64,000 bases of DNA from the human T2T-CHM13v2.0 reference genome, Homo sapiens: the NCBI RefSeq assembly GCF_009914755.1, contig NC_060936.1; one strand, written 5' to 3'. Below the pieces are notes generated by a model that saw only the letters and a list, made by a program, of their open reading frames with translations, made no database searches and was not told where the DNA came from. Position numbers and translations under genes: made by a program. Position 1 is the stretch's first letter, and the number at the start of each line of letters is the position of its first letter. Below are positions 1 to 64,000 of the stretch, in pieces.

Positions 1-3000
1 CTTGTAACGGAGTCCGGGGGAACGGGATGGCTGCCCTTGTAACGGAGTCCGGGGGAACGGGATGGGTGCCCTTGTAACAGAGTCCGGGGGAACGGGATGG
101 GTGCCCTTGTAACGGAGTCCGGGGGAACGGGATGGGTGCCCTTATAACAGAGTCCGGGGGAACGGGATGGGTGCCCTTATAACAGAGTCCGGGGGAACGG
201 GATGGCTGCCCTTGTAACAGAGTCCGGGGGAACGGGATGGGTGCCCTTGTAACGGAGTCCGGGGGAACGGGATGGGTGCCCTTGTAACGGAGTCCGGGGG
301 AACGGGATGGGTGCCCTTGTAACGGAGTCCGGGGGAACGGGATGGGTGCCCTTGTAACGGAGTCCGGGGGAACGGGATGGGTGCCCTTGTAACAGAGTCC
401 AGGGGAACGGGATGGGTGCCCTTGTAACGGAGTCCGGGGGAACGGGATGGCTGCCCTTGTAACGGAGTCCGGGGGAACGGGATGGGTGCCCTTGTAACGG
501 AGTCCGGGGGAACGGGATGGGTGCCCTTGTAACAGAGTCCGGGGGAACGGGATGGGTGCCCTTGTAACGGAGTCCGGGGGAACGGGATGGGTGCCCTTAT
601 AACAGAGTCCGGGGGAACGGGATGGGTGCCCTTGTAACGGAGTCCAGGGGAACGGGATGGGTGCCCTTGTAACGGAGTCCGGGGGAACGGGATGGGTGCC
701 CTTGTAACAGAGTCCGGGGGAACGGGATGGGTGCCCTTGTAACGGAGTCCGGGGGAACGGGATGGGTGCCCTTGTAACAGAGTCCGGGGGAACGGGATGG
801 GTGCCCTTATAACAGAGTCCGGGGGAACGGGATGGGTGCCCTTGTAACGGAGTCCAGGGGAACGGGATGGGTGCCCTTGTAACGGAGTCCGGGGGAACGG
901 GATGGGTGCCCTTGTAACGGAGTCCGGGGGAACGGGATGGGTGCCCTTGTAACAGAGTCCGGGGAAACGGGATGGGTGCCCTTGTAACGGAGTCCGGGGG
1001 AACGGGATGGGTGCCCTTATAACAGAGTCCGGGGGAACGGGATGGGTGCCCTTGTAACGGAGTCCGGGGGAACGGGATGGGTGCCCTTATAACAGAGTCC
1101 GGGGGAACGGGATGGGTGCCCTTGTAACGGAGTCCAGGGGAACGGGATGGGTGCCCTTGTAACGGAGTCCAGGGGAACGGGATGGGTGCCCTTATAACAG
1201 AGTCCGGGGGAGCGGGATGGGTGTAACAGAGTCCGGGGAAACGGGATGGGTGCCCTTGTAACAGAGTCCAGGGGAACGGGATGGGTGCCCTTGTAACGGA
1301 GTCCGGGGGAACGGGATGGCTGCCCTTGTAACAGAGTCCGGGGGAACGGGATGGGTGCCCTTATAACAGAGTCCGGGGGAACGGGATGGGTGCCCTTGTA
1401 ACGGAGTCCGGGGGAACGGGATGGGTGCCCTTATAACAGAGTCCGGGGGAACGGGATGGGTGCCCTTGTAACAGAGTCCAGGGGAACGGGATGGGTGCCC
1501 TTGTAACGGAGTCCGGGGGAACGGGATGGGTGCCCTTGTAACGGAGTCCAGGGGAACGGGATGGGTGCCCTTGTAACGGAGTCCGGGGGAACGGGATGGG
1601 TGCCCTTGTAACAGAGTCCGGGGGAACGGGATGGGTGCCCTTGTAACGGAGTCCGGGGGAACGGGATGGGTGCCCTTGTAACAGAGTCCGGGGGAACGGG
1701 ATGGGTGCCCTTATAACAGAGTCCGGGGGAACGGGATGGGTGCCCTTGTAACGGAGTCCAGGGGAACGGGATGGGTGCCCTTGTAACGGAGTCCGGGGGA
1801 ACGGGATGGGTGCCCTTGTAACGGAGTCCGGGGGAACGGGATGGGTGCCCTTGTAACAGAGTCCGGGGAAACGGGATGGGTGCCCTTGTAACGGAGTCCG
1901 GGGGAACGGGATGGGTGCCCTTATAACAGAGTCCGGGGGAACGGGATGGGTGCCCTTGTAACGGAGTCCGGGGGAACGGGATGGGTGCCCTTATAACAGA
2001 GTCCGGGGGAACGGGATGGGTGCCCTTGTAACGGAGTCCAGGGGAACGGGATGGGTGCCCTTGTAACGGAGTCCAGGGGAACGGGATGGGTGCCCTTATA
2101 ACAGAGTCCGGGGGAGCGGGATGGGTGTAACAGAGTCCGGGGAAACGGGATGGGTGCCCTTGTAACAGAGTCCAGGGGAACGGGATGGGTGCCCTTGTAA
2201 CGGAGTCCGGGGGAACGGGATGGCTGCCCTTGTAACAGAGTCCGGGGGAACGGGATGGGTGCCCTTATAACAGAGTCCGGGGGAACGGGATGGGTGCCCT
2301 TGTAACGGAGTCCGGGGGAACGGGATGGGTGCCCTTATAACAGAGTCCGGGGGAACGGGATGGGTGCCCTTGTAACGGAGTCCAGGGGAACGGGATGGGT
2401 GCCCTTGTAACGGAGTCCGGGGGAACGGGATGGGTGCCCTTGTAACAGAGTCCGGGGGAACGGGATGGGTGCCCTTGTAACGGAGTCCGGGGGAACGGGA
2501 TGGGTGCCCTTGTAACAGAGTCCGGGGGAACGGGATGGGTGCCCTTATAACAGAGTCCGGGGGAACGGGATGGGTGCCCTTGTAACGGAGTCCAGGGGAA
2601 CGGGATGGGTGCCCTTGTAACGGAGTCCGGGGGAACGGGATGGGTGCCCTTGTAACAGAGTCCGGGGGAACGGGATGGGTGCCCTTGTAACAGAGTCCGG
2701 GGAAACGGGATGGGTGCCCTTGTAACGGAGTCCGGGGGAACGGGATGGGTGCCCTTATAACAGAGTCCGGGGGAACGGGATGGGTGCCCTTGTAACGGAG
2801 TCCGGGGGAACGGGATGGGTGCCCTTATAACAGAGTCCGGGGGAACGGGATGGGTGCCCTTGTAACGGAGTCCAGGGGAACGGGATGGGTGCCCTTGTAA
2901 CGGAGTCCAGGGGAACGGGATGGGTGCCCTTATAACAGAGTCCGGGGGAGCGGGATGGGTGTAACAGAGTCCGGGGAAACGGGATGGGTGCCCTTGTAAC

Positions 3001-5320
3001 AGAGTCCAGGGGAACGGGATGGGTGCCCTTGTAACGGAGTCCGGGGGAACGGGATGGCTGCCCTTGTAACAGAGTCCGGGGGAACGGGATGGGTGCCCTT
3101 GTAACGGAGTCCGGGGGAACGGGATGGGTGCCCTTGTAACAGAGTCCGGGGGAACGGGATGGGTGCCCTTATAACAGAGTCCGGGGGAACGGGATGGGTG
3201 CCCTTGTAACGGAGTCCAGGGGAACGGGATGGGTGCCCTTGTAACGGAGTCCGGGGGAACGGGATGGGTGCCCTTGTAACGGAGTCCGGGGGAACGGGAT
3301 GGGTGCCCTTGTAACAGAGTCCGGGGAAACGGGATGGGTGCCCTTGTAACGGAGTCCGGGGGAACGGGATGGGTGCCCTTATAACAGAGTCCGGGGGAAC
3401 GGGATGGGTGCCCTTGTAACGGAGTCCGGGGGAACGGGATGGGTGCCCTTATAACAGAGTCCGGGGGAACGGGATGGGTGCCCTTGTAACGGAGTCCAGG
3501 GGAACGGGATGGGTGCCCTTGTAACGGAGTCCAGGGGAACGGGATGGGTGCCCTTATAACAGAGTCCGGGGGAGCGGGATGGGTGTAACAGAGTCCGGGG
3601 AAACGGGATGGGTGCCCTTGTAACAGAGTCCAGGGGAACGGGATGGGTGCCCTTGTAACGGAGTCCGGGGGAACGGGATGGCTGCCCTTGTAACAGAGTC
3701 CGGGGGAACGGGATGGGTGCCCTTATAACAGAGTCCGGGGGAACGGGATGGGTGCCCTTGTAACGGAGTCCGGGGGAACGGGATGGGTGCCCTTATAACA
3801 GAGTCCGGGGGAACGGGATGGGTGCCCTTGTAACGGAGTCCAGGGGAACGGGATGGGTGCCCTTGTAACGGAGTCCGGGGGAACGGGATGGGTGCCCTTG
3901 TAACAGAGTCCGGGGGAACGGGATGGGTGCCCTTGTAACGGAGTCCGGGGGAACGGGATGGGTGCCCTTGTAACAGAGTCCGGGGGAACGGGATGGGTGC
4001 CCTTATAACAGAGTCCGGGGGAACGGGATGGGTGCCCTTGTAACGGAGTCCAGGGGAACGGGATGGGTGCCCTTGTAACGGAGTCCGGGGGAACGGGATG
4101 GGTGCCCTTGTAACAGAGTCCGGGGGAACGGGATGGGTGCCCTTGTAACAGAGTCCGGGGAAACGGGATGGGTGCCCTTGTAACGGAGTCCGGGGGAACG
4201 GGATGGGTGCCCTTATAACAGAGTCCGGGGGAACGGGATGGGTGCCCTTGTAACGGAGTCCGGGGGAACGGGATGGGTGCCCTTATAACAGAGTCCGGGG
4301 GAACGGGATGGGTGCCCTTGTAACGGAGTCCAGGGGAACGGGATGGGTGCCCTTGTAACGGAGTCCAGGGGAACGGGATGGGTGCCCTTATAACAGAGTC
4401 CGGGGGAGCGGGATGGGTGTAACAGAGTCCGGGGAAACGGGATGGGTGCCCTTGTAACAGAGTCCAGGGGAACGGGATGGGTGCCCTTGTAACGGAGTCC
4501 GGGGGAACGGGATGGCTGCCCTTGTAACAGAGTCCGGGGGAACGGGATGGGTGCCCTTATAACAGAGTCCGGGGGAACGGGATGGGTGCCCTTGTAACGG
4601 AGTCCGGGGGAACGGGATGGGTGCCCTTATAACAGAGTCCGGGGGAACGGGATGGGTGCCCTTGTAACGGAGTCCAGGGGAACGGGATGGGTGCCCTTGT
4701 AACGGAGTCCAGGGGAACGGGATGGGTGCCCTTGTAACGGAGTCCAGGGGAACGGGATGGGTGCCCTTGTAACAGAGTCCGGGGGAACGGGATGGGTGCC
4801 CTTGTAACAGAGTCCGGGGAAACGGGATGGGTGCCCTTGTAACAGAGTCCTGGGAAACGGGATGGGTGCCCTTGTAACAGAGTCCGGGGAAACGGGATGG
4901 GTGCCCTTGTAACAGAGTCCGGGGAAACGGGATGGGTGCCCTTGTAACAGAGTCCGGGGAAACGGGATGGGTGCCCTTGTAACGGAGTCCGGGGAAACGG
5001 GATGGGTGCCCTTGTAACGGAGTCCGGGGAAACGGGATGGGTGCCCTTGTAACGGAGTCCGGGGGAGCGGGATGGGTGCCCTTGTAACAGAGTCCGGGGG
5101 AACGGGATGGGTGCCCTTATAACAGAGTCCGGGGGATGGGATGGCTGCCCTTGTAACGGAGTCCGGGGGAACGGGATGGGTGCCCTTGGAGTCCGGGGGA
5201 ACGGGATGGGTGCCCTTGGAGTCCGGGGGAACGGGATGGGTGCCCTAGTAACGGAGTCCGGGGGAACGGGATGGGTGCCCTTGTAACGGAGTCCGGGGGA
5301 ACGGGATGGGTGCCCTTACA
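1..5320. repeat. 35-bp G-rich minisatellite (VNTR), ~150 units, truncated by the window start
   Basis: Unit CTT(G/A)TAAC(G/A)GAGTCC(G/A)GGG(G/A)AACGGGATGGGTGCC repeats continuously. 29-bp deletion variants occur near 1211, 2115, 2949, 3573 and 4407, and 30-bp variants near 5185-5220. Confidence 0.99.
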
Positions 5321-5623
5321 AAAGAGTCCTGCGGGAGGGTGTTCATCCGTTCCACCACGTGAGGACACGGTGAGAAGGTGCCATCTCCGAACCAGAAACC
5401 AGGTTCCCAGCAGACACTGAATCTGCAGCTGCCTTGATCCTGGAATCCAGGATAGAGACTGTGGTCGAGAACCATAGACATAGACCCCTGCTGTTTATAA
5501 GCCACCCATCTATGGAATTTTATTAGGTTGGTGTAAAAGTAATTGCAGCTTTGCCATTAAACGTAATAGCAAAAACCGCAATTACTTTTGCACCAACATA
5601 CTCGGCTCAAAATGATTAAGACA
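5300..5623 (+). mobile_element. MLT1A/MLT1A0-like MaLR LTR, 3' portion, continuous with the last VNTR unit
   Basis: GTGAGGACACGGTGAGAAGGTGCCATCT...CAGACACTGAATCTGC...CCTTGATC...TGTTTATAAGCCACCC...GATTAAGACA matches the MLT1A 3' half as recalled. Confidence 0.8.
5523..5600. mobile_element. MADE1 (Hsmar1-derived MITE) inserted in the MLT1A 3' end
   Basis: TTAGGTTGGTGTAAAAGTAATTGC...GCAATTACTTTTGCACCAAC: ~80-bp palindrome made of mariner TIRs, preceded by TA. Confidence 0.92.
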
Positions 5624-5676
5624 GTGTTCTCTTTTCTTTTCACTGAATTAATTGCCAATATTTTAAAATTACAACA

Positions 5677-6247
5677 TGTGATGGTTAATATTGGATGTCA
5701 ACGTGATTGAAGGATGCCTATAATACTTTGCATAGCTGGTAAAGTATCATTTCTGGGTGTGTCTGTGAGGGTGTTGCCAGAGAAGATGAACAACTGAGTC
5801 AATGGACTGGGAGATGCAGACCCACCCTCAGTGTGGGCGGGCACCAACCAATCAGCTGCCAACGCGGCTAGAAAAAAGCAGGCAAAGAGGGTGGGATAAG
5901 CTGGGTTCCTGAATCTTCTGGCCTTCATCTTTCTCCCATGCTGGATGCTTCCTGCCCCAGACTCCAGGTTCTTCAGCCTTTGGATTCTTGGACTTACACC
6001 AGTGGTTTGCTGGGGGCTCTGGGGCCTTTGGCCACAGGCTGATTGGTGGTTGCACTGTCGGCCTCCCTGCTTTTAAGGTTTTGTGATCAGACCGAGCCAC
6101 TACTGGCTTCCTTGCTCCTCAGCTTGCAGACAGTCTATCATGGGACTTTGCCTTGGATCTTGCGAGTCAATTCTCCCTAATAAACTCCCTTTCATGTATA
6201 CATCTCCCCTGTTAGTTCTGTCCCTCTGGAGAACCCTGACTCATACA
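5677..6247 (+). mobile_element. MLT2A2/MLT2B-type solo LTR (ERVL)
   Basis: Starts TGTGATGGTTAATATT, contains CTGGGTGTGTCTGTGAGGGTGTTGCCAG, ends CTCTGGAGAACCCTGACTCATACA; imperfect 5-bp TSD CAACA/GAACA. Confidence 0.85.
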
Positions 6248-6865
6248 GAACATTTCACATAAAAATGTGCATTTATACTTTCTCATGGAAATTCTGGGGT
6301 CCTGGTCACAGGGGACTCACACTGCCCTTGGCATTGAGAAGCAGCTGCCCCTAGACAGGACACGCACACCCTAGACTAACACGGCCCCACTCTGCCTCTG
6401 TGGACATTTGAGAATGCAACTGGCTAAGAAAAACTATGCAAAACTTGGAAATAAGGCAAAACGATTACTGCATGCCCTTTCAAAATCATGCTAGAACATT
6501 CGACAAGTCCACTGAAATGTCATGGGAGACTCTAGGGAAAGAGAACTTTATTTGACATACCATTTACTATTGATCAGGGCCCAAACTCTGTCAATTTAGA
6601 TGTTAACTTGGAGTAGATTGATACATTACAAATGACTTTTGTCCAGTAGAGATGGGAATAATTTCTGTCTTACAGAAAAGAAATCCTCAAAGGGGACTGT
6701 TCTATTGCCCCAGGGCATTAAACTCGTCTGCATCAAACTTCTCAATCTCTTAAAGCATTCTTTTTCCCTGTGTATATGTATGCATAAATATATATACATA
6801 TGTGCGTATATATATAAAACTTCTCATAACCTAATTTTATCTAGCTATGTCATCTTGTTGGCTTC

Positions 6866-7244
6866 TGTATTAGTCCATTCTCACGCTGCTATAAAAACAT
6901 ATCCGAGACTGGGTAATATATATAAAGGAAAGAGGTTTAATTGACTCACAGTTCTGCAGGGCTGGGGAGGCCTCAGGAAACTTACAATCATGAAAGAAGG
7001 GGAAGCAAACGTGTCCTTTTTCACAGGGCAGCAGGAGAAAGAAGAATGAGAGCTGAGCAAAGAGGGAAGCCCCTTATAAAATCATCTGATCTCATGAGAA
7101 CTTACTCAGTATCACAAGAACAGGATTGGGGAAACTGCCTCCATGATTCAATTATAGACACCTAGTCCCGCCCATGACACATAGGGATTATGGGAACTAC
7201 AATTCAAGATGAGATTTGGGTGGGGACACAGCCAAACCATATCA
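6866..7244 (-). mobile_element. THE1 (C/D-like) MaLR solo LTR
   Basis: TGTATTAGTCCATTCTCAC...GGGGACACAGCCAAACCATATCA is the reverse complement of a THE1 LTR. Confidence 0.88.
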
Positions 7245-7407
7245 GTTTGCTTATCAACAAATGAAGCAATTATTGGAATCTCCTTCACTATGTTATGTTT
7301 TTAACCTTTTGAAACGCTTTCTGAAAATCTTTTTTATAGAATTATACTTTGAGAAATCTGTGACCATTCCAGTGGAATGAAATGAAAAATGCTCTGCCTT
7401 GCAGAGT

Positions 7408-8452
7408 TGAAACCACTTTTGCAAACATTTTAACAGTTAGAAATAGATAACTTTGAGAAAATTATAAGAAACATAGAGGATGTGATCTAACCAACCCCCA
7501 CCTTACCTTTAACCTCCAAAACTGCCCTTGGTTACTCCTGGGCTTGGACCAAGCTAACTTTGGGAGAAATTTAGTTTATAGTTGGAATGACAATAGCCCT
7601 TCCCCAAAATTAAACCTCCTCGGTAAAACCAATGAAAGCCCACCAGGTTAGGAAAATGAGAGGAGCCTGAATTCTGCTAAGATGTAGGCTTAGTTAAATG
7701 ATTACCAGGCTGGGCCCAGTGGCTCACGCCTGTAATCCCAACAATTTGGGAGGCCAAGGTGGGTGAATCACCTGAGGACAGTAGTTCGAGACCAGCCTGG
7801 CCAACATGGCGAAACCCCATCTCTACTAAAAATACAAAAATTAGCCGGTCATGGTGGTGCACTCCTGTAATCCCAGCTACTAGGGAGGCTGAGGCAGGAG
7901 AATCACTTGAAATCAAAGGTTGCAATGAGCCAAGATTGCGCCACTGCACTCCAGCCTGGGCAACAGAGAGAGACTCTGTCTCAAAGAAAAAAAAAAAAAA
8001 AAAGGATTACCAGCCATTATTCTGGAGGTCACAAGATTTGCAACTTCCCCAATTTCTGGCAGATAACATCACTACTGTAGAACCTAAGATTGGCCTTTTG
8101 AGATGTCCTTTCAGGCTTTTGCATTTCTGATGACCAGATGGCCCCACCCAGACCCAAGACTCTTGACTTAACTGCTCCTGTAGCCACACCCAACACACAA
8201 GGGTCATATACCTACAATTGCATCCACAACCAATCAGCAGCATCCCCTCCCTAGTCCTCTGCCCACCAAACTATCCTTGAAAAACCCTAGCCTCCAAATT
8301 CTCTGGGAAGCTCATCTGAGTCATGATAAAGCTGCTGTCTCCTGTTTAGCTGGCTTTACATGTGTGATACTCTTTCTCCTTTGCAATTCCCCGGTGGTGA
8401 TAAATCAGGTCTGTCTGGGAAGTGGGAAAAATAAACCTGTTGGCCAGTTACA
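7408..8452 (+). mobile_element. ERV1 solo LTR (LTR8/LTR8A-like), interrupted by an Alu
   Basis: TGAAACCACTTTTGCAAA start, AGCTAACTTTGGGAGAAATTTAGTTTATAG and GGAGGTCACAAGATTTG motifs, GGCCAGTTACA end; 4-bp TSD-like GAGT/GAAT. Confidence 0.75.
7708..8003 (+). mobile_element. Alu (AluS-like)
   Basis: Dimeric Alu with poly(A) tail; TSD GATTACCA(G) on both sides. Confidence 0.95.
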
Positions 8453-10149
8453 GAATGGTTTTGAAGGCTGGTTTAGGAAGCCACACAATACAGATGCTCT
8501 CAACTCTAAATTTCAAGCCTCAAATCAGGTGGAAACCTCAAACTTCGGGAAATTAATCCTTGCTGGGGCTGGCTGAGGATTTCCATGCTGAAAGCAGACC
8601 CAGCCTTCAGGAGCCAAGAGCGAAGGCGTTTTCCAGGGGGCTGTGTGTTTGCTGACACTCCACTGCACAGGTGTCTCTCTGCACAGAGCAAACCTGCCCT
8701 TTCAATTCACTCTGAGCCACTAGTTCAATCTTTTCCATCTGTGCTCTCTGAACTTTCCATTTCCAATAGGTTCAGACTAATTCACGGCAGCCATGGGGGT
8801 TGATCAGCTATGCCTCTCCCATCACATCCAAGGGCTGCATGTTGACATCCTTAAAAGAATTTAGAAATAAATCTAATAGAGTGCCTTTCATGCTGGAGGA
8901 CTGTTTATTTGAATTCCATTAAGAGCGGACACAAGTATAAGTAGAGAATGAGTCTGGGCTTCAAAAGCACTTAGCCAAGCCATTTACCCCCATGTTGGAT
9001 AAAACCATTCCATTGTAATAAAATAAAAACACGACTGAAAGCTGACACAGCCTAGGCTAAAAGCTTGATGTTTAAGAAGCATCAAGATGAGCTTAGTTAA
9101 AAAAAAAAAAAGCTATAGCAGCTCAGCCACAGAACAGAAACACATCACAACATGCTTTGCATGTTGATGGAACTGAACGGCCCTGGCTGGTGCAGTTCCG
9201 CCTTCCTCAGCGAGGGAGGGATTCCAGGGCAGATGTAAATGGGAACTTAAGGCCATTCATCAATTCATTCAGAGAACCGAGGCATTGAAAATTGTGGAGG
9301 AGCTTGGGCTTGGAATTGGGAACAGGCCGGTTATCAGACAAATGTGGGCTGTGTCACATTAAAGTCACTATAATTTTTAGCTTGGGCAAAAGTATAAATT
9401 ACAGACCTTGGTGTCTGTCTTAGAGCATTGTGAAGCCTTTACAGAACAGGGAGGCATGGATTTGTGGACAGTGCTAAGGAATCAGCTAGCCAGCCACCCC
9501 CACCCCCAGCCCCGATGGAAACTAATAGGTTTTCCAGATGCAAAACCATGTTCTTCCCAAGGGAATCAAAGAGTACACCTGCTCCCTGCACAGTTATGGG
9601 TGCAGAGACCAGGGTGCAAAGTGTACAGCATCTCACATTAACACGGCGAGTCTGGTATTTTTAAGTTCACTGTTGGTCAGCTCTTTTGTAAAATGAAGAA
9701 TTCTGTTTTTTCATACACCTTAATTTTTCTACCTTATAATGATGCTTTTTAAAATATCAACTTTGCTAAAGCAGGCCTTAAAATCTCCCATTCAAGCAAA
9801 ATATTAGTAAGCCTTGCTAGTATTACCCTCCGTATAAAGCTTGTGTCCTAAGGGCTGATAGAAAATAAGAATTCAAAAACATTGGGATTGGGGTAAAATC
9901 AGCTGTCCTCCCCAGAAAAGAAGCAAGATTTCTGTGTAGTCTTATATCCCCACGATATTTTAATACATGAAATGCTAGCATCAGAACATCTAGGTATTGT
10001 TTGTTTCTGTTTTTGTTTTTTTGGGGGGGGCAGGGGAGGAAATTGTAACAGGAATCTTTTCTGCCATTTTCTGGTAACTGCCCACAAGAACTAATATAGC
10101 CTCATCAGTCGGCAGAGTTTATCCCTCTAACAGCAATGATAAGTTTAGG

Positions 10150-11010
10150 GATATGGTGGGTTTTAAAATAAGTCTGAAAAACTTTTTATCACTCATCCCT
10201 TTAAAGTGTGAGCCCAATTGCGCTACCACTAGCACCAGTGAGGGCTGGACCTGCTAGTTCACTTCTAAAGAACAGCATGTAGCTGAGATGACAGAATGTG
10301 AGTTCCAAAGGTGGGGCATAAAAAGCACTGCCACTCCTATCTTACTCTCTGGGGGAAGCCAGCGCCATCTTGTGAGGAGACTCAAGCAGCCCCGCAGAGT
10401 GGTCCAGGTGGAGAGAAGTAAAACCAAAGCATCAGCCATTTGAGCAAACCACTTTAGAACTGGATTCTCCAGCCCCTGTCAGGCCTTGAGATGATTCCAG
10501 ATGTCAGCCTTGGAATCTCTCAGCAGAGGCCCCAGACATCATGAAGCAAAGACAAACCAGCCCCACAGGGCTGCGTCTGAATTTCTCTCCTATAGAAACA
10601 GCAAAATCATATGTAACTATCCTGCTTTAAGTCACTATCAGAGTTTTGGGGTAGTCTGTTTTATAGCAATTGATTAATACACATGCCCACAGGCAGACCC
10701 ATAAGACTCAAGGAGTGGCTGTTTATTTTGACCACTGAAAAAGATAAGGTGTTTTTCCTGCTGAACCTGAAGTTTGGAGGATGTAATTGGAGACCTGCTG
10801 GAAGCCACCACATAAGGAGACTGCCTGAGAAGGAAGCCACTCCCGAGGACAGCAGAGACAAGAGATGGGGACAGACTAGTGGCACTGATGTTGGGTCCCT
10901 GGATCAAGCTACGCCTGAAGGTTATTCTGACATTCTTACTTGTTTGGGCCAATAAATCCCCTTGCCACCTGCATTGTTACCTGAAGTAAGTTTGGGTTGG
11001 ATGTCTGTCA
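10150..11010 (+). mobile_element. Old MaLR LTR fragments (MLT1F/G-like, then MLT1J/K-like)
   Basis: GGGGGAAGCCAGCGCCATCTTGTGAG and TTTTGGGGTAGTCTGTTTTATAGCAAT...AATACA end; a second LTR-like end GTTTGGGTTGGATGTCTGTCA. Confidence 0.55.
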
Positions 11011-11120
11011 TTAGGTACTCAATGCCCCCTGACACTGTACATTCAGCATGCTCTGCACTGTCTCTCACATAGTACTCTAGATAGTCCGTGTCCTCTGAGT
11101 GCAATGGCTAGGTCTTAAAG

Positions 11121-11736
11121 TGGCCACAACCAATTAGACAAGGTTCAGTCGTGCAAGATGGGTCCACAGAAGTGAGCTCCATCCAAACTCTATGTGAGCT
11201 CATCATGAAGCCTGTAATCACAGAACTTATGCTCATCATGGAGCCTCCAATGTCAGAACTTATTTTCCAGTGGAAAAAGTTGGAAATCCAGATAATAAGC
11301 AGACACACAAATAAATGCCCAGGATGAGCTGAGGTGGAGGTAAGTGCCGTAAAAGTGATGCACTGGAAACCCCTGTGAGCAGGCTGGGTGGAGGCGACCT
11401 CTCTCATTGGTGACAGTCTGCTGGCACTGGAGTGCTGAGGGGTAGCTCTGCAATGGTGCAGAAGCCTGCAGGACAGAGTTCCAGGCAGAGGGAACTGCAG
11501 AGAAGGAAATGAACTTGGAGGCAGGGGTTCCATGAACAGAATAATGTCCGGTGTGGCTGGAGCATAGAGAGCAGAAGGGAGAATACCAGGAGAATATGAG
11601 TAAACACAATCCTACTACTATGGTCACAACCAATTACACAAAGGCTTGGTTGTGCAAGATGGGTCCACAGCAGTGAGTTCCCTCCAAACTCCGTGTGAGC
11701 TCATCACGGAGCCTGCAATCATACAACTTCTGCTCA
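11121..11736. repeat. Dispersed direct duplication of ~115 bp (11121-11235 and 11621-11736) amid L2 fragments
   Basis: TGG(C/T)CACAACCAATTA...GTGCAAGATGGGTCCACAG.AGTGAG.TCC.TCCAAACTC..TGTGAGCTCATCA...GCTCA occurs twice, 500 bp apart. Confidence 0.9.
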
Positions 11737-12464
11737 ACAGTTCTACGAACACTCCAAGAGACAGGAGTGATTACGTCTTGCAATGAGCAGGCATGGAGGG
11801 AATCTGGGTTTCATTGTGAGTGCAATGGTCTGACTTCTGTATTTTAAGCATCCTGGCTGTTGTGTGAAGAATGAACTGTGGGGAGCAAGGGTGTTCAGTC
11901 TGACACACGGAATATACTGAACGCATCGCAACTGATGACTGCTTGGGCATCCTCTATGCCCGGCACTGGTCTACATGCCTGATGGATATTATGTCACTTA
12001 ATTCTTGCAGTCCCATGATGGAGGTATTTTATAACTTGCATTCAGCAGGCAAGGGAACAGGGGTACAGTGAAGGCAGTGGTCACGGGACTAATGAGTCAA
12101 GAAGCCTGGATTTGAACCAGAAGTCAGGCTCCAGAGCTACATCGTGGTGTGACTCTCTTGCAGTGCTATAGGTCTGGGGTTGTCTGGCTGTCTCAGATCG
12201 TGTGCCTAACGACTAAGACATCGTTAAGTTTGGTGTTTGTTTTGGTTTGGTTTTCCTCTCACACTGCTGTGGTTTTACTCCACACCCCCTGGGTTTAAAA
12301 CTGTATGCTTATTCTCAAAAGATGGCACACAAATGGCCAAGAAGTATATGAAAAAGGGTTCGACATGACTATTCACCAGGGAAATGCAAATCAAAACCAC
12401 AATGAGATATTACCTCACACCTGTTAGGATGGCTATTATCAAAAAGATGAGAAATGAGTGTTAG

Positions 12465-12848
12465 CATATACACCATGGAATACTATGCAGCCATAAAAAA
12501 TGATGAGTTCATGTCCTTTGTAGGGTCATGGATGAAGCAGGAAACCATCACTCTCAGCAAACTATCGCAAGGACAAAAAACCAAACACTGCATGTTCTCA
12601 CTCATAGGTGGGAATTGAACAATGAGAACACATGGACACAAGGTGGGGAACATCACACACCGGGGCCTGTTGTGCGGTGGGGGGAGGGGGGAGGGATAGC
12701 ATTAGGAGATATACCTAATGTAAATGACGAGTTAATGAGTGCAGCACACTAACATGGCACATGTATACATATGTAACAAACCCGCATGTTGTGCACATGT
12801 ACCCTAGAACTTAAAGTATAATAAAAATATATTAAAAAAAAAAAGAAA
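12465..12848 (+). mobile_element. 5'-truncated L1PA (PA4/PA5-like) 3' end
   Basis: CATATACACCATGGAATACTATGCAGCC...GGGGGAGGGATAGCATTAGGAG...CCCTAGAACTTAAAGTATAAT plus poly(A); TSD AAATGAGTGTT(A/G)G. Confidence 0.92.
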
Positions 12849-13195
12849 AATGAGTGTTGGACAGGATGTAGAAAAGAGAGACTCCTGGCACACTGTGGGT
12901 GGGAATGTAAGTTGGTAAAGCCATTACGGCAAACAGTACGTAGGCTCTTCGAGATATTAAAAATAGAACTCCCATATGATCTAGCAATCCCACTCTGGGT
13001 ATATATCCAAAGAAAATGAGTCAGCACCTTGCACAGACATCTGAACTCCCATGTTCAGAACTTCTGCTCATCATGCAGGGGGATTCACAATAGCCAAGAT
13101 GAGTCAGCCTATGTGTCCATTAATGAACGAATGGATACAGAAAATGTGGGGTGTATATATACATGGAATATTACTTAGTCTTAAAAAAGAAATCC

Positions 13196-13559
<364 letters not shown>

Positions 13560-14148
13560 TTAAGTGAAATAAGCCAGGCACAGAAACCACATGATCTCAC
13601 TCACATGCAGAATCTAAAAAAGCTAAACTCAGAGGAGCAGAGTAAAATGGTAGTTGCCAGGGCTCAGCAACACTGGTGAGAGAATAGGGAGATGCTGATG
13701 AAAAAGGGAAAACCTTCTATTATGCCAGATGAGCAAGTTCTAGAGTTCGAATGAACCGCAGAAGGACTAAAATTAATAATTCTGTATAGTGTCCTTGAAA
13801 TGTACTGAGAGGATAAATCTTCAGTGTTTTCCTCATAAAAAGAGAAAGTAAAACAAAGAAAACCGTCACTGTAGAAAGGGATAATGTGAACTAGCTTGAC
13901 CGTGGTGACAATTTCACAATGTATACATACAGCAAATCATCAAATTGTACATCTTCAATAGATACAATTTTTGTCAATTTTACCTCAATAAAGCTTAAAA
14001 GCTAAAATAAATTTTAAAAGGTATATATTTAAGCCAAAACTAACCTAGTGAAAAACAACAGTTGACAGGGGCCAGAGATGGGTTGGGGTTGCTGGAAAAG
14101 GAGCAGAAGAAACTTCTAGGGCAATGGAAATGTCTGTGTCTCTACTAA

Positions 14149-14540
14149 GACAGCGTTTCTATGGTACACACGAGGCAGTGTTTCTATGGTACACATGAGA
14201 CAGCATTTGTACGGTACACACATGAGGCGGCGTTTCTATGGTACATACATGAGGTGGCGTTTCTATGGTACACACATGAGACAGCGTTTCTATGGTACAC
14301 ACATGAGGCAGCATTTCTATGGTACACTTGAGACAGCATTTGTATGGTACACACATGTGACAGCATTTCTATGGTACATACATGAGGCAGTGTTTCCATG
14401 GTACACACACGAGACAGCATTTGTATGGTACACACATGAGGCAGCGTTTCTATGGTACATGAGGCAGCGTTTCTAGGGAACACACATGAGACAGCATTTC
14501 TATGGTACACACATGAGACAGCGTTTATATGGTACATACA
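14149..14540. repeat. 27-bp minisatellite (~15 units) embedded in an old L1M 3' end
   Basis: Unit CAGC(G/A)TTTCTATGGTACACACATGAG(A/G); flanks resemble an L1M 3'UTR (GGAAATGTCTGTGTCT...TAATTATACCACAACAAAATTGATTT). Confidence 0.93.
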
Positions 14541-15532
14541 TCTGTCCAAAAAGCCAATAACTATATACTTGAAACGGGTACATTTTATGATATGCTAATT
14601 ATACCACAACAAAATTGATTTAAATTTTTTCTAAATCAATACTAACTTGTAGTAAATAACGTATTAGGATTTGCTCAAGTATATCTTCCATGCACGATGA
14701 CAAGCCATATTACAGCCTCCAGCTGAACCCCCTAGAAGACATAATCGTGAGTCGAGGCTTCCTGTGTCAGCCGCTGTAGTCAAGTCAACTCCATCTGCAC
14801 AATTTCATGCAGCAGCAGCACCTGAGTTGATTCAACCCATTCTCTATGCCCTGTACCCCTGTAAGCAGGTGCCATCTGCACATTCAGGTGCTTCAAGTCA
14901 AACAGCAGGTGTTTCAAAAGTGTGGGACTGCAGAACTGGCTTTCTAGGGCCGGGACAAGCTGCTCTTCTAGAAGTTCACTGTCCAGCTGCTTGCGATGCA
15001 AGGAACGCGGCCTCTCTTCCCACCCTGCCCCCAGGGTGTTTTGGCTACCATGCAGCAGAAGGAGCCAGGTTCGGAGGTGCCTCATCTGGCAATCACCAGG
15101 CAGGGAACAGGGCAAGAAGACGGACATCCAGGAAAGAGAAAACCAGCTTCGCATAACAGACTCAACCCCAGCCGCAGACCTCCAAGAATCTGAACTCTGC
15201 TTAGCATCTGTGGGTTGCAAATTGGCTGGGTTTTCATCATATCTGGCCCTTAGAACCGGTTCCTCAGCCACTGTGTTTTTATTTTGCTTTGTGTTTTTTT
15301 TTTTTAATATGAATGTCTTCAGGCAGCACAGGAATCTGGGGTTCCCACTGCACCCCATTATACATTGTCTTATGCCCAGCTGATTCCCATATTAAGCTGC
15401 ATTCCTGGTGCGTAAATATCTTTGAATTTCTCAGCTTTGGTTTAGAAAAAGCATGTTCTTCTTGGGGCACAGGCATTGAAGCCACCAGACACCCAGTGAA
15501 AACGAGCAACAAGTTGTGAAATTACCTGCATT

Positions 15533-15865
15533 TTCAGCTTCAATCCCTTGGCATACCTGGGGGCATTGGTGGTAGGACCTCCATGGATACCAAAATCCTC
15601 GGATGCTCAATTCCTGATATCAAATGAAATAGTATTTGCATATAACCTATGCACATCTTCCTGAATACTTTAAATCATCTCTAGGTTACTCATAATACCA
15701 AACACAATGTAAATGCTATTTAAGTGGTTGTTACGCCGTATTGCTTTCATATTTGCATTTTTATTGTTATATTGTTATTTTTATTGTTTGTGGGTTTTTC
15801 CTGAATATTTTCAATCTGAAGTTGGTTGACTCTGCAGATGCAGAACCCACGAATACAGAGCACTG
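15533..15865. mobile_element. MER2 (TcMar-Tigger DNA transposon derivative)
   Basis: GGATACCAAAATCCTCGGATGCTCAA...GTATTTGCATATAACCTATGCACATC...GGTTGACTCTGCAGATGCAGAACCCACG. Confidence 0.8.
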
Positions 15866-16109
15866 TCTGGAAAGTGAACAACAAAAAGTATTTTCCTAAG
15901 GAGTCATAAAAATCCTTTTTTTGTCTGAGTTAGGAGCAATTATCTTGATGGCGCTTCTTGAACTCTGCAGTATCAAGTGGAGATTTACGTAAGAGGAGGT
16001 TTAGATGGTTAATGATAACCGTTCTGCCAATAGGTCATTGCACAGTATCATACACATGAATATGCATGTCTCCATCTAGACATCTCTAGAGCCACATCCA
16101 CTTGTTGAC

Positions 16110-17190
<1,081 letters not shown>

Positions 17191-17852
17191 GCTGACATTA
17201 GAACACCTGTGGAGAGAGACACAGACAGCAGGCAGAGTCGCTCAAATGCTAATGAGGCTTCTGTCCCAGAAATCCTGGTCCTGTGAAATGTGCCCATTTC
17301 CCTTTGGAATTAGCCTGCTGACTGAGGGGTAGCAGAAATCTATTGTTCACCACACCTGCAATTTCAATGTGGGCCTTAAGCCAGAGAAAATTAATATGGA
17401 ACTAAACAGTGATTCGTTCCAGGTGCGCCCATGCTCCTTTTCAAATCCCGTGAGAGTGAAGTCAGAAATTCTTCGGAAACATTCTCTTGGTTTTATGCTG
17501 AAGTTGCTGGGAGGATGGAGGTCATCCTGAAGTTGACTGTCATCTTGATATCATGAGGGCAAGTCTGCCCAAGAGTGAAATCAACACAAAATAAAATAAG
17601 GCAAGCTGTGGAAAGAGGGTGTCTCGATGACATATTTCACACTGTGTGTGTCCAGCTGAGACAGAAGGCAGAGTACCTCAGCCTTGTAGTTAAAAAGGCA
17701 ACGAATCCCCCTTTCTGTTTCAGATAGTCTGAGTTGTGTTTTCTGTCACTTGCATCTGAATGGTTTCTGAAAAATACACCAAGTCGAAATCCACTTAAAT
17801 GTTTCTAGCAAGCAGAAGCAACTTAGGAAGTGTCTCAATATTGGTTCTATTC

Positions 17853-18005
17853 TGTGGTATCCTGGAACTAGTTCATACTGGCTTGCAAAAGCCAACTGTA
17901 AAATCTTCAAGAATTTAGCAAGTCAGCTGCTGAACTCTCGGTAGTTTGAAATTAGCCATGTGGGCGTGAGAACCAATTTTTATTAAACATGTACCAGCAC
18001 ACCAT
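17853..18005. mobile_element. MER63-like hAT DNA transposon fragment
   Basis: TACTGGCTTGCAAAAGCCAACTGTAAAATCTTCAAGAATTTAGCAAGTCAG...TACCAGCACACCA. Confidence 0.55.
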
Positions 18006-20254
18006 GGGCTCCAGATCTAGGGTCAAAAACCTATCTTCAGAGGCTATATGGGAAGTTCCAAGCCAGTCTCTGAACCCCACTAAAAATCCCCCATGGCCCT
18101 TCCGGCCTGGATGTGATCTTTCCATAGGCAGCCTCCATAGGCCAGGCCTACAGGAACGGAAGAGGAAAGGGATGGAACAGACAATGTCTGCAGGAAGGCC
18201 TGTGTGGGTCCACACTCCCCAGCGAGCTGCTTCCCTTCATTTACAGCTCCACTCAGCAAAGAGGCGGCTCCTTAATGCTATCAACTCTCCCATGCTTCCA
18301 GGACATACCCTGCCAAGTCCCTTCCACCAACCTCAATCACAGACCAATAAAAGATCACTTTCCAGTTTAGTGACTTCTCAGTGTCACAGCGGGTGACACA
18401 AATAGGATTAAATTCCTCTATTCAGTTGCTAAAGAGACAGACAACAAAGCCTCTCCTAACACCCAATCTCTTTTTCCTGATAGGAGTAAATCTCCCCAAG
18501 ACAAAGTGGGCCTTGGGAGGCACAGAACTCCTAATCCAGTTTACACAGGGGGAGGACAAATAGGAGACACTGACAGCATCGTGAACGTGAACTTCCCAAT
18601 GGAACAACTCTCCTGCTCTCCAGATTAAACATCACGATCCCCTGCCGTGCATCCCCTGCCTGGGGTCCCCAGCTGTGGCATTATCTCCTCAGCATTCACT
18701 GTTCACAAAGGCTTTTCAACTGACTGCAGAATAACGTTAAGAACTAATGTTCTATCAAGTCTAAAAGCTGCAAAGGTCAAACTTGCTCCCACCAAGGGAG
18801 AAAACAAACACGAAGGATGCTGTTTAGAAGAGTCATGTTGTTGGGGTCTGTGTCTATCTGAAAGCCACCAACTAATGTGGTTAAATCTTTGGAGCGAAAG
18901 TCAGTAAGCAGCAATCCCTGCACCATTTTCAAGTACCTTTGTAATGTACCGACGTAAGCTCCAAGGTTCTGGGTTAAATGGCGCACAGGATGTTGACCGT
19001 CCATGCGTGAATGAGTAAGCTAATATCCACCATGTCAACAAACCCGTTAATAAAACATGTACCTCATGCAAGATTCAAATATGTTAGAGCTGGGCAAGAG
19101 ATTGGAAATGATGCTGTTCATACTTCACGCGAGGCAGATGAAGAAAGAGAAGCCTAGGTGCCTCTCAATAAAAAGCAAAAAGCATTATTCCCTTGTGAAA
19201 AAAATGATCCTTCATTCAGCGTGAAGAAGGCGGCTCTCCTATGAACACCTCACTCTTAATCTTGTTGAAAGACCCTGAGCAAGTCACGCGCCTGGAGTCT
19301 GATAGACCCATTACAAAAAGAAAGGTAGGGAGACGCTATGAAATTCTTGCGCCCCAATTATTGCAGAGGGGACACCGTTTTGATTGAATTGCTCAGACGG
19401 TTATTTTTCTTTTAATTTATCGCATCAGACATATGCAGCACGGATTATCTTCAGGCCTCTTTGTTTCATGCTCTAAGATCTGATAGAAGAGGGGGCCTCC
19501 GAACAGATGCATTATTCTGATTGTGATTAACAAAATGGAAAGGAAGAGTGTGTGCCAAGGGGAGAAAGCTGTTGGGATTGTCATTATCACACCATTTCGC
19601 TGATTTGCTGCAACTCAAATAAGGGCAGAAATGAAGACAATTAAAAGAGAACCAGACTGCCGTCGCCTACATTACTATAAAAACAAACAATAGGAATTTA
19701 AGCTGATTCGTCAAAAGCAGCAGGAAATTTCAGCAACAGAATTTTTAAAATCCCAGTTCTTTGCAGAACCATTTCAATGGCTAGACGCTGAACCAGCGTG
19801 AACCTGGGCACAAAGAATGGATCTGTCTTGTTGAGAATCTTTACTACCTTGTTTCAAATTACCTCTTTTACAAAGAGACTGAATGAGTGGGTCAACCACA
19901 AGGGATCAAATGCGCCAGAAGTAAAACTCACAAAGGCCTGATTTCACAAAAGCAAAACTATGCCCTTTGTTTTCATTTTTGTGGTTAAAAAACACACAGA
20001 GAGAACTAGAGAGGGTCTTTCTTGTGTACAGATTTTATATCATTTGCCAGAGAAAAGTATTCTAGGCTGAACTGAGAATTCATGAGACGATAAATTTTAA
20101 AAATGTAAAGTGAATCAGGCAACTTTTAAAAAATCCTTCCACTAACTCCCCATTCATTTGCTCTAAGTGACTTGTTTCCACCCATCTTTGATTCCATGAT
20201 CTACCACTCTTCCTCTCCCGCACTAAACCTCAGGCCCTGCTCAGACGGGGATTA

Positions 20255-20830
20255 CAACAGAAGGCTACAAACTTTCTAAGATGAATACATCATGAAGCAC
20301 CAACGTGCAGCACTTTGACTGTAGGTAATGAGGCCGTATTGTGGACTTGAAATTCACTAAGAAAGTAAATATTAAGTCTTCTTACCACAAAATACGATAA
20401 ATATGTGAGGTAATGCATATGATAAATAGCTTGACTTATCCACTCCACAATGTACACATATAGCAAAACATGATGACGTACACCATAAATACATACAATT
20501 TTTACTTAGTTTAAAAATAAATCGGGAGGCTGAGGCAGGAGAATCACTTGAACCTGGGAGGCGGAGACTGCAGTGAGCTGATATCATACCACTGTACTTC
20601 AGCCTGGGTGACAGAGCGAGACTCTGTCTCAAAAAATAAAAAATAAAATACATAAATAAATTATTTTAAAAGTAACTGTGTGAGGTGATGAATGCGTTCA
20701 TTAACTTGATTGTGGTAATCATTTCACAATGCATATGTATATCAAATCATCATGTCATCCTCTTTAAATATACATAATTTTGTTTGTCAATTATACCTCA
20801 ATAAAGCTAGGTTAAAAAAAAAAAAAAAAC
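20255..20830 (+). mobile_element. Nested old L1M 3' ends with an Alu right-arm fragment (20523-20660)
   Basis: Two TGTGAGGT(A/G)ATG...CTTGA...CACAATG blocks, TATACCTCAATAAAGC, poly(A); Alu arm GGAGGCTGAGGCAGGAGAATC. Confidence 0.75.
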
Positions 20831-20831
20831 G

Positions 20832-21452
20832 GAGGTCAAAAAGCTACAGTCCCTGGACTAAATGCAAACTGACACTTACTTTTATACAGCCCCAAAAGTA
20901 AAAATGTTTTTCACATTTTTCTTTTTTTTTTTTTTTTTTGAGATGGAGTTTCACTCTTGTCACCCAGGCTGGAGTGCAATGGCGCAATCTCGGCTCACTG
21001 CAAATTCCGCCTCCCGGTTCAAGTGATTCTCCTGCCTCAGCCTCCCGAATAGCTGGGATTACAGGCGTGCGCCACCACGCCCAGCTAATTTTGTATTTTT
21101 AGTAGAGACGGGGTCTAGAACTCCCGACCTCAGGTGATCTGCTCACCTCGGCCTCCCAAAGTGCTGGGATTACAGGCGTGAGCCGCCATGCCCGGGCTTC
21201 ACATTATTTTAATGGCTAAAAAGAAATGAAAAGAAGGATGATATTGCATCACATATAAAAAGCATGTGTAATTTCAATAAGTAAATCAAGCTGTATTCTA
21301 GCAGAGGTACAGACATCGGCTTACATGTTGCCTGGGTGCTTTTGCACCAAGACGACAATTGAGCAGTAGTGACAGAGACCGCATGGCCTGCCTGCAAAGC
21401 TGAAAGTGCGTGCTGGCTGGCCCTTAACAGACAAAGTGCGCAAGGTCGTGGC
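20832..21452. mobile_element. MER58B-like hAT-Charlie element interrupted by an Alu
   Basis: CAGAGACCGCATGGCCTG...CAAAGC...CTGGCCCTTAACAGACAAAGT. Confidence 0.7.
20921..21198 (-). mobile_element. Alu (AluS-like)
   Basis: Antisense Alu with poly(T); TSD TTCACATT. Confidence 0.95.
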
Positions 21453-23357
21453 TTAGAAGCCACATTGTATTCACCCTGTAGGGCTTTCACACTGGCCCTA
21501 GAAAGCGCTGATGTCCGATGGCCTCACAAGTGCCTCAGGTGCTATCTGTTCAGGCTGCCTTAACAAACCGTCATAGACCAGTGGCTTAGAAACAACAGAC
21601 ATTTATTTCTCAGAGTTCTGGAGGCTGGAAAGCCGAGACCATGGTGCCAGCGTGGTTAGTTCCTGGTAAGGGCCCGGCTCTGCGTTGCCGACGTCCGACT
21701 GCTTGTGGTATTCTCACCAAGTCATGGAACTGGTGCTATCCTGAGTCCCATTTAGAGAGGATTTGTAGGTTCAAATTTAACAAATGTTAAAGGGAGACAC
21801 ACGGACATCCAGCAGGCATGGCGGGGAAGAGAGGCGTGGCCTCTGTGGCTACTCTGTGGCCTGGAGCTGCAGTTCAAGTCACAGAACAAGGGAGGCTGGC
21901 TTGGGGATTTGGCAGGGAGGCAACGGGAAAAGCATGCGCCTCATCCCAGGGAGGCAGTGAGAATGCCAGCCCAGCCAGGGCTTCCGATTTTCGAGAGACA
22001 GCAGAAATCCAAATTTATCTTAATTTTCTTGATTTAAAAAATGTTGACAACTCAATTAAGAAAACAACACCAACAAAATTCTGTTGATCAAACACAACAT
22101 GTCCATCAGCAGCGGGTGGCTGACCAGCTTCCATTTTGTTAATTCTGGCCTGGAGATTTCCAATTTAATCAACATGGTAGTGTCCATCCATCCAGCCATC
22201 CGTTCATTATTTCCAAGAGCTTCAGTGTATTCTAGGCTGTGTTTTCAGCATTGTTAAAATGCTGAGACTTCATTCGACAGACCTAAAACATGGTTCCTGG
22301 TCTCCAATAGCTCACTACCTAGTTCCAGAAACAAGACATATAAATAAAAAACCTAAGGAAATCGACAGAAGGGAGGCCCTTAGGCTGCGTGTAGATTCTT
22401 ACTACTAAAGCAGCAAGAAGTGAGCCGAGAAATGTTATTTCCATTCCAAATCCAATTATCTGGTGATCTAAACTCGGGTCTTAGCATCCTCATCACCAAA
22501 TCCTATCATTGGGAAGAAGAACTGCCATCGTTTTGTTGATCCTAACAAAGTCCAAAAGAAAGAACAAGCAAACCATTATTTCCAATTCAGCAATCTTTCC
22601 ATACCTGGAAGCTTGTTTTGAGATGCAGCAGAAATGATGGCTAAGGATTATTGGTTGACTGTGATTTCTCTACAGTAATCTCCACGGCTATTACACTACC
22701 TCTTTCATGAACACATTTGTCAGGACCTTATCAGCAACAAGTAGCATAAACCCAAGACCAACTTGCTTAAAGAAAAACAAGAGAATTTATTGGCTCATGT
22801 AACTGAACAGCTCTGGAGGTATGGGTTATGGCTTCAGGTATGGCTGGATCAAGCCTCAACAACGATATCATGTTTGTCTTCTCTCTGTCTCTTTGTGTTG
22901 GCTTCATTATCAGGCTCTCTGGGGTGGCTTCCAGCAGCTTCAGCTTGGCCTCATCCTTACTGCTGTTAGTGTCCACAAAATGGGACCTTATTTCTTCCAA
23001 GATTTCCACCAAAAGTCATGAAGCTCTCTCTCCTCTACTGGAATTAGGTCAGGTATTAACGCCTGACTCAATCACTGTAGCCAAGTCAATCTGTTGACTG
23101 CCCTTTCCTAGTTCTCAATCTCTGGAAGCAAAGATGGGCTGAGCCCAACCTCACTATATGAACTGATACAGAGGAAGGGAGGGTTCCCCAAAAGGAAACA
23201 AACTGTTGTTATGAGCGTGGGAATAGATGCAGAGCGTGGGAATGGAGTGTGCAAATGCAACTTCTATCCGTGAAGAAGAGACTATATTCCCTCCCCAGCC
23301 CAAAACAAGACACATTTTACAAAGAAACAACCTCCTTCAGATGTTATGAAGAAAAGG

Positions 23358-23464
23358 AAACTATTAATATTAGTTTAACTATGAATATTATATTAATAAT
23401 TATATTATAATTAATATAATTATGTAATATTATAGTATAATACTATATTAAAACTATTAATATT
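23358..23464. repeat. AT-rich low-complexity, partly palindromic tract
   Basis: Almost pure A/T; AAACTATTAATATTA occurs at both ends. Confidence 0.85.
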
Positions 23465-23842
23465 ATTCCAGAGCTGAGACAGAATGAAATAGAAAGTTCA
23501 CCATGGCCGTGGTACAAACACTTTCAGAGAACCACACACTGTGGGTAAGAAGAACTTCAAAGAGATTTCTGTGACCTTCCTTAAATCTCAAGCATTTCAT
23601 GTACACGTGTCAGACCAAGAATCCACCTGATCAACAGCTGACTCTAAGGGCCGCTGGCTAGCAGAAGGAAGCACCCATTCCTATTTGTTCAGCTGAGAAA
23701 CATCCTTAAACGCGTAAAACAGATAAGGTCACAGAGAATCTCATTCATCTGGCTTCCCACAGTCAGCCTGCAAACAGACATGGGTCAGAACAGCAGGGAC
23801 AGCAATTTGAGAATAGCGGCTTAATAATACCTATTAACCAAA

Positions 23843-23856
23843 CGCGCGCGCGCGCA

Positions 23857-23897
<41 letters not shown>
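23843..23897. repeat. Compound microsatellite (CG)6(CA)10(GA)11
   Basis: Read directly from the sequence. Confidence 0.97.
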
Positions 23898-24581
23898 CGC
23901 TATAAGCTGAAGCCCATCTTGCAGCCTCTCTAGAGAGCTCTTAGGCAGTGATGACAACTCCTTTTGGAAAGCTTACTCCTGGGTGTCTTCATACTGGCAC
24001 AGAGGTAGCTGTTTCTCTTCCAGTCATGCCAGGATAAGTTATTCTAATGTCTTCATATTAACCACTCCCCATGAAACACTGGTAAGGCTGCATGAAATGA
24101 TCTTCAAGCCTGGAGTGATTCCTAAAGCACAGAATCTATATTATAGACTGGGGTCAGTTTGTGGCAATTTTGCCCTGAGAACTGAGACCATCTGCATCCA
24201 CAAGGCGAGAACTAAGACCAGCTATTTAATATATCAAAATGCCTGTACTGTCTGTTCCAGGAAATTCCTGCCCAGGAATACAAGACTGTGAAATAATACA
24301 TGATCTCACTGTTTGCTTCAGGAAATTTTTGAAAACGGATTTATTTAAACAATAAATGGCTCACCTGGGCTAAAAGCTCACTTATGAAAAGACTGTGCAT
24401 CAGGATTCACCTCAGGTCCCTTGTTTTGGTGTGTCTCCTCTATTGAAGGACCTACCTTAAGCTACTTGGGCTCAAACCCCAAATCTCTTTTAAGTATCTA
24501 TTCTCGACCTTCCTTTCCTGAAATCCTACTGAGATTCTCAGTGATTGCTTTACGTTACTGTAATTAAGCTTTGCTTAATGA

Positions 24582-25372
<791 letters not shown>

Positions 25373-25609
25373 TTTAAAAACTCCACTGGGGAAATAAATG
25401 TCATAAAATCAATCCCAGACATAAGAGTTTGTGTTCCTTTCCTAGATCACAGTCTCACTTCCCCAAAAAGTCTATGCCTCAGTCCTACACATTAGAGTCA
25501 GATGGGAAGATTTTTAAAACAGACTGGGGTCCCACCTCAAATCAAATACATCAGAATCTCTGGGTCTGCTGGCTGAAAACAATGTTTATTAAAAGGTTTT
25601 GTGTAAGAT

Positions 25610-28600
25610 GCAGAGAACTGGAAAAAGTATCACTTCCATCCTAACACAACATCAAAGTGGGATAAACTACAAAATAATAGTTTCTTGAACACATCAAAGA
25701 GCTGAAGTTGCAGAGAAACCAATTAGCGTGAAATCAAAGGAAAAACAGAGTCCTGCAAAGCGAGAAGAAACGTGAGTAATGGCTCAGTTGCAGCAGGAGG
25801 AAGAGACTCCAGGTGCCATGCCAGGAGACGATGGTGGAAAAGGTGGAAAAGGTGGACAACTCTGAAACACCTAGGGGGAATTTGGCGATGCCATAGAAAC
25901 TAAGAAAATGCCAACAGAAATGCTAGAAATAATATAATCATGAAAACTCACAATCAGAGATGAAGAATACCTTCAATAGGCTGATTTATAGATTAAAAAT
26001 GACTATGAACAGAATCAGTGGTAGGAAAGTAGGTCAATAAGAAATTATTAATAATGGAAATACTGAAAAAGAAGACAACCAAGAAAACAAACGGAACAGA
26101 GCATTGAAGACCCTCTGAGGCAATATGAAACAGTCTAGCATACTTGCAACTGGAATTCCAACAGGAGGGGAGAGGAAAACAGGAAAGAGGAGCTATCTGA
26201 AGAGGAAACATGTGATGATTTTCCAAAAGTCATAAAAGATTCAAACCACAGACCCCAGAACCTCAGAGAATCCCAAGCAGGATAAATAAATTTTAAGGGA
26301 CATCTTGACACATCATGTTTAAACTTCTAAAAAAGAAAAAGAGAAAATGTTGAGGGCAGCAAAAAAAAAGACACATTACACACAAAACAACAAAGAAAAG
26401 AATTTCAGCAGACTTCTTGTCAGAAGCTATACAAGCCAGAAGGCAATGAAGAGATATCATTAAAGTACTGAAAGGAAAATCATCAACCCAGAATTCTATA
26501 CCCAGTAAAAACAGCTCTCAACAATGAGGGTAAAATAAAAATATTTTCTGAAAAGTAAAAACTGAAAATGCATAACCATCAGACTTCTGATATAAGATAT
26601 GTTAAAGGAGAGTCTTCAGACAGAAAGACTGTGTTACAGGCAGAAATGAATATCTGCACAAAGAACTGAAAACTTCCGGATGTGATTAAAATGTAGGGAG
26701 ATATAAAATCCATTTTGTCTTATCTTGAATTGCTCTAAAAATAACTGTATGAAGCCAAAATAACAACAATGTATTTTGGGTTTATAGCATGCCCAAAAAT
26801 AAAATAAATGGCATCAGTAAAACCAAAAGTGGGAAAGAGGAATTGGAATATGCAGTTGGCAGGTGATTACACCACACGTGAAGTAGTAATATTGCTCAGA
26901 AATTAGATTGTGATCAATTAAATGCCTGTATTGAACACCCTATGGCAACCACTGCAGAATTTTTTAAAAGATAAATAATAACCCATTAGTAGAGATAAAA
27001 TAGAGTTATTAACCATATTCTAAGAAGCATGCAGAGAAAAGGGGGATGCCAGAAGGCCACAAAGAACAGATAGAACAAATAAAACATTGCTAGGAAGATT
27101 GTAGATGTAAATCCAAACATATAAAATTATATGAAATGCAAATTGTTTAATCAGACCAATTAAAAAATACAGATTGTCAGAATGAGTATAAAGTAACGCC
27201 CATTTACACGCTGTCTACGGGAACACATTATGAACACAAAGACATTAACTAGTTAAAAATAAAAGGATAGGGAAAATACACCAAGTGACCTGAAGTAGTT
27301 ATATTAATAATATAAGAAAAATAAACTTCCAAATAACCAATAACACTGGGGAAAAAGGATATTACATATTTATAAAGGAGTTGATACACTTAGAATGCAT
27401 AATAATCCTAAATGTATATGCAACTAACGACAGAACTTCAAAATACATTCAGCCACAACTCACAGAACCATAAAGAGAAACAAAAAAATCCATAACTATT
27501 AGAGCAATGTTGAAAAGGTACTCCTCTCAGTAATAGAAAATATACATAAAGAAAATTCATAAGAATATGGACTATCTGGTATGAACCAACTCATCTAATT
27601 GACATTTACAGAGCACTCCTCACAACAGCACAAAATAACATTCTATTCAAGAGCACAACAAGCATTGAGCAAGGTAGACTGCATTCTGGAAAACTGAAAA
27701 AAACTCAAAAAATATAAATGCATTAACATCCTACAAAGTATAGTCTTTGACCAAAATGATATTAACCTAAAAATCGATATCAGAAAGGTATCTAGAAAAT
27801 CCCCCAAACATCTGAAAATTTATGACAAATATCTAAATAACATGAATCATAAGGAAGTTATAAGGGACATTAGGACACAGATAAAAGAGTTCCTAGAGAA
27901 AAATGTAGACTATTAGGAACTGATGTAAGTAGAAAAGTCTCAAAAACTGATCTAATCTTCCACATAAAGGAGTAAGATAAAGAGGAGAAAATTAAACTCA
28001 AAGTCACAAAAGAAAAAATAGTATTAGAGCAGAAATCAATAAAACAACAAAATAATAAAGAAAAATCAATGAAAATGAAAAGCTGCCTCTTTGAGTTAAC
28101 AGATAAAATTCATAAATCTCTAGCCAGACTGACTGAGAAAAAAAGAGTAAAGAAACATATTGCTAATAACAGGAATGAAACAGGGAATTATCGCTACAGA
28201 TCTAAAACTACAAAAAGGCTAATAAAGCAATATCATAAACAATGTTATTTCTATCTATTTGACAATGTAGATAAAATGAACCAATTCATTAAAAAGAAAA
28301 CACTAACAAAATTCAGCCACTATGAAGTAGATAATTTGAATAATCCTGAAACTATCAAAGAAATTGAACTTACAATTTAATAGCTTCTGAAAAAAAAATT
28401 CAGACCCAGATGGTTTCACCAGACAATGTAAACCAAACATTTAAAGAAGTTCTAGCTCCAAATGTGTAGTCTCTTCCAGAAAATAGAAGGAAATACTCCT
28501 CATCTCTTTTACGAAGCCCGTAGTACCCTAATACCAAAAGTAGACAAAGACAGTATATAAAAGAAAACTACAGCAAATTTCTTTCATGAATTTAGACAGA

Positions 28601-31540
28601 AAAACCCTCAACAAAATATTAGCAAATCAAATATATCAATATATAAAATAATTATATGCCATCACTAAATTGGGTTTGACGAGGAAAATAAGGATAGTCC
28701 AGTATTTGAAAATAAATCAGTGTAATCCACCACGTCATCCAGCTTACTAAGACAAGTCAGGAATAAGTTCTAGTGGTCTAAACCACTGTAAGATGACTAG
28801 TTAACAATAATACATAGTTTAAAATAGCTAGAAGAAGGACATTAAATGCTCCCAACACACAAAAAATCATAAACATGTGAGATGATAAATATGCTAATTA
28901 TCTTGATCTGATCACTATACATTATATGTACTGAATCATCACTATGTACACCATAAATATGTACAATTATTATGTCAATTGAAAACACACATAACATTGT
29001 TTTTAAGAAGGAAAACCAGATGATCATGGCAATTGGTGCAATAGAAGTAGTCTGGCAAGGTTCAATGCCTGTTTATGAAAAAAATACTCTCAGCAAATTA
29101 GCAACAGAGCAGAACTTCTTCATTTTCACAAAAAGCATCTAAAAGAAACCTACAACTAACATCATACTTAACGTTGTAAAATGTGATGTCTTTCCCCTAA
29201 GTTTGGGAATAGAGAAAAGATGTATGCTCTCACCACTCTTATTCAACACCGTTCTGGGGACCCTGGCCAGTGCAATACACAAGGGACAGGGAAAAGGGAA
29301 AGAAGGAGGGGTGTGGACAGGCATAAAGACTGAAAAGCAAGAAACACAATTATATTCAAAAATGACATGGTCATGCATGCAAAACATTAACAGATGTCTC
29401 ACAAAAAAATTACTAAAACAAGTGAGTTTAACACATAAGGTCAACATACAAAACTCAATTGCATATCTATAAAATTGCAATAAAGAATTATAAATTCAAA
29501 TTTTTTAAAGAATATTATTCCCCAAAGCACCCAAAAATCTGGAAGACCAGTAGAAATCTAAAAACTACGTGCAGCATCTGTAGGCTGAAACTAAAACAGT
29601 GCTGATAAAAATCAAAGAAAACCTAAATAAATTGTCAGACATACCATGTTTATGAACTACAGAACTCATTATTATTAAGATGGCAGTTCTCATTATCATT
29701 GAGGTGGATTTTCTGCAGGTTCAATACACTTCCAATCAAAATCCCAGCAAGATATTTTTGTTTTTATTTGCTTTAGAAATTCACAAGCTAGTTCCAAAAT
29801 TTCATTTCAAATCAAAAGATTTAGAATAGACAAAACATTTCTGAATAAGAATAAAGTTAAAAGTTTCACATATCTGATTAGCATTTCAAGATGTCTTCTA
29901 AAGAAAATTAATCAGGACAATGTTGTATTGGTGAAAAGACAGAGACACACATGGGGGAACAAAAGAGAGCTCAGAGTATATCTACCATATACGGTCAGAC
30001 AACCTTGACAAAAATGTAAAGTCGATTTAAAAGAGAAATAACAAACTTTACAATAAATTATGCCAGAGCAACTGGATACTCAAATGCAATAAAAGTGAAT
30101 ATTGACCTATACACCCCACCATACACAAAAATTAACCAAGACTGGATTATAGACCTCAATGCAATAAAATCTGTAACAGTGTTTATAAAATTAGAGACAG
30201 GATCTCGCTCTGTCACCCATGCAGGAGCACAGTGGCTCAATCGTAGCTCACTGCAATCTCAACCTCCTGAGCTAAAGCGATCCTCCCACCTCAGCCTCCC
30301 AAGAAACTAGGACCATGGGCATACACCACTATGCCTGGCTAATTTCTTGATTTTTTGTAGAGACGGAGTCTCACTATGTTGCCCAAAATGACACAACTAT
30401 TAAACTTATGGAAAAAGCACAAAAAAGAAATGCTTTATGACATTTGGTTTGGCAAAGACTTCTAAGATATGGCAATATCAGTTACATAATAGAAAAGAAG
30501 ATAAACTGGATGTCTTCTAAATAAAAAGTCTTCTCTGCAAAAGACATGTTAAAATAAACAACATGCTATAGACTGAGACAAAATATTTTCAAATCATGTA
30601 TATGGTTTAAAGACTTGTCTACAAAATAAACAAACAATTCTCAAAACTGAATAGTAAAGCCACCCAAATTATTTGGCCATTTTAAAATATCAAAAGGATT
30701 TGAACAGATATTTTACCCAAAAACATCTACAGATGGCAAATAATCACACTAAATGCCACTCAACATCATTAGTAATTAGGGGAATGCAAATTAAAATCAC
30801 AATGAAGTACCACTACACATGTATTAGAATGGCTACAATAAAATTACAATATGAAAATATCAAGTGTTGGCAAGAATGTGGAACAGCTGGAACCTTACAC
30901 ATTGCTGGCAGAAATGCCAAATGGTTCAACCATTTTGCAAAATAGTTTGGCAGTTTCTTATCATGTTAAACACACACATCTCATGTGACCCCAGCAAGGT
31001 CATCCCTGGGTATTTACCTACATACCTACCAAGAAATGAAAGCATGTGTTTACACCAAACCCTGCACACAAATGCTTATAGTGGTTTCATTCATAACAAC
31101 CAATACTAACCACTCTGGTGTCTTTCAGATAGCTAATGGGTAAACAAACTCTGGTACAACCATACCATGGCATACTACTCAGTAATAAAAAGAAATGAAC
31201 TACCAGCATACCAACAACTTGTAAGAATATTAAATGCATTAGGCAATGTGAAGTAAGCCTAGCCCAAAAGGCTACATAGTGTATGACAGTTTATTTAACA
31301 TTCTGGAAAAAACAAAACTATAGGGACAGAATCAAATGTGTGGTTCCCAGGGGATGAGGAAAAAGAGAGGGGCCCATTATCAAGGGGCAAGAGGAAACTT
31401 TTGAGGGTTACAGAAATGTTCTGTATCTTGATTTTGGCAACGGTTACCAGACCATATGTATTTCTCAAAATTCACAGAACTGTTCAATAGTAGAGGGAAT
31501 TTTACTCTATGCAAATTATACTTCAATTAGCCTGACCTTC
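25610..31540 (+). mobile_element. Degenerate, near-full-length ancient L1 (L1MC/MD-like) with nested L1MA 3' fragment (~28760-29010) and partial antisense Alu (~30190-30385)
   Basis: A-rich plus strand; ORF1-like CAACCCAGAATTCTATACCCAG; ORF2 remnants in the ORF track (LARLTEKKR...; LSPLLFNTVLGTLASAI; YTKINQDWIIDLN; SLVIRGMQIKITMKYHYT); many stops and frameshifts. Confidence 0.9.
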
Positions 31541-31644
31541 TCCACTCACCATATCTTCTTATGTGAGTCTAATGTGTAGCCAGAGTGCAGAATCACTGCC
31601 TCAACCTTTGTACACACAACAGATGGCTTCCCTTGAAGGACCTG

Positions 31645-31830
31645 CTCCAGGGTTCTCAACCTTGATTGCATATCAGAATCACTTTGGGAGCTTTGAAAAC
31701 TACCAATGCTTGGAACTGATCCTGGCATATTCTGATGTCATTGGTCTACACCGTGGCTCAGGTGCTGACTGGACTGTTGCAAAACTCTAGAAATGATTCT
31801 AATGTGTACCCAAGGCTGAGAACCACTCGT
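31645..31830. mobile_element. MER5-like hAT-Charlie MITE
   Basis: GGTTCTCAACCTTGATTGCATATCAGAATCAC...GATTCTAATGTG...GGCTGAGAACCACT. Confidence 0.75.
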
Positions 31831-32941
31831 GTAAAAACAATGGTCTTCCCACACTACTGCTCCTGCAACTCCTAATAGAACACTTTTTAAACTCTGTACC
31901 CACTTGCAAATTTCAAAAGTGGTATCTAATATTTTTCATCCAGTTTCAATAGTTGCTAAGGATGAAGTTTCTAGTGTATTGTAAATCTTGACATTTTAAA
32001 ATGAAACTGTTACATCACTCTTTTAAATGTATCCATTGGAATATAAATAACAGAATGGCTTGACACCCACGACCATCCACTTATAAAACCCATGAAAAAC
32101 TCTTCACTAATAAGAAATGTTACTTTGTTCCATTTTCTCCTTGAACTCATGTTTCCATTCCAGTTATTTCACAGAATTTTAACCTAATGTAATAACCTTG
32201 AAAGTAACTGTCCATTACCTTATTATGTCTTCTTACCACAAAAATGTATGGTTATATATTGAACTTAAACTTTTTAAAGTTTCTCCTCACTGTAAGATTC
32301 TCATTATGCAAAAATTTCTTTGGATTGGTGTCATTACAATTATGACTGTTACACAATCAAAACAATGAAAGGTAAATACATATATAACACATTTTAATAA
32401 ATACCTTTTAAGATAAAAAGTATTTTTTATTGCAAATGTATCTCTTAATGGGCTATGGGATGGTAGTGTTAAGCTCCTTGATTAAAGGAATTGTCTAATT
32501 GTACTTTTGCAACTGTGGAGGCTTTTACATCTGAGGGGAATGAATCATAGTAAGACCGGAGATGGAAGAGAAGTGTCTTGCTATTGTAAAATCAAAGAAC
32601 TGTGTGTGAGAGAGAGAAGACAGAGGATGAACAGGTGATTTTGAATTAACCTGGACAGATCATAAAATATACAGAATATCAGAAAATATACAGACGTTAA
32701 GGATGTAAAACAAATTCCCTTTAAAACATCCCCATTCCCAAACTCCTAGGAAGGTCTTTGCATCGCCCCTCCATTCATATAATGTAGTTTAAACAGCACT
32801 GATCTACATAAATAACCTAACAAATCATTAAACAATCCTTCACACTAAAGGTAAATAACTTGGTATTGCCATGCATCGCCAGGGCCAGGGAGAACACAAA
32901 TGAGGGAAGCTCTTAGGAGTCAAGAAACACAGGGCACTCTT

Positions 32942-33311
32942 TGATATGGTCTGGCTGTGTCCCCACCCACATCTCATCTTGAACTGTAGTTCCCATAACC
33001 TCCACGTGTCGTGGAAGGGACCCGGTGGGAGGTACCTGAATCATGAGGGTGGTTACCCCCATGCTGCTGTTCTCCTGATAGTGAGTCCTCACAAGATCTG
33101 ATGGTTTTATAGAGGCTTTTCCCCCTTTTGCTGGGCACTTCTCCTTGCTGCTGCCATACGAAGAACATGTTTGCTTCGCCTTCCACCATGATTGTAAGTT
33201 TCCTGAGGCCTCCCCAGCCATGCTGAACTGTGAGTCAATTAAACCTCTTTCCTTTATAAATTACCCAGTCTCGGGTACGTCCTCATAGCAGTGTGAGAAC
33301 AGACTAATACA
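32942..33311 (+). mobile_element. THE1 MaLR solo LTR
   Basis: TGATATGGTCTGGCTGTGTCCCCACCC...GAACAGACTAATACA; perfect 5-bp TSD CTCTT. Confidence 0.93.
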
Positions 33312-34658
33312 CTCTTGTATTTCATATCCCTACTTTTGAAAGAGATCTGAGTATAGAGAACTATTTCTCCACTCTAAGAAACACATGAGTTAAAACCCAG
33401 TGATCAGTAACCAGGGGGAAAACATAAAAACAGCACTGGCAGGAGGAGAGGAGCCTGTGCAGACCGCCCGCCCCTCCCTGTCTACCGTGGAGGCAGCTGC
33501 TCAGCTGGAGTGAATTACTCACACGTGGCAATCCCAGGCTAGTGCTGCTCCTACCTCCAGAGAAGCAGGAAAATCCACTTCTATGAAAGTCCTCTGGTTT
33601 CAAAATATTGACAAGACATTCACAGTGCAGCCACATTAAACATATTTGTAAGCCACAGTATAACACTTGACATTGTCTGCCAATCACAAACCACACCTCT
33701 GACATCAAAGTACATAAAGAAACTGGATGACAAAATAAAATTTTCCTCTCTATTTGTTGAACACATATTGCCCCATAGCCTCCACTGCTGCGAAGTTCGG
33801 TTCCTACCCTTTTGATTCACGTGGCACCACTTTAATTTTAAATTATAAAATAATAATAATAATAGTTTCCTTTTCCTATCAAAAATCTCTTTAACACATG
33901 CAAACAATTCTAGGAAAATTACTTTAAGATAGTAAAAAAATGTGACATTGGGTCCAAATGCAAGCTGCAAGTTTTTGTTCTTTCCAAAGTTTAAATATCA
34001 GGCTATCTATAATATCAGCATATCTAGGAAATCATTGTCCTCATTGTCTTAGGGTTGCATTTATCCAAACTACAGGCAAAAAACAACTCCCTAATGTATT
34101 CTCCCTAATTAAGTAAATCAAGCAAAAACTCCTTATTGGAATCAGATATGCAGAACTTAACGAGATAAGGCAGAACTCATTTGTAAGCTGGGATTTTTTT
34201 TTAACACAGCTGTACTCAAAATCACTGTTTTCCCTCCTATTGTTGACACTGTTCCCCTGAAAATGTAAATAATATTATTTGAGCTGTTCTCTCTCTTTCA
34301 ATAGAATTCTCAGTAGTTTTACTGATCTCACATTTCAAAATATTGAATGCTTGTAAAATAAGCAATTGTGTGTTTTGATGCTTGCTTTTAACAGCACATA
34401 ATGCAAATATTTAATCACAACAGTAATTTCCATTGTGCATAGTTTTTACATCTAATTAAGGACTCTGAAAAATTACAATCATTGAAAACAAAAGCTTACA
34501 TTTCATTTACACAAACACCCAAAGGATAGAGTAACTTCTCCAGGAGGGTAAAATTCTACTGAAGTCACTATTGAGGCAACAACATAAAGCCCTCTTTTTG
34601 GTTAAATATTAGAGAAAATTTGAATATTTGAATCTTAGATTAAAAATTATAACAGCCC

Positions 34659-34958
34659 TGTCTGGGCGCGATGGCTCACACCTGTAATACCAGCACTTTG
34701 AGAGACCGAGGCAGGAGGATCACCTGAGGTCAGGAGTTCAAGACCAGCCTGGACAACATGGTGAAACCCCATCTCTACTAAAAATACAATAAAAAAAATT
34801 AGCTGGGCATGGTAGCATGCATCTGTAGTCCCAGCTACTCAGGAGGCTGAGGCAGGAGAATCACTTGAACCCAGGAGACAGAGGTTGCAGTAAGCCAAGA
34901 TCACGCCATTGCACTGCAGCTTGGAGAGCAGAGCAAGACTCCGTTTAAAAACAAAATT
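34659..34958 (+). mobile_element. Alu
   Basis: Dimeric Alu; TSD TAACAGCCCT. Confidence 0.94.
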
Positions 34959-34974
34959 CTAACAGCCCTAAGGG

Positions 34975-35810
34975 TGGACTGTTGCTGTCCTGTTAACCAC
35001 CCGGTACCCACTACCTTCTCTTTGGTAACAGTGTCCCAACTTGTTTTCCATAATATAACTCTTCCCCTACTTTCATACCACGTGATTCAGGTAGGTCCTC
35101 CCTCCAGGCTCTAAAGTGAGCTGGTTCTATTTATTTATTGCATAAGTTTAAGCCAGTCATCATAACTAGCCCATCCTTCTGGCCACAGTGACTTGAGTCG
35201 GGGAAGTCCCAAGAAGCATTATGGTCTTATAAGAGGCAGGCCCAGAGCTTTGATGGAACTAAGAGAAACGTTCTTTCTTTTTACTAAAGTTAGGATAAGA
35301 TGTAATTCTGAGCTAGGAAGCCATTTTGTCTAGATGAGGGAGAGTGTCTGAATAGAACACAGGAAGGACAGCTAAGAGATTCTAGGTCCGTAGAGCCTCA
35401 CTTGAGCACCTGGATCAAGCCTTGCCTGATGCCATTTTTGTCCCCAGAATCTCAGTTAAGTGAACAAATACGTCTCCTTTTGACTGGTAGTGTTGACCAG
35501 ATACCTATATGTTCTTCTACGTTCCCCAGTCCTCTCTGCAGTTGGATGGCAGTCACGTTTCCAAATGCCAGCCAATGAGATGTGGGCAGAAGTAATAGAG
35601 CCCACATCTGGATGTTAAATGCATCCTACATGGTCCTTGAACCCTCCTTTCCCCAGTTGTGCTGACCTGGACTCTGAGTGAACAACAAATGAACCTTTCC
35701 CATATTAAGCCACTGAGACACCGGCATTACCTGTTCCTGCAGCACAGCCAACCTGGCCTAACTAATGTACCCCTTAGGCAATTTGAGAATTTCCTCTTCA
35801 CCTGCTACTA
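34975..35810 (+). mobile_element. Nested old MLT1 LTR fragments
   Basis: TGGCCACAGTGACT, CTGGATCAAGCCTTGCCTGA, GCCAATGAGATGTGGGCAGAAGT, TTAAGCCACTGAGA motifs. Confidence 0.55.
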
Positions 35811-38800
35811 AAATATTATTAGAAAAGTTTTCCTTAAATCCATGAAATGAGCTGGAACTCTTCCATTTAATCCACAGTTTCTTGGACATTATCTTATAGT
35901 TTGCTTCAGATTCTAAAGAAAGATCCTTGTAACGGAAGATCTGCTTTGCTTTTTCTCTTTATAGCATCTGTTCAATGCTGACCAGGACAGTAGTCCAGAG
36001 GCCTTTGGGATGACAAAAAAAGGAACAGTTCTTCCTCTTGAGGGCCTCCTGTTCAAAGAAACACAAAGAATACTTTGAAATGCTAGAAAAGTAAGAACCT
36101 ATCTAGAAAAATCATAACCAAATCAGCCATTTATTGAGTATGCATCTGTCAATATCATGAACGGGAATGCGAGAAACACAAAATTAGGATCCTTGCATCC
36201 TTTCCTAGAAGCCTCATGAAAAGAGAAACATGACATGTACGAGATATTCTAACGTGGCTTTTTGCAAGGTCAATAGTATCAAAAATCAACTTTAATAAGA
36301 TGAGTATTTCTGTGAGTATGATGAGTATGAAGATTGGCACACAGAACACCAGTTCTAGGTCCCTTCTGGAGTAACTCCTTGAATCAAAGAAGCCCCAGTC
36401 CTATAAATTGGATGTGCAGGGATCTCTCAGAGCTTGGGTTTTTGGCCTGGCCTAGGTCCTGTTGAGCAGGTGCATCCATCTGGAACTTGGCGCAGGGCAG
36501 TGAGTGACATGAGGCCATGGTTTCACATGGGATCCGCCCTGCTTACATATTCTAGAGTGCTGTCTTTGGTTATTTACGGGTAGTCCTGCCGGGCCCTACA
36601 CCATAGGTGCTGAAAGGAAGGCAATGGTACTATTGGGATTGGGGCCAGAATAGGAACACACTGTGGCTGGGAGTTCCCACTGGCTGCTGGTGTTCCTGGC
36701 ACCCAACCCTGGCTCCCTGGTACTCAAGGAGTCTAGCTGCTACCTCCTATGCTCTAATAAAACTGTCTCTACCACAGTGGGATCTGTTGTCAGCAGTGAA
36801 GACCATGACCAACACAGAAGAAGCACAATTGTGGAAAAGAGATTTCTAAAGAGTTACACGAAAGCCAAAAATGTCAGTCCTTCCTCACATCACGCAATCA
36901 GCGAATTCTTCTGCAGCTGTATTATACAGCTTGCCAGAGATATTTATCACTGTCCATGCCTCATTTTCCCCCACTAGACTCTAATCTCATGAGGGCAGAG
37001 TTAATCTCATATTCATCTCTGTATCCTCAGAGTGTATCATATTACGTTTATAATTTGTCCTCAAAATGATTGAATAAATAGATTCATACGCTTGGTTCCT
37101 TATACCTCTGATGTTTCCTGTTGAAGATAAAATACTCGAACCAAATAGATCCTAGGACGGAACGTGAAAGTTTCATGCAGGCATTAAGGCAGCAGGGGCC
37201 TCCCGAATTCCATGGAGGTCACCGAATCAGGGAACTCTCATTCCAGATGAAAATATAGAGAAACCTGTTGCCCTGACTGCTTGATAACAGCGACGCCCAA
37301 ACAGCAGGTCCTAGAGGAGCCTCCTCTTCCCCGGTGACTCGGTGGCACCCTTGCCATTCCATCTTTAAATGCATCTCCTTCTTCCTCATAACCTTGAAGC
37401 CAAAGTCTCTTTACCTCCACGTCATCTGTCCACTGACGTCCTCTCACTGGGGCCCACTTCAGAAAGCACACCTGGAAGAAACTGCTGGATGCAATTCTGG
37501 GTCCTCCTCACTGATCAGACTCAATGACCTCATCCACTCTAATCCCTCACCCCTCAAGAGCCAACTCATCTCGGGGCAAAGGACCACACTTTGACCAAAA
37601 CAGAGTTCTGGGGGCCTTGAGAGCAACATCATCAAAGAGCAAGACCTCTATTCATGAAGACTTTTGAATAGTTTTCTAGGCATACAGAAGCACTGAGGAA
37701 ATGCCGTTGGGTGCGGCTGAAATTGACACTTGCCATTGCTAAGAGCATCAGGTTCAGCGGACTGGACACTTTCAAATCCGGCTAATATCTGTGCAAAATG
37801 GTGCAGCCCTTTCAGGAAAGAACTTGGCAGCGAAAGCTCTCCTCATACTTTTTTGGCCCAGAGATTAAGTAACTGTGAGGCTATCTAAGGAAGTAACTCA
37901 AAACTTAAATTATGCACAAAGATAATTATTTCTTATAATAGTAGAAAAGTATAAATTATGTAATTGTCCAGCAAACATAGAAACTTTGAAGCCATGATAC
38001 AGACATTAAATTTATACTCATAATACATTTTTAAACATGAGGAAATACTTATGTAAACACATGAACTCGAAAAAGTTGAAAACAAATTATAGGTACCACA
38101 TAGAGAGTGAACAAAACTGGCTTAAAAATTCATAGAAAAACAACTAGAAAGAAATATATCAAAAATGTGAAGCAGTCATCTTTGGGTACTGAAATTGTTT
38201 CTTTTTACTTCTCATTTCAAAAATAATTTGAAGTAGCTCACAAAAAATAAATGCAATGGGATAAATTAAGAAGGCAAGAAAACAGACAGAACAAGGATAG
38301 AAAAATCAAATAAAGCCAAGGAAAAAACTTATTCACAGGAGGCCTGTCTTAAATTCCCATCCTTACAAACAGCAAATTTAGCTCTGAGAGTCCTAAAAGT
38401 TAAAGCAAAGCTAAACAGGTGACCACTTATAAACTTCACAGTGCTCTCTGGATAAAGTATAAACTATTTCCCAGGATTAATGCAGCTGTTTTTCTCCTGA
38501 TACTAAGGCCCAAGAAAATTTTCTCCAACGTGTCCTAGAAGAGGAAAAATCTATGTTTAATAGACAATATTCTTAAAACATCTCTACCAATCTTTCTTGA
38601 CTATCACTCAATACTGTCTAATAACCTCATGCCAAAGTATAATTCAATTTAAAGGATTTTATGAGAGTCAAATTGCCTAGCTTTCTACTTTTCTGGCTTG
38701 ATCTGAGTGAACAGATGGGCCGAAGGATATTTCTTCTTCTTTCTCTCCTCCCCTCTTCCCTTCTCCTCCCTCTCCTCCTCCTCGTTTTTTCTTACTACCT

Positions 38801-39117
38801 TTATGGACATTCTATACCTTTCATAAATGCACTTGCATAACTGTAAAATTTGGATTTTTTTCCCAAGTATTATTACTTATTTCCTAAGTAATAATAGGAA
38901 TTACTTAACTAAAACACAATCTCTATACACGCAGGCCACATCATCTCCCCATCATTTATGGCTACAAGCAGCTGTGTTGGAGATGCTACAATTTGTTACT
39001 AGGAGCCCAGAACCCTGGGCCATCCATGCCTTTGTAGTCTTTGCTTGGACACATTCAAAATGGACACACTCACGAAGTGGCCTGATTTATGCATAATGGC
39101 GCCTGTTTTAAGGACTC

Positions 39118-39418
<301 letters not shown>

Positions 39419-40298
39419 TAAGGACTCCTTTTTGTTGACTTGGGCTAGTTATTTCAGATTCCTGTACCTCAATTTTTGCCTCTGTAAAATGGAGATGCTA
39501 CTACACAAAGGATGGTGGTGAGGATTTCATGAGTGAATGAAAGTACAACATTTAGAACCCTGCCTTGCCTAAATGAGCATTCGATCAATGATAATAAAAA
39601 TCAGGATTATGATTTCTTTTGAGTAAGAAGCTCTCCCACCCTCCCCACCCTACCCACCCTGCTCAGCTTCCATCCATTCACAGGACCTTCCTCTGGTGTT
39701 CCAGCTGGATCTGCTTATGCTATCTGAAGCCACAGAGACAGGCACATCCTTCTTTCAAAAGACAGACATCTCTGTAGTTAAAAGAAGTCATCGCTTTTCC
39801 AAGTCAAACTCATGGAGTTTCTTCAATATTACTTGCTATGATAAGGGGTCTAGGTTTCTCATTTTCTGAATGAGTTAAAATTTTCCATTTTTCCCCTTCA
39901 GCAGAAGGAGACCAATGTAGCACAATTCTCTGGATTTGATATCATCCATCCATTGCCAATGCAATATGGTGAAAATACTTTATTTGTCCTATAAATTATA
40001 ATTGTGTGAACTGAGCCAGCAAGACAGCAGCCCTATTTTCTGTTCAGCCTTCACTCACACATCTGGAAACCACACCTGGTCCTGCCTTGGGTCCAGCCCT
40101 CCTGCCATGGGGCACTTGACCCTTGCTCCACACCTTCCCATCCCTCAGTGGATGGATCGAAGGGGAGCATGATTTTCACGCCCTACAGAGCTTATCCCGA
40201 GGCTTGTCCACAGAAATGGGAAAGAAGCCTTCTCTGATCCCCACCAGCATCAGATGAGGCTGGGCGTGAAGTCATTTGTCCATCACACTGTCCAGGCC

Positions 40299-40653
40299 TG
40301 TATTATTCTGTTCTCATGCTGCCAAAAGAGACACATCCAAGACTGGGTAATTTATAAAGGAAAGAGGTTTAATGGACTGATAGTTCCACATGGCTGGGAA
40401 GCCTCACAATCATGGCAAAAGGCAAAGGAGAAGCAAAGGCACAGCCTGCATGGTGGCAGGCAAGAGAGCGTGTGGAGGACAACTCCCATTTATAAAACCA
40501 TTAGATCCTGTGAGACTTATTCACTCCATGAGAGTGTATGGGGGACACCGCCCCCCATGATTCAATTATCTCCACCTGGTCCCACCCTTGACATGTGGGG
40601 ATTATTACAATTCAAGGTGAGATTTGGGAGGGGACTCAGCCAAGGGGATATCA
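40299..40653 (-). mobile_element. THE1 (A/B-like) MaLR solo LTR
   Basis: TGTATTATTCTGTTCTCATGCTG...GATATCA; perfect TSD AGGCC. Confidence 0.9.
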
Positions 40654-42197
40654 AGGCCTATCCACCAGTAGAGCAGAAACAAAGAGGGTCTGAAAGGTAG
40701 AGAGAGATGAAGCAGGTTCTGGTGGGATCCTTAAAGACCCCGGGTCAGCCTCATCTAAAATCAGCACAACTCTGGACTCCTAAGTCTCTTAAGATAATTC
40801 GAAGCTTCATGTAACAGAGTCCTGATGGTGTGGAGTCAGGATAAAGCATGAGGATATTCCACATCCATAATGATAAAACTATGATTATTCATGAGTGCTC
40901 CTGGCCTTCCAGGCCTCCGCTTCCATAAGACACATTGACAAGACACCCCACAGAGCTCGCACCTTCCTTGTTGGTGTAGTTTCTCTTTTTTTTTTCCTCT
41001 GGCAGTTTCATGACTGTCAACTCTTATTAAGCTTATTTTCATACGAATCTCCAAGTCTTTTTACACGTGTTCCTCTCAAACTCCTCTCTCGTACCTCCCA
41101 AGTCAGCGTGTGTGATCTACGTTCAGCATGTTGCAATATCCCCTTTGTCTCACATGTTAGATTGTCCTCATCTCAGGTGAGCTTTTGGTCACAACTCTGC
41201 CACGCAAAGGCCTTACCACTCCACCCCTTCTGTGTAGCTGCTCTTCTGAGGTTTGCGCGAAGGAGCTCATCTGTTTGGACAGCCACCTCTGATACAAATG
41301 TTCACCTGGGCAGGGCTGGGGACAGAGTCCTGGGGTCTCCTTGGAACGTGCTCAAGGTTCATACCACACCATCTGCTACCATCTGAGCTGCTGGGAATCC
41401 ACCAAAGCATAGCACCCCCCAGGTACACGTCACCGTTGTGTGGACAACAGTGCTGGGGTGAGCGCTAATCCCAGTGCCCAGCATCAGTAAGCACCGAATA
41501 CAGACCTCTTCATTTGTTTGTAACGTTACTGAAATCTCTATCTTTACTCCACATTCTATCCAGTAGCAAAACAAAGCTCTGTAGATACTGCCACACTCCC
41601 ACCCCACCCAATGATTTCAGGGATCACTTCTAAGTTTTGAGAGGTTCGGAGTGACCACAACAACCAGGAGGGCTTTGTGATTGGTACAAATGATATCTTG
41701 TCTCCTGTGGTCAGTCCACACAGACTATGGTTTGTGCCTCCCTGGTCTTGACCACAAGGCCTCCTCGGGCCAATTGGGCTTCCTCAGCCATGCCTGCACA
41801 GCCCTGGCTGCCAGGAAAAGATTCTGCTATTTGAGCCATGCTCGGGCATGCTGCCTGGTCACCTCATACGAACATTCCTTCTGCTTCATCTCCAGGCTAT
41901 TTAGGACAGAGTGTCTTCATTTGTGGCTCTCCCAATATATTCACGAAGTCAATCTAGAATATTTTTAATTTGTCATTGGAGTGACGTGGCACAGAGCAGC
42001 TGAAAAGCCCACCAGCATCTAAGCTGCCCTCCAAATTCTCCTGCCCTTTCCCCTAGTAAAAAAAAAAATTACTTGGTGAAGGAAGAAGAGAAAGGCTGAG
42101 AAACCATATGCCTGGGAAGATAGGTTCTTCCAAATCTTTTCTCTATTGCTGGATACCAGCTTTTGAAATCAAAAGTCAGGAATTTGATTTCTCTCTC

Positions 42198-42521
<324 letters not shown>

Positions 42522-42906
42522 TTGACTTTCCTGTCTCGCGCCTTCTGCTGTTCCAAGAGGCAGTGGCTGCCAGGTGTTCATCTGCACGAGAAAGGAGAGG
42601 CCAGGGCAGCAGGGAATGAGAGCAGGCAGGGCAATGTCGCCATCTGTTTTGATATCAAAATACTTTATTGCCACAATATCCTGCCAAACACTCTTTGAGT
42701 CTCGGCAGGCTATTTTATCACTGAAGCGTCTTCCCATCTACCAGTATAGCTTTCCTGACCAAAATGCAAACAAACAAATAGCAACAATGAAATCTGACAG
42801 ACATCTTCTTAGTGAATCTGCAGAGGGAGATTCCCATAAACATAAACATTTAATGTCACTCTCGTGAAAAGAATAACTTAATGTCACTAAAAGTTAAACA
42901 CTTTTT

Positions 42907-43067
42907 TGGAACCTCTTGTCTTTCCAAATGTACATCTGAATCTCCCTTTATTTATATACTTTACTTACTTCCTAAGAGTGGAACCTCTTGTCTTTCCAAA
43001 TGTACATCTGAATTTCCCTTTATTTATATACTTTACTTACTTTATATACTTTACTTACTTCTTAAGG
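42907..43067. repeat. 72-bp tandem duplication with a nested 18-bp duplication
   Basis: TGGAACCTCTTGTCTTTCCAAATGTACATCTGAAT... starts at 42907 and 42979; TTTATATACTTTACTTAC is doubled in copy 2. Confidence 0.95.
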
Positions 43068-45344
43068 GAGGAGAAGTGGCTATTTGAATTCTCTTTCAAA
43101 GGCATGTTTTTTACCTTTATAACTGTTGACTGATCTGTTCTAAAACTATGTACTTCAGTCGCTTTTCAGATGCATGCCACAGGTTTGTTTACTTTCAAGG
43201 TCAAGGGCCTTCCTTCTCCATCAATTCTTAATTTATGGAGGGGGTGCACCTTGGGTGACTCCTGAAACCAATGTTTAAGGACAGAGGTGACGGAAGCACC
43301 TAGCCTCTGACTGTGGTATGTACCCCTTAATTCTTCCTACAGCAGATTTTTCTTTTAAATAAATGACAAAGTCATCTAAAAATATTCCGAGTCTTTGGTC
43401 CCATGTCACAACAAATCCATGCTGGTTTCCTCTTCGTTTTGTGAGAGGCCGCACCATATCATCTCCACAATTCATTCAAGTGTGCTGTCTGGCGTCAAAC
43501 ATCAAAATCAACAACGCATATGTTCACAGCATCAAGCATCCTTCTTCTGCAAACAGGAAGAGTCTGTGTCTTCATTCCGCATGCTTCTTCCTCATTCTTT
43601 ATAATTTCCCAGAGACCACTGATGTGTCACCTACACTTTTGGTCCTGGAAGACCAGAGGCCATGTCTTAGTCTTCCCTGCCCAGGACCCTACACATGTTA
43701 GGGACATAGATGAATAAACAGGTCCTGAAGACAGTCCACTGGGCATGTCTGCAAGTTCTTTAAGAAGCTTGACCTAGGGAGGTGGGGGAGGAGGAAAATA
43801 AAAATAAAAAAAACAAAAAAGAAGCTGACCTAGGAGATAACCAAACCATTCCACACCATCAGAGAATCTCTTCTACCTCCCTGGTGGTCTTGGAAGTAAA
43901 TCCCCATTTTAATCCCTTTCAGGTGTTATTTCTGATTGCTGCTGGAAAAAATAATGCTGAGAAAACTAAATAACATGATGTTCATTTATTCATTTGCTCA
44001 ACAAATATCAAGGGTCATCTGTATACCAGGCTCTGAGCTAAAAACTAAAATGGTCTCAAGACCTCTCTGCACTCAGCCCCTGGCAAGCCTGGCACCATGT
44101 AACAATTCTGCCTGACAAACCGCCTGGTTTTTAGTTATTCCATATAATTATCAGAAGTCAGCAGAATGGCCAGGGGTATGGGTTCTGGCATCAGAATTCA
44201 GACTCTGCCTGTCTTTTATGTTGCTATGACTTGGAGAAGTTACTTAACATCTCTGAACTTCAACTTCTGGTCCAGTACATATCTACCCCATTGAGTTTAT
44301 CTGCAAATTCACAAAAATTATCCTCATAAGTCACTCCGCACAGTGCCTGCCATACAACAATTACTCAAAACATTAGCTGGTATTATTGACCAAAGTATTT
44401 CCTGCGGCGCTCTGAATTACTGGAAAAGGCAGCATCAAACCACTGCACTGTCAGGTAAATGATTTCCAGCAATATTTCACACTCTTGGAAGCACAGTTAA
44501 AAATTGTATTGAGCCCCTGCAATGTCCAAAGCACAAAGCTAAAAATACTGGAGAGAAATCAGAGATAGAAAAAATACCCATTTTTTTGTCCCCTAGAAGA
44601 ACTTAAAATTTAGGAGAGGAGGCAGAAAATAGTTGTAGAATGTCAACCTTGTGAAAGGCAGAAGTGCACTCCCCCAAAAGATATTCACATCCAAATCCCT
44701 GAAATATGGGAATGTTGGTTACTTTATTTGGAAATGTTAAAAGGCGACGTGACTAAGTCAAGATGGGAGATTATGTGGATCACTTGGGATCCTCCCAGTC
44801 CATCCGGTAACGCCAGCCCATCCTTCAGACAAGGCGAGTCTTCCCAGTTACTCTAAGTCAACTGCCAAATTATCTGCATCCAGAGACACTCGCCCCATCC
44901 TCCAGAGCACACCCACAGTGCTAACTTTATGTTTTTCTGTGTAATTCACATGTTCCCCTATCTCTCCTACAAATGGCAAGTTCTCTGGGAATAGTAACCA
45001 TATCAACCTGTGCTTTTCCTCACTACGGTACTCCCTGTGCCCAGCACGGTATGGGGTGCATTGTTGGTGCTCAGAAGGCAGTTACTGTTATGAAATAGGA
45101 AAGGAGAGGGAACAAAGGAAGAGGGGAATGATGAATACGAAACTGCCCAGGTCTGAGCTTACAACTTAAAGCAACGGAGTAATGGTATGAGGCACTTTGA
45201 CATCTAGAGGAATGACTGGCACTAAACATCCCTACCTAAGGACGCTTTAGTACCTGTCCTGTGTCCTCACAACACTTAGAAATAGTTCCTGCTGAGCTCT
45301 GTGTTCACTGAAGGCATGTGGCCTTTGACATTTGTTGAATGAAT

Positions 45345-45805
45345 ATGCAGATGGATGGAATGATGAATGGATGGATGAAATGATAGATGGATAGATGGAA
45401 GGATGGGTGGATAGAAGGATGGAATGATGAATGAATGGATGGATGGGCAGACAGACAGATGGAAGGATGGATGGATGGATGGATGCACGGATGGATGGAT
45501 GGATGGATGGATGCATGGATGGATGGATGGATGCATGCATGGATGGATGGATGGATGGATGGATGGATGGATGGATGATGGATGGAGGGATGGATGGATG
45601 GATGGACTGGTAGATGGATGGGTGGATAATGGATGGATGCATGGATGGATGGATGGATGGATGGATGGATGGGTGGATGGGTAGATGGACTGGTGGATGG
45701 ACTGGTGGATGGATGGGTAGATGATGGATGGATGGACGGATGAATGAACGGGTGGATGGATGGGTGGATGGGATGATGGGTGAATACATGGGTGGAAAGA
45801 CGGAT
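45345..45805. repeat. (GGAT)n degenerate tetranucleotide array
   Basis: Read directly; begins at an L2-like TTGTTGAATGAAT end. Confidence 0.97.
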
Positions 45806-46263
45806 AACACCTGGATTAACAGAAAAATTGATAGATAAATTCTAAATATTGTGTAGCATAGCTTCTATAATAAAATATTTTTGAAATTTTTGTTGTTTAC
45901 TCATTTTTTCTTGGCTCTTAGAATATAACTAAGTTAAACAGATCCTCAAACTTGGAATTCTACCTTTCTATGCACATAAATATTTTTAATAAAATCACAT
46001 TTTGATTTAACTCTTTAATTCATACAAAACAAAACTTAGTGGTCTCTTCATTCTTTGTCTTTTCAATTTGACAGAATTTGAATGTAAGCAAAAAGCCACA
46101 CTCTCTCTCTCCCCCACTAACTGGCTCCCTTCTGATATTCTTTCCTCTCCCAAAAAGTTCCTGACCCCTAAAGAAGTTATCACTGTACTTTGAAGCTCTT
46201 TTTGGTCCACAGCTTCCTTCAATAAGGGTGGTGCTGTCCTACCCAGAAGCTTCACTCTGACCC

Positions 46264-47621
46264 AATTAACACCCCAGTGTCATCAAATTGTGTCAAATGG
46301 AATTTCATGATGCAGATATTATTTATAAGCTCAGGGACAGTTCAGTTCATGTCGCAATGTATTCATATCACCTCTCCTCTAAGATTCTCTGATCCCTTGA
46401 AAGTTCTCACCCAGCTGGAAATCGAATATGAACTATATTTAACAGGATTTTAATTGGAAGTAAACACACAGACACACCACACACAGACAATGCAAAGTGC
46501 CTAAACTGTCTGGGGCTGATTGAAAAAGAATATTACCAAGTATTAAACATCCGTTTCAGCATATTATTAGAGGCCAGAAGCTCTACATATGGAAGCAGTT
46601 TCAGGAAGGCGCTCCAAGAAGCCCACTGCCCAGGCCATTGGCTGCACTCAGCTGGAAGCAGGCAGAGCACGTGCCCAGCGCCACCCTAGGCACAGGGAGC
46701 ACGACACTGCCGCAGCCCCGCTCGCAATGTTGCAGGTCTCTCAGCGTCTGCTTCTTTCCTACCAGCATGTGCAAGGGAACATAACTGGGAAGGATGCACG
46801 TGAGGACTGTAACAAGCAACCTAAATGTGGCAACCCTCTTGACTTTGTATTTAAAAATCACCTTGCCCTCTGCCCAACTCCAATCTCCTCACCCATTTTT
46901 CCTCTCAGCCCACCCTCCATACACCTGCCCCCTCCCATAAAGTTCACAGTAATGCATTAAAGCTCATCTGCAGGCTAGCACCATTGCAAACTACATCAAG
47001 CTGCCAGCAAAGCTAGACCTTAAACATTTAAGGCCATTCCCCAGAAAAATTAGGGGCCATAGGACAAGGCTGCTGGGGAAACTCCGTGTGTCATACCATA
47101 CTTCCTAGGTCCCAGGGGCATAGAAATACAAGCAACAAAACTTTATGTTTATTTGTTTTTAAAAAATATCTACAAGAGGGTGGGTTTGTTCTATAACTAA
47201 TCATTTTCTGCTTATGAAATATAAACGTGTAAGGCTCAAGCATATTAACCTGGTATTAAAATCTGCCCTTTGTTTCATTCAAAAATTCCTATTTGGAAAG
47301 ACAATACAGTAGAAATGATAATATGTGGAAACAGATATTTAATACTTGATAATATTCTTTTTCAATCAGCCCCAGACAAATGAGGCACTTTGGGGTATGT
47401 GTGTATGTGTGTGTGTCTGTGTGTTTACTTTCAATTAAAATCCTTTTCAATATAGTCCATACTTGATTGCAAGATGGGTGAGAACTTTCAAGTGATCAGA
47501 GAATCTTAGAGGGAGGTGATATGAACACACTGGGAAAAGAATGGCCCTGTCCCTGAATGTATAAATCACATCTGCATCATGAAATTCCATTTTATGCAAT
47601 TTGCTAATAGGGGTGTTGATT
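46264..47621. repeat. Long inverted repeat: arms 46264-46569 and 47317-47621, ~750-bp spacer
   Basis: Arm 2 reverse complement aligns to arm 1 over ~305 bp at roughly 80-85% identity by eye, with perfect blocks such as TGTCTGGGGCTGATTGAAAAAGAATATTA (29 bp) and AAATGGAATTTCATGATGCAGAT (23 bp). Confidence 0.96.
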
Positions 47622-49258
47622 TTTTTCTTGTTCTTTGACATATTGTGACTAATCCTGAATCATCTACCATGTGCTCAGACTCTGCTAATTGCTGTACAAA
47701 GTCTCCACACAGAACTGATTCACTTTTGAACTGTCTGGCTGACTTGCTTAAGTTCAATACACAAAATATGTCATATGCTAGGCTTATCGTAAACATTTTA
47801 CGTGCTAATTTTTGGCCACCTAGTAAAGAGGCTTCCACATCACACAGGACCTCATTTAAGGACATGTTCAGTGTTCCCAGTTGAAAAAGTTCACAAGTAT
47901 TAGGCTAAATACAATTCTCTTCAACACTGCTCAGTCTAATAAAGAAATCAGTAACAGACCTATGTACCTAAGTGAAAAAACACAATAGTGAGGTCCTATT
48001 TCCAAAGCTATTCTGTACCTTTCTTAATACAACCTTGTTATTGCAGCATAAACACAAAGAAGTCTGGACCTATTATAAAACCAAGTGAGAACCAACCCCC
48101 CCCGCCCCAAAAAAAAAATGCTGGGCTGTTGTTGCTGTGGATTTTGGTTTTTTTAACCTCACGTCTGCCTGAGTCAGGTTCACTGAATTCATCAACCTTT
48201 TCTTTGGTTTCCTGTGCACATTATAAATCCAGAAGGCTCTGATCCCAGGGATTGTTCTAACTCATAATTAGGAAACGTGAGCCCATTTCAACCACACTTC
48301 AAAGACAGGGAAGGAGGGGGAACGTAAATTCCTCTTTCTAAATCGAACCATCACAGAACTCGGCATTTCAACTGTCTTCATCTATTATCAGATCCAAAGC
48401 AACATAACCTCAGTGATTCTGGAAGAACTCAGAGAACAGACAATTCATGTAATTAAAAGACTTTGTGCGTGATAATTGGCTTTGAAGTTTCTGAGAGAGA
48501 TCTCATCTCAAAAATCTTTGCAGAAAAATATGGGTACAGGGTTCTTGCAGCACGTATTAGAGACTGCTGAGACGCTTCACTCTCCTCCCAGTGTATCTAT
48601 CTGCAGGAAAGGGGCACGGGTGGGGGAACCACACACAAGCAGCCCAGGTCAATCATGAGAAAGAATCTCCCGCACAAATCACACCATTTCTCTTCAAGGA
48701 AGAATGACTGTCCAGAGCTTCCAAACTTGCTCTTCCCATGACAGACAGGGATGCTGGCAGAAGAGAAGAGGAAACATTGAGGAATTCCTGCCTTGACACA
48801 TGGCTTCAAGTCAGGGCTCCGCTGGGAAAATTCGGGTCACAACTTGTAGCTGAAACTCCACGTGCACCCTGCGGGGCCGCTGCTGCTCCCAGCACCCTAC
48901 GGAAGGGTGAGCGCCAGACCCTGTGCCCAAACCTCACAGCGGCAGACCTGGAGAAACCCATCCCCCTTCTTCAGAGCCGCCCCCCAGGCTATATTTTTGG
49001 CAGCCTATAATACACAAAATAGTATTCCCATACAACAGGAGTGCTCCAAAATTATTTCCAAATAGGTCAGTGCCACCAGGGAAAGTCAATCCCAAATTCC
49101 AGAAATCTCCCTGGTCATCTCAATCCCCTCCTCCCCCGACAGCCGGCTCGGCCCTCCAGAGGCCACCTTTCCTCTCAAGGGTCCCCACGCCCTCTCCCTT
49201 TACAGAAAAGGCTTTCAGGAAACAGCCTTCCTTTCCTTTCGGCTCCTTAGTAGTCTCA

Positions 49259-49636
<378 letters not shown>

Positions 49637-49685
49637 TCAGTCCCCTAGAGGCCCGCAGCGGGGCCGGTGGCGAGGGAGCGCCCGG

Positions 49686-49736
49686 CTAGGGGCCCGAGCA
49701 GCCCGGGCGCCCTGCTCCCTCTTCCCGCCAGTCCAT
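49686..49736 (-). other. Candidate uORF MDWREEGAGRPGCSGP* in the TMEM132D 5' leader
   Basis: GGCCATGG Kozak context; TAG at 49688-49686. Depends on the TSS lying above 49736. Confidence 0.6.
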
Positions 49737-51564
49737 GGCCAGGCCGGGAGGCGACGACCGCGCGGGCTCCTGAGTTGCTCTCCGGAGTCCAACACGCGCG
49801 CAGGCAAACCCCACCTCCCTCCTTCGACCCCAACAGAATTTTTTTTAAATTTTAATCCACAAGGGGTATTTCCTTTCCTGTTTACCCGAGCGAAGAGTGG
49901 CCCCCGGTGGCCCAAGGAGGGGCGCCTCCAGGCGCAGGGCTCCGGCGGCTCCAGCTGCTCCCGGGCTGGCTAGCGGGCGCTGGCGCAGGCGGCGCCGGGG
50001 TGGCGGGGCTGCGGAGCCCGGGACGCGGGCAGAGGCGGCTCGGAGCCCCCCGGGCGGGTGGCCGGGCTCGCTGGGCGGCCCGGGGCTCCCTGGCCCGCAG
50101 CCCCCATCCCAGGCCGGCCGCTGCGCCTCGGGGCTCGGGCGCGCGCGCGCTCCGGCACCCAAAGTTTGGCGGGTGCGGCTGCTCCCCGGCCGCCGCCTCG
50201 GCCCGCCCGGCCCCGGGCCCGGCTGGGGCTCGCGGGGCTCTACGCGCGCCGAGCGCACTGCAGGCTCCGGAGACGCGGGGCTCCCCCCTGCGCCCGGGGG
50301 AGGCGGGCCAGATGTGCGCGGAGGAGGGCCCGCCGGCTCGGGGACGCGGCCGAGCAACGCAGCTGCCTCCTGCCAGCAGGCGCGGGGGCTCCGCTCCGCA
50401 AGGACCGCATCCGGAACGGAACGGAGGCGATCGCCACGGTGCCCGGAGCCGGCTGGGGCTTTCGCCTTAAAAATTTGTCTGCTTTTAAAAAGCCCCACCC
50501 TTTCGGAGTGACAGCTGTGAGCCCCAATCCGCAAAGTAAATCCCACCTCCCCCTGGCCGCCCCACGCCCAGCCTCCCGGCCACCCTCCCTGCGAGCGCGG
50601 ACGCGCGGTGGCGGCGGGCGAGGGCTCCCAGCGCGGGCGCACCCCGGGGACGGAGCCACCCACTCTCCCAACAGGTGTCCAGCTGGCCACCGGCCTCTCG
50701 TCGTCATCAAAACCTCAGGCCCAGGGGAGGTCCTCCAGCCCGGGGGCACCTGAGGCTCTTCGCCAGGGAGAGCGCAAGGATGGCTGGAGAAGGGCCCTCG
50801 CCCCGCCCTGCGCATCTCCCAGGGATCGCAGTGAGGAAGTCTCTGACACGCCACACTGAGGTCATGCTGGCCCCAAGCCCCTTCCCAGAGCGATCCCCCA
50901 AGTTAGTGTCCCTAGAAACATGTCGTGTGCTCCCCAGGGCTCACTGGGAAAGGAAATGGATCCATTAGGAGACAACATTGCTTTGAGAAGATAAAAGACA
51001 TGATTCTCAACACCGCCCGGAATCTCCAACTAAGACATTCCCACACCAAGATCCCTAAGCACCGTCCTGTAATTTGTAGCCCAAGAACTGCTTTGCTCCA
51101 CGAGAGCCTTTAAATTAACCCCATCAAAGCTCAGAGGGAAGAAAAGCATTCAGAATTTTTAAGGAATATTGTAAACCAACAAGCCCTGAATCTAATGAGG
51201 TGAATTCACCTCAGTAGATAAAAATGGGTCGTTATCATCTGACTGAGGGGGCAATGGACTTTTTTATCCTGTATGCCTGTAGTTGCAGAAATATACCAAT
51301 GCTTTAAGAGTTTTTAGCTTTCAAAGTTTCAAGGAAGATCAAAAAAGCCACTGCTGTTCTACCGAAGATTGTTTTTCTGGGTTCATGTCCTTTGAGATGT
51401 GCTCTTGTCTTTTATTCTGTATCTACTTATCTGAATATATCTGTCTTTCTGTTTTTTCTTTTGTTTGTTTCTTAAACTTGTTGCCTTTTCTCTTTGTATT
51501 GCTCTCCTGTAAAATTCCTAAGAGTCGACGCTGCAAAGACCCTAAGAGATTGTCTCTTTCACTG

Positions 51565-51738
51565 TTTCTGAAGTTTGAACCAGCAGGAGAGTCACTGGAA
51601 AATTTGTTAGACCTGGGTTGCTGGGCCCACCCCAGAGCTATCTCGGCAGGTCAAGGTGGGACTTCCGATCTCCGTTCCTAAAAAGTTCCAGGTGATGCTG
51701 ATGCTGCCGGCCTGCGGAACACGTGCTGGAACCACTGG
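51565..51738. mobile_element. MER5A-like MITE
   Basis: GCTGGGCCCACCCCAGAG...AAGTTCCAGGTGATGCTGATGCTGCCGG...GAACCACTG. Confidence 0.75.
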
Positions 51739-54700
51739 TCCCCTTTCTCCTTCACCTGAGTGATGAGAGAGCTGAGCTTTCGTCTCTTGGACACCTTCAC
51801 CTGGTCTCTGAGTGTCAAAATTGATGCCCGCACTGAATGCATAATCCAGGTTCCATCCTTAACGCTACAGTGGGTCTGAGTCTATTTGTAAATCATCTAT
51901 TTGTGACACTGAGTCTATTTGTAAGACATTTCTCAGACATATTGACTAGAAACAAGTGGTCCCTGTTCTTTATTAAAAACAATCATTTTATGTTTCTCTA
52001 AATCAAATTGAGTTTTTCCCCTGAATTGCAATCATCAAATAACTTTTCTTTTTGCCATTGCAGAAGGTTTCTCTATCTGTAATGTGAAGACAAAAGGTGA
52101 CTGTCAAGTTCCAGCTGCTGCCTAAAATGTTAAACGGTTTCTTCATTATGCGTAGTTGGCGAAACAAAAGTTTTTTCCACTCTTTGGTATGGAAGATTTT
52201 TTGGGAAGATGCAACTTCAGATACCTAATCAGTGGCTAAAATAAGATGCAAGAATGGCTTCTTACTTTTTCTCTCTCCAGTATGCCATTCTCCCTGGTAC
52301 ATCTAATCTTCTTTGGGTAATTAACACAGCTAATTGTGGGGAAGCAAAACTTAGACTTGGAGATGGACACTGAGGGCTCATAGGTCCCTAACTCCAGCCC
52401 CTGCCCCAGGACAACTTCCCATCAAAATCGCCTGCCTTGTCTCTCTCAAGTTACTTGTAAGAAATCTGCTTTCCTCCAAGAATATGTGTTTCATCTGCGG
52501 GGCCATAAATCAAGCTGTAAGCCTAATTTTGTCGGTAATTAAATTGCACTAATTGTTCATGCTGTGTGGATGAGGCTTTTACACTAAGCAGTTTTTGTTG
52601 TTATTTTTCAATAAAACAAAAACATTCCCTGTAGCAGTTTTTGAGAAATGGCAACTTTGAGCGTTGATAAAGGCAGAAAGGAGCTGGAATTCAAGTACTG
52701 CAGGGGCTATGCAACTGGTGGATGAGAGGACACTTTCAGGCCCTCTAAAGATGGGGCCTCCTGTAAAACTGAAGCCATTCTCTTCCAGTCCTTCTGACTG
52801 CATCCAGGAGAAAGGCTCAGGCCTGAGCTACTCCGGAAGAGCCTTTTAGTAATTGCAAATGTCCATGTTTTTTAAACAAAAAAGGAAGCTCTTTCTGCAC
52901 AATGACAACATCTAGCTCAAGTTACTAACATCGATTTGTTTTTATTTTGATTATTATTATTTTTGTTTTCTCTCCTTTTACTTGGTGATGCATTTTGTTT
53001 AAAAAATATCAAGTTATGTATGTTTATGAAGATGGGAAATGAGTAATGGATTTAGCAATCACTACTGACACGGGTGCAGGCACCGTCTTCTCTCTATGAC
53101 AATACTCCGGAAGATGGTGAGAAATGAAGTTTGGGAAACCTTAGCATGAAGTGAGAGCTACCAGATCAATCCCTCCTGAAGATGCAGAAGAGACTTTTTG
53201 AAACTCCCTGTCTTCCCAGTTTTCCAAAATTCATGAAATGACTGGGAAATAGAAAGGCCTGGTTCAATCAACTGTCTCTTTCACTAGTGGGGAAAGCCTT
53301 CTGATGTTGAGGGCACTGTAAACACTGGGAACATTGCACACCCTTCCTGGTAAGGCCAGCAGGAGATCATCCTTCCAGAAGGAGCACCTCAGCGGAATCC
53401 ATGCTGTGCCCTTGAGGAAGGTGTGTGTTTGCCAAGACCTGTCACTCTCTCCTTCCCAGCGCATGGATGACTACTCTTCTCAGCCCCTTGCAGTTGACCA
53501 ACTAAATGTGAGCAGAAGTCATGGGGGTCATTTCTCTGGTGGGGCAGTGAAAAGCTCACCTGTGACTCCTCATTCTGCACCTGCCCTGCCCTGGGAGAAG
53601 AGTGGACCCTGTGTTTGAGATGGTGCAGCTGCTACAAGGTGAGCCTTCCAGCCAGCAGTCCAGCAAGTTGATGAGAGAGCAAAGTCCCCCGTCAATCCAC
53701 ATTAAGAAGTATGGTAAAAGAAATTAATTTTTATTGTGTTAAATCATCAAACTTCTTGGTTCTTCCAGGTTAACCATACTAAAATCCAGACCTACTTTTA
53801 CTCTCCTCTCTCTGTCCTTCTCCCTTTCTCATCTCTTCCCAGAGCTCCACAAGCAGATGTTAAAAAGTTGGAATATTCGTGCTCTCCCAGGTGACCCATG
53901 GTGTCACCAGGTAACTGCCAGGTGAACCTCGCAGAGCAGCCTCTTCTGCAAAGACCAATAGGATACTGCTGCATTTTCCTTAAGTTACTGATTTATGGAT
54001 CAATACAGAAAGGTCAGCAGGCCTTGAATAGTCTTCTTTGAAGTCACATGCTGGACTTCTTGGTACAAATTATGTATTTGTACCTCTAGCCTGATTAGTC
54101 CCTGAGTGTTTCTCGGTCAGGGGTGAGGTCAAGGAGAAGCTGCAAGGCTGCCTCTGCAGGAAACCCTTTGTTGTAAAGACTGCCTGGATTTTGCATGCAC
54201 TGGAACCTGTGACAGAAGCATGTTCCCTCACCCCTGCTTCCTCTACCTGCTGGAGACACAGCCAGACCACATGCCCTGGCCTTCCTAAGGTTAACTGTCG
54301 CTATGGTTATGTCCAAAAGAACCTGGGAGGAAGGGATGTGCCTCCCTTTCAGGGGGAGAGTTTGGGAGCCTGTGAAACCCTCAAACTCTCTTCCTGCCTT
54401 TTCAAGCTGAATGCAAAAATTCAAGGGAGAACCCCCAAGCCTTCAGCAATGGCAGAGTTGCAAGTTGGAATGAGTCTGGTTCCGAAAATGTGGAATGCCA
54501 CTTCTTTTGCATGGAATTTTGGGTGAGCAAGAAATAAGATGACATGGTGTTAAGTCATGGAGGTTCAGGGCTTTGTTTGTTAGAATGAACCATTCCAGGC
54601 AATACAGGGTGTATTGATCTCATCACTGCCAACAGAAGCAGGAGTGGGATATAAGGAAACACCTCTATCAGCTCCTGAGACTACAGCGAAGCTTTGGCCC

Positions 54701-54763
54701 ATTTTACAGTATGAAGAGAGTCCAAAGGAGGGAGGAACCACCAACCACCACCAGCTAATGAAT

Positions 54764-54930
54764 GCATGAGGTGCTCTGTCCCCTGTACCAGGAACTAGGG
54801 AAAAGGCAAAGGATGCCCTTGGAGAGCTGGAATTCGATCTCTTGGACGCATGAGGTGCTCTGTCCCCTCTACCAGGCACCAGGGAGAAGGCAAAGGATGC
54901 CCTTGGAGAGCTGGAATTCGATCTCTTAGG
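54764..54930. repeat. 84-bp two-copy tandem duplication
   Basis: GCATGAGGTGCTCTGTCCC...GGAATTCGATCTCTT starts at 54764 and 54848. Confidence 0.95.
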
Positions 54931-55029
54931 GTCTTCAAAGAATATTGCAGAGAACAAGTATCATCGGTTCCAAGAGAGGGTCCTCCTGGGCTGGAGCAGT
55001 CTGAGGAATGGGATTTATATGGATTCCTC

Positions 55030-55560
55030 CTTCCATTCAATACTTATTTATTCAGGGTGTACCGCTGGCCAGGCCCTAGAGGCTTCACAGTGAACAAGCC
55101 GTTCACGAAATTTATTCCCATGGGGACAGACAGGAAACAAGCACACCAAAGAACAAGATGCTTTCAGGAAGAACCTGTGAAGAACTCAAGTATCATAATG
55201 ACTTGCCCTTTGGAGAGGTCGAGAAAGGCTTCTTGGAGCAGCGTAATCTCTCTCATGAGAAGGATCCTCAGAGTGCAGACCCGGGTCATACACCTGCCTG
55301 GTGGCTGGGACAGCAGGTGCAAAGGCCATGAGGCATCACAAAGGGTGGAGGAGCAGAAAGCCCCATGTGGCTGAACTTAGTGAGCCAGGGAGAGCATGGT
55401 GGGAGGGGAGGTACAGGGGAGGCGCAGGAGACAGAGGATGCAGGGGCCTCGTCAGGACTCAGGAAGCCAGAGTGAAGCTTCAAGCGGGGAAGTTGTAGGA
55501 GCCCATTCACATTTTCGGAAGATCTCTTGGCGTACCAATAGTACCACAGAGGCAGGGGCT
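55030..55560 (-). mobile_element. L2 fragment
   Basis: CCATTCAATACTTATTTATTCAG start; GGGACAGCAGGTGCAAAGGCCATGAGGCA and TGTGGCTG motifs. Confidence 0.6.
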
Positions 55561-56954
55561 AGGCACAGGTGCGTCTGGTAAAATGTAGCATGCCAGACTC
55601 CCATCCCTTCCACGGGGCCCCTGTTCTGCTTCCCACTGGGCCAAATCCAGAGGCCTCTGCGTGTGCCAGGCAGGTGGCTGCAGGAACAATCGCAGGCCCA
55701 GCCCAGGGAGGCCGGCCAGACAAGACCCGCACAGCTCAGAGACAGCACAACATGCCGGGGCATCCTGTCGGCGTTCAGAGCTATGAGTGTGTAGTGGCCC
55801 CTGGAATGCTGAACCTGTGTCTCCTTTCCACTCTGATGTTTGGTCTCTCTCTTCTTTCTCAAGAACGCCTGTATTAATTTCTCATCTAGCAAGTCCCGAC
55901 CCTGCGGTTTCAGAACATGCCCTGTGCTGGGCCGGTGGGGTTTTCTAGGATGGAGAAAATGAGGTGGTGGGGTTGACTGACACTGAGGTCCAGGCCGGAC
56001 TTGGAAATCCATCTGCCAGCACGTGGTTTGTGTGAGCAGCTGTGAGCTCTGTTTAGGGTGTCTCCCTCTGTGATCACTGAGAACTGGCACTCTGCAGCCC
56101 ACTTGCAGGGTGTGGGCCTTCCCTTTATGGGGGCTCGGCTAACAGCACACAATAAGAAGGAAGAGGGGGTGTCCCACCAGAGATCGGCCTCCCCAGGAAC
56201 AGACTCAGTCCCTGTCCATCCCTCCAAGAGGACTTGACCTCAAACAAAAGAGAAAACTGGCAATCATGTGGCCTGCAGCACGAGCCCGTAATGAGTCCAT
56301 TTGACGTGCATCAAAAAGATCAATTTACTTCTCGGAGCTAAGCATCCAAACGATTTGATTTCTTTTGTCCGCTTAAAATCAATGTGTCTAATGGACTTGA
56401 AGGGCTGGGTTCTTAGATGACAGAGGCCTTTGTCAGGGAATCAATTAACCCATTGCAGAGATCTTCAGTTCAGACGTACACATCCCACGATTATTGTTGA
56501 AGAAAATAGCTCCTCTGCTACTGTACCAAAAAGGAAAATTAAAAAGTGTCTATGAAATGGATACACAGGGAGTTAATCCTGCCCTAGAGGAGCTCTTAGT
56601 GGCCAACAAGGGAAAGGGTTTATCCAGCAATTTGTTGAGTTTGCCAACATCAAAGAGAACGTAAACACGCAAGATGCTGTTGCTTGTCAATGTATACACC
56701 AGCTTCAAAGCTGAAGTCTGAGGATAGTGTCAATGGCCCAATTTAGACGTTATTAAAGGGTGCTTTGGGGAGTGAGCACATGAATTGAAATAAAAGGGTT
56801 GTGGCTACTTCTGGTTTAGAGGAACTCAATTTTTTCTCTTAATAAAAGCCCCCTAATTTCCTCAAGTAATTAACTTAATGTTCACTCCAATTTCTTTGTG
56901 AAAACTAACTTCGCTGAGCGGTGTGCCTTTCTTTGTGTGAGATTTCCATGGTAA

Positions 56955-57453
<499 letters not shown>

Positions 57454-58372
57454 TGAAACGGATCTGCTTGGGATTACTCCCTTGGGATGAAATATGGCCA
57501 GTTCTCTGTCAACAAATGTTTGACTCATCACAGGAGAGATTCCAGTCTCAAAAAAAGTGACTGAGGACAATAGTGAGCTCTCTGGGTCTGGAAATAAACG
57601 CAGCAGCAGGAGGGTATTCTTCTGTATTTGGCTTACAAGGTAATTTTAAATTACCCCAAATAGTAGAATATGTGACACCAGATTGATGGTATTTGACACT
57701 AGATTATTATTTTAACAGGTCAGAAAGGTTGAGGGGGGCACCTGGAGATTGGATCCTAAAACATTTTCTTGTGCACAGCCAGGGAGAGCAGCCGTGCCTG
57801 GCAGTGGGACCCACACACAGCTGGCAGCAGACCTGGCGCGCTCAGGCGCCCTGCTTGTGGCATCAGTGGACCTGCAGTGACCCCTAGTGCTCCAGAGGTG
57901 GCAGCTCAGGACAACTATTTCTTCCTCCAAGAACAAACGCATTGACATCTCCCTTCATACCCAACATGCACACGTTGTCAGGTCTTCATGGGTGAAATTA
58001 TATTTTTAAAAACTGGCAATGAGTCTTATCATCCCAAATTAATAAATAACATGGCCAAGCTCACACGCTTTCATTCAGGAAATCCTGCAATTCGGTGTCT
58101 ACAGCTATTATCTTGCACCCTCCATGCTGCCTAAAATATAAATTATCTTGCAATTGACTTAAAAATTGAAACATGAGAATTTATATCATATACATTCTTG
58201 AGTCAAACTTCAGTCATTCTTTAAAATCTGCCAAACAACTGATCACTTTCCAGTGAGTACAGCCACCCAGCACTGAGATTTTATAATGTTGGTTATTCAC
58301 ATGGATCGTTTCCAGACTAGAGGCTGCCAGCAGGATCCTCCACTTTTCCCTTGTCCTCCATCACCACCCTAC

Positions 58373-58700
58373 TGTCTTAGACTGCTCAGGCTTCTATAAC
58401 AAAAATACCATGGCTGGACGGCTTTAAAAAAAACAGACTTTAATTTATCACTTCTGGAGCCTAGAAGTCCAAGATCAAAGTGCCAGAAGATGCAGTGGCT
58501 GGTGAGGACCTGCTTCCTGGCCCGTCGATGGCACCTTCTCCTTGCCATAACCTCACACGGTGGGAGAGGAGAGACCAGGGGGCTCCTGGACCTCTGCTTT
58601 CCTGACTTAATCACCTCCCAAAGCCCCATCCTCCTGACACCATCACACTGGGGCTTAAGATTCCCACAGATGAATTCTGGGGATACATAGTTTATAGCAA
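58373..58700 (-). mobile_element. MLT1A/B-type MaLR LTR
   Basis: TGTCTTAG...CTATAACAAAATACCA...AAGTCCAAGATCAAAGTGCCAG...CACCATCACACTGGGG. Confidence 0.8.
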
Positions 58701-58764
58701 CTGCTTTCCAAGATAAAATGAGTCACTGGAAGAAAAGCAAAAATACTGATTCCTTCAGTGTTGC

Positions 58765-58930
58765 ATAAGAAAAAAGAAAAAGAGAAAGAAAGAGAGAGAG
58801 GAAGACGGAACAAAGGAAGGAAGGAAGGAAGGAAGGGAAGGAGGGATGGGATAGAGGGAGGGAGGGAGAGAGGGAGGGAAGAGAGGGAGGGAGCGAGGGA
58901 GGGAGGGAAGGAAGGAAGCAGTGGGGAAGA
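58765..58930. repeat. Polypurine (GGAA/GGGA/GA)n tract
   Basis: Read directly from the sequence. Confidence 0.93.
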
Positions 58931-59194
58931 GTCAGGGAGCACGCTATGTCTTGCCCTGGAAGAACATGATTTTGCGTGTGAGTTAGAGACAAGAGGGTTT
59001 GTAAGAAATTCGGAATCATGCCAGTATTGTGGAGAATCTTAGGGTTGGAGCATCCCAGCCATCACCTAATACAATCTTCTCACATTAGAGCTGAGGAAAA
59101 AAAAAAACTGAAAGAGGAAAGTCATAGACACAGTTATTGTTGCCTTTTAAAAACACTGCCATAAGGATACAATAATTTAGAAAATAAAAATCCA

Positions 59195-59457
59195 GCCAGG
59201 TACAGTGGCCCATATCTGTAAACCCAGCACTTTGGGAGGCCAAGGTGGGAGAATTGCTTGAGTCCAGGATTTTAAGACCAGCCTGGACAACCTAGTGAGA
59301 CCCTATCTCCACAAACAAAAAAAGGAAGGGAAATTATCTGGGTGTGGTGGTACACGCCTGCAGTCCTAGCTACTCTGGAGGGCGAGGCAGGTGGATCGCT
59401 TGAGTCCAAGAGTTCAAGACCAGCCTAGGCAACATAGTGAGACCCCATCTCTAAAAC

Positions 59458-59498
<41 letters not shown>

Positions 59499-59665
59499 GC
59501 AAAAGTAGCTGTGTGTGGTGGTACATTCCTGTAGTCCTAGCTACTTGAGAGGCTGAGGCAGAATGATTGCTTGAGGCCAGTCGTTCAAGGCTGCAATGAG
59601 CAATGATTTACTACACTCCATCCTGGGTGAGAGAGTGAGACCCTGTCTCAAAAAAAAAAAAAAAA
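59195..59665 (+). mobile_element. Three-monomer AluJ-like element with an internal (AAT)n microsatellite
   Basis: Left arm, hybrid arm and right arm; (AAT)~13 at 59458-59497; flanks AAAAATC(C/T)A. Confidence 0.85.
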
Positions 59666-60132
59666 TCTAACAAGAAAACACTTCTCATTGCCAAAACTGG
59701 CCTCTCCTAGTCAATATTTTCAGTTTGATCTGAAAGTGGCTATTCATGAGTATCCTTGGCTGTTTCTCAGGGACTGTTTCAAGTGAACTAAACTCCAAGC
59801 TGTTTAGGTTTGTTTTTCTCTTCTCTTTTCTTTTCCTTTTAATCTGGCACTCCTGAACTGGGACCACTTTGGAAATAACTTCTATAAAATCCATTATGAA
59901 AAATCTGTGCTTAAAACACATGTATTTATCAGATATTTCAAAATGCTTTCTAAAATTAGCCTTCAAAAAATGACAATTTAGCTAAATATTCCTTGCTAAC
60001 AAAACTAGTGTTCATCACATATGTGCCTACCTTGAGTGGATGCCTATTAATAAATTGCAGATGCTCTGATCATCCACCTTCTCGTGCTGGATGAAACCCA
60101 CTGTGTTTCAAATGCAAAACAGTGCAGTAGCT

Positions 60133-60217
60133 GAAGATTAATCTAGAGGTGGCACCTAAATCGGACCAAGTGCAGAAGATTAGTCTAGAGGTGGCACCTA
60201 AGTCGGACCAAGCGCAG
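60133..60217. repeat. 42-bp two-copy tandem duplication
   Basis: GAAGATTA(A/G)TCTAGAGGTGGCACCTAA(A/G)TCGGACCAAG(T/C)GCA occurs twice. Confidence 0.95.
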
Positions 60218-60403
60218 CACTGTCTGAGGACCTTTGAACCTGGAAGGAATGAGAATCTCGCTTTGGATATCTGGAATATATGATGCGAAACAGGGACGTT
60301 GCTGCTCAAATTTCCTGCCCCAGGATGGAGAACTAGAGGAAGTAACACGTGAAGAAGGATATTTAAGAGACAGAGAAAGTTTGGCTGCCATTGTAGTGCC
60401 TAG

Positions 60404-60741
<338 letters not shown>

Positions 60742-61156
60742 CATAAATGCCACTTTTTGCTTAAACTGGTCTAGATTGAGTTATCCTCTCACTACCAAAA
60801 GATCATCTCTCATCTGTCATCTCTCATCTAACTCAACCTCCTTGCTGGGCTCCTGCTTCCATCCTGATTTAACAAATACTGGAGAAATAGGAGTCAGATC
60901 TTGTCACTCTGGCTCAAAACTGTCCCATAGCTCCCAGCCCACTCAGTGCAAAGCTGAAGTCCCTGCAATGCCCTGCAAGGCTGTACATGAGCTGCCTCCT
61001 GTTTCAGCCAGCCAGGCTCCTCCTCCATCAGACACCAGCATCGTACTTGACAGACGCCTCTGCAGAGACTGCTCCCTCTGCTGGGAACAGCCTTCCATCA
61101 GATACCCGTAAGATTCTCTTTTCTCACGTCATTCTAGTCTCTGCTGAATATCACTA

Positions 61157-61488
<332 letters not shown>

Positions 61489-62031
61489 TGACATTTGCCT
61501 AGCATCACCCATCTCTTTCTATCTTCTCCTGTGCTATATTTCATGACATTCATCAACACCTAAATAGCCTATTTGTTCGATGTCTCACTCCCCACTCCCC
61601 CAGAGCTAGAATCTAAGCTCCCTGAGAGCCATAGCTTTGGCTGTTTTGTCTACTGGTCTGTTCTTATGGCTCAGGACACTGGAGAATCATGCAGACCCCC
61701 TGTAAGAGTGTTAAAATCAATTCCTCAATCAATGGCTTTTCTTCTCCCACCTCCTTACTTCACCCAGCCTGAAAGAAAATGTGTTCTTCCTCATATTTGA
61801 AGAGGAGACTTCACCTACTGTTTTTTGATGAAACAGTCATTTAGCTTAGTGAACATTCAATAAACTCAAGGGTGAAGTTCAGTTCATCGGACCACCCGTT
61901 TCACTTATGGGGAAGCTGAGACTGAGAGAAGCAAATGACTTGCCCCGGTTGTATTTTTTCCCATGGAAGGGGAGTCCCTGTGAAATTCACGATTACTTAT
62001 TATTTACCAGTTCTTCTTTCACTCAACACAT

Positions 62032-62293
62032 TTTTTTTTTTTTTTTTTTTGAGACAGAGTCCTGCTTACTCACCCAGGCTGGAGCACAGTGGCGCAATCT
62101 TGGCTCACTGCAACCTCTGCCTCCTGGGCTAAAGCGATAGTCCTGCCTCAGCCTCCTGAGTAGCTGGGACTACAGGCATGTGCCACCACGCCCAGCTAAT
62201 TTTTGTATTTTTAGTAGAGATGGAGTTTCGCCATGTTGGCCAGGCTAGTCTCAAACTCCTGACCTCAGGTGATCCGCCTGCCTCGGCCTCCCC
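62032..62293 (-). mobile_element. Alu (AluS-like), 5'-truncated
   Basis: Antisense Alu ending at CCTCGGCCTCCC. Confidence 0.93.
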
Positions 62294-62431
62294 ACTCAAT
62301 GCAATTTCGAGGCAGTGCTGCAGGGTGGCTCAAGTGGAGCCCCTGCTGGGGATAGGATTAGCAGCTATGTGACTGCCAAGTTACTTCCCCTTTCTGAGCC
62401 CTACATTCCTCGTCTTAAAAAATGTAGACTA

Positions 62432-62848
<417 letters not shown>

Positions 62849-63188
62849 TTACTATTTTCTACAGAAATAGGCATTTTTTTTTTCAAAATGTTTTGTTTTC
62901 CTTTTCAGTTTTCTATTTGGCTATCACGTAACTTACTGGGTTTCTGCAGAGTCAAGTCCAGGCACAGATTTTCTTAGCATGACGTTAAATTGTCTCCATG
63001 GGGCTCGAACTCCTCAGTGAAGGTCTTATTGGTTTTATGCTGACATCCGATCTCTGAAAACATCAATGAACAAGAAGAGGAACAATTCCTATAAATCTAC
63101 TTTACTCATGCTGGAGTTTGAAAATAAGTTTGATCTTTTGGCTAAAGTTTTGCTATTCTGCATAAAAACTTCCAAGGCTTGGAAAGTT

Positions 63189-63191
<3 letters not shown>

Positions 63192-63230
<39 letters not shown>
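63192..63230. repeat. (CA)~19 microsatellite
   Basis: Read directly from the sequence. Confidence 0.97.
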
Positions 63231-63233
<3 letters not shown>

Positions 63234-64000
63234 CACCTTTATGCAATTGCGAATTTTCCACGATGAGGAGTCTACAGCTCTCAGTTCTGTTTGTTGATTT
63301 TTCATTGCAGTGTACACGAGCTGGGGAAAAAATGCTGACTGGGATATAGACCAGTCTGTGGTGTAACATTTTCAGGTTTCGTACTTGCGTTGTTGCACCT
63401 CTGAGTTCAAGTTGAGTGTCAGACTTACCATTTTCAATGGTGTTGCTGGGGCGTTTATGTAACACGTGCAGCAGCAGGAAAACACGGCTGCTCACATGGG
63501 CGGGGAGATGGTGCCCATTCCTCACCAGCTGGACACCAGCCCCGTCCCGTGATCAACTGACCCTGGAGCTAAAGATAGAGGTCCCCCTTGTTCCCTTCCA
63601 AGACCAGTGAAGGTGCCCCCTTCCTTTTCCTCCTCCAAAACGTGCTTCCCCAGGTAGCTCTGCCTTCATGCTGGGTGAGGGAAGCCAAGACTATGTGAAC
63701 TGATGTTAAAATGAATAAGAAATGATTCCTGGCTGCAGCCCCAAACAGGTGAGTACCTGAGCCTTCAGAAACTGCAGGCACCAGCCCACTGGTTACCCCT
63801 GCTTTCCAGTCTTCCCAATCATGGCCCAGTCAATGTGGAGGAGAAACAGCCCATCCCTCCATTGTGAATTTCTGACCCACAAAATACGTGATCATTGAAA
63901 AAAGTTATTTTTATGCCATGGAGTCAGATCAGCCTGACTCTCTTCACCCCAAATAGGAAGGACCATAGTCCCATTGCTTAATCAGTCCCTGAGACCAGAG

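What the first reader, a model, noticed from the sequence alone, without database searches (positions are those of the whole stretch)
46264..47621. Non-transposon ~305-bp inverted repeat: candidate long dsRNA hairpin near the start of TMEM132D intron 1
Seen: two ~305-bp arms in opposite orientation around a ~750-bp spacer, beginning ~1.9 kb downstream of the exon 1 donor. Perfect blocks of 18-29 bp alternate with clustered mismatches. I do not recognise the arms as Alu, L1, LTR or MITE. By eye, isolated transition mismatches in the well-paired stretches mostly give G-U wobbles on the transcribed minus strand (about 8 vs 2), although over all transitions the split is near even (about 10 vs 9). 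Established: long imperfect intronic duplexes are ADAR substrates and can affect splicing or yield small RNAs; most human examples are Alu pairs. Inference: an old inverted duplication possibly maintained as an RNA structure (editing, splicing or hairpin-derived small RNA), or a mirrored pair of enhancer modules.
Basis: partly seen in the sequence, partly recalled or inferred. Interest (0 to 1): 0.8.

Follow-up and report, generated by a model that had tools for sequence, protein, structure and literature searches.

The report
Old low-copy inverted duplication in intron
A genuine pair of about 300-base inverted copies sits in the first intron of TMEM132D and should fold into a long RNA hairpin, but it looks like a decaying old duplication rather than a structure kept by selection.

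Summary
Arms 46264-46567 and 47318-47621 are inverted copies (258 of 301 aligned bases identical, 750-bp spacer, 1,874 nt from the low end of exon 1).

They are not a repeat family. The genome holds only the two arms and one partial copy on C10, while a control repeat gave 7,811 candidates.

On the transcribed minus strand the arms should pair end to end (260 of 304 nt, duplex -382 kcal/mol). That is comparable to Alu-sized inverted pairs nearby.

Nothing indicates the pairing is maintained:
- G-U-preserving transitions are 12 vs 10 (p = 0.83), or 6 vs 2 for isolated ones (p = 0.29).
- The arms are no closer to each other than to the C10 copy (unique changes 7, 9, 9).
- Single arms have no structure of their own.

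The C10 copy looks like an L1-mediated retrocopy of a + strand transcript of the right-arm side.

Best reading: a neutral inverted duplication tens of millions of years old, and probably an incidental nuclear ADAR substrate. Cross-species conservation, Dfam annotation and editing data could not be checked.

The parts
46264..46567 (.). Left arm (A) of the inverted repeat, 304 nt, GC 0.37
   Evidence: Pairs with 47318-47621 at 258 of 301 aligned bases.
46462..46489 (.). Interrupted (CA)n-like core inside the left arm. The mirrored TG-rich core is at 47396-47426 in the right arm.
   Evidence: This core accounts for the 15 short extra genome hits (query positions 181-249).
46568..46780 (.). GC-rich part of the spacer (GC 0.60, 8 CpG, CpG o/e 0.42), unique in the genome
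46781..47133 (.). Middle of the spacer, unique in the genome, no coding trace
   Evidence: only the self match. (0 Pfam families for the 5 frames submitted, chosen from 23 listed).
47134..47317 (.). Spacer segment next to the right arm. It is not part of the duplex, but it is collinear with the right arm in the C10 copy.
   Evidence: Window 47163-47454 matches C10:55163553-55163265 at 84% over 294 columns. Window 47134-47264 matches a second, tandem unit at 83%.
47318..47621 (.). Right arm (B) of the inverted repeat, 304 nt, GC 0.36, no CpG
47434..47439 (+). ATTAAA on the + strand, 15 nt before the point (47454) where the C10 copy's homology ends and its A-rich tail begins. A mirrored ATTAAA lies on the - strand at 46449-46454.

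Best explanation
This is a low-copy inverted duplication, not a transposon family. About 304 bp of the right-arm region was copied in reverse orientation 750 bp away (or the other way round) tens of millions of years ago. Both copies have decayed at the neutral rate since. At about the same time, a + strand transcript (antisense to TMEM132D) covering 47134-47454 was polyadenylated after the ATTAAA in the right arm and was retro-copied by L1 machinery to C10. That is the only other copy in the genome.

Today both arms lie in the TMEM132D primary transcript (minus strand), 1.9 kb into an intron of about 800 kb. There they should snap into a roughly 300-bp imperfect duplex closing a 750-nt loop. 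That is physically equivalent to an inverted Alu pair, so it is most likely an incidental nuclear ADAR substrate that is discarded with the intron and has no selected role.

Shown: the repeat, its low copy number, the predicted duplex, the lack of any signal of maintained pairing, and the junction features of the C10 copy.

Inferred: the neutrality, the age, the retrocopy origin of the C10 copy, the DNA-level mechanism of the inverted copy, and the editing.
For: Repeat geometry and identity.

Low copy number:
- Searches of the 3.1-Gb genome with the left arm, right arm, outer half-arm, spacer and the C10 copy return only A, B and C10 (first-look candidates 3, 15, 2, 2, 3).
- All 15 further matches cover only the CA/TG core.
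- A 34-nt pattern with up to 3 mismatches finds 3 places, and the reversed control finds 0.
- Sensitivity control: an old repeat from the same window gives 7,811 candidates; of the 40 scored, the long matches are at 72-81% identity.

Predicted duplex:
- 260 of 304 arm nucleotides pair arm to arm in the MFE fold of the 1,358-nt minus strand. There are 12 G-U pairs and the longest helix is 52 bp.
- Duplex energy is -381.8 kcal/mol, against -431 and -475 for two Alu-sized masked inverted pairs in the window.

No maintenance signal:
- Transitions giving G-U are 12 on the minus strand and 10 on the plus strand (p = 0.83). Isolated ones are 6 vs 2 (p = 0.29).
- On the 132 columns shared by A, B and C10, unique changes are 7, 9 and 9, so the tree is a star and the arms changed as much as the C10 copy.
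- The non-duplex extension is as similar to C10 (84%) as the arms are (85-86%).
- The longest perfect run, 29 nt, is expected (P = 0.23).
- Single arms and the spacer have no structure of their own (z = +1.44, +0.78, +1.21).
- No Rfam match reached its family's gathering score (4 matches at E up to 1, 19.5-27 bits against thresholds of 64-90).

C10 copy as a retrocopy:
- Its homology ends 15 nt after the ATTAAA.
- An A-rich run follows (15 of 19; only 166 of 39,952 local positions are as A-rich).
- The 8-mer after the tail recurs just 5' of the copy, and the site reads TTTT/A.
- These are the class 1 features described in PMC5110952 (abstract and sections 8 and 9 read).
Against: - No cross-species alignment, population data, RNA-seq, editing or small-RNA data could be consulted, so neutrality rests on internal comparisons only.
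- The relative-rate comparison (7 and 9 vs 9 changes) has little power. A halving of the rate in the arms would not be excluded.
- Three weak signals point the other way. Isolated transitions favour the transcribed strand 6 to 2. The minus-strand duplex is 15.7 kcal/mol more stable than the plus-strand one. There are 5 perfect runs of 18 nt or more against 1.98 expected (P = 0.011, one of three statistics tried, uncorrected).
- ts:tv is 22:21, lower than the roughly 2:1 I recall for neutral human DNA (binomial p = 0.025). Transversions concentrate in mismatch clusters (14:19, against 8:2 for isolated ones; Fisher p = 0.069).
- The star tree means the inverted duplication and the retrocopy happened at nearly the same time. 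Two independent events do not explain that.
- The TSD-like 8-mer alone is not significant (shuffle P = 0.14).
- 10 nt at the 5' end of the C10 insert do not align.
Confidence: 0.6

Rival explanations
1. Relic of a non-autonomous DNA transposon with about 300-bp terminal inverted repeats, possibly piggyBac-like with a TTAA target. It inserted as one 1.35-kb unit, and the C10 copy is a fragment or transcript copy of the same element. The function today would be the same incidental hairpin.
For: - The star tree of A, B and C10 (7, 9, 9 unique changes) is what identical TIRs and a burst would give.
- The arms end at the same base on both sides.
- The left edge reads TTAA directly before CACCCC, and the right edge reads TTGA directly after GGGGTG. 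That is a TTAA duplication with one transition.
- The per-arm divergence of about 7-8% is in the range I recall for the last DNA-transposon activity in primates.
Against: - No family exists: the genome holds no further copy at the sensitivity shown by the control.
- TTAA is a palindrome, so it extends any inverted repeat by chance, and the match is imperfect.
- The termini do not begin with the CCC that I recall for piggyBac ends.
- The 5 spacer and flank frames submitted match no Pfam family (0 of 5). A non-autonomous element need not have one.
- Both flanks are unique, so no paralogous empty site could be found.
- The C10 copy ends in a tail after a poly(A) signal, which points to RNA-mediated copying, not transposition.
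Confidence: 0.13
2. A selected intronic RNA hairpin. The duplex is kept because editing, Dicer processing or a structural effect on exon 1 to exon 2 splicing matters for TMEM132D.
For: - Strong predicted duplex on the transcribed strand, close to the 5' splice site.
- Isolated transitions 6 vs 2 in the wobble-preserving direction.
- Minus-strand duplex 15.7 kcal/mol more stable than the plus-strand one.
- Excess of perfect blocks of 18 nt or more (5 vs 1.98, P = 0.011).
Against: - None of those signals survives a test: p = 0.29 for the isolated transitions and 12 vs 10 overall.
- The arms are no closer to each other than to the C10 copy, and there is no excess of columns where the two arms agree against C10 (9, against 7 and 9 single-arm changes).
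- 43 mismatches and 6 gap columns have accumulated.
- The non-paired extension is equally similar to C10.
- No Rfam family reaches threshold.
- Intronic dsRNAs are reported as edited mainly by nuclear ADAR1 p110 and removed by splicing (PMC12695637, passages read).
- Long inverted repeats are very common in vertebrate genomes: 4,590,178 in 208 genomes even with arms over 400 nt (PMC8728187, passages read).
Confidence: 0.08
3. Paralogous regulatory DNA. The arms and the C10 copy are copies of an AT-rich enhancer module, mirrored around a GC-rich core, and kept by selection on protein binding rather than on RNA pairing.
For: - The copies lie in or near large neuronal-type gene regions.
- The spacer holds a GC-rich, CpG-bearing segment (46568-46780, GC 0.60).
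- A RefSeq enhancer lies 1.2 kb away (hub table).
Against: - No annotated functional element overlaps the repeat (hub table).
- The C10 copy carries a tail, a tandem duplication (91 of 100 identical) and abuts an unrelated repeat. That looks like a dead insertion rather than a conserved module.
- The arms changed as much as that copy.
Confidence: 0.05

Closest known systems
Inverted Alu pairs (IRAlus) in introns, the main human ADAR substrates
   Same: Two inverted copies of about 300 nt, within 1-2 kb, in one pre-mRNA. Similar identity and predicted duplex energy (-382 vs -431 and -475 kcal/mol for pairs in this window). The expected fate is the same: nuclear editing, then removal with the intron (PMC12695637, passages).
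   Different: The arms are not SINEs or any repeat family: the genome holds 3 copies. They are AT-rich (GC 0.36-0.37). The pair arose by one local duplication, not by two independent insertions.
Long inverted repeats / hairpin-RNA loci as catalogued in LIRBase (PMC8728187)
   Same: Left arm, loop, right arm architecture. It meets the match and indel thresholds described there (at least 80% matches, at most 10% indels; here 85.7% and 6 of 307 columns).
   Different: The arms are 304 nt, below that database's 400-nt cut-off, so it would not be listed. No small-RNA evidence could be examined.
Class 1 templated sequence insertions (L1 ORF2p acting on non-L1 RNA; PMC5110952). This applies to the C10 copy.
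   Same: An intronic fragment as template, a poly(A) signal 15 nt before an A-rich tail, an 8-bp duplicated word at both junctions, and a TTTT/A site (paper sections 8 and 9).
   Different: It is old and fixed rather than polymorphic. The signal is ATTAAA, not AATAAA. The tail is degenerate (15 of 19 A). The duplicated word is not significant alone (P = 0.14). The copy also carries an internal tandem duplication.
Non-autonomous DNA transposons with terminal inverted repeats (MITE-like, piggyBac TTAA type)
   Same: Inverted termini ending at the same base, possible TTAA/TTGA flanks, and arms that are equally diverged.
   Different: No family, no clean target-site duplication, and arms far longer than typical TIRs. 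The only other copy looks RNA-derived.

Membership tests
Intronic inverted-repeat dsRNA of the IRAlu kind (works-like comparison) | Two inverted copies within a few kb in the same primary transcript, able to form a duplex of about 300 bp | tested here: met
   260 of 304 nt paired, -381.8 kcal/mol. Both arms lie inside TMEM132D intron 1 (hub table).
Intronic inverted-repeat dsRNA of the IRAlu kind (works-like comparison) | Arms are Alu/SINE copies (high-copy family) | tested here: not met
   The genome holds 3 copies, against 7,811 candidates for a control repeat.
Intronic inverted-repeat dsRNA of the IRAlu kind (works-like comparison) | Clusters of A-to-I editing over both arms | not testable with these tools
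   No RNA-seq or editing database was available. Full-text searches for TMEM132D with 'A-to-I' (1 paper, a microRNA review judged from its listing only, not opened) and with 'inverted repeat' (3 papers, judged unrelated from their listings, not opened) gave nothing on this locus.
DNA transposon / MITE with terminal inverted repeats | Multiple dispersed copies sharing both termini | tested here: not met
   The outer 177 nt of the arm has only the two arm copies. The whole arm adds only C10, which lacks the outer 165 nt.
DNA transposon / MITE with terminal inverted repeats | Target-site duplication directly flanking the termini | tested here: inconclusive
   TTAA on the left and TTGA on the right. 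The motif is palindromic and imperfect. No 8-bp or other direct repeat is seen at the edges.
DNA transposon / MITE with terminal inverted repeats | Transposase remnant, or an empty site in a paralogous repeat | tested here: not met
   0 Pfam families for the 5 frames submitted. Both flanks are unique in the genome, so no paralogous empty site exists.
Hairpin-RNA / LIR locus (LIRBase criteria) | At least 80% matches and at most 10% indels between the arms | tested here: met
   85.7% matches and 6 of 307 gap columns. Criteria as read in PMC8728187.
Hairpin-RNA / LIR locus (LIRBase criteria) | Both arms longer than 400 nt | tested here: not met
   The arms are 304 nt. The homology does not extend further.
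Hairpin-RNA / LIR locus (LIRBase criteria) | Small RNAs mapping to the arms | not testable with these tools
   No small-RNA data were available.
Class 1 templated sequence insertion / L1-mediated retrocopy (C10 copy only) | Poly(A) signal 10-20 nt upstream of an untemplated A tract | tested here: met
   ATTAAA ends 15 nt before the homology end. An A-rich run (15 of 19) follows, and only 0.4% of local positions are as A-rich. It is the variant hexamer, and the tail is degenerate.
Class 1 templated sequence insertion / L1-mediated retrocopy (C10 copy only) | Target-site duplication of at least 5 bp at a TTTT/A site | tested here: inconclusive
   The 8-mer lies at C10:55163243-55163250 and 55163698-55163705, and the site reads TTTT/A. 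The shuffle P for a shared 8-mer is 0.14. The left flank is unique, so there is no empty-site paralogue.
Any Rfam RNA family | Covariance-model score at or above the gathering threshold | tested here: not met
   Over 44000-50500 there are 4 matches at E up to 1, all far below threshold. The only one overlapping the repeat is SCARNA7 at 24 bits, against a threshold of 65.

The most novel reading that the evidence does not exclude
A lineage-specific, non-Alu, single-locus hairpin 1.9 kb into TMEM132D intron 1 is a constitutive ADAR or Dicer substrate in brain. It tunes TMEM132D pre-mRNA processing or yields hairpin-derived small RNAs. The same locus also has, or had, its own polyadenylated antisense transcript that was active in the germ line and seeded the C10 retrocopy.
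Probability: 0.07. Interest if true: 0.55.

Novelty: new member of a known kind. Interest (0 to 1): 0.2.

Why it matters
If the ordinary reading is right, it matters little. It is one more long inverted repeat among the tens of thousands per vertebrate genome, and a likely by-product ADAR substrate that never leaves the nucleus.

Its modest value is as a clean non-Alu example. Because the arms are essentially unique, reads map to them unambiguously. That makes it a convenient natural test case for editing, duplex-capture and intron-structure studies in a brain-expressed gene. It could also serve as a dated marker of a small inverted duplication plus a retro-copied intronic fragment.

It would matter more only if orthologue alignments showed constraint on pairing, or if arm deletion changed TMEM132D expression.

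Tried and rejected
- Multi-copy transposon family: rejected by seven searches of the window's own genome plus a sensitivity control (control 18).
- Insertion into a pre-existing repeat (paralogous empty-site test): uninformative. The flanks of the chr12 element and the left flank of the C10 copy are all unique.
- Wider homology between the two loci: none. 14 kb of the window against 20 kb of C10 shares only the roughly 420-bp copy and an unrelated old repeat.
- Transposase or other coding remnant: 23 stop-to-stop frames of 40 aa or more were listed. The 5 I submitted have 0 Pfam families.
- Known RNA family, or a structured RNA in a single arm: nothing.
- Gene conversion or selected blocks: the longest run is as expected. 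The count of runs of 18 nt or more is nominally high (P = 0.011), but transversion-rich mismatch clusters suggest complex mutation events.
- A target-site duplication for the repeat next to the C10 copy: no recurrence of the junction words within 9.5 kb. That neighbour looks L1-like to me from memory only; I did not test it.
- Literature on this locus: nothing relevant (judged from listings only).
- Twin priming as the origin of the arm pair: considered and rejected on geometry. The inverted piece copies the same end of the unit as the direct piece, and no tail flanks either arm.

Full report
**Observation.**
- The repeat finder reports three collinear inverted blocks.
- A gapped alignment merges them into arms 46264-46567 and 47318-47621. 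It has 307 columns: 258 matches, 22 transitions, 21 transversions and 6 gap columns (85.7% identity). The spacer is 750 bp.
- blastn within the window scores the pair at E = 3.9e-88.
- The right arm ends 1,874 nt from the low end of exon 1.
- The window holds 17 inverted pairs of 80 nt or more within 5 kb, and 3 of them are this repeat. Of the other 14, 12 have both arms in or overlapping stretches the hub lists as masked, and 2 have one arm there (my comparison with the hub table). This is therefore the only long inverted repeat in the window with neither arm in a stretch listed as masked.

**Copy number.** The window's own 3.1-Gb assembly could be searched.
- The left arm, right arm, outer 177 nt of the arm, spacer and the third copy each returned only three places. 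These are the two arms and C10:55163265-55163687.
- The 15 extra short matches for the right arm all cover only the CA/TG-rich core, query positions 181-249.
- A 34-nt pattern from the best-conserved block, with up to 3 mismatches, hits the same three places. The reversed control hits none.
- As a sensitivity control, an old repeat from the same window (42161-42522) gave 7,811 first-look candidates. Of the 40 scored, the long matches were at 72-81% identity.
- So the arms do not belong to any family detectable down to roughly 72% identity.
- I could not run Dfam/RepeatMasker. An ancient family whose members are now too diverged to detect this way cannot be excluded.

**The third copy.**
- C10 is collinear with window 47163-47454 (84% over 294 columns). 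That is the inner 137 nt of the right arm plus the adjoining spacer. It also carries a tandem second unit matching 47134-47264. The two tandem units are 91 of 100 identical.
- It lacks the outer 165 nt of the arm.
- 14 kb of the window and 20 kb of C10 share nothing else except an unrelated old repeat.
- Read in the window's + sense, the homology ends at 47454, 15 nt after an ATTAAA (47434-47439). In C10 an A-rich run follows at once (15 of 19 A; 166 of 39,952 local positions are as A-rich).
- After that run comes an 8-mer that recurs just 5' of the copy, and the site reads TTTT/A.
- These are the features of class 1 templated insertions made by L1 ORF2p on non-L1 RNA (PMC5110952; abstract and sections 8 and 9 read).
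- Caveats: the 8-mer alone is not significant (shuffle P = 0.14). The hexamer is the variant form. Ten nucleotides at the 5' end do not align. The left flank is unique, so there is no paralogous empty site.
- I rate the retrocopy reading at about two in three.
- If it is right, the right-arm side was once transcribed on the + strand, antisense to TMEM132D, in the germ line.

**Is the pairing maintained?**
- On the transcribed minus strand the arms are predicted to pair along their whole length. 260 of 304 nt pair arm to arm, with 12 G-U pairs and a longest helix of 52 bp. The MFE of the 1,358-nt stretch is -612.7 kcal/mol.
- The duplex energy is -381.8 kcal/mol on the minus strand and -366.1 on the plus strand. 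Two Alu-sized inverted pairs from the same window give -431 and -475.
- None of the tests for selection on this pairing is positive.
  - Transitions that leave a G-U pair number 12 on the minus strand and 10 on the plus strand (p = 0.83). Isolated ones number 6 and 2 (p = 0.29).
  - On the 132 columns shared by all three copies, unique changes are 7 (left arm), 9 (right arm) and 9 (C10), with one column where all differ. The arms are no closer to each other than to C10, and they have changed as much as a copy that is probably a dead retrocopy.
  - There is no excess of columns where both arms agree against C10.
  - The spacer extension is not part of the duplex, yet it is as similar to C10 as the arms are.
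  - A single arm on either strand, and the spacer, fold no better than shuffles (z = +1.44, +0.78, +1.21).
  - No Rfam family reaches threshold.
- Power is low. With 7-9 events per branch, a two-fold slowdown would go unseen.
- Three weak signals lean the other way: the 6:2 isolated transitions, the 15.7 kcal/mol strand difference, and 5 perfect runs of 18 nt or more against 1.98 expected (P = 0.011, uncorrected, one of three statistics).
- The run excess goes with transversion-rich mismatch clusters (14 ts: 19 tv clustered, against 8: 2 isolated; Fisher p = 0.069). I read these as complex mutation events or small replaced patches.

**Origin.**
- Kimura distance from the counts is about 0.16 between the arms, or about 0.08 per arm (my arithmetic). 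With neutral rates recalled from the literature (about 1-2.2 x 10^-9 per site per year), that is some 35-80 million years.
- No clean target-site duplication flanks the element. The edges read TTAA on the left and TTGA on the right. This is a weak lead towards a piggyBac-type insertion, but a palindrome extends any inverted repeat by chance.
- The spacer has no coding trace.
- Neither arm is followed by a tail, and the geometry does not fit twin priming.
- I therefore favour a DNA-level inverted copy, either a templated repair patch or a fold-back or template-switch event. The mechanism is not shown.
- The near-simultaneity of the inverted duplication and the retrocopy (the star tree) remains unexplained. 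It is the best argument for the transposon rival.

**Function.**
- The most likely behaviour is that of an inverted Alu pair. It forms a nuclear duplex in the nascent intron, ADAR edits it, and it is discarded with the intron.
- Passages read in PMC12695637 report that intronic dsRNAs are edited mainly by nuclear p110 and are not sensed by cytosolic MDA5.
- LIRBase (PMC8728187, passages read) lists 4,590,178 long inverted repeats in 208 vertebrate genomes, even with a 400-nt arm cut-off that this one fails. So the class is common.
- Full-text searches for TMEM132D with 'inverted repeat' (3 papers) and with 'A-to-I' (1 paper) found nothing on this locus, judging from the listings only; I did not open these papers. 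Supplementary editing tables were not searched.

**Verdict.** 'Maintained RNA structure' and 'mirrored enhancers' are not supported. This is a new, unannotated member of a well-known kind, of low interest unless orthologue or RNA data show constraint or processing.

Noticed in passing
window 45331-45801: About 470 bp of GGAT/ATGG-type four-base tandem repeat with 8- and 12-nt register shifts, 460 bp from the left arm. It overlaps the masked stretch 45358-45691.
   Followed up: no
window 46568-46780: The spacer next to the left arm is GC 0.60 with 8 CpG (o/e 0.42) and holds a CACGTG, in sharp contrast to the AT-rich arms. It is unique in the genome and is not annotated as a RefSeq element. It could be a regulatory patch, or the start region of the inferred + strand transcript.
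   Followed up: partly
window 49200-50800: A CpG island covers exon 1 and the TMEM132D promoter (CpG o/e 0.65-0.92, GC up to 0.84).
   Followed up: no
window 49330-49401 and 47294-47434: Sub-threshold Rfam matches: mir-297 at 27 bits (threshold 90), sno_ZL1 at 21 (threshold 64) and SCARNA7 at 24 (threshold 65). I put them down to low-complexity sequence and take them as chance.
   Followed up: no
window 57065-62738: A cluster of Alu-sized masked stretches forming many inverted pairs upstream of the TMEM132D promoter (9 of the 17 pairs). It lies outside the gene as annotated.
   Followed up: no
L003 1789-1923 (C10:55163411-55163687): The C10 copy carries an internal tandem duplication of about 130 bp. 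Its units are 91 of 100 identical, so it is younger than the copy itself. The copy abuts a stretch that I recognise only from memory as L1-like.
   Followed up: partly
window 42161-42522: A high-copy old repeat, used as the sensitivity control. It gave 7,811 first-look candidates, with long scored matches at 72-81% identity and three copies within 20 kb of the C10 locus.
   Followed up: partly
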